DNA of 63,918 nt, filler included, from Hausera hauseri (taxonomy: Eukaryota): assembly GCA_046269625.1 (NCBI GenBank). It is 12 parts of 12 records of this genome, joined end to end, with 100 filler letters (N's around TTAATTAATTAA, not from the genome) between each part and the next. Parts side by side here need not be neighbours in the genome. Positions count along the whole stretch, not along the records: positions 4,547 to 9,214 come from JBJURY010483020.1; 11 more parts are not named here. One strand, given 5' to 3'. This document shows, piece by piece, positions 1-63,918 of the stretch (positions are counted from its first letter, which is position 1; every line of letters starts with the position of its first letter). A program made the position numbers and the translations under genes. Below the pieces are notes generated by a model. It saw nothing but the letters and a program-made list of their open reading frames with translations. It made no database searches and was not told the DNA's origin.

Positions 1-299
1 ATCAGATTACACCAATTGGGGGTGGGAATAGTGAAACCCAATCGGCACCAGAAATCCCTTTGTTCACTGACAAAATTTTCGTGCCAAATTCAAATTTTTA
101 CACTTACCTAAAATCCATACAGTACGCCCGCATGTGTGTATCCACTTTTTGACTGTGTGTCTCTTATCTCCGCCCTATTAACCGTGTATGTGTGTATCAT
201 TTTTTCTACCCGATGATTCATCCCGAACGAAAACTTTTCTTCCTTCCCGGAAAGGGTATGGTGCAGTGCACTCACATCTACATACTACTTTTGCCTGTG

Positions 300-1034
300 G
301 GAATGACGAGATAAATCTTTGTATATGGTCCTAATCTTGCTCTTAGTTACTCAAAAAGGCCTGATTTAAATAAGAAGAGGTTCCTGCCACAGTCAAGACA
401 TACTAGGGGACTCAAAAGCTAAAAATCAAGTGTATTGTACAGGAGCCCGGGGCTACCTGCTATCGGATGGTAGTCTAGAAATCTGTGGTCGATGCGAGGC
501 AATGGTCAAAATCAGAGGCTACTCTGTGAAAATGGCCGCTACTGAAAACACACTTATCGGGATGAAATACGCTCAAACTACTGTTGTTACTACATGTGGA
601 CAAGAAGGAGACGATAAATATCTTGTTGCCTACATTGTTCTGAACGAACCAACACCCGTTAAACAAATCAGAGGTGATCTGAAACGTCTACTGCCATTCT
701 ATATGATACCATCATTCTTTGTAATCCTCAAAGAATTACCAATTCTTCCTGCGTCGGTAAATTGAACCAAAAAGCATTTCCTCCATTGAACAAAGGCTTA
801 CACCTGTGTCAGCCTGATTTTCACCCAGAAATTGATGCAAAGAAACAACTGTCGGAAATCTGTAGTAATGTTCCACATATAAATAACATCTATGTTCAAG
901 AAAGTTTCTTGGATCTTGGCGAACACTCATTGTTGGCGGCAAAATTATCGCATATCACAAATGAGAAATTCGATATTAAATTGAGTGTTACAGATTTGTA
1001 TAATCATTCAACATTGAGTGTTATGAGGAGGTAG
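300..1034 (+). pseudogene. Degenerate NRPS-like adenylation domain C-terminal half plus thiolation (PCP) domain
   Basis: VYGPNLALSYSKRPDLNKKRF (A6-like), YCTGARGYLLSDGSLEICGRCEAMVKIRGY (A7/A8, Asp lost), LPFYMIPSFF (A9), a frameshift at the A10 SGK motif near 755-762, then FLDLGEHSLLAAKL (phosphopantetheine Ser motif). Contains frameshifts and stops. Confidence 0.85.
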
Positions 1035-1489
1035 GTCACCCTGCAATTTGGGGCCGGCCGCGCTGTGGCGGAGGTCCCGTCCGTCAATCCTGCGCCGGTT
1101 GGTCAGACGCGCCTTTCGCGTCGGCTACGTAGCGTGCTCCCAGGCACACTACTTCTTCCCCATCTATTTTCCTTTTCCTAAATAGTACACACATACACAC
1201 TCACTACATCACATTTACATATTGCAACCCTTCGTACCTTCATTTCTGTCTTACTTAACTCCCGATTTTTATCTTACTCATAACGGTTTTATAATACCCC
1301 TCACCGGAACCCTACCATCTTTCTTAAACCACACTTGTCTCCGCATACATTTCCGTACTCGTGGTGGCATGAACTCTTCGCCAACCATAGACACCACGGA
1401 TAAAACCACCAAAAAACCAAAATCTGTCATATTGCTTCAAAAGCCATTTCTACTCCTGCTAGCAACCTCCCATTTATTACCTTTTCCGC

Positions 1490-4446
1490 TCCTTTCCCTA
1501 ACTGCACCGAATTCTTCATTGACAACCAAGGCTCCAGCAAAGCTTAATTGCAATTCCATCAACTATGGCTGCAGGCAAATAACATTACTGACTCTTTAAC
1601 TAAAGCACATAATCTTCTCTTCTTCCTCCCTAATAATATCAAAACCCGAATTCACAACATCATCGAAATCTTTAAACTTCCAGACCCATATTTGCAACTT
1701 TCCAACGCAGTTCTTAAGATCACAGAACCTTCCATGGACACGATCATACAACGCTTCTTCCACGACAAGGTTATAAGCACCCAACGACCATCAGAATTCT
1801 TACAAACCTGTTTGGCACATCTACATACCCTCGGCGTCACTAAAGAACACAATCCAGAACTACTGAGCAACTATTTCCTCAAAGCGTTACCTATCCAAAT
1901 CCGGGCCCTACTTACCTTGGTGGAGGACTCTACATCGCTTGAGAAATTGGCCGAATTAGCCGATAGGATACACGACGTCCTACATGTAAATTCTCCACCA
2001 GTTGTTTCAGCAGCAGTTGCCGCTAACGATATTCAAACCAATGATACATCCATAGAACAACAGCTTAATCAGCTACGTGCTGAAAATATTGCACTACATG
2101 CAACAATCAACAATATTAATAATAAATTAAACGAATTGTCACTGTCCCTCCGAGAGGTTTTGTCGCTGACCGCGTTCGTTCTGCGTCTAGAAACCGCTTA
2201 CCATCGTATGCGCGTTTGTCGATCTGCTATTACCACAGCAGATTCAACACTAATGCTCAAAAGTGCTGCCTATGGTGCAAATTTTATAACAAGAGTTTTT
2301 CCTCGTACACCGTTGTTTGCATCTACCATGCAAGGTTCAAAAACCAAGCTCGTAAATGCATTCCAGGCTGCACTTTCAAATCAAATACGAACGACGGACG
2401 TACTATCTTTCCTTCTAATAGTCGTCCTAATTCACTTTCAAAAAAACTAAGTTCGCCGCCAGAAGCCACGCAAACTCTGGCAAAGGCACTACTTCATTTT
2501 CTGAACGCCGACACGTCTCCTTTGCTGTCTTTACTCTAAAGGCCGCAATCACTGCTCCTACAACTTAGTCTGTTGACTTCCTCATTGATACAGATGTAGC
2601 AATTTCTTTATTACCATAAACCTTTCCTGTACAAAATTCTCCGTTTAGAATTAAGCCTTTATACACTGCATTAGGACAACCGCTGCACATTTCTGGCATG
2701 GATAAATTATCTTTAACTTTACCAAACTTTCCTTCACATTTCTACTGGACGTTCACAGTCGCTAACGTCCAGCCGGCAATTTTAGGATCCGACTTTCTCT
2801 CACACTATAATTTACTGGTTGACTGCAGTCAGCGATGTTTGAGGAACAGCACCACTGGCGACATTTCTGGACATGTCAATAGCATTTCGACTACCGCGCA
2901 GCCGACCAGAAGGCGGAGGTCAGTCTTAAAAAAGTCAATGAATAATCCGAATTTTCGTAACAATAATACCATTCGTAAATTTTTAAATAATAATAACGAT
3001 ATCCGATTTAGGTTTGATGTCGATAGGTGTGGTACTACAATCAACGTTAATTCATTCGACGAAAATAATTCATCCAACACCATTTTCAATTTGACCATTT
3101 TACACCAAATACCACTTAACTGCACATCACCTAAGAACTCACACATTGCATCCGCTATTACTCAAGCCGTTTCACCACTTTCATCGAATCTCTCACAGAT
3201 ACCTGCAACATTACAACAATTCGTCAACACGTCATGTCCACGAGTACGTAGAAAGACCGTACGTTTACTCTCGTAAACAGTAATTTACACCATATAGGTA
3301 CACGGCATCAATGTCCAATACGCCTAAAGGTGCTGCCTCTGTCACCTCGTCGTAGACAGGCCGTAGAAGCCGAATTTCTTGAACTAGAACGTTCCGGCAT
3401 AGTACGCTGTTCTAGATCGCCTTGGTCATTACCTTTACACGTTGTACAAAAAAGGACGGTACCTTTAGACCATGCGGTGACTACCGACAGCTGAACAACT
3501 TGAGTATCATGGATGTGTACCCTTTAATACTTATCAAGGATATTTTGCATAGTCTTAATTCAACCACCATCTATTCAACCATTGATATAGCTAAAGTATA
3601 CCATAAAATACCGGTAGCATCTGAAGACATGGAAAAAACTGCTGTCATTACTTCTTTGGCCTCTATGAATACCTGTTTATGCCATTTTGTTTGAGGAATG
3701 CCGCACAAACATTTCAGCGGCACATTTATTCAATTCTTTCAGATTACCCGTTTGCACACCCTTATATCGATGATATTCTAGTCGTTTCATCTTCGGCCAG
3801 ACAACATGAGGAACACCTTCGCGCAATATTCTAACGTCTTAACCACCATAATCTCCAAATCAATTTCGACAAATGCCATTTCTTCAAAAAGAGCATTAAG
3901 TTTTTAGGCCACGTTATTTCACCAGACGGACATTCTCCCAAATCAGACCGAGTCGAAGCTCTTACAAATATCCAGTTGCCAAGTACAACCACCAAAATGC
4001 GCAGCTTCCTGGGTACACTACACTTTGTACATAAATATGTACCATATTGCTCCGAATTAACAGCACCATTCGCACACCTAAGCGGCAGCAAAAACATCAG
4101 CCAATCCAGTGGACACCTGAATTGGTTGACAAATTTGATAAACTACGCAAAGAAATTAAGACCGTAGATATTCTAGCTTTTCCCAAGCCTGATGCAGAAC
4201 TCATTCTTACTACAGACGCGTCAACCACTGCAGTAGGCGCTGTACTCCACCAGATGTATAAGGGAGAAAACCAACCACTAGAATTTTTCTCTCGCAATCT
4301 GACATCCCCTGAAACCAGATATTCAACGTTCGATCGAGAACTATTGTCCATCGTTCTCGCCTTAAAGCATTTCTCCCACCTACTTGTCGCTCGTCATTTC
4401 ACTATACAAACCGATCACAAGCCCTTACTTAACATCATGGCTATGA
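1490..4446 (+). mobile_element. Ty3/gypsy LTR retrotransposon, decayed, truncated by contig end
   Basis: gag followed by protease remnant (FLIDTD...ILGSDFL), RT (KKDGTFRPCGDYRQLN, PYIDDILV near 3760-3785) and RNase H (LTTDAS, FDRELL, TDHKPL), with many frameshifts. Confidence 0.95.
1548..2450 (+). CDS. gag: gag polyprotein (frameshifted near 2150-2215) with two tandem CxYHxRF..KC..C knuckles
   Basis: QFHQLWLQANNITDSLTK...LP...DPYLQL gag N-terminus. The shifted frame (ORF 2216-2539) gives CYYHSRFNTNAQKCCLWC and CIYHARFKNQARKCIPGC. Confidence 0.85.
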   Translation: MQFHQLWLQANNITDSLTKAHNLLFFLPNNIKTRIHNIIEIFKLPDPYLQLSNAVLKITEPSMDTIIQRFFHDKVISTQRPSEFLQTCLAHLHTLGVTKEHNPELLSNYFLKALPIQIRALLTLVEDSTSLEKLAELADRIHDVLHVNSPPVVSAAVAANDIQTNDTSIEQQLNQLRAENIALHATINNINNKLNELSLSLREVLSLTAFVLRLETAYHRMRVCRSAITTADSTLMLKSAAYGANFITRVFPRTPLFASTMQGSKTKLVNAFQAALSNQIRTTDVLSFLLIVVLIHFQKN

Positions 4447-4546
4447 NNNNNNNNNNNNNNNNNNNNNNNNNNNNNNNNNNNNNNNNNNNNTTAATTAATT
4501 AANNNNNNNNNNNNNNNNNNNNNNNNNNNNNNNNNNNNNNNNNNNN
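4447..4546. other. Artificial contig spacer (first of 11)
   Basis: 44 N + TTAATTAATTAA (stop codons in all six frames) + 44 N. Repeated at 9215-9314, 13519-13618, 23009-23108, 28913-29012, 33171-33270, 37881-37980, 43548-43647, 48225-48324, 55088-55187 and 59703-59802. Confidence 0.98.
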
Positions 4547-4800
4547 TACCGAAAGATATGACGTTGCAGTGCGAGCTTTGTCAACATTTCTTAATCCTAC
4601 AATAGATAAGTAGAACAATCCATGCCGAAAATAATGCTTCTCGATTATAATCCACAGACGTGCTGGTCAGCAGATGATCCGCGTTGGACCCCGCCTGACA
4701 CAACTGACTTTACCAGGGGGTGGTGATATTATGTCCACATTCACCCAATAAAAAGAAACAAAATCATATGGACATTTCGTTTCTTGTTTAAATAAGCATA
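4547..4800 (+). repeat. 3' end of unnamed repeated ORF (ORF-X), G-rich tract and TGTRGTGCCCAC-like terminus at 4727
   Basis: Translates MPKIMLLDYNPQTCWSADDPRWTPPDTTDF. Aligns by eye with the reverse complement of 8515-8720 and with 33290-33450. Confidence 0.75.
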
Positions 4801-5359
4801 GTAGTGTGTGCGCAGTTTATGAAGTTTTATCAATACAATAATTTTAGAGACTTTAAGTTCATCCTGTTTCTTGTTGCTGTTTGAGTTCATTGCAACAATC
4901 ATTATATATTAGATGAATGGTCCAGAAATTTCATATGTGATTACTTAGCAATCTACATGAGTAATCATTATTTTGAGTTGGGTAATTAAAGTTTTGTTCT
5001 ACAATCAGGTTTTCCACCATTGTTAGGTATGAGAAGTAATTCATTAGTTCAGCTAACCTATGAGTAATTATTAAGTGTTCGTCTGTCTAATTCGTCGGAG
5101 GGTCCAGCAGTAGGCATGTTTTCTAGTCCTATTAGCTATGAAGATTATCTACTGGTTGAGACGCAAGCGGATTAGCCATAGCACTACCACCCAACCGTGT
5201 AGCTTAAAGAAAGAAATGTTAGATAGGAGAAAGTCAATATTAGGGGTGAGATTAGGAATCTTGAATTATTCAATATGACCAACTCCCGCTGTATATTTGG
5301 GGGTTGGCATTTTACTGGTTTTATTTCTGATGTCTTTAAAGTCAATCGGAAATATAGTT

Positions 5360-5830
5360 TCTTCCTTTCAAATTAGAATCATATAACCAAATGTGTACAG
5401 GCCACATTCACCCTGATTTGACTGTGGCTCATAATCTCTATTCTTCACTAATCCTTTGTATTTAAGATCGGGGATCTGAAACACTATTTTGAATACATTT
5501 ATTCTGTGCAGGAGAAGTCTTATGTATGTATCTGTGGAGGTGGCTTTTAATATGGGTCTAACAGGTATACAGTTTTGTCTCTACTATTTATATGTATTAC
5601 AGACGGGCGGCCATCATGGTTAAAAGTGATAAAGATGTGCTTGTCTGTCGCGCATAACTTGGCTTTAGCCGCAGGCATATGTGAAGGTGCAGTTGTTATA
5701 TGGTCATTGGGAAATAGTCTGACGATTTCATCAAAGAAGATATAGAGGAGAATTAGTGTTGAACATTACTGTGGTGCTCCAAAAGTCAACCTGCTCTGAA
5801 GTGAACTTTTGACCCGGTCGTAGTTTTTTC
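5360..5830 (-). pseudogene. Ulp1/C48-like (clan CE) cysteine protease domain at the end of a long decayed ORF (about 7600 to 5000)
   Basis: In order: LRPGQKFTSEQVDFW (like LxPxxWLxDExIDFY), HIFITFNHDGRPSVIHINSRDKTVYLLDPY (His site mutated, Asp kept) and PQSNQGECGLYTFGYM (oxyanion Gln and catalytic Cys at 5404-5406). Interrupted by stops. Confidence 0.65.
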
Positions 5831-7624
5831 TTCCTAGGGCTATCTAGTTTGGGTAGCATCGTCGTTACGGCTTTGCTGTATACTGTGGAAAAGTCAATTG
5901 AGTATAATGGAGTTGTGTCTCGGAGATCATTATCGATATTGAGTCGGTTTTTAGTCTTGTTTAGTAGTGGTTTCTCTGACTGGATATACACATCGGAGGT
6001 GCGAACGCTGCTATCATCGTTAGGAGAAGACATAGTACTTTCCTCAGGTGTGATTGATAGTGGGTCTGAGTTATACACTTGGTAGCTTCGAGAATATCGT
6101 TGGCATTGACAGGGACGAAGATAGCACCCTTGGTTATTTTATATATATTCATCCATATATTAATATCTGTGTTGTTAATAGGTTGATAATCTTTATTCAT
6201 AAAAACATCAGTGTAAGTCAGATCCGGTATATTAAATATTATACTGAAGATGTCAAGCCTATCCTTGAGGAGTTCTCCAGGGATTCTGTGTAGTGTGGAG
6301 GACTTGTATGGATCCATAAGGTGGAACGAAGACGCATTTCAGTATATATGAGCTAGCATTAAGTGGTTGACATGCCAGATTGAGATTTGAGAAGAGCTAG
6401 CTGCTTTATTCCTTTCTGTGAAACCTAACTTGGCGAAACGTGAGGTTCTTTTGTTGTTCAGAAAGAGGTAGGAATGAAGGATAGAGAAGATATATAAGAA
6501 GTTGTGAGTAGCACCAATGTTGTCACCACAGAAATTGATCTGTTAATCAGATAACCATAGAGTCTGGCCAATAGTGACCGAGTATTCTTTAGTGGGGATT
6601 AACTTAGTCATTAGAACATTCTGATGATAGCTGATAGAATGATTGAGAATTTTTTTATAGTCCTCTGTTGACTGACAGAGGTCTGGTTCCCCGATCTCAT
6701 TTACATTAGAAATGTATATGATTATAGGATCATCTCTTTCCATGCTGAAAGTTTTGCAGGGTATCTGTGGTGTGCTTGAAGGAGTACCTTCGGGGTTGTC
6801 AGTTTGAGTACATATTGCGGGTATGGGTGTGAGTTCATGAATCTACATAGGCTTTGTTCTGTCTGTCGGAGAAGGGTTGTATTTTATCAGTTTATGAATC
6901 GGCATCCTTATGCCCTCAGTACAAATAGTATATTAATGGACTAAGTAGGCCCAAAAGCAGAAGAGAGGAGCTATTCAGTGGATGTGTTACATCGCTTGAT
7001 TTACATTTACCTATATTATTAATTTCACTATGGGTGCTGCTCGCTGGGTGTCGTAGAATAGGAGCCTTTGCGCGCTTTAGTTTGGAGTCAGTACTTATTG
7101 TAAGTTTTTTCGTCGAGAATTTGTTCAATAGAGTGGTGCGTGAGTTTTTATCAGGCGAACAAGAAGTATTAGGTAGGCATTCGAGGAATGCTAGTATTTT
7201 AGAGATAGAGGTGAAGTTGAGCGACGCTTTTGTTAGTTTATCAGTTTTATATACTTTCAAGAAGGAGTTAAGGAAGTTTAATGTCATCTATTTGGTTTTA
7301 TTGTTTTTTGCGCCCTGTTATAATGTTGACATGAACACTATGACCTTTTGTGAAGAAGTGTCTTAGGGCTAGGGCAGAAGGGATATAAGGTAGTAGTCCA
7401 TTTCGGATTGAAGTTATACTATTCTTCAGGTATGTTGTTGGCTACAGGAGGGGCTTTCGTATTATTCATTTTGTAGGTCTCATAGGAAACAAGAGGGGAG
7501 GTCATATGGGACGTAGCGCCATATTAATAAGCATAGAGTCGGTCATTTTTGTGTATGGGTCTACAGAATAGCTTTGGCCATTACTGAATAGGTGTTTCAG
7601 GGCTTTGATGGTACATAGGTATTT

Positions 7625-8095
7625 GATTAGATCGCACGACAAAAATTTTTCTTAAAATACTAGCCAAATCTATTCTACATTGGACAAACCTTTTGCCTTA
7701 CATTTTACTTGGATGGCGGAACACACCATCCACATCTACTGACGCTCTACATCTTTGGCGCTATTTGGCACACCAGTGTGTTGATTTTTCGAGTTGGCTG
7801 AATACGATGAAACACCTGCTGACGAAGCAATCCACGCTGCACAGATCATTTTGTTGCGGTAAACAATGCTTAATTTTGTAAAATCACTAATTACAACGAA
7901 TCGTACATACAAAGTTTGTTTGGCTAAAAAACTCGATGTCGCTTGATTTTAACCTCAGTATCTTAGACCATTCAAGTTGATTAATTTAGATTCACATACC
8001 TCTGTAATTCTTAAGCACGGACAAGAATGCTCTGTACAGATTACTAACATCAAATCGTTATTTTTCACCCACGACAAACTTGATGATTTTGTTTC
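7625..8095 (+). mobile_element. Gypsy integrase C-terminal fragment
   Basis: LPYILLGWRNTPSTST..., same family as the integrases at 12288-12980 and 16472-17659. Confidence 0.85.
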
Positions 8096-8514
8096 TGTAA
8101 TTATGTCTCATAAACTCCAAATATTCCGTTTGTTCATCCGTAACATCATCACTAAGTTTAGATATCTCATCGATCGAATTCTCTTCGCCATAAATATCTC
8201 GTTCCATTTTGTTAAATTCATGAAGATCTGAGTCGGTAAATGATAACTGACTAATTTCATCTTCAATTGAATTGAGTGAGGCATTGTTTGAACGATCATT
8301 TTCGTCATTATCTAAATCTATATCCACTACATCAAAATCCGTGAATTGAAAAGCTATGGAATTTCATATGAAACAATATGAATATTAAAAATTGTTGTAC
8401 AAAGAAAATTTTTGAGAAACTTCAATAACTAAAAAAGTCGAACTCCATTTAAGTGTTATTTATTTAAACAATTAGCTTTTTTGCCTCCTTCACAAACCCA
8501 ACATGCAGATTAAC

Positions 8515-9190
8515 AATTGGGTGAATGTGGGCACCACATCAACCCCCTTTGCAAAGTCAGTTTTGCCAGGCGGGACCCAACGTGCGTCTTCTGATACCAA
8601 CACGCCGGCGGACTGCAATCAAGAAGCATTATGTTCGGAATGGCCTGCTCTACCCCACCACCATGGGACGAAGCAATGTTGGCGAAGCTGGCATTGGCAA
8701 CACCGCATCTTTCGTCACACCAGGCGACGCGATAGACATAGCTAAAAACAGAGCACAGTCCTTTTCTTTCCAACTTTTCCGGAGATTTCGTGACGAACTA
8801 TTTAATGAGTTCTGGATATGGGCCGTAAAATGTTCGAAAATTTCTGCTTGGATGAGCTTGCAAAGTGTTTTGATCAAATCACATGTCGATTTCTGATGAG
8901 TATGTGTATTGGATCCTTCTATATCTTGACGAATATACTCTGCTGAGGAAGTGCGATGAAAATCGTTTAAACAATCGTCGGTTTTTAACATTTTATTCGG
9001 TGGCCGATCGAACGACGAATCGCTATCATCACAATCGGATTTACGCGAACGTTTGTGAGATTTGTGAGAAGGCAGATCGTTTGGGCTATGAGATTTGTGA
9101 AAGAGACCTGTTGGAACCCGACTGAATAATTGGGTAGTCCGGGAAGCATGAGAAAGATAGAGGGGTAGGGGATGTATATAGTGTATATAT
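8515..9190 (-). repeat. ORF-X family copy carrying an internal host-gene fragment
   Basis: SHKRSRKSDCDDSDSSFDRPPNKMLKTDDC matches SHKRPRESDCDDSNLSFDGPHNKMKEIDDC at about 15030-15120. The C-terminus CW..EDARWVPPGKTDF matches IWLPEDLRCVPPGSTN at about 15595-15645. Confidence 0.8.
8710..8946 (-). pseudogene. CSE1L: Exportin-2 (CSE1/CAS) internal fragment, about 80 codons
   Basis: AEYIRQDIEGSNTHTHQKSTCDLIKTLCK...SWKEKDCALFLAMSIAS is colinear with the CSE1L signature as I recall it: [29 protein letters not shown]...NWKHKDAAIYLVTSLAS. Confidence 0.85.
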
Positions 9191-9314
9191 AAATATATAT
9201 AGTATATATAAATGNNNNNNNNNNNNNNNNNNNNNNNNNNNNNNNNNNNNNNNNNNNNTTAATTAATTAANNNNNNNNNNNNNNNNNNNNNNNNNNNNNN
9301 NNNNNNNNNNNNNN

Positions 9315-9850
9315 ACGTAGTTGCATACTCTGTTGCTCTGTAGGTTTGAAGCATCTCAGTAAAAGCTGGTTTCCAATGGCGATCCATTGCTTGAGTTGCT
9401 TGAATACAGTCTTTCAGCACTCTATTAAAGCGTTCCACACAGCCATTTGCCTGAGAGTGGAAGACACTTGTTCTGATGTGCTTGATATTCCTCTCTTTTA
9501 AGAATGATGCAAAGGCAGAAGACCTAAACTGTGGCCCATTATCTGTTCTAATAGCACAGGGGTTTCCTTCACGTGCAAAGACAGAAACCAAAGAGGTTGT
9601 GACGGTGTCCATAGTTGTAGCTGAGGTAAAAGCAAATTCTGGCCACTTGCTGAAGTAATCAATAAGAGGGATGGCAAATTTGCACGTGTAGGATCCCTAT
9701 TCCACAGGGCTCACAATGTCAACAGCTACATGTTGAAAAGGGCTGTCTGGAAACTTGACCGGTTGCATTGGAGCAGGAAGAGCTTTGGCTGTTTTGTCAC
9801 ATGACTGACAGATTGCGCAGAACTCGTGGAGAGTGAGGTGTGAGAATCCA
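9315..9850 (-). mobile_element. Integrase fragment of a second gypsy lineage
   Basis: CAICQSCDK, FQHVAVDIV, IDYFSKWPE, IRTDNGPQF, HSQANGCVERFNRVLK (DDE core). Confidence 0.9.
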
Positions 9851-10251
9851 ACAGGGAAAAGAAAAGAGGTAAGAAGTAAGAGAAGAGCAATGGCGTGAGA
9901 AATTGGAGAAAGAATGAACATTTTTCCGTCATTTAGCCAAGACATTTGAGATTTCATCAGTTTAGCTGGGGCTTTGCTCGGCTCAGACTAGTTGTTGGAG
10001 GCACGGGAGGCTTCAGCTACACAGATCAAACCGTTCAGGCAATTACAGACTCAAGAAACCGGACATGGATAGGTGTTCTTGCTAACATTAGAAGTGGTTT
10101 TGTTGTTTTCAACAACACAACCCCACAAGGATCCTGTTCATTTGTTGAGGCAGACATTTAAAAGCAGAAACAGATGAATACTTGTGGTTAGTATAGATAC
10201 ATTTTATTAAAGAATCTGAATCCTGACGAATCAAAACGCTGTAATCCGGAT

Positions 10252-13200
10252 TGTGGTGCTGCGGTTGCGGATACAACTCGTGTGCTCTGCGAAGTGGCCT
10301 CCAACTCCAAATAACTTTCAACCGGTGTTCAAACCAATTTCCGCTCCAGCTACATTTGTGCCGAATGCAATTATTTTTGCACCAAATCAGATGGATGCTA
10401 CCAATCAAATTTATTCGTCGAATATCAATCCAAAGAAAGATGTTAAAATCTGCTCAAATCCGAATATAGACGTTCGATATCCACTTGTGCCCATATCCGA
10501 ACTTCCCTTACTTTCTCTGCTCTGCCATTCGCTCGGATATGTCTGTTTACTGTGTCGACTTTAATTCCAAATGAAAATATGGATCCAGATTTAGTTTCTT
10601 TAACGAAACAGTAAACAGAATTGTCCGAACGAATACTCTCCACTTTTGTCTACGGGGCGGATTGGACCCCGATCCATCTTGTGCTGAAAACTTAACCAAA
10701 ACAAGATCTGGTCGTCGTCCTGCTGACCATGAACCATCTTCCTAACCGTTCCTTCCATTGACAGCATAATGCAAAAATACTTTAGTGAACATGCTATCGG
10801 AACTCAAAAGCTGTCTGATTTCCTTAAAACCGCAATTGCCAACTGAGTTTCTTAGGCGTCACTCCCACAAACAATGCCGATCTTCTTCGTCGTTATTTTC
10901 TTTCCTCCTTACTCACTTCCATCAGAGCATTGCTTACTGTCGTAGACGATTCAACAGCACTTGAAAAACTCGCCTTACTGGCAGATAAAAGCTTCTACAT
11001 CCTACAGTCGAACAAGTCACAACTCGTAGCTGTTGCAACCCCGCTTACGCCATTACACGCATATACTATTTTATTCTCACAACAACTGAAAATGATTCAG
11101 AAATAATTCGATACACTTTAACAAGCAATTTATGCTATTACAGCCCATCTAAGTTATTTATCTGTGCCCTGACGAAGTGAAAACTATGTTTCGCGCGATC
11201 GTAGCCTTTCCAGGCATTCTTTTCGATCCAAATCTCGAGGAGGAAGAATAATTTGTTTTTATCACAACAAATTCCACACAAACGCAAGGAAGTGTCTTTC
11301 GGGCTGTTGATTTTACGACGAACGTTAATCAGTATACAGCCCAATCTGCATTTATGACACAAAGTATCAGTCCGAGGCTAGGTTGTGTGTGCCAGGATGC
11401 AAATATTATAAAAGGAATTCCAGTTTTTCTTCATCTTCTTCTTTTCCTCGCTCTTTTTATTCCTCTTCTTTTTCCCAACAAACCTCAAAAAACTAACAAC
11501 GCCGCCAAATGCCACGGCACATTTTGGTCTAGGCAGTACCGCTAAATCTTCTGCCCGTCCTAACATTGCCATAGAATCTTACTCTTGAAAACTCACACAA
11601 CCCGAAAGCCGTTACTCTACATTTGACTGTGAGTTGCTCGCCATAGTTCTGGCAGTAAAACATTACAAACACCTACTTCTCTCTCGTCCATTCGTTATTC
11701 AAACTGACCACAAGCTTCTCCTGCATATCATGTCGTTAAAACAGCCATCACCGAGGCAAGAACGACACATATCATACTTGTCTACATTCTGTTTTGTTTT
11801 ACAATACATTTCAGGCACAGATAATTTGGTAGCAGATTTTCCATCAAGGTCGGTTGGCTCCATTACAATTAAGCCTATTTTCTCATCCCAAGTATTAAAG
11901 GCAAATCAACCGTCTGCTGACTTCCTTAGCCTTTTCAAATCCTACGAAATCATTGATGGTATTGCTTTTGACGCGTCGAATTCCGGTAATAAAAAGATCA
12001 TTCTAACTCCACCTTTACAAAAGCCAGCCTTCCTTCATACACATTCACTCCATCATCCGTGTTCGAAAGCAACCTTTTGCCTGCTTTAACGTCTTGTTGT
12101 TTGGCCATCAATGTGCAAAGATGTACAGGGCTGGGTTAAGGATTGCGTAGCCTGTCAAAAATACAAAATCAACAAACACCTTAAACCGCCGCTTTATTAT
12201 TTCCCCTGTACATCACATTTTCATACGGTTCATCTTAATCTCGTTGGCCCCTTACCTTCTGACAACGGATATTAATATATCATTACTATGATGGATCGTG
12301 CTTCTCGCTGGCCTGAAGCTGTTCCTCTTCATTCAGCGAACACTGATTCAGTAGCCGACGTCTTCATTAAAATTTGGATCAGCCGTTTTGGTTCCTCTTG
12401 TTACATAATAAAGGATCAAAGTGCACAATTTGAATCGGAACTCTTCAAATCGATTGTAAAACACTTGGTATATCCCATTTTCATACAACACCATATCATC
12501 CTCAAGCAAATGGCCTCCTTGAAAGGTTCCATCGGACAGTGAAAATTTCTTTAAAAATCTTGGTTAACACTCATCGTAATTGGGCGTCCATTCCACTATT
12601 TGTTCTACAAGGGTGGCGCAACACACTTTCGACCACTACCGCTTGTGCTCCAGTCAAGGCACTCTTTGGGACTCCAATTCGAGCTTTATTTGAACTTTCT
12701 GATCTCGACGACAACCCCACAGACGAAAACATTCGTGCAGCACAATCTTATTTCGTCGATGTCAGCTGAGACTCATTCTGTTGTCTCTTCAACAATAACA
12801 AATCGTACATTCCGAAGGATTTGTACACCGCCAAGTTTGTGTGGTTGAAAGATCAATCGCCTTCTGGTTTTAGACCTCAATATGTTGGCCCATACAAACT
12901 GCTGAATCTCATCTCATACAGCTACCATCTTACGCCAAGATAAACCTTACAACGTCCACATTTCTAATCTGAAGCACGCTTTCTTCACTGATGACAATCT
13001 GGATGTCAATTGTATCTACAATTCAAACTCAACTCATACTCCTTCTGATTTTTTAAATGACTTTGCGCCGTTGCAGCAATCACTTTTTTGTCTCTCCCTT
13101 TCATCATCTCCACCACCTTCTTCATCTCCATTACCTACATCGACTGTTTCATCGCCTTCCATGGCCTCTTTTGCTTTACTTATTCTTCTCATCATCTTCA

Positions 13201-13518
13201 TCAGTCTCATCACAAGCAACACCACACATTGAACCAGATAATCTCACAAAACTTCCGTCACTAAATATCGCTCAACAGCCAAGCACAAATCAGTCAAGTA
13301 AGGCACGCAAAGTGATATTTAGCACCTACAGTAAAGAAAAGTTCCTTGATGGTACACAACGCCTGATTCATACAAAAACCAAACAGACACTAAACACTGT
13401 TCATATCTTGAAATTTGTTGGTTTTATCTTCATTGTTTTTATCTTTCCTTCTACCTTTACGTAGTTTCTTTTTTGCCACGGGGGTGGATGATGTGGTTGT
13501 GCGGTTGCGGATACAACT
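10252..13518 (+). mobile_element. Internally deleted gypsy element (LTR-gag-[no PR/RT]-RNase H end-integrase-PPT-LTR)
   Basis: Matching LTR starts TGTGGTGCTGCGGTTGCGGATACAACT (10252) and TGTGGTTGTGCGGTTGCGGATACAACT (13492, after GGGGGTGGATGA). gag remnant about 10745-11500 runs into the RNase H end (about 11570) and integrase (about 12040-12980). Confidence 0.9.
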
Positions 13519-13618
13519 NNNNNNNNNNNNNNNNNNNNNNNNNNNNNNNNNNNNNNNNNNNNTTAATTAATTAANNNNNNNNNNNNNNNNNNNNNNNNNN
13601 NNNNNNNNNNNNNNNNNN

Positions 13619-14620
13619 CAAATTCAGGAAAGGCGACGACGTGCAGAAGTTCATTAAAGGATGTGAAAAATTCTTTAAATATATGAACACTCCGGCAACG
13701 AAACGGGAAATCATGGTTGAATGCCTCTTTACGGAAGATGTACTAGAAAGATACGAGGCAGTAGATGCAAGGATAACGGGATACCAAAAGCGACTACGAA
13801 AGGCTTTCGCACGACTATTAAAGCTATGCGAAGATCTAAAAAAAGCGCTCGAGTACAGAATGAATGTAGCGGAACCGGAGACTTACTTCGAGACAATCGA
13901 AAAACTTCTGGACAAAGTCATGAAGCACAATTTTTCACGCGAGGCTCTGAAAGAGGAACTATTGTTCCAATGTTGTTACAATAGAGAGATGAGAAGATAA
14001 ATATGCCTCAGTGACAAACGAGACGCGGAAACAATAAAGGAGAAAATACGGAAGTAACACGAGGTAAAGATTAAGACAGAAGAAGTCAACACTGTCAAGG
14101 AGTATCGGCAAATCGGTAGAAGAAGCCACCAGGAAGTGTCGGCACAAAATATCAGGAAACCCGTTCCTAGAATCAACACTACCCCTACTAGACCACAAAA
14201 TAGTAAATTAAAGTGTTGGACATGTCAAAAGGAAGGACATACGAGCAGATCTTGCACCATATGGAGACCGATAAAATGCTTTGGATGCGGAAAAGAAAGG
14301 TGCATAAGCAGGCAGTGTCCCGAAAGGAAACAAATGAGATGTTACGGATGTTGTCAGCTAGTGCACATCATACGAAATTGTGTAAACCTTAGCTGTGCAA
14401 GATGTCACCATAGGGAACATACAGAAAAGGGATGATACACCAGTCTGGAAAGGACAAGAAAACCAGAATGGGATACTTACAGAGTTAAAAGAAGGTACGG
14501 AGATAATGTGAAAAGAAGACGGGGGAAGCCGCAAACTTAGAGAAAGAAGGAACAGAATTTGATCAGGAGTCAGTTGCCCCAAAAGGCAGAGCCTCGATAG
14601 AACTGGAGCAAATCGGGGCA
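13619..14620 (+). mobile_element. gag: gag of another LTR retrotransposon family with 3-4 CCHC zinc knuckles (decayed)
   Basis: CWTCQKEGHTSRSC, CFGCGKERCISRQC, CYGCCQLVHIIRNC and CARCHHREH after a helical capsid-like region. Confidence 0.85.
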
Positions 14621-14762
14621 CTACAGTACATTCAGTCTCCCAAAATATTGTTATGTATAATATTAGTAGTATATCAGACAATATAGACGGATCAAGGGGA
14701 AGGGGATACCAAGATCGTACTGCACACAGTCGCTGTGAAACGGACAGAAGTCCAACATTTTA

Positions 14763-15675
14763 ATGGTCACGCACCCACTAGGATCAATCGTTTTGCATCA
14801 GTCGGTGGAACCAGGAGAGACCAATTTTCTAATAATCGAAACACATCAAACAGACTTTTACATGCCATTTCTACCTCTCTGGGAAATTCAGAAATTGCTT
14901 TATTTTTCTAATGACGATGCACGGGACATGCATAATTTTACTTCTGTCAATTCGACCAATACCGAGAAATCTAAATCATCCCATGACTTAGAGAAAACAA
15001 GCAACTCAAACTATTTGCATTATCGCGAATCACACAAACGTCCTCGGGAATCCGATTGTGATGATAGTAATTTGTCATTCGATGGGCCACATAATAAAAT
15101 GAAGGAAATCGACGATTGTTCGAACAGCTTCTCAGTGCATTTGCTTACGACAACAAATGGCGATGGATATATAAAGCCTAAATCTAAAGTATATCTTTCA
15201 TCAAATTGTTCGAAATTATTCTAAATTATTCTAAAAGTTCGCTGGATCCGGACAATACGTTGAATTATCATAATAACAACAAGATATCTTATGAACATCT
15301 GAGTAACATTCAGTCTGTCAGAGCAGTTGAGTCGAATTTGAACGCAAAAATACCATCCGTTGGGTGAAAAATCCTACTAGTAACAATTTCTGCTCACCTG
15401 CCTCGCTCGGTAAACGTAATCTGAATTCGATCAGTGTTTTATGTATTGGTGGTGGAATGCCGACTAATGCGAAAAAGATTAAAGCGAATCAAAAATAACC
15501 CGAGTTTGCCCATTTGCCATTTACATCTTGGCTTCAGTTGCAACACAACAAATCGGTGTATAACGGAAATATGGTCAATCATCAGGATTCAAAAATCTGG
15601 TTACCAGAAGACCTTCGGTGCGTCCCTCCTGGCAGTACCAACTGTGGGAAAATAGCTCCAACGAGAGGAAGATAA
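14763..15675 (+). pseudogene. ORF-X family, most complete copy (unknown protein, decayed)
   Basis: Contains both the SHKRPRESDCDD block and the WLPEDLRCVPPGST C-terminal block shared with other contigs. Confidence 0.65.
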
Positions 15676-16471
15676 ATCCAAATGGCATGAAATTTATTTT
15701 ACTATCACAATTCAAAATTCAACAAATCAATTTCTTTTATTTATTTTCTATTTACAGAACAATAATTATATTACAAATGATATTACAAATGCAACTGTCC
15801 ATGTTCTGGCACTGCCTGTTAAAGGAGAACATTGCAAAAATGTGAAATAACGTAAATTTTAATTTGAGATGGATTGCACTGCTTGTTAGAAAGGAACATT
15901 TGTAGACGTGAGAAATGACATGTAACCGTCAAATGACTGATTGATTTAGAGCAACTGATTTTTTCTCTTGAACATGTTCATTGGCAGAATACATTGCAAT
16001 GAGTATTGGAAATCTCACTCGATCGTGCTGTATCACTGAAACTCCAAATAGTTATTTGATTCAACCCGTAATCACATAAACAAAAACTCTGGAGAAACAA
16101 AAACTGGAAAAGACCATAATACAAGTATACATAATTACTAGAGTTACATCTATACGAAAAATTTTTAAAAGTGTAGTGACATGGTGGGGAAAGATCCTCT
16201 CACAGATCCGCTGACCCCTCCAGTACGACCACGCTTTAAGTACTACATCACCCACCGTTGCAAGATAAAGACTATGAAGAGAAGAAATAAATGAAAATGA
16301 TGGTAGGAAAAGGAGAGCTTGTACCTATTCGGTTTTGGTACGTGTTAGACGTTGGACTTCATCTATAAAGTTCTCACTGCTTTAAGTACTAAACGTCACA
16401 TGACGTGATCTGTTAGATGTTGCTGGTACTTGTGGAGTCGTTTGAGAGAGATGTGGTAAATTTTGTGGTGT

Positions 16472-17659
16472 TTAGGGAGGATGCTTCATAAAGAGGTGAA
16501 AGTGGAAAAGAAGCTGAAAAGGTAGGCGAAAGGAGAAACTGAAGCAGGAAGCGAATTGTACGATAAAGGTGACATGATTGCAGGCTGAGTGTGTGTGCAC
16601 AGGTGATGATTGTGAAGTAAGTAGTGAAAGAGCAGTAGACAAAAGTGAGAATAACTGATTGTGACGCGAGAACGATTGCTGCGACGGATCAAAATCATCG
16701 AGGAAATTAGGTGATGGCTCGAGGGAAGCGAAGTTAGAGTCAGAATTTGAAACAAGGGAGTTATTCTGGTCATCGTCAACGAAGAATGCTGGCTTAAGAT
16801 TAGAAATGTGTACATTTTGAGGTCTATACTCGCGTAAGATAGTGGTCGTATGCGAAGAAATATTGAATAGTTTATGAGGGCCAACGTATTGAGGCCGAAA
16901 ACCCGAAGGCGATAGATCCTTCAGCCATACAAACTTGGCTGAGTATAAGTCTTCAGGGATATAAGATTTGTCTTTATTTATAAGACGGCAAAAGGCATTT
17001 GAGTTGACATCAGCAAAGTTGGACTGTGCCTCACGAATAACTTCATCTGCCGGACTTTCATCAAGATTGGAGAGCTCAAATAGTGCACAAATTGGTGTCC
17101 CAAAGAGAGCCTCAGCTGGAGCACAGCCTGTGGTGGTGGATGGCGTGTTGCGCCAACCGAGTAGGACAAGAGGAAGAATTGAGGTCCAATTACGATTGTT
17201 TTTTGACAGAATTTTTAAAGAAATCTTCATGGTGCGGTGAAATCTCTCAATAAGGCCATTTGCTTGGGGATGGTACGGCGTCGTATGGAAATGGGCTATC
17301 CCTAAATGCTTAACTAGAGAATTAAAAAGATCAGCTTCAAATTGCGGACCCTGGTCCGTTATGACGTAACGTGGTGAACCAAAACGGCTGACCCATATCT
17401 TGATAAATGCATCTGCTAATGAATCAGTGTTGGTTGATCGAAGCGGAACGGCTTCAGGCCAGCATGAAGCACGATCCATCATGGATAGGATGTATTGATA
17501 GCCGTTGTCGGATGGCAAAGGACTGACAAGATCCAAATGCACAGTGTCAAAACGGAACGTACAAGTGAAGTGGTAAAGTGGTGGCTTGAGGTGTTTATGG
17601 ACCTTGTATTGCTGGGATGCTGCACATCGCTTGACCCAGATCTGTACATCTGTACGCAC
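16472..17659 (-). CDS. Gypsy integrase, open DDE core plus low-complexity tail
   Basis: VHLDLV, ITDQGPQF, YHPQANGLIERFHRT, YVGPHK, VHISNLKPA. Confidence 0.9.
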   Translation of the reverse strand: MRTDVQIWVKRCAASQQYKVHKHLKPPLYHFTCTFRFDTVHLDLVSPLPSDNGYQYILSMMDRASCWPEAVPLRSTNTDSLADAFIKIWVSRFGSPRYVITDQGPQFEADLFNSLVKHLGIAHFHTTPYHPQANGLIERFHRTMKISLKILSKNNRNWTSILPLVLLGWRNTPSTTTGCAPAEALFGTPICALFELSNLDESPADEVIREAQSNFADVNSNAFCRLINKDKSYIPEDLYSAKFVWLKDLSPSGFRPQYVGPHKLFNISSHTTTILREYRPQNVHISNLKPAFFVDDDQNNSLVSNSDSNFASLEPSPNFLDDFDPSQQSFSRHNQLFSLLSTALSLLTSQSSPVHTHSACNHVTFIVQFASCFSFSFRLPFQLLFHFHLFMKHPP

Positions 17660-18694
17660 AGTTAGCGATACAACGTGGTGTTGCAGTAGACGAAATGTGG
17701 CTTTTGAACCCGGATGATGAAGAGAGCGAAAATGAGTGAAAGCCGTCTTTAGTAACGATGCAGCAAGAATGATTTTTTGTTAATCAAGTTGGAAGTGTCA
17801 TAGGCGATGCCATCGATGATTTCAAAAGATTTAAAAGCTTAAAGAATATCAGATGATGGCTGGTTGCTTTTCAGGACCTCAGAGGAAAAAATTGGCTGAA
17901 CTGTAATTGAGTTAACCGACCCCGAAAGAAAGTATCCTACTAAATTTTTGGTGCCTGAAATGCATTTCATGGAAAAATTAAATGTCGACAGGTATGATAT
18001 CTGTCGTTCTTGTCTGGGTGATGTCTGTTTTAACGTCATTATATGAAGTAGGGGCTTATGGTCGGTTTGGAGGGTAAATTGACGTGACAGAAGCAAATGC
18101 TTGAAATGCTTTACCGCTAGAACTACGTCCAGGAGTTCACGATCGAATGTTCAGTATCGACTTTTAGGTTGCGTGAGCTTTCGGGAATAGAATTCTAATG
18201 GTTCATTGACGCCATTGTATATTTAGTGTAATATCGCACTAGTTGTTGTGGTTGAGGCATCGGTAGTTAATATTAGTTCAGCGTTTGGCTTTGGAAAGGC
18301 CAAGATTTCCACAGTTTTCAGACCTTCACGAAGGCGATAAAATTGGTTTACTAGATTGGGATCCAATGGATTAATTATCTTTTCTTCCCAGATAAGAGGT
18401 GTGCAAAAGGTGCCTTAGTTCGGAGTAATGTGGCACGTATTTGTGTACGAAATGCAATGGCCCTAGAAAACTCCTCATATCGCTAGTAGTAGTTGGCAAC
18501 GTCACATTTTTTAATTGTTGTAAGCGATCGGGCTGGGGCGAATGCCCTTCGGGAGTAATTATGTGGCCTAAGAAGTTGACACGTTTTTGGAAGAAATTTC
18601 ACTTGGCGAAATTGATTTACAGGTTGCTTTGGTGCAATCTGTGGAAAATAATTCTAAGGTGCTCATGAAGTTGTTTGATGGAGGTGGAAGCGAC

Positions 18695-19463
18695 TGTTAT
18701 ATATTGGGGTGGCCCTTAACTGTCTCCCTCTATATAACAGTAATTTACTCTCAATTTATTTGCCTTACGCAGATTCGGTTTAACGTTCTCGTTAAACGAA
18801 TGTGCCGATTGTGTATTGATTTTAAGAATGCGTGTACTGCTTGCCGTATCCTGTGCACGGTTAATTAATATTTTCGTACCTATGTAAGTTTGAGTGAGAT
18901 TTTAACCTTTATGTTGTCAAACCAGCCTTAAGGGCCGGTGAAAAACTATATGGGAAATTAGAAAAGGTAGTTTAACAAACTAATATAATGATTACCACAG
19001 TTGATTACAATCGCTAGAATCACTGAATAACAATATTACAGTTTTCGAGTTATTTTCCACTCAATAACAAATTCAATCCACTGACGTTCACTCTGGCTTG
19101 GAATTTTCAATTCTAAGTTGAAAAGCTGATTCGAGTTGATCGACGCTAAAGCCGAATTTATGCTCTCTCTCTCTGATTTTGCTGCGCCTTTTATATAATT
19201 TGCTTGTGTAAGCGTCTTGTCATTCCCACATTTTCATATCAAATCTTAATCATTTTCACAGCATATACTTGCTTTATTCAAAATAAAAAGAAAATATTTA
19301 CAAGGCAAATCGAACTACGTAATTCATTTCGACAGCTGTTAATTTCATTAATCTGTACAATTCCTATTTTACAGCTGTTTATTTAATTAACATTCCAACT
19401 CTCTCTAATTCGGTATTATTTACAACGTGGCGGCTGTCTATCAATTCGATATTATTCACAACA
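18695..19463. mobile_element. Solo LTR inserted in the RT just after YIDD
   Basis: TGTT...AACA termini with 4-bp target duplication CGAC (18691-18694 and 19464-19467). Removing it rejoins AYPYIDDILV with ASTS...HEHL. Confidence 0.85.
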
Positions 19464-22400
19464 CGACTAATATATCATCTATGTATGGGTAAGCAAAATC
19501 AAGACCTGAGAGAACGGTGTTAGTGTGGTGCTGAAAGGTCTGAGGTGCACTACGTAGGCTGAAGGGCATGAAAATGTATTCATAAAGACAAAATGGCGTG
19601 ATGACAGCAGTTTTTTGAAGGTCATCAGGTGCAATAGGAATCTGATGGTATGCTTTGTGCAGATCAATGGTAGAATAGGTACTGGTGCTGTTGAGGCTGT
19701 GAATAATATCTTTAATGAGTGGTGGTGGATAGATTTCTGTAATAGTTAGATTGTTTAATTATCCACAGTCGACACATGGCCTATAGGTGCCATCTTTCTT
19801 TACCACTACATGAAGAGGAGAAGCCCACGGTTAATTCGAACTCCGAATGATGCCAGACTTTTCTAGCTCATTAAATTCTTGTTCCACAGCTTCACTTCTG
19901 CGTGGCGACAAAGGTCTAACTTTTTGTTTGATCGGTCTCTGGTGCTCTGTTGCTATGTGATGAAAAGTTGTTGATGGAGGCTTGAAGTTGACGTCCCTTT
20001 TAAATATGCGAAAGCAAGACGTTGTGACGTATGATTTCAGATCAGCGTCTAGAGATAAGAATAAATGAGGTATATCATTAGAGTGAACAGCTCCAGTGAT
20101 TGACGAAAAGCAACTGGCATCGCTATTGTCGACGCTTAATTTGAATTTTTGTTTTGAAATAGATTTATGATTGTCGTTCATAATTGGAATATTACCGACT
20201 TTATCGGAAGTTTTTTTTATAGATGACAAAGCGTTCAACATGTTCACAGATGAGTGCAATAAATTGCTCGCTAAGTTGTCTACGAGACACATGTTTGGGG
20301 TTGCAATTGAGTTCCTGCTTAAAAGACAGCTGTATTTCCAATCGACCAATAGATCATGTGTGGCAAGAAAATCTGAGCCTATTATGGGAGATTGAATGTT
20401 GGCCACGTGCAACTTCCAGACAAACTTATCTGGCAAGTTGGCGAATGTGAAAGTCAATTCCATGGCTCCTGCAAAGTGCAACGGTTGACCACTAGCAGTG
20501 AAAAGCGGTGGACAGGAAATCATAGTCGATATAGGAACGAAGGACAAGGGAAGAAGCGAAAAGGCAGCTCTTGAGTCTATAAGGAAATCCATATGTGAAG
20601 TATCTCTGCATAACAGTACAACTTTCAACAAAAAGACTGCAGAGGCCGTGTTTAAACGGCCAGAAGATTGAGCGATATTGCCTGCGCCAGAATGTGCCGT
20701 AAAATCTGGTGGAATTATTAGATTTTTGAAGGTTTTGGAGAAAAGGAAAAAGAGGAAGAAAAGCGAGGAGATTTATCGTTGTAATGTCTACAACAAAACA
20801 CGCATGACCTAGTCTGTGACTGGAACTTATTCTCGTAGACACAAATAAGGTTATCCACAGCGTACCGTTCGCTGTAGAACCGACAACCCAAAAAATATTT
20901 CCTAGCATCCCTTCGAAATCGCGTGTGATAGAAGCAAGTCATACGCCCACCAGGTGAAATGGATAGAGCAGTGTCTGGAAATGCTTCTCTCCCTTGAAGG
21001 TCTGGTTTCACTTCGTCGAGGCCCATTAAGATTATTTAGTTGGGTAGTAATGGCCGAAATCGACTGCTGTAACTTGTCAACCTGTTGCTGCATCATTTGC
21101 AATTGTTGAGTAAAAGTGTTGTGTCTGTAGTTGGAGAACATGTGGTTGCAGCCGCAATAGGGAGACAACTGTTGGTATGAAGAATCTGAAAGGATTTGTC
21201 AGCCATTATTGCCAATTTTTCGATAACAGTGGACTCGTCGACAACGGTGATTAAGGCTCTGATTGAGGTGGGCAAAGAGGACAAGAAATAACGGCCAATT
21301 AAATCCGCGTTATTCGTAGGTGTCACGCCTAGGGCGCTAAGCTGCAGAATGGCGGTTTGGAGAAAATCGGGTGGCTTTTGGTTTCTTACCACGTGGTCGT
21401 TAAAATACTTTTGTGTCATATTGTCAATCGAAGGATCCGTCACATGCAGTACAGCTTCACAGAGTGTCTCGTAAGGTGTCGAAAATTGTAGCAGCTCGGA
21501 AATGTTACTAATCTGGTGCTGACGTTGGCAGGCAGAAGGATTAAAAGATTATTGGGTCGCACAAAAGAATCAGTGATGCTGTTCGATTTAGCCACTGTTG
21601 GTGGAATTGGATCCATGGTTTGCTGGAATGTTATAGCGTGATCCATTTGCCACAGGATTGCAAGAAAAGGCTGTATATAACATTTTTATTAATGAATTTA
21701 TACAATGCTCTGCACGATCCAAATGCAAACAATTAATAATACATCACGGATTCGGCTTCACCAGTTTTACTTGTCAAAAACAATTGGGGCAAACTTAAAA
21801 CAGATTTCAAATAAAAGGAAAAACGTACCAAATAATTCAATAAACAAGAAAATATTCGTGCTTCATCAAAATTTTTTAACACAAGAAAGTTTAAAATTGT
21901 TCACACACTGTTTAATAGTGACCTGCAAAATTTTGGAACAAATATTGTAGGCACACCTTTGTCTAAGATGACAACTTTTGTGTCGTGTAGTTGCATTGTG
22001 GGGAAAATCCTCTCACCAATCCGCTAACCCCTCCAATGCGACCACACTTTAGGCATTACAGGTATCCCTTTGGAAGCGGAAAAAAATTCATCGAAAATGA
22101 AAATGACCAGGTTCAGTCGATCGGTCGTCAGTTACTGATTATGGACATGCGTGTCGGAAAGTTTTAAGCATGTACATCAACGCATAGCAAAGGAAAATCA
22201 ATTTTCTATGTACATGTAAACTTTGAACACATGAACGTTTATGCGGTTTTAGACAAATACTTTCTAAAAATACGATTATTTTTCGGTTTTATGAATGTCT
22301 TTTAAAGTACATCTCTGTATACCACACATACGCGCACAAAAGATTAAATGAAAGGTAATGTAAGGCCATAATATAATTAAACAATTTGTGCGTTAAAAAC

Positions 22401-22799
22401 ATGTAAAATAAGGAAATAAAATCAATTATTATTATACTATAACTAAAACGTTTACAATGACTAAAATAAGATTAATTTCTGCATTTGATAAATTAAAAAA
22501 TTTTAGTGTGAAACGTAGAGCAAATATTGTAATAACACGCAACATGAAGATCCGAAGATGGGTCATCAGAAAATGCGAAAACATTATGTATCAGAAAAAG
22601 GATATACATGTCCAATATGTCAATCTATAAACGACATATCATACATGGAATTTTATGCCGAACATAATGAATCTATCAGTCGATTTCAAGATATAAGCAA
22701 AACAAAAATATTAGTGCAAATGACATCGTTATCAAATAAAGCAGATCAAATATCATTCACACCAAGTGCATTACGGAAGATATATACACGGAATTCAAC

Positions 22800-22975
22800 A
22801 TCATGGACATGAACATGATCATGATCATAATCACCATAATCATCATGATCATTATGATTATATAATCATGATCATCATGATCATCATAATCATGATAATG
22901 ATAATCATCTTCATCACCACCACCACCATCACCATCATCATCATCATCATCAACATCATCATGATCATCATCATG

Positions 22976-23008
<33 letters not shown>
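22800..23008 (+). repeat. (CAT)n / (CATGAT)n microsatellite running into the contig end
   Basis: Directly visible. Confidence 0.95.
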
Positions 23009-23108
23009 NNNNNNNNNNNNNNNNNNNNNNNNNNNNNNNNNNNNNNNNNNNNTTAATTAATTAANNNNNNNNNNNNNNNNNNNNNNNNNNNNNNNNNNNN
23101 NNNNNNNN

Positions 23109-23234
23109 ACCGTTGCCAGGCACTTTATGGATCGATAGTGCTCCGGGTGCACTATCGATCGGCACATGTGCAATATCGATTTATCGATTAACCCCCCGGG
23201 GGGTCTGTGCCCGAATGCCCATTTTTCTCCTACT
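23109..23234. repeat. Palindrome-rich repeat end terminating ...CCCATTTTTCTCCTACT
   Basis: ATCGATAGTGC..GCACTATCGAT and CCCCCCGGGGG palindromes; homologous to 29560-29678. Confidence 0.75.
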
Positions 23235-23492
23235 TTTTAAACACAATTCTTCATATAATATCAACAATGTTCATATGATATCAACCATTCATACATTTTA
23301 TATTTACATATGCACGCACACACACTTATACATTATATACATTCTTTTCTTATCTATATCTCTCATGTCCTCCGAATTACCCAACTAGTCAGTCAGGTAC
23401 TAACACTCGCATTACTTGATCAAGAAGAAAACACGATATTTTTATAAGATTTATTAATACAAAAATACAACACGTCATAATAAAGATATTTA

Positions 23493-26400
23493 CATTAATG
23501 CAACATGCCCCTGAGGTAGTATGCTTACTCCATTACGCAGGATCTGCCTTTTGTCATCCATCTAATCTAGGCTTTCCTTCTGTAATGTTACTGTCTCAAT
23601 GTTATAAGCCCTAGACTGGATCCTTCGCATCTCTGATATGATATGAATCTGTTCATGTACAATTCTCACATAGTCATCGAAGCCAATCTTCTTGGCTAAG
23701 GTCGTCCTTTGAACCCCTTTAGCCCGCTTCTTTACTTGAACATATACATGAAGGGCATACATTTTGGACCTAAGAACCACAAATCTCGAGATGATTGCCA
23801 CATTCACCTCGTCTTTGAATTTGCCTAGTCAGGATGCTCCTTCGGCTAGTCAGACGTATCCATATGCTGAGCCAACTTAGCAAAGTCCTCATAAATGTCC
23901 TTTGTATGGATCTGATAGATGAAACTATCAGTATCCATATACATCAGCTGTATGGACTTGAATGTGGGAACCATGATATCATAGTGGAATTTGTACATCA
24001 AGGTCTTTGACAGGCCTAGTATTGCCATACCCACATATATGGGCTTGTTAAATTGCAAAGATGTTTTCAGCATATGGACGCTGACCAAGTTCGCCGCATA
24101 TATGATGCTGCTGTGGGAGTTGGGCTTGTCAATGAGCTTCTTTGCCCGCTTCCACTCAGAGACCAGTTCGATGTTTATACTGTTGCGGATATTCTCCATG
24201 GTCTTGCCGAAAACGCTGTTGTTGTAAAGCTTGAACTGGTCCTTCTCAAAGTCGTTTTTGGCATTGGTCTGCAGCTTGGTATTGAGATCTATATAAGGCT
24301 GCAGCCAGTTGGACTGGCTGAACTGCAGGGCCCGATGGATTTTCATAATGCGGAGTCCGTTTCTTACCGCCTGATGGAGATTTATGTGGTGGACTACATA
24401 CCGCTCCCTACTATGCAGATGGCAGAGCAGCTTTCTGTTTTCCATGGGGCGGAGACTTGCTCCCAGGGAGGAACGGCAGCTGTTGATACCGTGTGTGGAT
24501 AGAAACCGGATATTCCGTATCCACCTCCAGTATGCATCCGTATCTCCAGTGGGATCCAGGTCCAGTATAGGGATGTCTTCAGGATGCTCGACCCATTTGA
24601 AGTCATCATAGGGCAATGGGACATTTATTTTTCATCCATAAAAGTTGTTGGCATCCAGGTATGATATATATATGAGGATTCCTTTGATGGATCATACTGG
24701 ACCATATATTTGTTGTTGGCCTCACTATAAGGTGAATGGCCTGGCATATTACGCCTCTAATGCCTCTCTCAATCATGAGAATTATGTCGTAATCCTTTAT
24801 GATCTGCAGCCTAATACCTGTATATTTCAGCATAGCTGCCAAACTCATCCCTAGAGCCGTAAAGAAATGAGCCGGATCCAATGCACGGCTCTATCGTAAC
24901 ATCCGTGAAACTCTCAAACGCATCCATCAGCAGCAGCACGTCCGTCCTGAGGTATATATCGCTGTATTCACCTAATTTTCGGCATTGGAATGCATTCCAG
25001 ACGTTCGGAGCATGCTGGTAGTCCATGTCACTGAAATCGCAATCAGAGAGGATATTGTAAAAGTCCTTCTTGGTCGACAATGAGGTCTCATCCAGTGTTT
25101 TCCATTAGGTTATATAGTCATAGGGAAACATGCCTTTCCTTTTAACAAGGTCAAATGTAGTACTGAAGAACCGGTTAGTCCCCTTGAGTTCTTCTGCATG
25201 GAGGTTCTTCACTAAACTGTCAAGTGAAGACAACATAAAATGGAAACTGTCTACGAAGCGAAACCTTATTTTCTCAAAATACTTCGTAAAGGTGATGTAC
25301 TTCTCCTCACTGTTAGGGATCACATCAATGTTTCCTTCAATGCTGTCCAGTTCCCGAACAATGAAACGGGAATCATAGCCACTGAGATTATGGAACACTA
25401 CAGGCACATGTGTACATGTTTTGCAACGTAGATTGCAGTTGTTGCATGCCGCGCCCCTATATGTGCCTGTAAAATGGCAGTGATCCCTGACTTTATAATT
25501 CTGCTTAGTGAATGATTTGGAGTACAAGTAACGTGCTGTTTCCTTATGCCATTCTTCTTGCTGCTTCGACATGCTCATGTCGTCCTTATGCTGCTGCAGC
25601 ATATCTCCAATCTTATGAGTCATATCTTCAAGTCGTTTCATGAAATGAGCTGCTGCGCCTGAACCCATGAATAGAAATGGCTCACTGTCCAGTCCTTTGG
25701 CATACATGCAATATGATGAAAGGTCATCATATTGGTATGCCGTTGTATTGCTATGTTGGGGATTAGGACTGCAACCCTGAACTGTACGCAGGATCGCTTC
25801 AAAGTCGCAATAGATAACTACTGGGACCTTGATCTTCTTCTCGAACTCCTTGAATTCAATGTAGTCCTCCTTGGGAAATTCCGGCCTGATACAATAATTG
25901 TTGTTGCAATACATCTTGTTCTCTGCGAACTTCAATACAGTTACATTGTCGTTGAAATGGGACAAGCATCGTTTACATATTTCTATTTGTCCATGATGTT
26001 TCGTAATTTGTTATCTGACTAGATACTCAAAGTCTTTGATCCAAATATAATGTTTCTTTTCTCCATCGTCTAGTAGGAGAAGATCCCTATGATCTTCCAA
26101 TTCAGTATCGCATATCTGCAGGGATAAAATTTGTCCTCCTCATCCAATATAAAGATATTGATGGAAATGTTGTTGACTTTTCCAAATTTTTTGACTTCAT
26201 CTATGGATGGAGGGAACTTGGTACATTGGAAATCATAGTTATGTTGCACATACTTATTTAGCCAAACTCGTGAAGCATGATTTTGATTCGTTACGAGTTT
26301 TCATAGAATGGCATACATGAAATACATGTTGTCGCTATTATAGACATTGACACATGCTTTTTATTAGCGATCCAATGAGGGAGCTGAATATATAAACTGT

Positions 26401-26787
26401 CCCGCATGGGGGAATATTTGTGCACATACACAAGCAATCTCTTTATGGTTATCAGAGTCCAGCCGATCTTCTTATCCTGGCTCTCCTGCTTCACGGATCA
26501 GCTTCTCGTGCGCCTCTTGCAGCCATTCTGCTATATTGGTGTTTTCCGATATTGGCCTATATTTGGTCTTGAAGGCCCTATTGGATTCTTTGCCATCAAC
26601 ATTGATGCATGTGGCCTCCAGTTTCATATTAATTTTAAGGGCTTTAAGCTTAGCCATGTTGTCCTGAAGAATTCCCTCTGTCTCGTCCTTTGTGTATAAG
26701 AGCAAGTCTTGGAGGGTTGTTTGATCAGTTGCATCAAAACATATCTGCGGCATTTTCTCTTTAATGATGTCACTTCAACTGACCGCT
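23493..26787 (-). mobile_element. polB: Polinton/Maverick-type protein-primed DNA polymerase B pseudogene
   Basis: YCDFEA (Exo I), VRDHCHFTGTYRGAACNNCN (endonuclease VII-like insert), FHNLSGYDS (Exo II), RKGMFPYDY, DVLLLMDAFE, YLDANNFYG-like, KLYNNSVFGK, YMDTDS. Many frameshifts. Confidence 0.93.
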
Positions 26788-27430
26788 TGTGGTGCCCACT
26801 GCAGCCCGTGCCCTTTGGCCCATTTTGGTTGGGCATGGCTGGGCGTCCGTTATCACCGCGTCGGATCAGTAGTAGGGTACGACTCTCCGCCTCAAGAATT
26901 TTACCCACTGGATTGGACAAATGACTATAAGAGGAACTGTCAGCAGAATTAATCAGTGTTCTCAATCTAGGATACGTTTAGAAGTCATCGATGGTCAGAA
27001 CCAGTTCGTTCGCAACATATGTAGCACCGACGATCGTAGCATATCATACCCGTTTGCAAAATTCTTTCATACTCTTCAACATTCAGTACATTCAGCTGAT
27101 CCAATTTCTCAGTTTTATTATTCGATTCATCAATAAAACGCTCCGATAATATCGAGTTCTATCACTGCCAACAAATGTCCAGATTCGTCTCAAAACCAAC
27201 TCCTTAGTCATCTAAATTCGTCGACAAACGTCGTTTCCTGCGTTTCTAATGCTAATCCACTTAATCCGATTTCTATTAAACCGGTTCCCGCGCCAATCGA
27301 CACAAATGGTCAATCTGTTACCAATCTTCGTTGTTTGTCAGTTAGTAGCAGTGCAAATGAAAGTAACTGTGGAGCGAGCAATACTTCTGTCAGAAACACG
27401 CCTAAAGAAACGCCAAATATTTATAAATTG
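26788..27430 (+). mobile_element. Repeat starting TGTGGTGCCCAC that cuts off polB; GC-rich leader then Ser/Asn-rich decayed frame
   Basis: 26788-26905 aligns with 35820-35940; both translate AGRPLSPRR. Confidence 0.6.
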
Positions 27431-29012
27431 ATGAAAGAGAAAATGATGTCGATGAACAAACGAGGAAATTAGAAAGAAAAGAACTCAATCGGGAAAATTA
27501 CTGAAAAGTTTAGAAGAAATTCGTCGATTGACTGATTACATGGCAAAACACGATTCTCATTCCAAACTTTCAAATTTCAATAGTTTTGTGGGAAATAAAA
27601 AACCAAGGAATTGACAGATACCGATCTGAAGGATCTTAATCTACTTTGATATCGGAAACTAGGATTTCCTTTACATTTACGTTGTTTTCTTTTATCTTGT
27701 AGCGCTTGTACATAAAGATTTCAAATTTTCTGACCACAATGTTTATGTTCGAACTGTTCGTTATATTTTAGAGCTGAGATCTTTGTTAATTTTGACTTGT
27801 TTTATACTATCTATCTTCTAGACCGGTCAAGTAAATGTTGAGCAGCGTTAGTGATAAGGAACGCAAATTCTTTCCAGAACTCAAACGACATCGCCTGTCT
27901 TCAATATCATATCTTAGAAGAAAATCGCAACTATTTGTATCAGCAATGCAAAACGGTAATGCTCTCTCAATTGCAAATCGCGAATGTAAAAAGAAACGGC
28001 CAGGTTTATCACAAGCAGCAAAACACTACTAATTGTTACGTCGGCCCTTGTATTTTCATACGCTACCTTTCTCGTTGTCAGTTCGGGATTTATATGATTA
28101 TTTGAGAAAAACGGTACAAATGAATTAAATTATGGTACTTCACACTTAAAAGCGATACTGTTCTTTTCATTTCATATTAGCAGTGCAATAAATCCATTTA
28201 TCTATATTTACATGAACAAAGCATTTCGTAGTGACATGTACAAAGTTTTTATTTGGATACAAGAATATACTGTACTGCAGTGTTGTTCGATTGAGTGAAT
28301 TTATTATTTGTGACAATTTATGTCTGCATGCAAAGGTTATAAAAACAGGATTTGTTTTGCACAATAAAAACTTTTAAATTCTAGTTTCGTTTATTTTGAA
28401 ATTCGTAAAAAAATGTCTAACTATTATTGTAAGTATGGTGAAAGAAAACACTGAAAACGGTGAATAAAGGTTTAGCAGATTTCTATCGAAAAGTTTTATT
28501 ACAGTCATCAACGTGGAATATGCTATTAGAATATACACGCTTCTGCACCGCTATCTTTGGATTTTTGATGGAGCATTTGTTGTTGCTGCTGCTGCTATGC
28601 GTTTTAGTCCTGCATCGGGCTTTGCTGCCGAAGTAGGCTGTACAACTGGATGTGCTGCCGAAGCAGGCTGTTACTCATTAAAGATGACCTTCTTTGACTT
28701 TGACTTGAAGTCTGTCAAATGGGCAATATGATCTTTGTAAAACTGCATGTATTCTCCATCACATACAGCCTCACATCCTGGGAAAATATAATAGAGGATC
28801 CTATTGAATTTGTGTCCATAATAGCTCCTCATGGTATTGTGGCAATTCTGAGGGTTGTGTATTGTACATGTGCAATACACATATGAACTGCATCTTTGAT
28901 TTTCCTTTGGCANNNNNNNNNNNNNNNNNNNNNNNNNNNNNNNNNNNNNNNNNNNNTTAATTAATTAANNNNNNNNNNNNNNNNNNNNNNNNNNNNNNNN
29001 NNNNNNNNNNNN

Positions 29013-29678
29013 CATCTCAATGTGCTCTATCTACCTGCACTTGGCCCCGATCAATTCCATTAATCCTGCGCTGCACAACTGCAAAAATGTGAAAAGTGAA
29101 AAAGTGCCCTGGCAACCGTATCCAAGAACACACCAATTTCGAGTACTGCACTGAACGATACTACATCAAGTGCTACACCCGCCGGTATATGTGCCATATT
29201 GATATTATTGATTTAAAATTTATAGCGGAAAGGCCTGTGGCGGTTCGATCCCACTTGCGAATTATTCGAAAACCGATCAATCTATTTAAATTTTATCTGC
29301 ACATTCACATAGCACATCATGTGTGGTACCGATTTCACCCGGTTCCGAGTGCTAATCATCAATGTTAGGAATATCGGAAATCCTGTATTATTGATTTTTG
29401 CACACTTGCACATGTGCTGTACACCTGCACAGTGCACCAATCGATGCGCACTGATGTGCACTATCTATTAGCACTTTGTCTCGATCGATTCGATCAATAC
29501 TGTACTGCGCAGCGATCGATTTGTCAAATGTGCAAAAGTGTGCATAGCAACAGTGCCTAGCGGTACCATCGCCTAGAACTCTACCGATCGATAGTGCACA
29601 GTGTGCTCTATCGATTGGCACATGTGCAATGTCAATTCGCACACCCCCAGGGGGACCGAACCGCCATTTTCCCCTACT
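29013..29678. repeat. Palindrome-rich repeat (ATCGAT/GTGCAC-rich) ending ...GCCATTTTCCCCTACT
   Basis: Multiple short palindromes; its right end matches 23109-23234. Confidence 0.75.
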
Positions 29679-30450
29679 GTGAATTCCTGGTACCTGTGTC
29701 GAAGTCGAACGCATCAAGTTATTTTGGACAGATCAAAAGAACGCCTCGGAAGTACATACAGTCAAAGCAATAATTTCAATTTAGGACGTCTGAAGGCGTT
29801 CAGAGTATCAAGGGTAACAATCGGCTCTTAAATTAAATCTTATCTGAAGAAAAATATCAGAATTAACATTTTTTGATGAAATGTCCAGGAATTTTTCAAA
29901 ACAAAAATCCATGGTAGTCCGATATATGTTGGGCAAATTCACACAGTCAATGAAATTCCCAAATACAATTTCTGATTAACATTTTAATTAACTGGGAATT
30001 ATTGATGACATTTTTTTTGATTATTTGGTCTTTGCAAATTTTTCTCAGTTTGATTTTATTCGTTGATTTTTCATTAATGTGAATTTATTTACCAGTAAAT
30101 TTGTCTTATATTTTTCCCATCATTGTGTAAATCAAATCGATATAAATACTGATTCAATTTTAGTTCCAATACAACAATTTTTATTGAAAAACGATGCAAA
30201 TGTTATTTGTTTATGACGGATATAAGCTCCATTGAATCGCTTAAATTTGAATTTTTTTATTTAATACTGTTGTTTATTTCATGTTACCATGACAACATAT
30301 TTATAAATAAGGTCGCGTGTTCAAACTTTAGCTAAATAAGTGAGAGTCGGCCAGTGTATCTCCTGGTGTCGTAACAACCCACAGGTTGCTAATTGATTAA
30401 ATAAAGTTTCAATGTCAAAAAGTCGAGAAACCCAAAACATATACACGTAC

Positions 30451-31590
30451 CTTAAAATACTTCACTCGCATGTAGTTACGCTTCAAAAGACTTTCCAACT
30501 CAAATTCCGGATCTGTAGAATTGAGAAAAACAATTTCAATATTGGATTTTTCACGATCTTCGTGGAAAAAATCCGAAAGAAACGATTGAGCCATCGTAAA
30601 AGTTACGTTCCCACAAACAATAACGTGCTTTCGATCTGCACGTTTTGCATATGATCCCGAATATGGCGATGCCGAAAATAGAATATTTGATATTTCTGGA
30701 ACGAAACTGGCAAACATAGCAAATGCAGTCATAATGAACATGCAGATAAAAACACGACCGAGTGCTGATTTAGGAACGATATCGCCGTAACCGACTGTGG
30801 ACATGGTGACGATCATTGCGTACAGACAGTCACCCAATGGCAAAGAGGGGGTAGCAGAATTATTCGGCATGGCCCATGGATCCCCTGTATTTTCTAACAA
30901 TTGATACATACCCGCTCCTGTAATCCAGACACATATGAAAATGGCAACCATTTGACAAAATCGGAGTTTCAACGGGGCTTTGATGATTCCGAAAAATTCG
31001 CAGAAATCCGATAGTTTGATGAGCCAAACTGAGCGAAAAAATCGCAATCCGGTCCAATACTGTTGGATCGCTAATTCAACGAAACTATGAGGAACGGTAA
31101 AGATGTCTGAAAGGGTGTATCGGTCAATCCAAAATCGCGGGTTACATTCAGATGACACAAGTCGAAACATAAAATAACACGCAAAATAACAGTTGCAGAC
31201 CAAATCGATATAGAGTAAATATTTCCGATCGTATTGTTGGAAACATACAAAGATTTGCGATGGAAAGGCGAATGCTTCATAAATGTAAATGACCAATGAA
31301 AGGAGGGTGCATAGAAAAGCAAAAAATACGAATATTTTCCCCGATGGGGTTTCTCCAGAAATGAATTTATTGATTTTTAATATGGTGTCTTCAAATCCGA
31401 CAATTTTCCTTGAATGCCATTTCAGCACCGATGTTGATGATTCACTTTTTTCTTTGAAACGCTGTTCGCAGTCGAGTACTTTCTGTTTTATGAAATAGTG
31501 CCAGACAGTCGTTAGAATGACTCCTGTGGCGTAAAAGACGAGATCTGTGGCTATGAAGTAGTACCATAGGTTGTCGATGCATAGAGACAT
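30451..31590 (-). CDS. slo: Slo/BK large-conductance Ca2+-activated K+ channel, first exon (S0-S6 and start of RCK1), divergent
   Basis: ISGETPSGKIFV, IDLVCNCYF, GLRFFRS (S4), LENTGDPW, TMSTVGYGD selectivity filter, AMFASFVPEI, KHVIVCGNVT, FLSDFFHEDR. Donor AAG|GTACGT at 30450. Confidence 0.95.
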
Positions 31591-32444
31591 TAGTTGGTAC
31601 CGTTGATACGATTTGAGATTAATTAGTGTTTAATGATGTTACTGTATGCATACTGCATATAAGTTTAGTCAATAAGTGGGGATGTGTGCGTTAAATATTA
31701 TAGACTTCTGTTTCTGTTATAAGTCATTTGATTGTGCAATTTTAATTGCAAACACATCTCCAATTTCTTCCATTCATATACTAGAGCCAAAGGATGTGGA
31801 GTACATTTAGCAGAAATTTAATTTTCATAAGACAACAATTCAAAATAAACGTTACAACAAACACGCAATAAATTGAAATTGAAAGGTCACCAGTCAATCA
31901 AAGTAAATATCGTGTACGTTTAGTAATAGAAAAAGAACTACGAGTAAAACTCTCCTCAATGACTCTTCAATTTCATAAACTTTGTGACAGTAATTGACCA
32001 CACACCAATCTTACTAAACGACCATTTTTCAAATTTAATTTGATTATTGATTATTATTTGAATCTGTATTAAATGGTATGCCTATCTGTTGTTGGCTATC
32101 TGGAGAAGCTACGGCTGAATTGACGGATTATTTTCGTAATTACTTTTTGATTCATTGTGGTAATTGACTTTGTGAATAATATGAGAATTGTTTTTCAGTG
32201 TTTTTATTGTTAATTGTCATAGACTGACTTTAACTTTTTTATTCTTTATTAACTTCGTTATCGATTCTTCAAAATTCTATACGTAATTAATAAAAGTTAG
32301 ATTGCATGGCATAGATATCGCTGAAATGGCTTATTGGGACATTAGTCGTACCGGAATCGGTTATGTGAAAGATATTGCCATGTTTAATATGTTTAATATC
32401 CAAAGCGGAACATTACTAAGATCTATATGCTTTGTATTTTTTAG

Positions 32445-33170
32445 ATTTTGTGGAAAACTACAATTTACGATGACTCTTTCAACCTATTTTCAAGGATATC
32501 GAATCTGTCGAGATTATCGATATCGATTCGTGAAAATTCTCGAATGTCTACTAATTTTAGTGACTCTATGTGTCATAGCCACTGCCGTAATCGGTGTTCC
32601 TTTTGTCCAGTTCATTTCTGCTGTTGTTGTCATGTTTCTGATTGCTGTCTTCTCCATTATATATCTCACATCCCAGGACCAATATCTCGTACAAACCGAA
32701 ACCGAGAACAAACCACTGATTGTGTCATATTACGTAATATGGATAATCGGACTAATTTACTGTTCATTCTACTTGTATATGTGTTACCATCCCGAAATCT
32801 GGAACATAATTACCATTCATTTTGACAAGTACTTCGTCGTTACGGGTGTTGCCTTCATTCTCCTCTCTGCGTCGTTCGTTGTCAAAATTGTTCGATCCCA
32901 GCCAATCACCGATGCCAGGATTTTGCATTATATCTATACCTGTGCTGCATTCTTTACGTTCCTATTTGCCTTCCTTGTCGTCATTTTGTCCATTATCATC
33001 AATGACTTCTCCAATTTAAATCGGAATATGTCTGATCGAAAAGTGTTCATCAACATACTCATTTATAAACTACTGGCCATTGCCTACATTAACTTCATCG
33101 TCCTCATTGGCATTGAGGCTGTCAATGTTATTTTGTCCATGTCCAAGGAAATTAAAGACAGACTGTTGAA
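32445..33170 (+). CDS. Multi-pass membrane protein (at least 6 hydrophobic segments), family unrecognised, truncated by contig end
   Basis: Open frame 32302-33170 with regular hydrophobic helices. Probable acceptor TTTTTTAG near 32444, or start at MTLSTY. Confidence 0.6.
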
Positions 33171-33270
33171 NNNNNNNNNNNNNNNNNNNNNNNNNNNNNN
33201 NNNNNNNNNNNNNNTTAATTAATTAANNNNNNNNNNNNNNNNNNNNNNNNNNNNNNNNNNNNNNNNNNNN

Positions 33271-33450
33271 CAGAGACTTAAATAAAGAGATAACTCCTAA
33301 ACACCGGCGTGCTGGATCCAAAATGACCCACGAAGGGGCTCCCCAGACAACCTAACTTTTTCAGCGGGGGGTGATGTAGTGCCCACATTGCCTCACTCAA
33401 AAAATAACAATATATAAATCTATATGTGTACATTTTTAAAAGGTGTTGTT
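33271..33450 (+). repeat. ORF-X 3' end, G tract and TGTAGTGCCCAC at 33375
   Basis: PACWIQNDPRRGSPDNLTF, then GGGGGGTGA-TGTAGTGCCCACATT and an AT-rich tail similar to 4727-4800. Confidence 0.7.
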
Positions 33451-33639
33451 TAAGTAGTCGTATTCACTTTTATTGTAAAATTTTAAGTGAAATAGAATTC
33501 TATTTGTAGTTTTAGTGTTGCTTGATCGCAATCAAATTGTTCAAATTATTCGGGCATGATCGAGACAAAATGAAAAATTTTCACAGGATAGAAGGGGTAT
33601 AAGTTGTGGAAGTAGATGGTGTGGTGACGGTCGTAGATT

Positions 33640-33930
33640 TATTGAGGAAGGTGAAGGGTGTTGGTTTAGAGGTAGTTTTATCTGTAGTGTCAATGGTGGG
33701 TGAAAAATCTATGTCATCACGGATACGAATGTGTACGTGAATAATGATATATAGGGTTGAAAGAACAGAAAGTTTGCGAAAATTGACATTAATTAAAGGT
33801 AGATCATGAATAGTGTGGTAAAAATCAGAGATATTAGCAAAGTGTTGTACGCAGTCGTGTAAGTAATGTGCATCCATAAAATACGTTGTTTTATATGGGA
33901 ATAATTGGCGATTATTTAGGAAAAATAAAA
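33640..33930 (-). repeat. Segment homologous to the pre-gag region 1165-1420
   Basis: Both encode SPTIDTTDKTTxKP with mostly third-position differences. Confidence 0.7.
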
Positions 33931-34995
33931 AGAAAAGAGTACGTGTAGGCCATAGTGGTTGATATGGTGACGGAACAGACCATGGCATGGGGCCCACTGA
34001 CATAGAACAGATATACGGGTAGTCGGTCACACTGTGATGCACCCGAAAATTCGGGGGGATAGACTCCCCTCCAGTGGGTCTAGTCAGAGATACAAACTTC
34101 AATTTCGGTTTGTATCTGTTGTCAGAAAATATTATGTCGAAAGAGAGTAGCAATTCAGTTCCAAGAAGTTGTGTATGGGTACAAAACTGTGTAGTTGCAC
34201 AGGTGGGAAAAGGAGAGACAACATGTGGACGGAACATATCGGAATGTGTCATAATTTTCCCGTTATCACCAAAAGTTACAATGTTAATAAAAATCCAATA
34301 TTGGTGGATGTCAACAAGTATGGAATAGAATGTTGTAAACATGGAATACTTTTCAATTTCATCAAAAAAACGCCAAATATTGGTTTCAACTTCACGTACG
34401 AATTATGTTGGTAAAGAATTAAAAGCTGGGCCATAGTTTTAAAAAATTTCTTGGAATTAGTACAGTTGTAAAATAAGCGGAACAACGCAGTCCTCCATGC
34501 GTATAAGTTGTAATACACCATGCCAGCGAGTTGAAAATTTGTACCGGTGACAATAGGCAATATTTTAAGAAAAAAATAAAATTTATCTGGAAAAGATATA
34601 CAAAAAAACATTCGCCGACAAATCTGCACACAATAATCATTCTTACCCTGTCGTGCACCAGTTTCTCCAACAAGCACAGCGTAGAAGTGTCCATGAAAAC
34701 CGTACATGGCCCTTATGATTTCTGGCATGCAACATCGCCAAAACGGGACTGATTGACCCATTGACCGAAAGCGTCAGGTTCCATTCGTATTGTGTCTATT
34801 GTCAACGGCGACTCCCCATGTGCCACACTGGTGTCATTGAAGCAAAGAGTTGCCATCGGCCAGAATCTGGTTTGCAGAATAGATCTGGCACAGTCTGCCA
34901 TAAATCGTACTAACGCAGTCGGTAAACACACATTGAGAAGGTTTGAGATGAACGTGATCAAATTTTCCGTATGCATCTGTTCAATGCTGTCCTCT

Positions 34996-35099
34996 ATTAT
35001 ATTTTTAATTGGGATAGTTTCATATACAGATGTTTCAAAAATTTCTCTATCAACGAAACGTCTACCAATTTTGCGTACTGTTTGATGTGGATGATAGTC
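34996..35099 (-). pseudogene. BAH domain fragment (ASH1L/polybromo-like)
   Basis: YHPHQTVRKIGRRFVDREIFETSVYETIPIKNII resembles the BAH core YxRPxETxHxxxRKFxxxExFxxxxYxxxPxxxI. It is fused to an unidentified exon-like segment (34649-34995) ending at a GTAAGA donor. Confidence 0.55.
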
Positions 35100-35819
35100 A
35101 AGTTTGATGCGAATGAAACAACCATGGGTAATATCTTCTGTATCAATACCATCGGAATTCGGTGTAAAATTATAAGTTTAGAGGTTTGAATTGTGCAAAA
35201 GCTTTGTATAGGTAGCATAATACAAGTACTAAAATGCAGTCGATAAAACAACTGGTGAAAACGTGAGGAAACAACAACTTCAGATTAGAAGGTTTATTTT
35301 AATAAATGTAGGTTGACGGAGTGATCTCGACGTCGTGTGTAGGCGGAGTTTGGCTTGACACCGTGTAAGAAGTTGGTGATGTCCTCGACGCCACATGGTA
35401 TTTGTTTGAGGTTGTTTCGTCTGTTTTAAGACAACATTTCCGTGAATATTCATTTAGGTTGTAGTTGTCATTGTCACGGTTGCTGCTGTCGTTGTTTGGT
35501 TGTTTCATTTTTGCATCGCGTGTAGTCATCAGCAGAAAAGCTATATGAATATGATAAGAATATTAAAGAAATTGATCAGAAAATTATCTGCGTTGACGTC
35601 TGCATCCATTCGATTGAATTTGTATTTGATATCTGATAGTGACGATGAGAATTACTGTTAACAATTGAAGAGGTTTCTCCACCATGTGAAAACGATGAGG
35701 TGTTGATGACGGTATGGCTGATAGAAATCGTGTGCTGATGAGCTGTCGTCAGTTTTGAGGAGACCACGTGACGTAGTCGAGCCGATGGACAAGTTCCACA
35801 ACGAATTGATGAATGATGG

Positions 35820-37385
35820 TATTGTGCCCACGGCGGCCGGAACCCTCTGACTCATTTTAGTTGGACACGGCCGGGCGTCCGCTGTCGCCGCGTCGGGCCC
35901 ATAGGCGGGCCCCTATCTCCCGCCTAGAAAATTTTACAAGAACTTCAACAATGCAACCAACAACGCCATCAATACCACCACCATCAGGATTGACATCAAT
36001 AGTGCCATCTGCAAGGCCTGAAGCCGCGCCTACAACATCATCTTCGTCTGTTACCTCCATGGCAATCACATATTAAAGATAGAAAATACTTCGTCAACGT
36101 CTAATTCCATCGCTCTTACTACGTCCACAACCACCAGTACGTCAAAAAATGCATTAAATATACAGGTTCCGTACTCACTACCGCTTGTTGCACAAAATCA
36201 GATATCTACAACGTCAAAAGTATCATTTATTGTATAAGTTTCGCCAGTAGCTTCTTCTTCATTGAATCAAAATCCTACCGAACAGGCAATTTTATCGAAC
36301 TCGCCCTCAGCTGTATATGACATTTCATCATCTCAACTTTCACCCATGTTGTCATCATCTCAACAGTTGTCATCAAGTGAATTGGATGTTACTTTAAATT
36401 CGATTACTCAATCAGACATCTCTTCTTTATCATTACAATCAAATCATCCGACTGTCTCGTCTCATCAGACTCAGGATTCTTCGGAATTAGTACTATCAAT
36501 TGAACTGCCAGTTTCTCTAAAGATTCCAACTCAAGAGTTTCTAGAACAATCACTACAACTAGATGCTCATCGGATCTCACCTCCGTTATCACCAATTGGT
36601 CCAATTCAAATCTCATCACAAGAATTTCCATTATCTCCACCATCCGATGAACTTCAGATACCTTCTGTTTCATCCGAATCGGATATGGACAGTTTTACAC
36701 CGAAAATGAAGCACCACGAACAGTCTATTTTTAATCGAACCTATAAGATTAAGAAGACCCTTCATGACAAAGTAATTCTGGCCGTAGATAAGAAGTTCGA
36801 AACTGAGAGTTTGGAGTCACCGAAAGAAGTTATGAACGATGTTTATACTTTTTCGGAGGCATCTAAATCTATGTTTGACAAAGTAGAAGACAGCGGTACT
36901 CAAGAGACAGAAGTCATTCAAACAAACGGTTTTGTATCCGTTGAAGGAACGAAATTGATTATCGAGGAATTATCTGAAAGTTTGGAAGACAATACGGTAT
37001 TAAAAATCATTAAACCAGCAAGACGGAATAGAAAAACACGCAAAGAAGATGCGGTTTCGACGGTATCAGTTTCAATTACCGAGTCCAGTCCAGCAAACAG
37101 AACGATATCTGCTGCATCATCCGAAATTGAATGACATTGTTTGGGCTAAAATCATCGGCTATCCTTTTTGGCCCGGGAAAATCGTATCTTTTACCGAAGA
37201 AGGCAGTTACTTCGTTGCGTGTATCAAGTGGTACGCTTGGTCGGAAATATCGTTTATTATAATTAACAATCTGTTCCATCTTGAAAACGAAAATGTAGTG
37301 CGAAATCCCAGGTAGCTGTAAAAATGGCGAAAATTGATTGTGGAATGCTTTCTGAAACTGCAAGTTTGGCGTTAGTGGAAAATAC
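35820..37385 (+). pseudogene. Ser/Thr-rich ORF ending in a PWWP domain, starting at a TGTRGTGCCCAC-like terminus
   Basis: Low-complexity frames 35861-37134, then LNDIVWAKIIGYPFWPGKIV...IKWY (PWWP, about 37125-37385) in a shifted frame. Confidence 0.75.
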
Positions 37386-38418
37386 CGAATTGAATAATTC
37401 CTTAAAAGTTAGTGACGCGGAAAGTTGCGCTACATTACCCCAATCAACGTTATGACATTTTTAAAATTTTGTATTCTACCTTCGATTCAATGTGTATTAT
37501 TTTCTAAAAAAATTTGTTTAAATATTACAAAAAAGAAACAAATTCAGCGACTTCAATTTGAATTTATTCCTGCCATTTTGATTTATGAATTTTGGTTTTG
37601 GATATCGCAATATTGGATTTATATTTTAGACTTTATATTTGTTTGAATTTCTATCTTTGATCATCTTAGTGCTTTATTGACGGATATTTATAACAACATT
37701 ACAGGCCCCACAGGTCTATATAAATCCATATAGACACATATACATAGAAAGTTATAGACAAGCCTAGTAATGTCTTTAAAGATCTATCCACTGGTAATTA
37801 TCGTTTCATTCCAATATGTAAAAAATAATGGTTCAATGAAAAACTGTTTGATATTTTCTCCATAAAGTTCGAACATATGGNNNNNNNNNNNNNNNNNNNN
37901 NNNNNNNNNNNNNNNNNNNNNNNNTTAATTAATTAANNNNNNNNNNNNNNNNNNNNNNNNNNNNNNNNNNNNNNNNNNNNAAGATTAAAAATATGCACAC
38001 GAATAGACTAGTGTCAAATTGTAGTCTATGAAATCAAAATCGCAATGAAATTACAAGTATTATGATCACGATTTAATTCAAATTGCAAACAGTCAACGAC
38101 ATGAAGACAGCTTAAGATCACTATGATCTCATTGTTATTCATTTTATTTACCACATTGTTATTTATTTGATTCAACACCTCCCACCTCAGATGGCGTTGT
38201 CCTCAACGCCAGGAGGTATATTTTTAAGGTGCCATTGGAATATTGATAGTTGGCTGAATGTATATTGAGCCAGGATCATTTGTCTTTAATTTTCTTTTTA
38301 AGTGTAATCGTTTCTTTCCTTTTAGGGTTTTTCTTCCTTGTTTTCGTTAAATCGATCGTAGTTCGTTCTATTGGGCTATCATTAAACGCTTCTGATATCG
38401 ATAAAGAAGGAACTTGAA

Positions 38419-39645
38419 TTATGATTTCATCAGTGAGATAGTTGGTATTTCTGATAGAGGTTCTTCTGTTATTATTGGGAATTCCTTAATACTATTATAA
38501 ATTTTCAACATGATTGCAGCCTTTTCGTTTGTTCGTTGTGGGTATTCACCATTGTTGTATTTTGTCAAGATTTGAATTTGAGTTAATTGATTCTGTGGGT
38601 TTATTTCTTTATGATAGAAGAGATCTCGAATTCCCAATATTGCATTAATATCGAATAAAGAGAAATGTTGATTATTCTCGTAGATATTCATTCCTACGAT
38701 CATCTTTCCAATTAATTGTCGTCTAATTGTTGATTCAGCCTCATGTTGGTCAAGCTGACCGATTATATCTGTTTCCTTTAGATCTGTGGTCCGGCAATTA
38801 TAATTATCAATACGATTTCGGGAACAAATAATCTGATTATATATCATTTTTCCATCTAGATTTATGATAGTTATTTCAACAGGTGTTTGTTCCTTTGAAC
38901 GTATAGGTTTCATAAGATAGGCACCATTTATTGCCATAATGATGTTTTCTTCTTTGGGTATTAGTAATGATCTTGAGAATGACGTGCCTTGTTCTATTTG
39001 CAATCCGTCTAGCATTTTAATAGGATAATTGGTAGATTTTGGATACTCGAGATGAGGAATTGTTTCTCTGCGGGTCAATTCTATATAAATTACGGGAGGA
39101 GGTTTTCCATGTGATCGTAGAATTATTGTAACATTTTTGTAGAAGTATTGATCTAATCGAATTGTTGTAAAGGGAACGAGTTCTAACGTATCGGTCATTC
39201 TCTTTGAATGAGTTCGGCTTTTCATTTGAATAGTTTCTTTAACTGTTGATATATATACTGATGTAGTTCTTTGAGAGGGATCGATGATATCAGATAATCG
39301 TGTAGAGGCAGCTGGCAGCTGAATAATGAGGCCGCTTCGTTGAGTAATCAAATGGCCTTTTAAATTGTTTGGGATAAAAGAACACTTTCCATAGTAAATA
39401 TAATCTTTCTGAGTAGTTGCATTGAGGTTGGTGATGATATTGAAATAGAATGATTTTGGTCTGTCAGTTAATTCGGATCCTTCTTGAACTGAAAAGAGAT
39501 ACATTAACATAAGATATGGAAGTGTTTTAAGAATAATATTTTGGCGGGTTGCAAGGGATATTGCAGCCCAATTTTTAGAGAGAATATTGTAGGTCGCGAG
39601 GAACTTTGCGGCCTTATTTTCTATGTGTGCACATAAATAGGGCAA
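38419..39645 (-). CDS. Retroelement ORF with C-terminal DEDDh (REX4/ISG20-like) exonuclease fold, catalytic acids mostly substituted
   Basis: MAINGAY...EITIINLDGKMIYNQII...IDNYNCRTTDLKETDI...LIGKMIVGMNI...GIRDL (about 38945-38490) parallels ALDCE..RVSIVNxxGxxxYDxxV..VTDYRTxxSGI..LxGRILVGHxL..IRDT. Confidence 0.7.
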   Translation of the reverse strand: MPYLCAHIENKAAKFLATYNILSKNWAAISLATRQNIILKTLPYLMLMYLFSVQEGSELTDRPKSFYFNIITNLNATTQKDYIYYGKCSFIPNNLKGHLITQRSGLIIQLPAASTRLSDIIDPSQRTTSVYISTVKETIQMKSRTHSKRMTDTLELVPFTTIRLDQYFYKNVTIILRSHGKPPPVIYIELTRRETIPHLEYPKSTNYPIKMLDGLQIEQGTSFSRSLLIPKEENIIMAINGAYLMKPIRSKEQTPVEITIINLDGKMIYNQIICSRNRIDNYNCRTTDLKETDIIGQLDQHEAESTIRRQLIGKMIVGMNIYENNQHFSLFDINAILGIRDLFYHKEINPQNQLTQIQILTKYNNGEYPQRTNEKAAIMLKIYNSIKEFPIITEEPLSEIPTISLMKS

Positions 39646-40935
39646 CGTTTGTTAACGGTTGTAATTGCCGTTTTGAATTTGATGGCTTTTCAGCCTGGGA
39701 AGGCGCATCTGTATCATTCATAGAATCGTCGTTTTGGGAACCCTCCCTTAATAATTTTAATTGTTGTATCATTTTTCGGGTCTTACGCATCCTACGTCTT
39801 ATTTTAGAGCAGTAGATTATTAAAGGTAAGAATATAACTATCAATACTAAGAATGTGCATAATGCAATCAACGTCCATAAATATGTGTTTGGATTATTTC
39901 CATGACTTTGAGTCGTCATTATTGGCGGAATTTTTGTGGTTGTCATTATGCCTTGATTCGAGGTTTTCTCTACGCGATAGATTATTTGTAGTTTCTGTCC
40001 TTCTTCGTCTAATTCAGTTATAATTACTTTATAGTTTGTTTTAGGTTTCAAAAACATGCAAGCTGACGTGGTTTCCTCAGGTGTTATTACGCCTTCGCTA
40101 ACTATTCTATTATGCAGAAGACATTCGAATTTTATATTTGTGTTTTTCAAGTCTGGTACAGTAATTATTCGAATGTGCTGTTGAATGTATATTTACTTCG
40201 AGGTTCTTTACAATTTTAGACTGAATTTCGATTGGTGAACTAGTAGTTATTATATTTTGTGTTGATTGAGAGGTAGATGATGTTATTCTTGTTGAAACCG
40301 TCGTTGTTGTTGTTAGTTGAAAGCTTTCTATTACTTCTGGTCCATCTGACCATCCTGACCATGTACGACCATTGGTTGTTGTTCGGTAGTGTATATGATA
40401 TAATTTATTGAACGGAAAAGGACAACAAAGATATGGTTTTTTGTAATCTATTATACATTTTATGATAGCAGTTTCATTTTGCATCTCATTCTACAGAATA
40501 ATACCTGGTTATCGGGACTTCTGTTTCGGCTGTGGCGCAAGGCCCATTTTTCATTATCTTAATATAAAATGAGACAAGAAAATATGGCTGGCGGAAGTAA
40601 TAAATCGTGCCAGGGTATGAAAAATAAGTTCTGTGTCTGACCTTTATGTCCAATTGCGTATTGAATTCTATAGTATACTTCAAACTTAAGGCCACAACAA
40701 ATGTGCGTTGAGTGACCGTAATATAAATCACAATACTCTGGTGTTGCTTTATACACTGAGGTTATTCTTGATATAAATGTGTATATATTCAGCGTACGTT
40801 AAGTGTCAATTGGCTGTAATCTTTACACATGGGTATCGTCCAACCTGGACGGCTTTATAATATACGGTAAGATCCTCTTGAGTTGATACACAAGTTACTA
40901 GGCTTAACATTAATGTTGCTATCAATAATAGATTG
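39614..40935 (-). pseudogene. Retroelement-encoded type I membrane protein with FN3-like repeats and WSGWS motif
   Basis: Signal LLLIATLMLSLVTCVSTQ in frame after the integrase end. Repeats ICCGLKFEVYYRIQY / LCCPFPFNKLYHIHYR...WSGWS (40347-40361) / ACMFLKPKTNYKVII. Then a Thr/Ser stalk, TM LWTLIALCTFLVLIVIFLPLIIY and KIRRRMRK. Confidence 0.7.
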
Positions 40936-43900
40936 GGATTTTCATTTCTTATCTTCGATTCTACCGGTGCAGGTTTGCATCTATTTGCATGGACTTTTAT
41001 TGGGTCCGTTTTATTTCTTCTATTTTTGTTTAAATATGTTTGTTTCATCTACTTTCTGAATCATATATGGGCCTTTATATGGTCTATCCAGTTTTGGCGT
41101 TCTTCCTTTCTTGCTCAAGGGCGTATGCAGCATAACTTTATCTCCTGGTTTGAAACTGAGATTTTGCTTTCTCATCGTATCTATTTTTGTATTCCTTTTG
41201 ACATATTTTTGTGTTTCGTGAGGCTAAGTTCCATACGTATCCGAGTTTTTCCTCTAATGGCTCTTTATACTCCATGTCCAAATGAGACGTGAGTATTTTG
41301 AAATCTATATCAATTGGCATATGGATATCCCTAAGGTACATTAAATAGAATGGAGTTTCTTTTGTGGCAGGATGTATTGTATTCCTTATAGCAAATAAGC
41401 AGGGTTTAATGTATTCATCCCTATCACCTGTTGTTCATTGACCATTGTTGATGGCATATTGGTCAAGATACTGTTAAATCTTTTTACAGTCCCATTAGTT
41501 TGTGGGTGATACGGAGTAGTTTTCAACTGTAATATTTTTGAGATTTCTGTCATTACTTCTGTGAAATTTGGAGCTTGATCCGTTAATAATTTAGAGGGTG
41601 CTCCATAATTAAACACTTTCTTCGACAAATGCCTGGGCCATCGTTTGAGCCTTTTGATCCGGTATTGGGACCACTACTGGCCATCTGGAGAATAAGTCTA
41701 CAAATACTAATATATTTATTCCCATTTATTGTCATAGGCAATGGTCCTAGAATGTCCATTGCTGAGAATTCCATAGGCGCAGTTGGATATTCCAGTGGTT
41801 TAAGAGGGACCTTGATTCTTGTTCCCGTATTTTTCCTTGTAGCACATATAGGACAACTTTTGCACTATTCTTCTACGTCCTTAGACATATTGTACCAATA
41901 GTATTTTCTTTTGAGTCTGCCTAGAGTTCGTTTCTTTGATTGATGTCCACCCAACATACCATCATGGTACTGGGTTAAGAGTAATTTTATCTTCTTGGGG
42001 GACAACGATAACTAACTTCCCCTTATAGTTATAGTACAGTATGCCATCTTTTGTTTGATAGTTTTCAGCAAATTTTACTAGATGAGTATGAAGATCAGTA
42101 TCTTTTGGTAGTTTTCTTATGGAGATATTCTTTAATCTGTTTTATTTGCTCATCATGTTGTTTTTCTTGTAAGGATTTTTCTTGTTCTGTGATACTCCAA
42201 ATAGCTTCTATAACATCTGGTTTAAGTACTATCTCTTCATGTTGATCCAAATCTTCGGGTATTCTTGACATAATCGGCATTTGCATTAGCGTTACCAATT
42301 TTATACTCGAACTTTAAGTCATAGGGTTGTAATAACGTAGCCCATTTCATTAGACTACTATTCGGATTTTTATGATTTTTCAACCATAACTTTGTTATAA
42401 GATAATAAAAACACTCACATTAATTACACGGTTTCATCATAATACGTCTAAAACAATGTCGTCAATGTGTGAATAAGTCCAATATTTATACCTCTTTAAG
42501 AGTATATAATTTCAAAGAAGAATTAAAAACAAAATTCCATTATTTAAGAAAATCGAAAACAAAATTCCAAAATGTGAAAAGAAAATTAAAAATGTGCATA
42601 CGACTAGACTAAATAGTGTTAAATCACAATAAAATTACACAATTTAATTCGTTGCAACACAGAATACGATCACTATGATCACAGTGTTATTCATTTGATT
42701 CAACATTTAAATTTAGAAAAAAAATGTGTATAATTATGTACATTTTGAATCAAAGGAAGGTTTTCCAATTTTGACAATTTGTTCAGTCCACGGAAATTTA
42801 CGGTGGGAAAGATTTGGTTGAAATAAATTTAAATTTACGTGCGAAAAAGATTTGCTTTTATTAGGCAGCTTAGTGTACCTACTTATTGACTCGCTGTGTT
42901 GGAGAAAATCGAATTATGTGGGCTTTATTCTCTACTGTTTAATATCCTATAGATTAGTTGGTTATTTCAGACGTCGTCAGATCGTTTACCTGTACGACTG
43001 CAATTACTTTTCACGCTTAAATGAATTATTGAAAATTATTTCTTCGATATAACTGTTGGATATAGGGGTTTTATTTTTACCCTAATTCATATCCGCATAA
43101 ATGTACAATGGGTCTTTGTTATCAATTACAAAATGTTTGTTACGCCTCAGTTTTCCGATCTTCTCATAACCTGGATTCGTGAGTTTTATCAGACCCTATT
43201 AATGTATGTTATTCTCCTTCCACTGGATAAAAATTATCGGGGCACTTGTTTATATTACAACATGAAACCATNNNNNNNNNNTTATTATCTATGATTATCT
43301 AATCGGCTTCTGTCGATAAAAACTGGAATTTGATTATCTTTATTGTCTAACGTCATCCTTCTTTTAATTATTCGAAGCAAGCACTAAACTCTTCTATTTA
43401 ATTCTATGTATTTCTATTATTTCACTTACAAATCCTGTTCAATTACATTTTACTATCATTATTAAATCATTATTTCTAATTTCTTTTAATAAACATCATC
43501 GTCTTTTGTTGCATTATATTATCTATAACAGAAAATCATCCCTAATTNNNNNNNNNNNNNNNNNNNNNNNNNNNNNNNNNNNNNNNNNNNNTTAATTAAT
43601 TAANNNNNNNNNNNNNNNNNNNNNNNNNNNNNNNNNNNNNNNNNNNNAGGTTTTATATTCTGGAAGGTTTTTAACCTTGGGTTTCTCTATATTCCGAGGT
43701 TCTCTCAGGTAATACAATATTCTAGGGTCATCCACAGGCTGTCAATAACACATTTTCGGTAGTAATCCATAACGTTTAGTTCCTTCAGGGGTCTTCTAAG
43801 GTAATTTTCCATTTATAGATTTCTGTCTGATATGAGCTCATTGATCGTTTGTCACAGTCTTCATAAACTGGAGCAGTAGGGGATAGCATAGGCAATGGTG

Positions 43901-44015
43901 CGTTAATGACGGAATACGTTTTATGTCTGTGTGTTCTTGAAAGTACTTCTCCTCCCTTAGGCTCATCGTCATCTGAAATATTTCTTCGCATATTAGGTTT
44001 TGCGAATTTCCGCTT

Positions 44016-45930
44016 TTACAAGAACATAGGTCTTCCTTTTCGTTTACCATTATGGTAACCGACATGATTTTCTAAGTCCGATTTCCATCTTTTCTCTTCG
44101 TATGCTTTCAAAAACTTCCCAAAAGGCGTTACGATTGCAGTCAGTATTTTACATGAAAAACCGGTCAATGTAAATATTTTATACCCATTTATTACTGCTT
44201 GTATGACGGCCTTAATCATTTGTATTTGGAAATATATCGCTAAAAATCCAGATGCGGCTTGCCCAAAAACGAAAAATCTTCCACAAATTTCGTAGAGTAT
44301 TTCTGTGATTACTCGCTGGTAATGGTTTACTCTAAACAGTGATTCCCATTTAGCTTGATATCGACTATCATCTACTACGGAGGCAATGGCTCGATTTAAT
44401 TCGTGTGTCTGCTGTTGCGGAAAAGCGTGAAATTGTCTAAAGGCATCAATTCCTTAGGCCTATATATGCCCTTTGACGAAGTGTCTTAAAACTTGTCGTC
44501 GGTAATTCCTTTTGCTAGACTTGTTCCTGTTAATTTGTTTGGAGCGGCAGTAATACCTCCGTTAGGTAAACTTACCTATCTGTTTCGCTACTTCTAAACA
44601 TTGGTTCTCCTAAACTTGCTTTGCAATCTTTAAGGATTGTTGGTTCAGTTGCATTGTCGAATAACACTCTAGTAAGCGGCGTGGCTAATCTTGGAATATT
44701 CTGGTAGATAACGGGGAGTTCCTGTATGCAACGTTTTTCTTCAACGTTGATTGGTACTTCTCTTTTGTCACATTCATAAGTCAATAGGACTTCACCTGTA
44801 ACTCGATCGAAAATTCCTTCTCTCATAGGAATTATTGGAGAGGTTAACTTGGGTTAGCGCAGATAAGGGCCAGTTTTGTCCTCATGATATCCATATCCAA
44901 TTTACAATCATTCATTATCATTTTGTGATATAATTCGGTTATTCCAACTTGTCCCTTGTAATAAAAGTAATCGTCGCGGTTTTTCAGGAAATCCTCAATT
45001 TGAATGTCCCGTGTCTCTAGCTTGTAAGTTTTTGCATTTATTTCCGTTTCTGCGACAAAAAATGCTTCATAATTAGTGGCAAACATCATCACTTCGCAAC
45101 GAAAGATCATTTCCTTTTTAATAATTTTTAATCCATGTTAATCGTAAATCAATATAGTGGGTTTAGAGTATTTTGCTAGATCCTCGCATGTCCTTGAGTT
45201 GGTGTTGGATTTATCCACATATCGCTTTCCGGTAGTTTCGTTAAATTTCAATTCCTTAATTTTGATAAAGTTACAGTTTCAACCAGGAAGAGGCTTTATA
45301 TTATAACAAAACTTCTAAAAGCACACATCCCGTCTTGTAAATGACACTTCTGATTTTCTGTATATAGCTTGGTGACGCTGTGGAACATAACTTTCTGTAC
45401 TCGCATCTCCAATTCATAGAAATCTACGACCACTACGTTTGCTTCTAATCCTTTTCCAGTGTCATACTCTGCTCTGTTACAATGTCCATTATGCAAGTCT
45501 AGTCTTCCAACCACTATTTTATATGCTCTAATTATCTTTCCTGGTTACATCTATAGTTCTATACTATCCTATTTTCATCTTCCGGTTTTCTTGGCCTGCT
45601 TACAATGCTGGCGTTCCAAATTCATTGGGATTGGCGGAGTTGTTGCATTGATTATTGAAGAATGTCCGTGCATTAATCCACAGTGAAAAATACTACAAGA
45701 TCGTCTCAACATACATTCCATTCCGTCCAACGATATTAATTCTTGCTGTTGATATAGGAAGTAACTTTTCTCCCTTGTTTCCAGTTTATATGGTCTGGCG
45801 TCCTCACATACTTCTAACTCCATCAGGGAATATTTCTGTCCTAGTTTAAACTTATCGCAGTCATAGACGGTAACAGCACCTATTTGCGTTATTATCATCA
45901 TCAAGGTGAGTAGGCTGATTAACCAGTTGG
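44016..45930 (-). pseudogene. Chuvirus-type (gB-related class III) envelope glycoprotein, frameshifted
   Basis: Signal WLISLLTLMMII, VYDC..YSLMELEVC, IFHCGLMHGHSS, CHLQDGMC, LYHKMIMNDCKLD..LALICANP, TGEVLLTYEC..CIQELPV..PLTRVL, GIY, FGQAASGFLAIY..IKAVIQAVINGYKIFTLTGFS, all in the order seen in chuviral G. Confidence 0.88.
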
Positions 45931-48224
45931 ATTCCTTTTTCCGATTTCTATTATCCGTCGTTGTCAAATTACATAACATATTTTTGAGTCTATTACTATT
46001 ACCGAAGAGTTTCTCTTCTTCCTTATCAAATAATCTTGACCAATTTACTTCGCAGGGTAGCTTTCTCGCCGCTCTTCGTGCTAAGCTTCTAGCTCTATTA
46101 AGTTCATTTTCTCGATTAGGGTTTATTTTGATAGCTAAGTACAGCAATATTTCTCTTAACTCTTCATTATTTTCCACCATGAACTTTTCGATTACCGATT
46201 CATCGGTTAAGGTACTTTTTAAAAATTTAAAACGTGAACTTTTCGTCATTCTAACTGCATTAAAAATCGCCCTTTCTTTATCGTCTAATGTGTCGCCTCG
46301 AAGGCTTGAATAATTAACAATTCGTATTAAATTCCTCATTAATTCGCTTAATTCTTCATTGTCTATGCTGAAGGTAGGAATCGACATCTGTCTCAATTCT
46401 CTAATCAATTTTCCATTATAGTCAGCTTCTTCTCGTGTCTTCTTAAGTCTGCCGACTTGGCGTTTCTGTCTTGGGACATTGGTTATCGTTTCACTTAGTG
46501 GCACTAAATTCTTGTCGTATTGTTCCTTGTCCTCATCCGTTTATAAATATTCAAAATACATTGCAGCGTCTCGGACTCCCATGATTTGTCCTACGCATTG
46601 TTCTGTCTTAGCCTTACGCGTGGCTTCTTCTTTAGTCTGTTCATTGACTACTATCACTACTATTCGATTTGTTTTGTCGGGAATAATTCCGACATCTATT
46701 ATCTGTTCTAAATCGTCTATTATTCTACCTCTAAAATAGAATCTATAGTTTAGCTCCTTTGTTCCACCATTATTTATTAACCATTCTTACGTTCCTTACA
46801 TAGGAATACGTAGTTAACTCACATTCTTTTTTATCCATCCACTCGGATGATACCCTTACTTTCATCGTTACCTCAAGATTTTAGCGTATTTCCTTATCAA
46901 AAGTTTCGGCACTGCTCCATGAACTGTGTTCTCATTAGATAATTTAGACAAAGTCGGAATAAGTTGTCTTAACTTACTTTCAGCAATGTTTACGTTAATT
47001 GTCTCACTTAAATCTTTTTCAGTCAGCGCTAAATCCAGGAACATCTCCACATTGAATCTCATGTTCTGCAGACACGATTTTATTTCATTTAGCTGCACCA
47101 GAGTCACGGGATTTTGGCCGTTATAGCATCGAAGTACGCATCCCATTCCGGTTCATTTCCAATGTCTGGAAGTCCATAGTCTACTAGTGTGTCCTTTGTA
47201 CATTATCTTGAATTTCTTTCAATCTCGGTTGTATTTCTTTCATCTGCGTAGTTCGGAAACCTATTCCGTTTCAACAGGCACACTAAATCATTTTCAGTAG
47301 TTCGCCTAATTCATTAAAATGGATGAATCCCTGTTGGCGATAATCATTTTGTTTAATAATGACATCTCTTTGCCATCTCTATACAAATTCACGCTTATTT
47401 TTGATTTCTGACTCGGTAAAAGCATATTTGTTCCTATAGATTTCGAGCTCTTTTATTAGTTCATCTAACCTTGTTGCTCTCTGTTTAGTTCTAATACATG
47501 TTTCTTCAACCTGTTTTATTTAATGCATCAATTGTCTCATCTTCTCATCACTAATTTCTGCCATTTCTACTAAGAGAAAGGCTAACTCGTACATCTCATT
47601 AATGATTTTTGAGTCGGGATCAATCGCATCGAGCAATTTCTTTATGAACTTAGCTTCTTCAAAATTAAGATGTTAGTCGTTTCTTATTTTTGTCAACTCG
47701 GTATGGCAATTCTGATATGTTTCGGTCATACATTCTTGTAGTTTATGCATGAATTTCATTGCTTCCTCTAAAGCTGTTCTATGTTCTGGACAAATATATA
47801 AGGTTTCGATATCCTGGATTGAAATTTCGTCAGTAGGTTTAGTGGTTAAATGCTGGACTCATTCTAGGCGGACATTTCTTAATCTTGAATAAAAATTACA
47901 AATCATATTCCGCTTTTCCGTAAAGTTTGTTTCTTCGATTATTTTACATATCTCTTCCAATATCATCACTTCTTGCTTCTTGTTTATAAAATTTAATTGT
48001 CGTAATACTTCAAATTGAGTCCGGTTATCTATTTCCGCCTTTATTGTATCTAAGTTACGTGCACTTTCTTCTAATTGTTTTTTATAGAAAACTCGAATTC
48101 TGGAAATTCGTTCCTACGGTCTTCCATTAATTTACTTAGTCTCACTACTAATTCGGACCATTCCCGTAGTTGATTAGCTATTATCGGCTTTGCTAATATA
48201 GCCTTGTCTAGCATCTTATACGCA
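45931..48224 (-). pseudogene. Decayed helical, charged ORF running in frame into the glycoprotein
   Basis: ORF 45575-46504 spans the junction without a stop; further fragments at 46868-47146 and upstream. Confidence 0.5.
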
Positions 48225-48539
48225 NNNNNNNNNNNNNNNNNNNNNNNNNNNNNNNNNNNNNNNNNNNNTTAATTAATTAANNNNNNNNNNNNNNNNNNNN
48301 NNNNNNNNNNNNNNNNNNNNNNNNTCGTCATTTGTAGCGAATAAGTTTTGCACTTCATTCAATCACTGTGAATTTCTTCTCCTTTCAACTGTATCAATAC
48401 TAAAGCAGCAGTCATTTGCCTTTTGAAATTACACAATATTTTTGAGTCAATTGCCTCGGGCATTTTACACTCATCTGATTTACACACCTATATTTATATC
48501 CGACAATCAAAATTAAAACAAAAAATATTAGTACTAATT

Positions 48540-49296
48540 TCGGATTCACCCAATTGGGGGGTTAAAATATAAGTACATATTCACCCAATACTATATAAGC
48601 ACGGATTCACCCAATCACGGATTCACCAAATCGGGGGATAACATATAAGTACCGATTCACCCAATCACTGATTTGCCCAATCACGGATTCGCCCAATCAT
48701 GGATTCACCAAATCATGGATTCACCAAATCGGGGGATAGCATAAGTACCGATTCACCCAATCACGGATTCACCCAGTCGCGGATTCACCCACTCTGGGGA
48801 TAACATATAACTACCAATTCACCCAAATTACGGATCACCCAATCCGGGATTTTAAAAAGGGCACATTCACCCGATGCTATATAATCACGGATTTGCCCAA
48901 TCGGGGATAACATATAAGTACCGAATCACCCAAATCACGGATTTGTCAAATCGGGAGTGACATACAAGTACCAGTTCAACCAATCACGGATTCGCCATAT
49001 GAAGGGACAACATATAAGTACCGGTTCACCCAATTATGGATTCACCCAATAACAGATTCACCCAATGGGCCGATAACATATAAGTACCGGTTCACCCAGT
49101 CACGGATTCGCCGTATCACGGATTCCCCCAATCATGGGTTCGCCCAATTATGGATCATCCAGTAACGGATCCACCCAATCGGGGAATAACATATAAGTAC
49201 CGGTTCACCAAATCGTGAAGTTCAATTTTGTTTAAACGCATCAATTTTCATCAGGGGGTTGGGGGTATTGGCGTCATGTCCTCACTTCTACCTACT
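48540..49296. repeat. Two-level minisatellite (CACGGATTCACCCAAT units punctuated by GGGGGATAACATATAAGTAC) with a unique right end
   Basis: Directly visible; a contracted copy of the right end lies at 54355-54478. Confidence 0.9.
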
Positions 49297-49589
49297 CACC
49301 AACACTAATTCGACCTTTGGTGTAAAATTTCGTTGTAAAACTTCAAGCCCACATTATATAGATATTTCAAAAATTGTGCACAGAAATTCCATATTTTGAG
49401 TACAACGTTTGTGTACATTTTCTGAAATTTACGTATCTCTATTTCATGATGGAAATCAATAATTTTAAATACTTTCAAATCAAGAATATACCAATAACAC
49501 TTTTTCAATAATAGTGCACTGCGGGGTAATTTGAGCTTGTGAATGACTGCACAATACAAATACTGAAAATCTGTCGAATAAAATGACAT

Positions 49590-50055
49590 GCATGCCCAGG
49601 AAGCTGACCGCACTAGGTAAATATTGCTTCATTGTTCACCTTCCTTTGAACATAACTATCGACTCATCGACTGAAACATTTTCACCTGGCCAGTAATGCT
49701 CGGCAAATGTTTCATGCGGCTTTTGTACAGTCGGTCTAACCTTGAATAGTCAATCATGACTTCAGCGGAATCAAAATGTTCTCCACTGTCACTGCCGTTT
49801 TTATCAATATCACTGACATTACCGTCATCTGGTAGAGTGTTAGACGGCCGTATCTGATTGTACGTGTGCAGTAAAAAGTGCTGGTATCAATTATTGAAAA
49901 CGATCGAAAATTCACTTATTTACTAGGTTTGTCATTGATATTCTACGCAGTTTATTGATATAAAATAAGTGCAAAAACAGCGAAGATCATTCATATATGC
50001 GTAACGTAGCGTAAGCACGCACTAAATGCATGACTCTTGGGCCTCAAAGGGTTAA
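49590..50055 (-). mobile_element. piggyBac remnant (5' end plus internally deleted transposase)
   Basis: TTAA|CCCTTTGAGG terminus at 50055-50042, acidic N-terminal piece, DRLYK, HYWPGENVSVDESIVMFKGR*TMKQYLP. Confidence 0.85.
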
Positions 50056-50288
50056 TGATGGGATAATATTAGATAATATATCATTCAACAATACTTTGCA
50101 ACTATTCGATCTCATCCTGCACTCAACTACTCGAACATTCGATCAGAAATTCGAATTATTTAGACAGAAGGCAAAAAACATCAAATAAAATACGAATGTA
50201 TCGCTGATGAGTGCAAAAATAGCTATATCGATCAAACGTATCGAATATCGAGTAATTGTTTGCATAAAATATCAGTGTTCGAAATTTT

Positions 50289-51074
50289 TCATGAACTTGA
50301 CTCTGGACCTTGTGTATCTCTTTCTTGTATAAGTCCAGGTCGTCCCAGTCTCTCGTTCTTCTGTGATCTCGTCGGTTCCGTCCATGCTTCTCGAATGTAC
50401 CTCCCTTCTGCATCCATTGCAGTTCCTGGTACAATTTCCATATTACGTCTATTGTTACTGAATTTAAACTAAATTAATAAGTTATTCAATATTTCTGTTG
50501 TACGAGACTTATTCATGACTTACCACCCAAATAGAGAATATGAAGAGTCCAACGAGTATTAAACATCCGATAACAATCAGTGCAATTGCCCATGGTGGTA
50601 CCGTAGCACTGCTAGTGAGTCCCACTTGAACTATATTGATAAATGATAATTACACGAATATCGAATATATGTTCAATTTACCCCACAAATAACAACTACT
50701 TACAATTCGATAATGTCCCATTCAATAACGCAGCAACAAATATAGTCTGAAGTTCAGCATTCGAGTACTGATACACCGACTGGATATTTCCCGAATATAA
50801 CGCAAGCACACTGCCCGGTCTATAATTGTAATCAATAATTGTAATCATCATATTTACCCCTACCTTAAAGTGATGATCAGTAAGGTAAATCCGTCAATTC
50901 CATAGTAACTTAATCCATAATATAATGATACTGTTTTTTGATTTGCATATGTCGAATATTCAGCAGATGACGTATTCAGATATTGATCAATAAATGTATC
51001 ATATGGATATCTGGCAACAAAGGATACCAAATACATGTAAATATAATTTGGAATTTGAACTAATTGGACAGATA
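50289..51074 (-). CDS. SEA-domain single-pass membrane (mucin-like) protein, last four exons
   Basis: Splicing short GT-AG introns gives ...YLNTSSAEYSTYA...LR|PGSVLA...(SEA, G^SV cleavage-type motif), TM PPWAIALIVIGCLILVGLFIFSIWV, and a tail ending TGA at 50289. Confidence 0.8.
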
Positions 51075-53319
51075 CTGAAAATTTCATAAAAATATGTAAA
51101 TAATGAAGTAAAATGTATTTTATGTAGTTTACTTCATAGAAATATTTTATCAGATAGAAATACGATGTGAATGAATTCTGCAGTATGAATGAAATATTCA
51201 AAATTTGAAAATTCAAATATCTCCAATTAATCAATAATTATTTGTTGTTTTGCAAATGAACAGAAAAGAAATTGCCATTCAATCATATGCCGAAATTTCA
51301 AAACAATTTCCTCAAGTACTTTTAATATAAAAACTTTAAAAAAGTTTATTTTAAAAATTCGAATTAACCAATCAAAATGAAATTGACGTTTTTGCACACT
51401 GCATGAAGAATTGTGAAATTTAGTGAATTATTTTTGTTGAATTTGTCTATTTAAGGATTTTAATGAATATCCGCATATTTTATCGAAATATTTAAGTATA
51501 ATATAAATATTGATCATTGAATTTATTTATTATCATCCTCTGGTTAATGTAGCCAATGTCGGTTCCAAGTCAGGAAAATACAGAAGGACCAGATGATCGA
51601 GACAAATAATCAATTTTTTCACAATTGGGAAAACCTTCATAAAGTGCAGTATGAAACGATATTAGCATTTGTTTACTCATGGCCATCCATATTACATTAT
51701 AAATCAATACATCAATTATAAAATGGAACTAAAAATTAAAACATAACTAAACAGCCATTGTTTGACTTGAAATCCGACGAAAAAAGTTTAAAAAGGCAAC
51801 TAATGTCATTGGGAATCTAAGCAACGGAACGAGATGTTTTCATCATTCAATGGGCGTATTAGGAATTCCTGTCTTTATTTATTTTGTACTATGTATTTGT
51901 TGTGTTAAACAGTAGAAAGTTGACTATTCAATAACCGCAGTAAATCAATGAAGTTTATTAAAAATTGTTCTGTTCTTATGGTGATGGGAAGAGGGTTAGT
52001 GAACGGTATCATAAGAATGGAAAAATAATGACGAAATTACACAACTATAACTCCATAAGTCACATCATTATTAGATCTGAATGGTTAGTAGATTTGTGCC
52101 GCAAAGACAAAATTGACGGAATTACCCGACAGTTCAGCTAATTTCATGGGGTAAATGTTTCGTTTATCAATAAGTAATTTGATTAGTGCCGAAAGTTATT
52201 CGAATTTGTCCATTATAGATACAAAACCGAATATATTTATCTAATTGCAAAATTCGAATGTTTAAGTCAGATAAAATGGAATATTAATTTGTTTGAATTG
52301 AATTACAACGGGATATAAAATGTTGTGTATATTGATTGATGTTTAAGAGTGATTAAAAATAAATACATATTCATCAAATATCTGGTTATTTTGTCAATAA
52401 AATATTCCGTAGTTGTTAATGACAACAATTCTGATACTCTGCAAACTACTTTCATTTCACTTCTACCCCAATTTAATCGCATTTCAGTACAGATTGAAAT
52501 GGAGATCATTTCGTGACAAAAATATGTTACTGCGCATTTATCTCATCACGGCTGACGTCAATCTATTGTTTCAATTATTTTATCTGGATGGCATTTTTTT
52601 GGAGGAAACAGCGGTCAGATTTTGAACAATAAATTTGAGATTTTGTAAAATGGCTGACGTAGATTTTCATGTGCACAAAAATTCTATTACAAATATCGAA
52701 TTCCTGTGCACAGTTTTGATTGATAAAATTGATGCACACAAATTAATTATCAATACACCAACACACTAAAATCGAACTTTGGTGTAAAATTTCGTTGTAA
52801 AACTTCATTGAAAAATAATTAATTAATTAAGCGTTATATAAATCAGAATCGGTGATCAAACATACAAATCTGAATTTCAATCCGCAAAAGATTCGTTATA
52901 TCCTATGGTTACCAGAATTTGAATAGAAACTAGTTAGCAATATATTACGATTTATAAAAACGAGATCATCAACATGAAATCCTTCAATTTGAACAAAAAT
53001 GCTAACAGAAAGTAATTTACAGCAAAATGTAACGCCTACATTGGCGTGCGATATGTAAATATACCACATATTATAACATATTGTTGCCATGCAAAAAATT
53101 ATTCATTTAGACATTTGAAATATTCAAATTTATAGATAAAATCAATTTATGATGGTTACGAAATTCGTGAATCAGACAAAAGTTTCACGGTTCTGGTTTG
53201 ATATAGAAAAAACGTCAAAGGCGGTACAATTAACAATTAAATCATTGACAGAATGTAGTTTTCATGGACTATTTACAATAGTAGTTCATAAATTAAATTA
53301 ACTATATAGTATAATTAAT

Positions 53320-55087
53320 CCTTATCGGTGGGAACAAATGTTATAAATAGTCTTTTTGTATTGGGTAATTCCGGCATAGCTCCATTATTTTGCTACAATT
53401 CACTATCCCTCCCAATTGTTTTCATTGGAGATAATTCGTGTACGGTAACATCTTTACTAACGATTATTTATTATATTTCATTTATATGCGTATATATTTC
53501 AATATGGATCACTCAAATTCAACAGNNNNNNNNNNGTCAAATATCAGTATTGATTGGCATAACTTGTGCGTTACCCACTGAGTGCACTGCCTTTAAAACA
53601 ATCAAATGATAAAAATTGAAATCTATTTTACCGATAATGTGCCAATTATAATTCCACTTATGAGAACAACTCTTGACACGGTTATAGCTGCAATACCCCA
53701 AATGGGGAATGTCGCATTAACCCCTGTGCACTCTGAAAACATTAAAACAATCATCATCTATTCGTAATGCTCGACAATACAATTTGACAATCTGACTGAA
53801 CTTTATATGTAACAACTGAATTTTAAAATTCGATGATCATTCATGAGTCAAATTTCTGCTTGAGTATTCGAAATTTCCATTGCATTCTACATATGTACAT
53901 ATGTTTAATCATAATTCATCGACATGAATTCTGCATTTTGATAAAATGTTAATGGTACATTTGACATTGGTAAAAATCTTTTATCACGTATTACTCCCTT
54001 TACAGATATATCAGCGAGTTTTTCAATGCTTCTTTTCAAACGCTCCTTCATGTTTTGACTGGTAATCATTAGCCTCAAATTTTCTTCCAATTTTGGATAA
54101 TTTTGAATTTCTGTATTGTATGTTGGTTGGGGGTTTTCTGGTACGTAATGAAAATCACACTAATAATAAATTATAACGAGAATAAAAATAAACCCTTAGC
54201 ATTACCTTTATTTCATCACCAGATAACAAAGTACAACAAGATGGAAATTTTTTCATTCTTTTATTTATTTAAAATGTTATTTTTTCCACATTTTTTTCAT
54301 AACCTTTTTCTCATATAAAAATATGACCTTAATCTTAAACGTCCCTCATGTGACAAATTCCGATTCACACAATCGGGGGAAAACAAATAAGTATCAAAAT
54401 TGAATTTTATTTAAACGTATCAATTTATTTAATGGGGATGGGGTGGGGTTTGCGCCAGAGTACCCATTTTCCACTACTAATATAAAAAACAATGAAACAG
54501 GCAAAAGATAATTTGACAAAAATTGTAGTAAGAAAATATACCGAAAATGTCTTACTTAATGAGTTCACCATCACTGTTGATGATCCAATAACATTCAATG
54601 ACGAATTGGAAATATTTGCAGTTGTGACAGGAATGAATGTGGAAGTTTTGGTGCCTGTAATTGGTTGTGCAAGTGTGTTTGTAATTGGTCGTGTTTGTGT
54701 GCCTGCAATCGGTTTTGTTTGTGTGCTTGTAATTGTTTGTGATCTTGTGCTTGTAATTGGTTGTGTTTGTGTGTTTGTAATTGGTCGTGTTTGTGTGCCT
54801 GTAATTGGTTTTGTTTGTGTGCTTGTAATTGGTTGTGTTTGTGTGCTTGTAATTGGTTGTGTTTGTGTGCTTGTAATTGGTTTTGATTTTGTGCTTGTAA
54901 TTGGTTGTGTTTGTGTGCCTGCAATCGGTTTTGTTTGTGTGCTTGTAATTGGTTGTGATCTTGTGCTTGTAATTGGTTGTGTTTTTGTGTTTGTAATTGG
55001 TTGTGTTTGTGTGCCTGTAATTGGTTTTGTTTTTGTGCTAGGTTTTAATGTGGATGTTGATTTAGTTGTTTTTATTTTGGTGCTTGT
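53320..55087 (-). CDS. Second membrane mucin-like gene (PTS-repeat exon, TM exon), possibly degenerate
   Basis: Open minus frame 55087 to about 54556 with TSTQTQPI repeats and a GTAAG donor. TM-like exon FPIWGIAAITVSRVVLISGIIIGTLS at about 53633-53735. Stops occur in some intervening pieces. Confidence 0.55.
54640..55040. repeat. 24-bp coding tandem repeat
   Basis: Unit approximately GTGCTTGTAATTGGTTGTGTTTGT. Confidence 0.95.
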
Positions 55088-55199
55088 NNNNNNNNNNNNN
55101 NNNNNNNNNNNNNNNNNNNNNNNNNNNNNNNTTAATTAATTAANNNNNNNNNNNNNNNNNNNNNNNNNNNNNNNNNNNNNNNNNNNNGGACCGTTGTAT

Positions 55200-55871
55200 T
55201 TCAATTTTAAATGAGTACCTGAATATCTATTTGTTGTTGTATCTGACAGCAACGATTTTTAAGAATTGTTCTAGCACTGAAATGATCGTTTACTGAAATA
55301 GTCAGGAGTTTCCGTTGATTTCAAAGGACTTGGTCTAGAAGATTTCTTCCATGCATAAGACAGATTTTTATTTGTAAATGCAAAACCCTGAAACATCGGA
55401 CTGCTTAGTTCAGCATATAATGAGCTACAGTTCACTTCTATCCTAAGTTTTGATGTTATCTCGTTATCTTCGAATGTTTTCAAATAAGAATAAACGCGAC
55501 CTTGAAGAAGATGGTGTTGAGCTGCCGTAATAGACAGATGTCTGATTGTTATCTAATAGATGTGGTTATAAAATTCTTTAAGAGTTAAGCTGGAATAGTC
55601 GACATATTCAATATTAGAACTTTCATCAAATAGAGTTCTTTTTAATTCATCATTTTCATCTTGATAAAACTCATTAATTAGAATTTTCCCATCTTCTCGG
55701 TACAGGTAAATTGACAATCGTATTGTTTCCTCTGCTCTGGCCGATCGACCGCCAACAAAGGGGAATTGGCAAGTAGAGGTTGGGACGAACGGCACACCGG
55801 TCTAGCGGCGCCAAATCATAAATCGTTTGCAGAAGTGATGGTGACACCCATAACCGTGACACCACAGTCAC
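55200..55871 (-). pseudogene. Unidentified disrupted reading frame divergent from the cadherin
   Basis: ORFs 55674-55871, 55553-55795 and 55271-55483 chain together through one frameshift and in-frame stops. Confidence 0.3.
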
Positions 55872-56063
55872 ATCTATAATTAATGATAACTATTCAATTA
55901 AATCTAAAACACAAAGCTCCATTTCGATATTTTATTGAGTATTTTTGAGAACTTTTACGATTTAAAATTTTTATTTCGAAAATAGATTAAAACAGGTGAA
56001 AAACATAAATAATGCATTAAATTAAATTATTTTATCCAGCTTTTAGAGTTTAACTATTTATCA

Positions 56064-59000
56064 ATGCTGATTTGGTTATTTTGCATTGCTGCATTTAAAC
56101 CGTGGAAAGCAAATAGTCTAACGATATCTTTTACAAAGTCGATTTACCGTGTGAGCATCTATCAAGATCAGAACATTCGAAATTATGTTGTTCATTCGGA
56201 TTTTCAAATGGGAATTCCCCAACCAACGGGTGAAAATGGAACGATCCAATATCGAATTCGGGAATCATCAGACATTATCAATACTTTTGTTGCTGAAAGT
56301 CGCTTAATCGGAGCATTTGTCTATTTACGTATTCGTACGAAATATTATGCCAACATCAATCGTGAACGCAAAAGCCATTACAATTTAACAATAAACGGAC
56401 AGTTTTATTCGAAACTTTATGAAAAGATAATTGTTGAAACGAATTGTTCAGTTCTAGTCGACGTATTAGACACCAATGACAATTGTCCGATTTTCACTAA
56501 GGAATCGTTTGAATTCGTTGTGAACGACAATTCATCGATTGCATCGATGATCGGTACCGTTTCGGCAACGGACGCTGACGACGGAATTCATTCGGAAATC
56601 TTCTATTTTTCCAAAGAATTAGCGATAAAATTGAACCAACGGGAATTTCCGTTTGCCATTGATCCGATAACCGGTGCCATTTATCCAACGGAGAAACTTT
56701 ACCGATTTGCCGGACATCGTTTGTCGACGAAGGTGTTCGCCATTCATCGAGGCGATTTGAGTCTGATCAATTGTGACGTTATCAGTCAAACTCAGTTGTC
56801 AATAATCGTCCGATCACCCAATGAACATTCACCGGATATTACCGTACGTGAACTGCCGCAATATTTCGATATATCCACCGATGATTATCCATACGCACAA
56901 ATTACCGTAACGGATGAAGATGACAAACAACGCATCCATCGTAACCCATATCCAATAATTGTTACGTCATCTCAATCATCGGTGTTCGTTTTTCTCTCGC
57001 CCACCGATCGGATAAACTCGTACATTATGAAAATTCGTACGATATCTTTATCCGTTCCGATCAACAAAATCAAAATCCAAATCGACGCTTGGGATTTCGG
57101 TACGCCATCGAAAAAGACCACCAATGAATTTTTCGTCAATCTCCGGAAAACTGTTCGAAATCTGAACATGCTTACGTCATTTCCCGATCAGATCACTGTT
57201 CAGATCCCGGAAAACGTCTTAATCAATTCCAGCATCTATTTGTTACGGCCTCATTTCCGATCGATAAATCCCGACAGCATTTATCAATTGATGTTTTCAT
57301 TCATTCCCGATCCGAATGGAGCATTTCTGAACAGCGATATTGCACTTTCGTCAACGGGTGTCGTGTCGGTTATGAAAGAATTGGATGCGGAAAATTACGG
57401 AACGCGAGAACGAAACTATACCGTTGGTGTTTCGTTGAAAGACAGCAATGTCAATGACGAACGATCGTTTCAATTGCGAATAATTATCGACGATTTCAAC
57501 GAATTTCCACCGATTGTCGCTAACAATTTGACGAGAATCGCCATTGGCGAATCGTCCGCCATTGGAACGTCGATTTTGCAAATCGACGCATTCGATCCGG
57601 ATATCAGTCGAACGGAAATGAAATATTATTTGTACGATGAACAGAATTTACCGTTTAAATTGGACGAAACGAATCGGAAATCGATCGTTATCAAAGCGAA
57701 TCTCGATGCGGAAACGATGGCGAGAATTATTCCATTACGAGTATTGGTATCGGACAGCGGTTGGCCATTTGCTCGATCGGTTGTTGCGCATTATGAAATT
57801 GAAATCGGCGATGAAAACGAATACAAACCGGAATTTCTTTATCAAAATTGTACGATTTACATCAGCCGATCGTTGAGATACGGTTTTAAATTGGGTCAAT
57901 TTCTCGCCGAAGATTTGGATCGAGACGGACGACAACGAGTAAAAGTATCATTATCGTCCGTATCGTTCAGTGAACCGTGTTTTATGATCGATCCCCGATC
58001 CGGTTCACTGCGAATACTCTGTTCATTACGGAACAAAGCATTCCGAAATGTGCACAATTTTACGATCATTTTACGAGCAACCGATGGTTATTTCCAATCG
58101 GATGATTTACAACTGCAAATAATCGTCATTGAACCGCAAACGAACAAAACAACAAACCAATTACCGATTCAACAGAACTGCAAAGAAAACAACATTTACT
58201 CACGACTCCAACGGAATTTCGACCGACTCAACGAATGGAAACGGCACGATTATCAACAACAGCAGCAAACAAATCGCATTCGACACCGTCCAAAATTCCT
58301 GTCCAACATTCCAAAATCCATACACTTACGAGAAGAATTGCCGACGAATTACGTCATTGCCCAAATTGCCATGGAAACCGAACAAACAACCGGCAATCCG
58401 TACGATTCATACTTCATGTTCGGTATCCAATCCGACGGTGACGATCAGCTATTTTCAATCAATCGAACATCGGACAGTACAGCACAAATCATTGTCCAAG
58501 ATCGAATTGATCACGAACGACAAACCGTCCATCGGTTAACAATTCGAGTTTGTGATCAGAACAAAATCCGATACTGTTCAACAACGAAAACCGAAATCAA
58601 AGTCGAAGACATCAACGATAATCGGCCACGATTCGTCGATTCGTTCCAGTTGCCTTTGGAAATACCGGAAAATTATCCAATCGGACAGAAATTCGTTCTC
58701 GTTGAAGCTACCGATTCCGATTCGTTCGGTTCTATTCAATACCGGCTTGCAAATTTCCGGAATGTTTTTCGAGTACACAAACGAACGGGCTGGTTGAAAC
58801 TCAAATCGAAATTAGACCGAGAAAAACGGGATTTCTACGAATTGCTCATAACGGCATCGGATCAAGAATCACAAGGAAGATCATTAACGTCAACGTTGGT
58901 ATTGAAAATCAAAGTCCGCGATGTCAACGATAACAAGCCGATATTTACGAAAAAGAGTTATACACTCTATTTACCGGAAGATTTACCAATCGGCAGTTTT

Positions 59001-59421
59001 CTCGTTCAATTGCTGGCAACAGACGCTGATTCCGATCAAAATGCCGAATTGCATTTTACACTTCACGGATTACAATCGGCTTGTTTCCGTTGCGATGAAT
59101 TGACCGGTACTATTTATCTCCAATGCAAATTATCCCCGTCAACCGAATATCGACTCATAGCACTCGTTAAAGATAATGGTCAACCACAAACGCTGTCCAG
59201 TCAAGCGGAATTTACGGTGTACGTACAGAAAACGCAATGGAACATTCATCCACCGTTTCTCAAAGAACCATTGATTGAAGTGCAAATTCCTGAAAATTGT
59301 CCACCGGGAACTCTTGTTACAAAATTGACCCCTGAAGATAAAGATAAAAACATTCAGAATTTTATTTATACAATAAGCGGACAATCTAGTGGGATATCTG
59401 TTTTTCAGATTAATAGGAAAG
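56064..59421 (+). CDS. Fat2: Fat-like giant protocadherin (FAT1-3/Drosophila Fat2 type), first coding exon, about 10 cadherin repeats
   Basis: Signal peptide, Fat-like N-terminal signature FVAESRLIGAFVYLRIRTK..INRE, repeated LDRE/ATDxD/DxNDNxP motifs. Probable donor AAAG|GTTGG at 59422. Confidence 0.92.
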
Positions 59422-60261
59422 GTTGGAAACTTAAACTTTTATATATATAAAACTAGAACTGTGCTAGAAATAAATACCACACTTAGGCGTATTTGTTAAT
59501 AAAGTTCACTATACTGTCACTAAATATAGTAACACAAAATATTCAATACCCCTCACCCTAACTAAAATAATACGAAAGTTACTAAGGAAAATAACTTAAA
59601 CTGAATTTCAACAATTCCATACCACTCCACGATTGACTCTGCCATTTCAATTTGAAATATCTACATTTTTGCGAAATCAATCGTCATTCAATTGTGCCTT
59701 AANNNNNNNNNNNNNNNNNNNNNNNNNNNNNNNNNNNNNNNNNNNNTTAATTAATTAANNNNNNNNNNNNNNNNNNNNNNNNNNNNNNNNNNNNNNNNNN
59801 NNTACAAGAATACTAGAATCATATATGTAGATGAAATATTTTTTTGAAACTATTTTTTTATTTCCTACCTAACCAACTGCCTTAGAGCTAACTCCTAATA
59901 ATCCCGCTTGGCTGCTCACAGAAACCAACGTAAAGGAACAGGACTTACCCGGAACTTGTCATCAACTTCCTCACGGCAATCCTTCCGCACTTGGTTCTCC
60001 ACAGTCGTTTGGTATTCACTGCTTTCAAACACACAGGACAGGAGAGTCTCTCGTTCAGATAAATCACCTCTTGAAATAGCACTTTCGACGACACTGCACC
60101 TTCCTTTAAGAGCCTTTCGTCGTGACCAAAGTCTAATTCACAGGTCGATAAGTTCACAGTTCTGAACACAGTTGTGGGCTATGGATTCGGGCCTTTTTTA
60201 CGAAAGCACCAAATCCCAACACGGCTGCCACCACTAAATAGTTATCTCTCTATTATACTGC

Positions 60262-60998
60262 TGTGACGTAGTGCACCCACACGGTAGCACCATATCAACA
60301 CAAGGTAGCGAGTTCCATAATAGAAGAAATAACTACAGATTAGAACTAAACTTTCTTTATTTTGGATTTGTAGGCCAGCGGACTTACATAATCAGGGATT
60401 TCTCTCCCCCTGGACTCTCAGGCACGCAGACCTATCCAGTTCAAAGCCGCAACAAAAACCAAAAGAAAATCCTGAACCTCTCGGTTCCGAGTCTAAAGGA
60501 AGAACTAAACTTTTTAAACTAAAATCCAAAGTCCCTTCTTTTTTCCTTGAGACCTCTCTCTTCCTCCGCGGGAGCAAGGGCACGCCCCCTCGCACCCGGG
60601 TTTCGAATCAGCGTCCAGGGACAGTCCCTTCTTCCAGATTCACCACACCAATCTCCGTGCACGCCGATTCCAAATAGCCGGAGTTCGGGGCCACACCCCA
60701 AAGGGCGGACCCCCCTTCACCTGGTCCCTTCTCGTCTGCCGGAGGATGCCCAGCTGACCAGTATTTCACCATGCACCGGCCACCTGTGCCCACTGAGTAC
60801 ACCCGTCAAAAGCCCTGACAGGTAGACAGTTCAGGACCGCCTCCGGGCGCCGCCCAGTCTAGCTTTCGTCGGCACAAAAGGTCTGTCCCGGATCACCTGC
60901 TTCAAATTCGTTTGATTTGAAAGCCACTAGTCTCCAGAGGGGCGAGATGGCCTGAGAAAAGTCTCTTTCCCACGGGTTGAATGAAAGCCTTTGTCACA
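60262..60998 (-). repeat. 3' LTR of the Gmr1-like element
   Basis: TGTGAC...GTCACA inverted termini, preceded on minus by GGGGAAGGCTGC (PPT, 60999-61010). Confidence 0.8.
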
Positions 60999-61361
60999 GC
61001 AGCCTTCCCCCAAAGATTTTGCTTGCAACAGAGCGAGCAAAGTTCCAGGCTCTTTGTTTAGAAGCCCTGTCCCCCAGTGGAGTCCAGAACAGCCAAGACC
61101 ACAATAGCATATGAGTGAGAACAAAGTCCCGCTCACCCCATTACAAAAATAAACAGGCAGAGAGAGAAATCATAGAAAAAAAGCATATTAAGTAAAACAG
61201 AAAGAAAAAAAGATCTCCTAGAATAAAATAATATTACAATGCTTGACACTGAATTATAATTATGAATATTTACACGAATGAATAACATAATTCTAGATAT
61301 ACATGTAGTTTTCCAGGATCATTTGCTTGGACTGCATAGCTTCCTCAGAGGGGGGGGGGGG

Positions 61362-63918
61362 TTACGCGGCCCTGCTCAGGGAATCCGCATTTGCATTCAG
61401 TTTACCGGGTTTATGGACAATAGAGAAATTAAATTCCTGCAAACTGAGTGCCCACCTTTGTAGCCTTGCATTCGAACTGCCCATACTTTTCAGATAGGTG
61501 AGTGGGTTATGATCCGTCTCGATAACAAACCGCTGCCCATCCAGATAATGTTTCAGTCGCTTCAGTCCGAATACTATAGCGGCCAGCTCCCTTTCCACGG
61601 TACTATAATTCTTCTCTGCGCTAGTAAACTTCTTACTAAGGTATAGTACCGGGTGTTCTTCGCCCTTTACCCTCTGGGCCAATACAAGTCCGAGCCCTTC
61701 CTGACTAGCGTCCGTCTGGAGAACAAATTCTAACGAGTAATCGGGGGCATACAATATGGGTTTGCTAATCAATTTGTGTTTCAAATCCTGAAAGGCTTGT
61801 TCGCATTTCTCGTTCCACTCAATCCGCTCCCTCTTAACTTTACCTTTTAGCAGGTCGGTTAGGGGGGCTGCTCTACTACTAAACTGAGGAATGTAATGAG
61901 AATAATACCCAACCAGCCCTAGGAAGGCACGCACTTGTGTTTTATTCTCGGGCCGGGGAAAATCTTCTACCGCTTTAATTTTCACCGCACTAGGGGACCT
62001 GTGTCCCGAACCCACATTGTGCCCTAAAAACTGGACCACCGGTTGCGCAAACTTACATTTAGACACTTTCACCGTCAGCCCCGCCTTAGCCAACCGTCCC
62101 AATACCTGCCCTAAGTGGCTTGTATGCTCCTTCCAGGTTTTTGAAAAGACGGCGATGTCGTCTATGTAAGGTAATGCGAACTCCTCTAGTCCCTCCAAAA
62201 CCTGAGCCATTAATTTACAAAAATAATACGGGGCGCACACCAACCCAAACATCATCTTCTTGGGTACGTAGGTCCCGAAAGGGGTTACGAACGCCGCGTA
62301 CCTCTGCGCCCTGTCCGTTAAAGGTATCTGAAAATATCCTTTCACAAGGTCCATGACCGTTACATAAGGGGCAGAACTGACCCTTTCGACCACCGCCTCA
62401 ATGTTCGGTAAGGGGAAAAACTTAGGAAGTGTCACCGCATTCAACTTTCTGTAATCTACACAGGGCCGAGCTTCTTTTCCGGTGCATTCGACGAGAATCA
62501 TCGGGGAGGTATAGTCCGACTGCCCTATCTCTATTACCCCCAAATTTAGAAGTCTCTTGATTTCTTCCCTTAGGATAGAAATTTGCCGTGGGGACATCCT
62601 GTATGACTTCGACTTTATGGGCTTGTCTGAAGTCAACTCAATGTCCATTTGAATGAGATTTGTTGTACCCGGGTTAGCCGAAAACACGGCGCTCCCTCTT
62701 TCCAGGACCCCCCGTAACTCTCCCAACTGCTGCGAAGTCAACCGCCCCTCCAACTTGCTATCCCGCACAGTGTCTTGAAAATCGAAGTGGGTGCTGGTAC
62801 TCACGGGATAGGAGATTTCCGCGTCCCCTTCCACCTCCTCGGAGACCTCTTCAATCATCATATTTACGTACTCGGCCCGCTGGTGATAAGGTTTAATGAG
62901 GTTAATGTGATAAACTGTGCCCTTATCCCGCCTCTCTGGAAGGTCTACCACATAGTTCGTGTCCGAAACTTTGGCAATTACCGTTCCTGGCCCCACCCAA
63001 TTAACATCCAATTTGCTTCGGCGTGAGGTGGCCAGCACCATGACAAGGTCACCTGGAGAAAAACTTCTTGACACCGCATTCCGGTCATACCACCTTTTCC
63101 GGGTAATTTGACACTCTTCCATTCTTTTCGTCGCCAGCTCCTGACACCTTTTTAGTCGGTTCAGTAAATTCAGAATATACTCCACTACATTGCTGCTTAT
63201 CTCAGGTTCTCCCAACCAATGTTCGAAAACCAATGTTTGCGGAGTTCTCAAATTACGTCCCATTACCAGCTCGGAAGGGCTGTAACCCGTCGATTCATGA
63301 GTGACGCTGCGCCCAGCGAATAAATCCGGTGCTTGGTCATGCACCCGGTCAGCGCCCGACTCAATGCATAAAACCTTGCTCACACGTTTTATCGTTCGGG
63401 GAACTGCCTCGACACGGGTACTCTGGGGATGACTTACAGACGATCTAATCACCCGAATCCCGAAACGCTCAAAAAACGTGGTGGTTAATTCGCTCGTGAA
63501 ATACCGCCCTAAGTCACTTTGAATCTCCTGATACACGTTCGGCCAGAAAAATTGGCGCAAAACCTGATCCTTCGATTTGGTACACCCCAAATGCCCACTC
63601 ACAGACTCGTGACACAATCGCTTGATCTCTTCTCTAAATTTAACTGGGATGCACAGCTGAGTGACTTTATCCCCCCTTTTCGTAACTATTTCTCGAATTA
63701 ATTTCCCATTCTGAATTCGATATTCCTTACACTGCTCGTCTCCCGCTTTCTTCCACAATTCGTTTAGACTCTCACAATCCCTTTGGGCCTTCTCAAACTC
63801 GGTACTATTCACTTGTGCAAGAAACGACCTCTCTCCGTCCATCGCGGGCGGGAGCTCAATTCCCACTTCTACTCCTTCTACCCCCCGTTCCTCGCCTATC
63901 TCCGTTTTATCCTGCGTG
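61362..63918 (-). mobile_element. pol: Gmr1-like gypsy pol with integrase-RT-RNase H order, open to the window edge
   Basis: HESVSGHLG..FFWP, QSDLG, WVGP, YHINLIKPY (integrase) precede RPCVDYRKLN, YIDD (RT) and QTDAS, ERELAA, TDHNPL, NADSLSR (RNase H). Confidence 0.95.

Follow-up and report, generated by a model that had tools for sequence, protein, structure and literature searches.

The window analyzed here, a stretch of 63,918 nucleotides from Hausera hauseri, consists of short contigs strung together by spacers of N44 + 12-nt linker + N44 (e.g., 9215-9314), and the two sides of a join are not neighbors in the genome. Its minus strand contains, between 8096 and 9112, a copy of a repeat family in which the middle of the family's open reading frame, termed ORF-X, has been replaced by a piece of exportin-2 (CSE1L). 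A second CSE1L-carrying copy is found on the same contig, and a copy devoid of CSE1L lies elsewhere in the window. The individual parts are as follows.

4550..4956, plus strand: second CSE1L-carrying copy, 3' end only (remnant, tail, polypurine tract and LTR), end approximate; 148/201 nt matching 8516-8714
8096..8538, minus strand: 3' LTR of 443 bp, TG...CA, common to loci L004/L007 up to 8096
8539..8550, minus strand: polypurine tract, a G-rich run that abuts the LTR start in copies
8551..8606, minus strand: ORF-X 3' tail (W.PED.RWVPPG block); ~8599-8564 matches ~15598-15634 in 29/37 nt, a score reached by 0/500 shuffles
8607..8656, minus strand: CSE1L remnant 2, host codons ~648-671, boundaries approximate and taken from junction alignments of natural copies
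8668..8941, minus strand: CSE1L piece 1 of the capture, in the sense orientation of the element and covering host codons ~368-459; Pfam Cse1, E 2e-18; 217/275 nt matching the host locus L031
8942..9112, minus strand: 5' part of ORF-X (SHKR..DDC block), which continues into the captured piece without a change of frame and is the same flank as that of the other capture copies; 8946-9083 is 77% identical (107/139 nt, E 5e-24) to 15007-15145
9109..9214, plus strand: other LTR-like repeat that interrupts the element; homology to the element family ends at 9112, and 9109-9187 matches 23327-23405
14720..15642, plus strand: "empty" copy of ORF-X, an internal part of the same element family that has no CSE1L and is truncated on both sides; 40/40 scored contigs match, from 1357 candidates

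A sequence-only reading had described this interval as an in-frame capture of exportin-2 within a repeat-family ORF, and this identification is borne out. The minus-strand frame 8653-9213 matches Pfam Cse1 with the E value given above and yeast Cse1 in the PDB with an E value of 1.5e-7, and the DNA match to the host gene (79%) covers 8941-8668. The piece is in frame with the upstream SHKR..DDC block, and both flanks are of the ORF-X type, the 3' flank having been missed by blastn. CSE1 is the best match, a genuine CSE1L gene is located on another contig, and more than 100 other contigs contain the chimera with the same junctions. The replacement of the ORF-X middle had been recognized correctly, but its size, given as about 80 codons, needs revision: piece 1 comprises ~92 codons, but a 1-nt deletion at 8719 leaves no more than ~74 of them in the frame of ORF-X, and remnant 2 (~8656-8607) has to be added. 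The latter is the 3' end of a capture that was originally 912 nt long and corresponds to what in-frame deletions of 561 and 12 nt have left. Comparison with the sister copy L003 revealed the deletion at 8719 and a further 1-nt deletion at 8595. With two frameshifts and a 5' end interrupted by another repeat, the focal copy is dead, which excludes the functional chimeric protein that had been proposed for it. Its contig stops inside the interrupting repeat and includes neither its primer site nor its 5' LTR, and behind 9112 the sequence of 15 contigs of sequencing run X1 continues differently. The final 220 bp of the focal 3' LTR are also present in LTRs that bear a Rab6 mRNA piece, and L003 has an LTR end of the focal type both upstream of its primer site and at its own 3' end.

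The genome assembly (869 Mb, 909,086 contigs) contains a single full CSE1L gene, an intronless open frame of 955 codons on contig C780647 (locus L031). Since the donor gene has no introns, their absence from the captured piece, previously taken as a sign of mRNA origin, carries no information on an RNA route. The long form of the capture comprises 912 nt (codons 368-671) and is ~90% identical to the host gene; short forms have kept ~285 nt as well as the last 50-60 nt. A Cse1 profile search of the contigs resulted in 111 matches from 257 candidates, which is a lower bound. Apart from the host gene itself, these at least 111 matches fall into a separate N-terminal family with 10 pieces and the ORF-X family with 100 members, and the latter family accounts for more than 100 false CSE1L paralogues in the assembly. 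The N-terminal family (L076-L085, e.g., G000:C621798) is a second, unrelated repeat family that carries the N-terminal third of CSE1L (host 751-1607) and is characterized by a common 45-nt deletion, variable 5' ends, and one 3' tail; no similarity to ORF-X was observed in it.

A total of 135 loci with the captured piece were examined, leaving out four duplicate loci and the host gene. The piece begins at host positions 1850-1866 in 102 of them, and another 18 represent a deletion form that keeps this common 5' junction, which is thus found at 120 loci; the remaining 15 begin elsewhere (contig edge, deletion, or KSR insertion). Capture copies are 10-21% diverged from the host gene. A tree of 87 copies and the host gene resolves a long clade and three short subfamilies (A, B, and C); its stems are long and its tips star-like, and the focal copy falls into subfamily C. 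As judged from these sequences, CSE1L was likely captured in one single event and then amplified. Over 267 nt, the long and short forms have just three derived changes in common, all of them synonymous, suggesting that the two forms split soon after the capture or that one of them was later refreshed from the host sequence.

The carrier of the CSE1L piece is a small non-autonomous LTR retrotransposon with a single ORF, namely, ORF-X. Paired TG...CA terminal direct repeats were identified in L016, L050, L061, L071, L003, and other loci. In L016, CSE1L is located between two LTRs that are 92% alike, and the element has a perfect 5-bp target duplication. Perfect 5-bp target duplications were also found for the empty copies L050 and L061; that of L071 matches at 4/5 positions, and none was seen at L055, where it was looked for. 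The primer site consists of 12 nt complementary to CCA and the 3' end of a genomic tRNA-Leu. The corresponding pattern had 44 matches and 0 in the control, and ARAGORN called a tRNA-Leu in 1/5 loci scanned. Copies start (primer site) ~474 or 321 nt upstream of the CSE1L junction, and the tail pattern of ORF-X has 61 exact matches genome-wide and 0 in the reversed control. LTR length ranges from ~110 to 800 bp in the family, 5' ends of host mRNAs are carried in the LTRs, and at some loci the 5' and 3' LTRs are unlike each other. The internal part is 0.7-1.3 kb long, or longer when it contains KSR, and the entire element measures 1.2-2 kb. Pfam retro domains are absent from the internal part, and no autonomous partner was identified among the 40 ORF-X core loci examined of 150 listed. 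LARDs are a comparable class of non-autonomous LTR elements.

In empty copies, ORF-X is one frame of ~300 codons. It has neither a Pfam family match nor a usable match in the Atlas. A query with residues 1-120 of the L073 frame, weak because this part lies outside the conserved core, found no homologue among proteins of 138-440 aa. None of these negative results is evidence of novelty or of absence. At 20/47 sites an ATG in the ORF-X frame is present a few codons upstream of the primer site, within the last 30 nt of the LTR, from which it appears that the ORF begins inside the LTR and runs through the primer site.

The nature of the carrier also bears on the capture route, for which template switching onto a host mRNA and Pack-type capture had both been proposed. 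With an LTR carrier, a Pack-type DNA transposon (Pack-MULE, Pack-CACTA) is ruled out and template switching becomes the favored route; when copies were compared with themselves on both strands, the only terminal repeats that appeared were direct and not inverted. A Helitron carrier is likewise ruled out by the LTR anatomy. In comparison with empty copies, the flanks of which are just ~77% alike, the 5' junction of CSE1L has no clear microhomology, and only 5/6 nt are in common at the 3' junction. Directly behind the 3' LTR, L035:1800-2300 and L135:2475-2975 contain coding sequence of the RNA polymerase second subunit and of Nup85, respectively, which represent either insertions into genes or further cargo.

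Further cargo was sampled in 40 of the 150 listed ORF-X loci, chosen for the length of their contig or for long frames. About 10 copies that are 93-96% alike (L197:1928-3382, G000:C265842; also L234 and L237-L245) contain a nested capture, in which the ORF-X core, a KSR piece, the CSE1L remnant, and the tail follow each other in one frame. The KSR piece is composed of a C1-like part and a kinase, and its best PDB match is KSR2 (E 1e-61). Both KSR junctions have 6-8 nt in common, the KSR flanks being read from other repeat-borne KSR copies, and a 555-nt deletion observed in the family has 11 nt in common; both would agree with template switching in this family, as would the Rab6 piece described below. 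A host KSR donor gene was looked for in the genome and not found. Another repeat-borne KSR piece (L247-L253) has an internal deletion and an LTR-like head ahead of it, and it is followed downstream by a piece that we take to be an Aurora-like kinase.

The LTRs hold 5' parts of host genes that begin ~130-190 nt into the repeat and start at start codons. These include Rab6 (L008/L160-L168), a talin-like FERM piece (L004/L172-L182), an LRR piece that is presumably Scribble-like (L012/L015), TTC7 (L023), a weak Nup35-like match (E 0.04; L007/L024), and a piece that we assume to be CEP164-like (L005). Cargo was sought by sense translation, which biases the observed orientation toward sense. A genomic Rab6 gene has introns of 39-45 nt that the LTR-borne Rab6 piece lacks; this gene, 77-86% identical to the LTR piece and differing in its N-terminus, is possibly a paralogue. 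A long ORF on C102209 was discarded as talin donor, as it has no DNA-level match to the LTR piece and was not shown to be talin; a search for a host talin donor gave no other candidate. The Rab6, talin-like, LRR, TTC7, and Nup35-like cargo is in the ORF-X frame, but the talin, LRR, and Nup35-like pieces were found via in-frame translation, which leaves Rab6 and TTC7 as unbiased cases, 2/2 in frame. An apparent frame bias of LTR cargo (20/26 types, P 7e-6) was rejected as it is biased by the conserved LTR end; when this end is left out, the bias is not significant (13/26 types, P 0.06; 11/26, P 0.22).

All large rearrangements common to at least two copies (10/10, with 3-nt slippage left out of the count) preserve the frame, namely, both capture junctions, deletions of 153, 561, 12, 555, 39, and 51 nt, and both ends of the nested KSR capture. 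The 5' capture junction is in frame together with a 1-nt loss ~22 nt upstream, and 28/30 empty copies are without this loss. By simple arithmetic, the chance of ten in-frame events is (1/3)^10, but this value is too small given that microhomology between coding sequences can by itself favor in-frame joins and that the KSR family was initially chosen partly for its long open frame. Private indels within the CSE1L part are in frame in 5/37 cases, and the primer-to-tail length is divisible by three in 33/72 single copies, a loss of frame that is expected for decay after insertion. Subfamily-level changes, defined by the commonest letter of each subfamily, column by column, amount to 212 (CSE1L part, 121; ORF-X core, 91). 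None of them is a stop (9.4 expected, P 8e-5), as compared to 45 stops among 1099 private substitutions (Fisher P 3e-4). Among alleles seen twice in short copies there is no depletion, with 8 stops versus 5 expected.

The ORF-X core is under mild constraint, with an omega of ~0.45 between subfamilies (P 1.5e-4) and an N/S ratio lower than that of private changes (P 3e-4). For the CSE1L part omega is ~0.7, a value that is partly due to synonymous change on the host side, and there is no difference with respect to private changes (P 0.18). The CSE1L residues drift almost neutrally, and the purifying selection of a functional retrogene was not observed. Together, the in-frame rearrangements, the absence of stops on the source lineages, and the near-neutral drift of CSE1L suggest that the source elements were likely selected for an open frame and not for exportin function. 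Small frameshifts common to several copies speak partly against frame selection: of 62 short copies, 4 have a -2 indel at one repeat site and 7 at another, a -1 indel in a T-rich run is present in 8/65 copies, and a few other frameshifts are found in pairs. Those of the common small frameshifts that were placed on the tree span several subfamilies, which would fit recurrent slippage at repeats.

The explanation that we consider probable, with a fair margin of doubt, is that the focal locus is a dead copy of a non-autonomous LTR element that likely captured CSE1L once through a switch to its mRNA, the source elements of which were likely selected for frame, and in which the cargo serves as neutral filler. 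A related but rather unlikely explanation retains the same capture and assumes that the frame is kept because the element needs a protein containing the N-terminal core of ORF-X as well as its C-terminal tail, between which the cargo is tolerated as a linker. The omega and N/S values of the core and a tail block that is in frame in the empty, CSE1L, and KSR forms would agree with such a protein; however, an omega of 0.45 is a weak signal if the protein is to be functional, linker length varies between ~340 and more than 1200 nt, and the tail adjoins the polypurine tract and may be conserved as RNA. In addition, ORF-X is without a Pfam match, an Atlas match, or a homologue for the single region searched. 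Entry of CSE1L at the DNA level, by ectopic recombination or break repair from the intronless gene and prior to retrotransposition, is improbable. The clean, sense-oriented swap of an internal ORF, the microhomology at both KSR junctions, and LTR cargo that starts at start codons and is without introns (although the cargo search is biased to sense) argue against it, whereas an intronless donor makes DNA and mRNA indistinguishable, the 5' junction has no microhomology, and the gain of fragments by ectopic recombination at transposons is reported for Drosophila in the available part of Weisman.

Little probability is assigned to the possibility that the piece persists because it supplies small RNAs directed at CSE1L, in analogy to the nxf2 piece of Drosophila TART, a precedent described in the available portion of PMC13534243. 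Frame conservation would be left unexplained, the lineages drift from the host gene (79-90%) and lose most of the piece, and the cargo corresponds to general housekeeping genes and not to silencing genes. Long copies and copies of a third type do have a median of 43-44% of 30-nt windows with at most 2 mismatches to the host, but only 4/206 such windows of the focal copy are that close, and the same portion of PMC13534243 reports almost no host-gene piRNAs at ~79-82% identity. The small RNAs that the sequence-only reading envisaged are hence predicted to be unlikely from the focal copy and possible from long copies. That the chimera arose by misassembly, given a fragmented genome built from short reads, is suggested by the 909,086 contigs and the unlike 5' and 3' LTRs at some loci, but virtually no weight can be given to this idea, which is already refuted at the family level by one junction at 120 independently diverged loci, 10-21% divergence from the host gene, and target duplications. 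Contigs of run X1 also span the 5' junction, although this run is perhaps not independent of the assembly; in sequencing run X2 (organism B, share 0.10), which covers some of the stretch, the junction is not bridged by 31 letters.

Under the favored explanation, a capture by mRNA switch, a reverse transcriptase supplied in trans would have left the element RNA after copying the tail, as in the model of Tan et al. 2016, copied 912 nt of co-packaged CSE1L mRNA, and gone back to ORF-X. Mobilization in trans would be due to an autonomous Gypsy-type element. The chimeric product would then have multiplied and, in agreement with the statistics given above, only sources with an unbroken frame would have left many descendants. 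Their frame would be open all the way between primer site and polypurine tract, the captured piece being neutral filler. The frame constraint may originate from a cis requirement for translation of the element RNA, since translation would spare this RNA from premature-stop surveillance or piRNA processing, possibly helped by the weakly conserved N-terminal core of ORF-X. Such a requirement is somewhat preferred over the need for a protein with both ORF-X ends. Ordinary premature-stop decay would give a frame filter of this kind. A similar filter would be supplied by planarian-type PIWI processing if this animal has the same pathway; according to the available text of PMC10954484, transcripts that are translated poorly in planarian stem cells are converted to piRNAs by a PIWI protein during the pioneer translation round.

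We tentatively extend this view, at slightly less than even confidence, to a translation-gated gene-shuffling vehicle, which would be copied only if its RNA can be read without a break in a single frame that opens at a start codon in the LTR, crosses the primer site, and reaches the polypurine tract. All host pieces would thereby be filtered for frame and mass-produced as multi-gene fusion ORFs without host selection. If so, the filtered pieces would comprise CSE1L, KSR inside CSE1L, and, in the LTRs, the 5' ends of Rab6, talin, the presumed Scribble-like gene, TTC7, and the Nup35-like gene. The data suggest that it is translatability and not the function of the captured piece that lets copies spread.

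The capture process itself is already known, as seen in the accessible parts of the reports on animal LTR-mediated retroposition (Tan et al. 2016, PMC5131818), where host mRNA replaces part of the internal ORF between LTRs, and on maize Bs1 (PMC13317346, PMC5131818). As compared to these parts, what is new here is the scale, the age, and the evidence for selection on frame rather than on cargo function. The family described here has in common with the cases of Tan et al. the replacement of an internal ORF, non-autonomous recopying, multi-parent chimeras, and sense orientation. However, few insertion sites per retrocopy are described there and in-frame ORFs are ascribed to youth (<1% divergence), whereas the ORF-X family has more than 100 copies with 10-21% divergence, serial in-frame deletions, and no stops on source lineages. 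The median microsimilarity of 6 bp in that study also differs from its absence at the CSE1L 5' junction. Bs1 is, as far as the available text of both sources describes it, equally an enzyme-less LTR element with several host-gene pieces in one hybrid ORF, but it is a transcribed and translated chimeric gene with one parent out of frame; in the ORF-X family, the cargo is near neutral and was exchanged (CSE1L, then KSR inside it), and the parent frames are retained.

Short LTRs, a primer site, a polypurine tract, a 5-bp target duplication, an apparent absence of gag-pol, and a size of 1.2-2 kb are features that the ORF-X family shares with TRIM/Veju elements, and TRIM elements are known to transduce genes (available part of PMC13317346). 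The internal part of TRIM and LARD elements is non-coding, in contrast to the single conserved open frame of ORF-X, and the family differs further by LTRs of ~110-800 bp with host mRNA 5' ends. Another parallel is that of TART-nxf2 and related telomeric captures, for which a piece of a host gene, of the nuclear-export type, is likewise present on many retroelement copies. According to the accessible portion of PMC13534243, these are non-LTR telomeric elements with pieces of 140-235 bp, mostly from piRNA genes, that act via small RNAs, whereas the ORF-X cargo has no bias toward piRNA genes. In a literature search that left most subscription papers outside its range, no title or abstract opening dealt with frame-selected cargo in a non-autonomous LTR family or with a capture of CSE1L, which does not prove that no such report exists.

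In-frame chimeric ORFs are usually taken as a sign of a working new gene. The ORF-X family indicates that a selfish element can preserve open fusion frames in the interest of its own replication even as the captured protein sequence decays. This provides a path to exon shuffling in which frame has already been filtered and, at the same time, a warning against calling such chimeras functional. It also offers a natural, countable test of whether the spread of non-autonomous elements is decided by RNA surveillance, in the form of premature-stop decay or of piRNA processing that acts on poorly translated RNA.

Other parts of the window were inspected by eye: a decayed, presumably Polinton-like DNA polymerase region is located at 23846-26977, a long ORF with putative cadherin repeats at 56013-59450, and a presumably BK-channel-like exon at 30415-31629.
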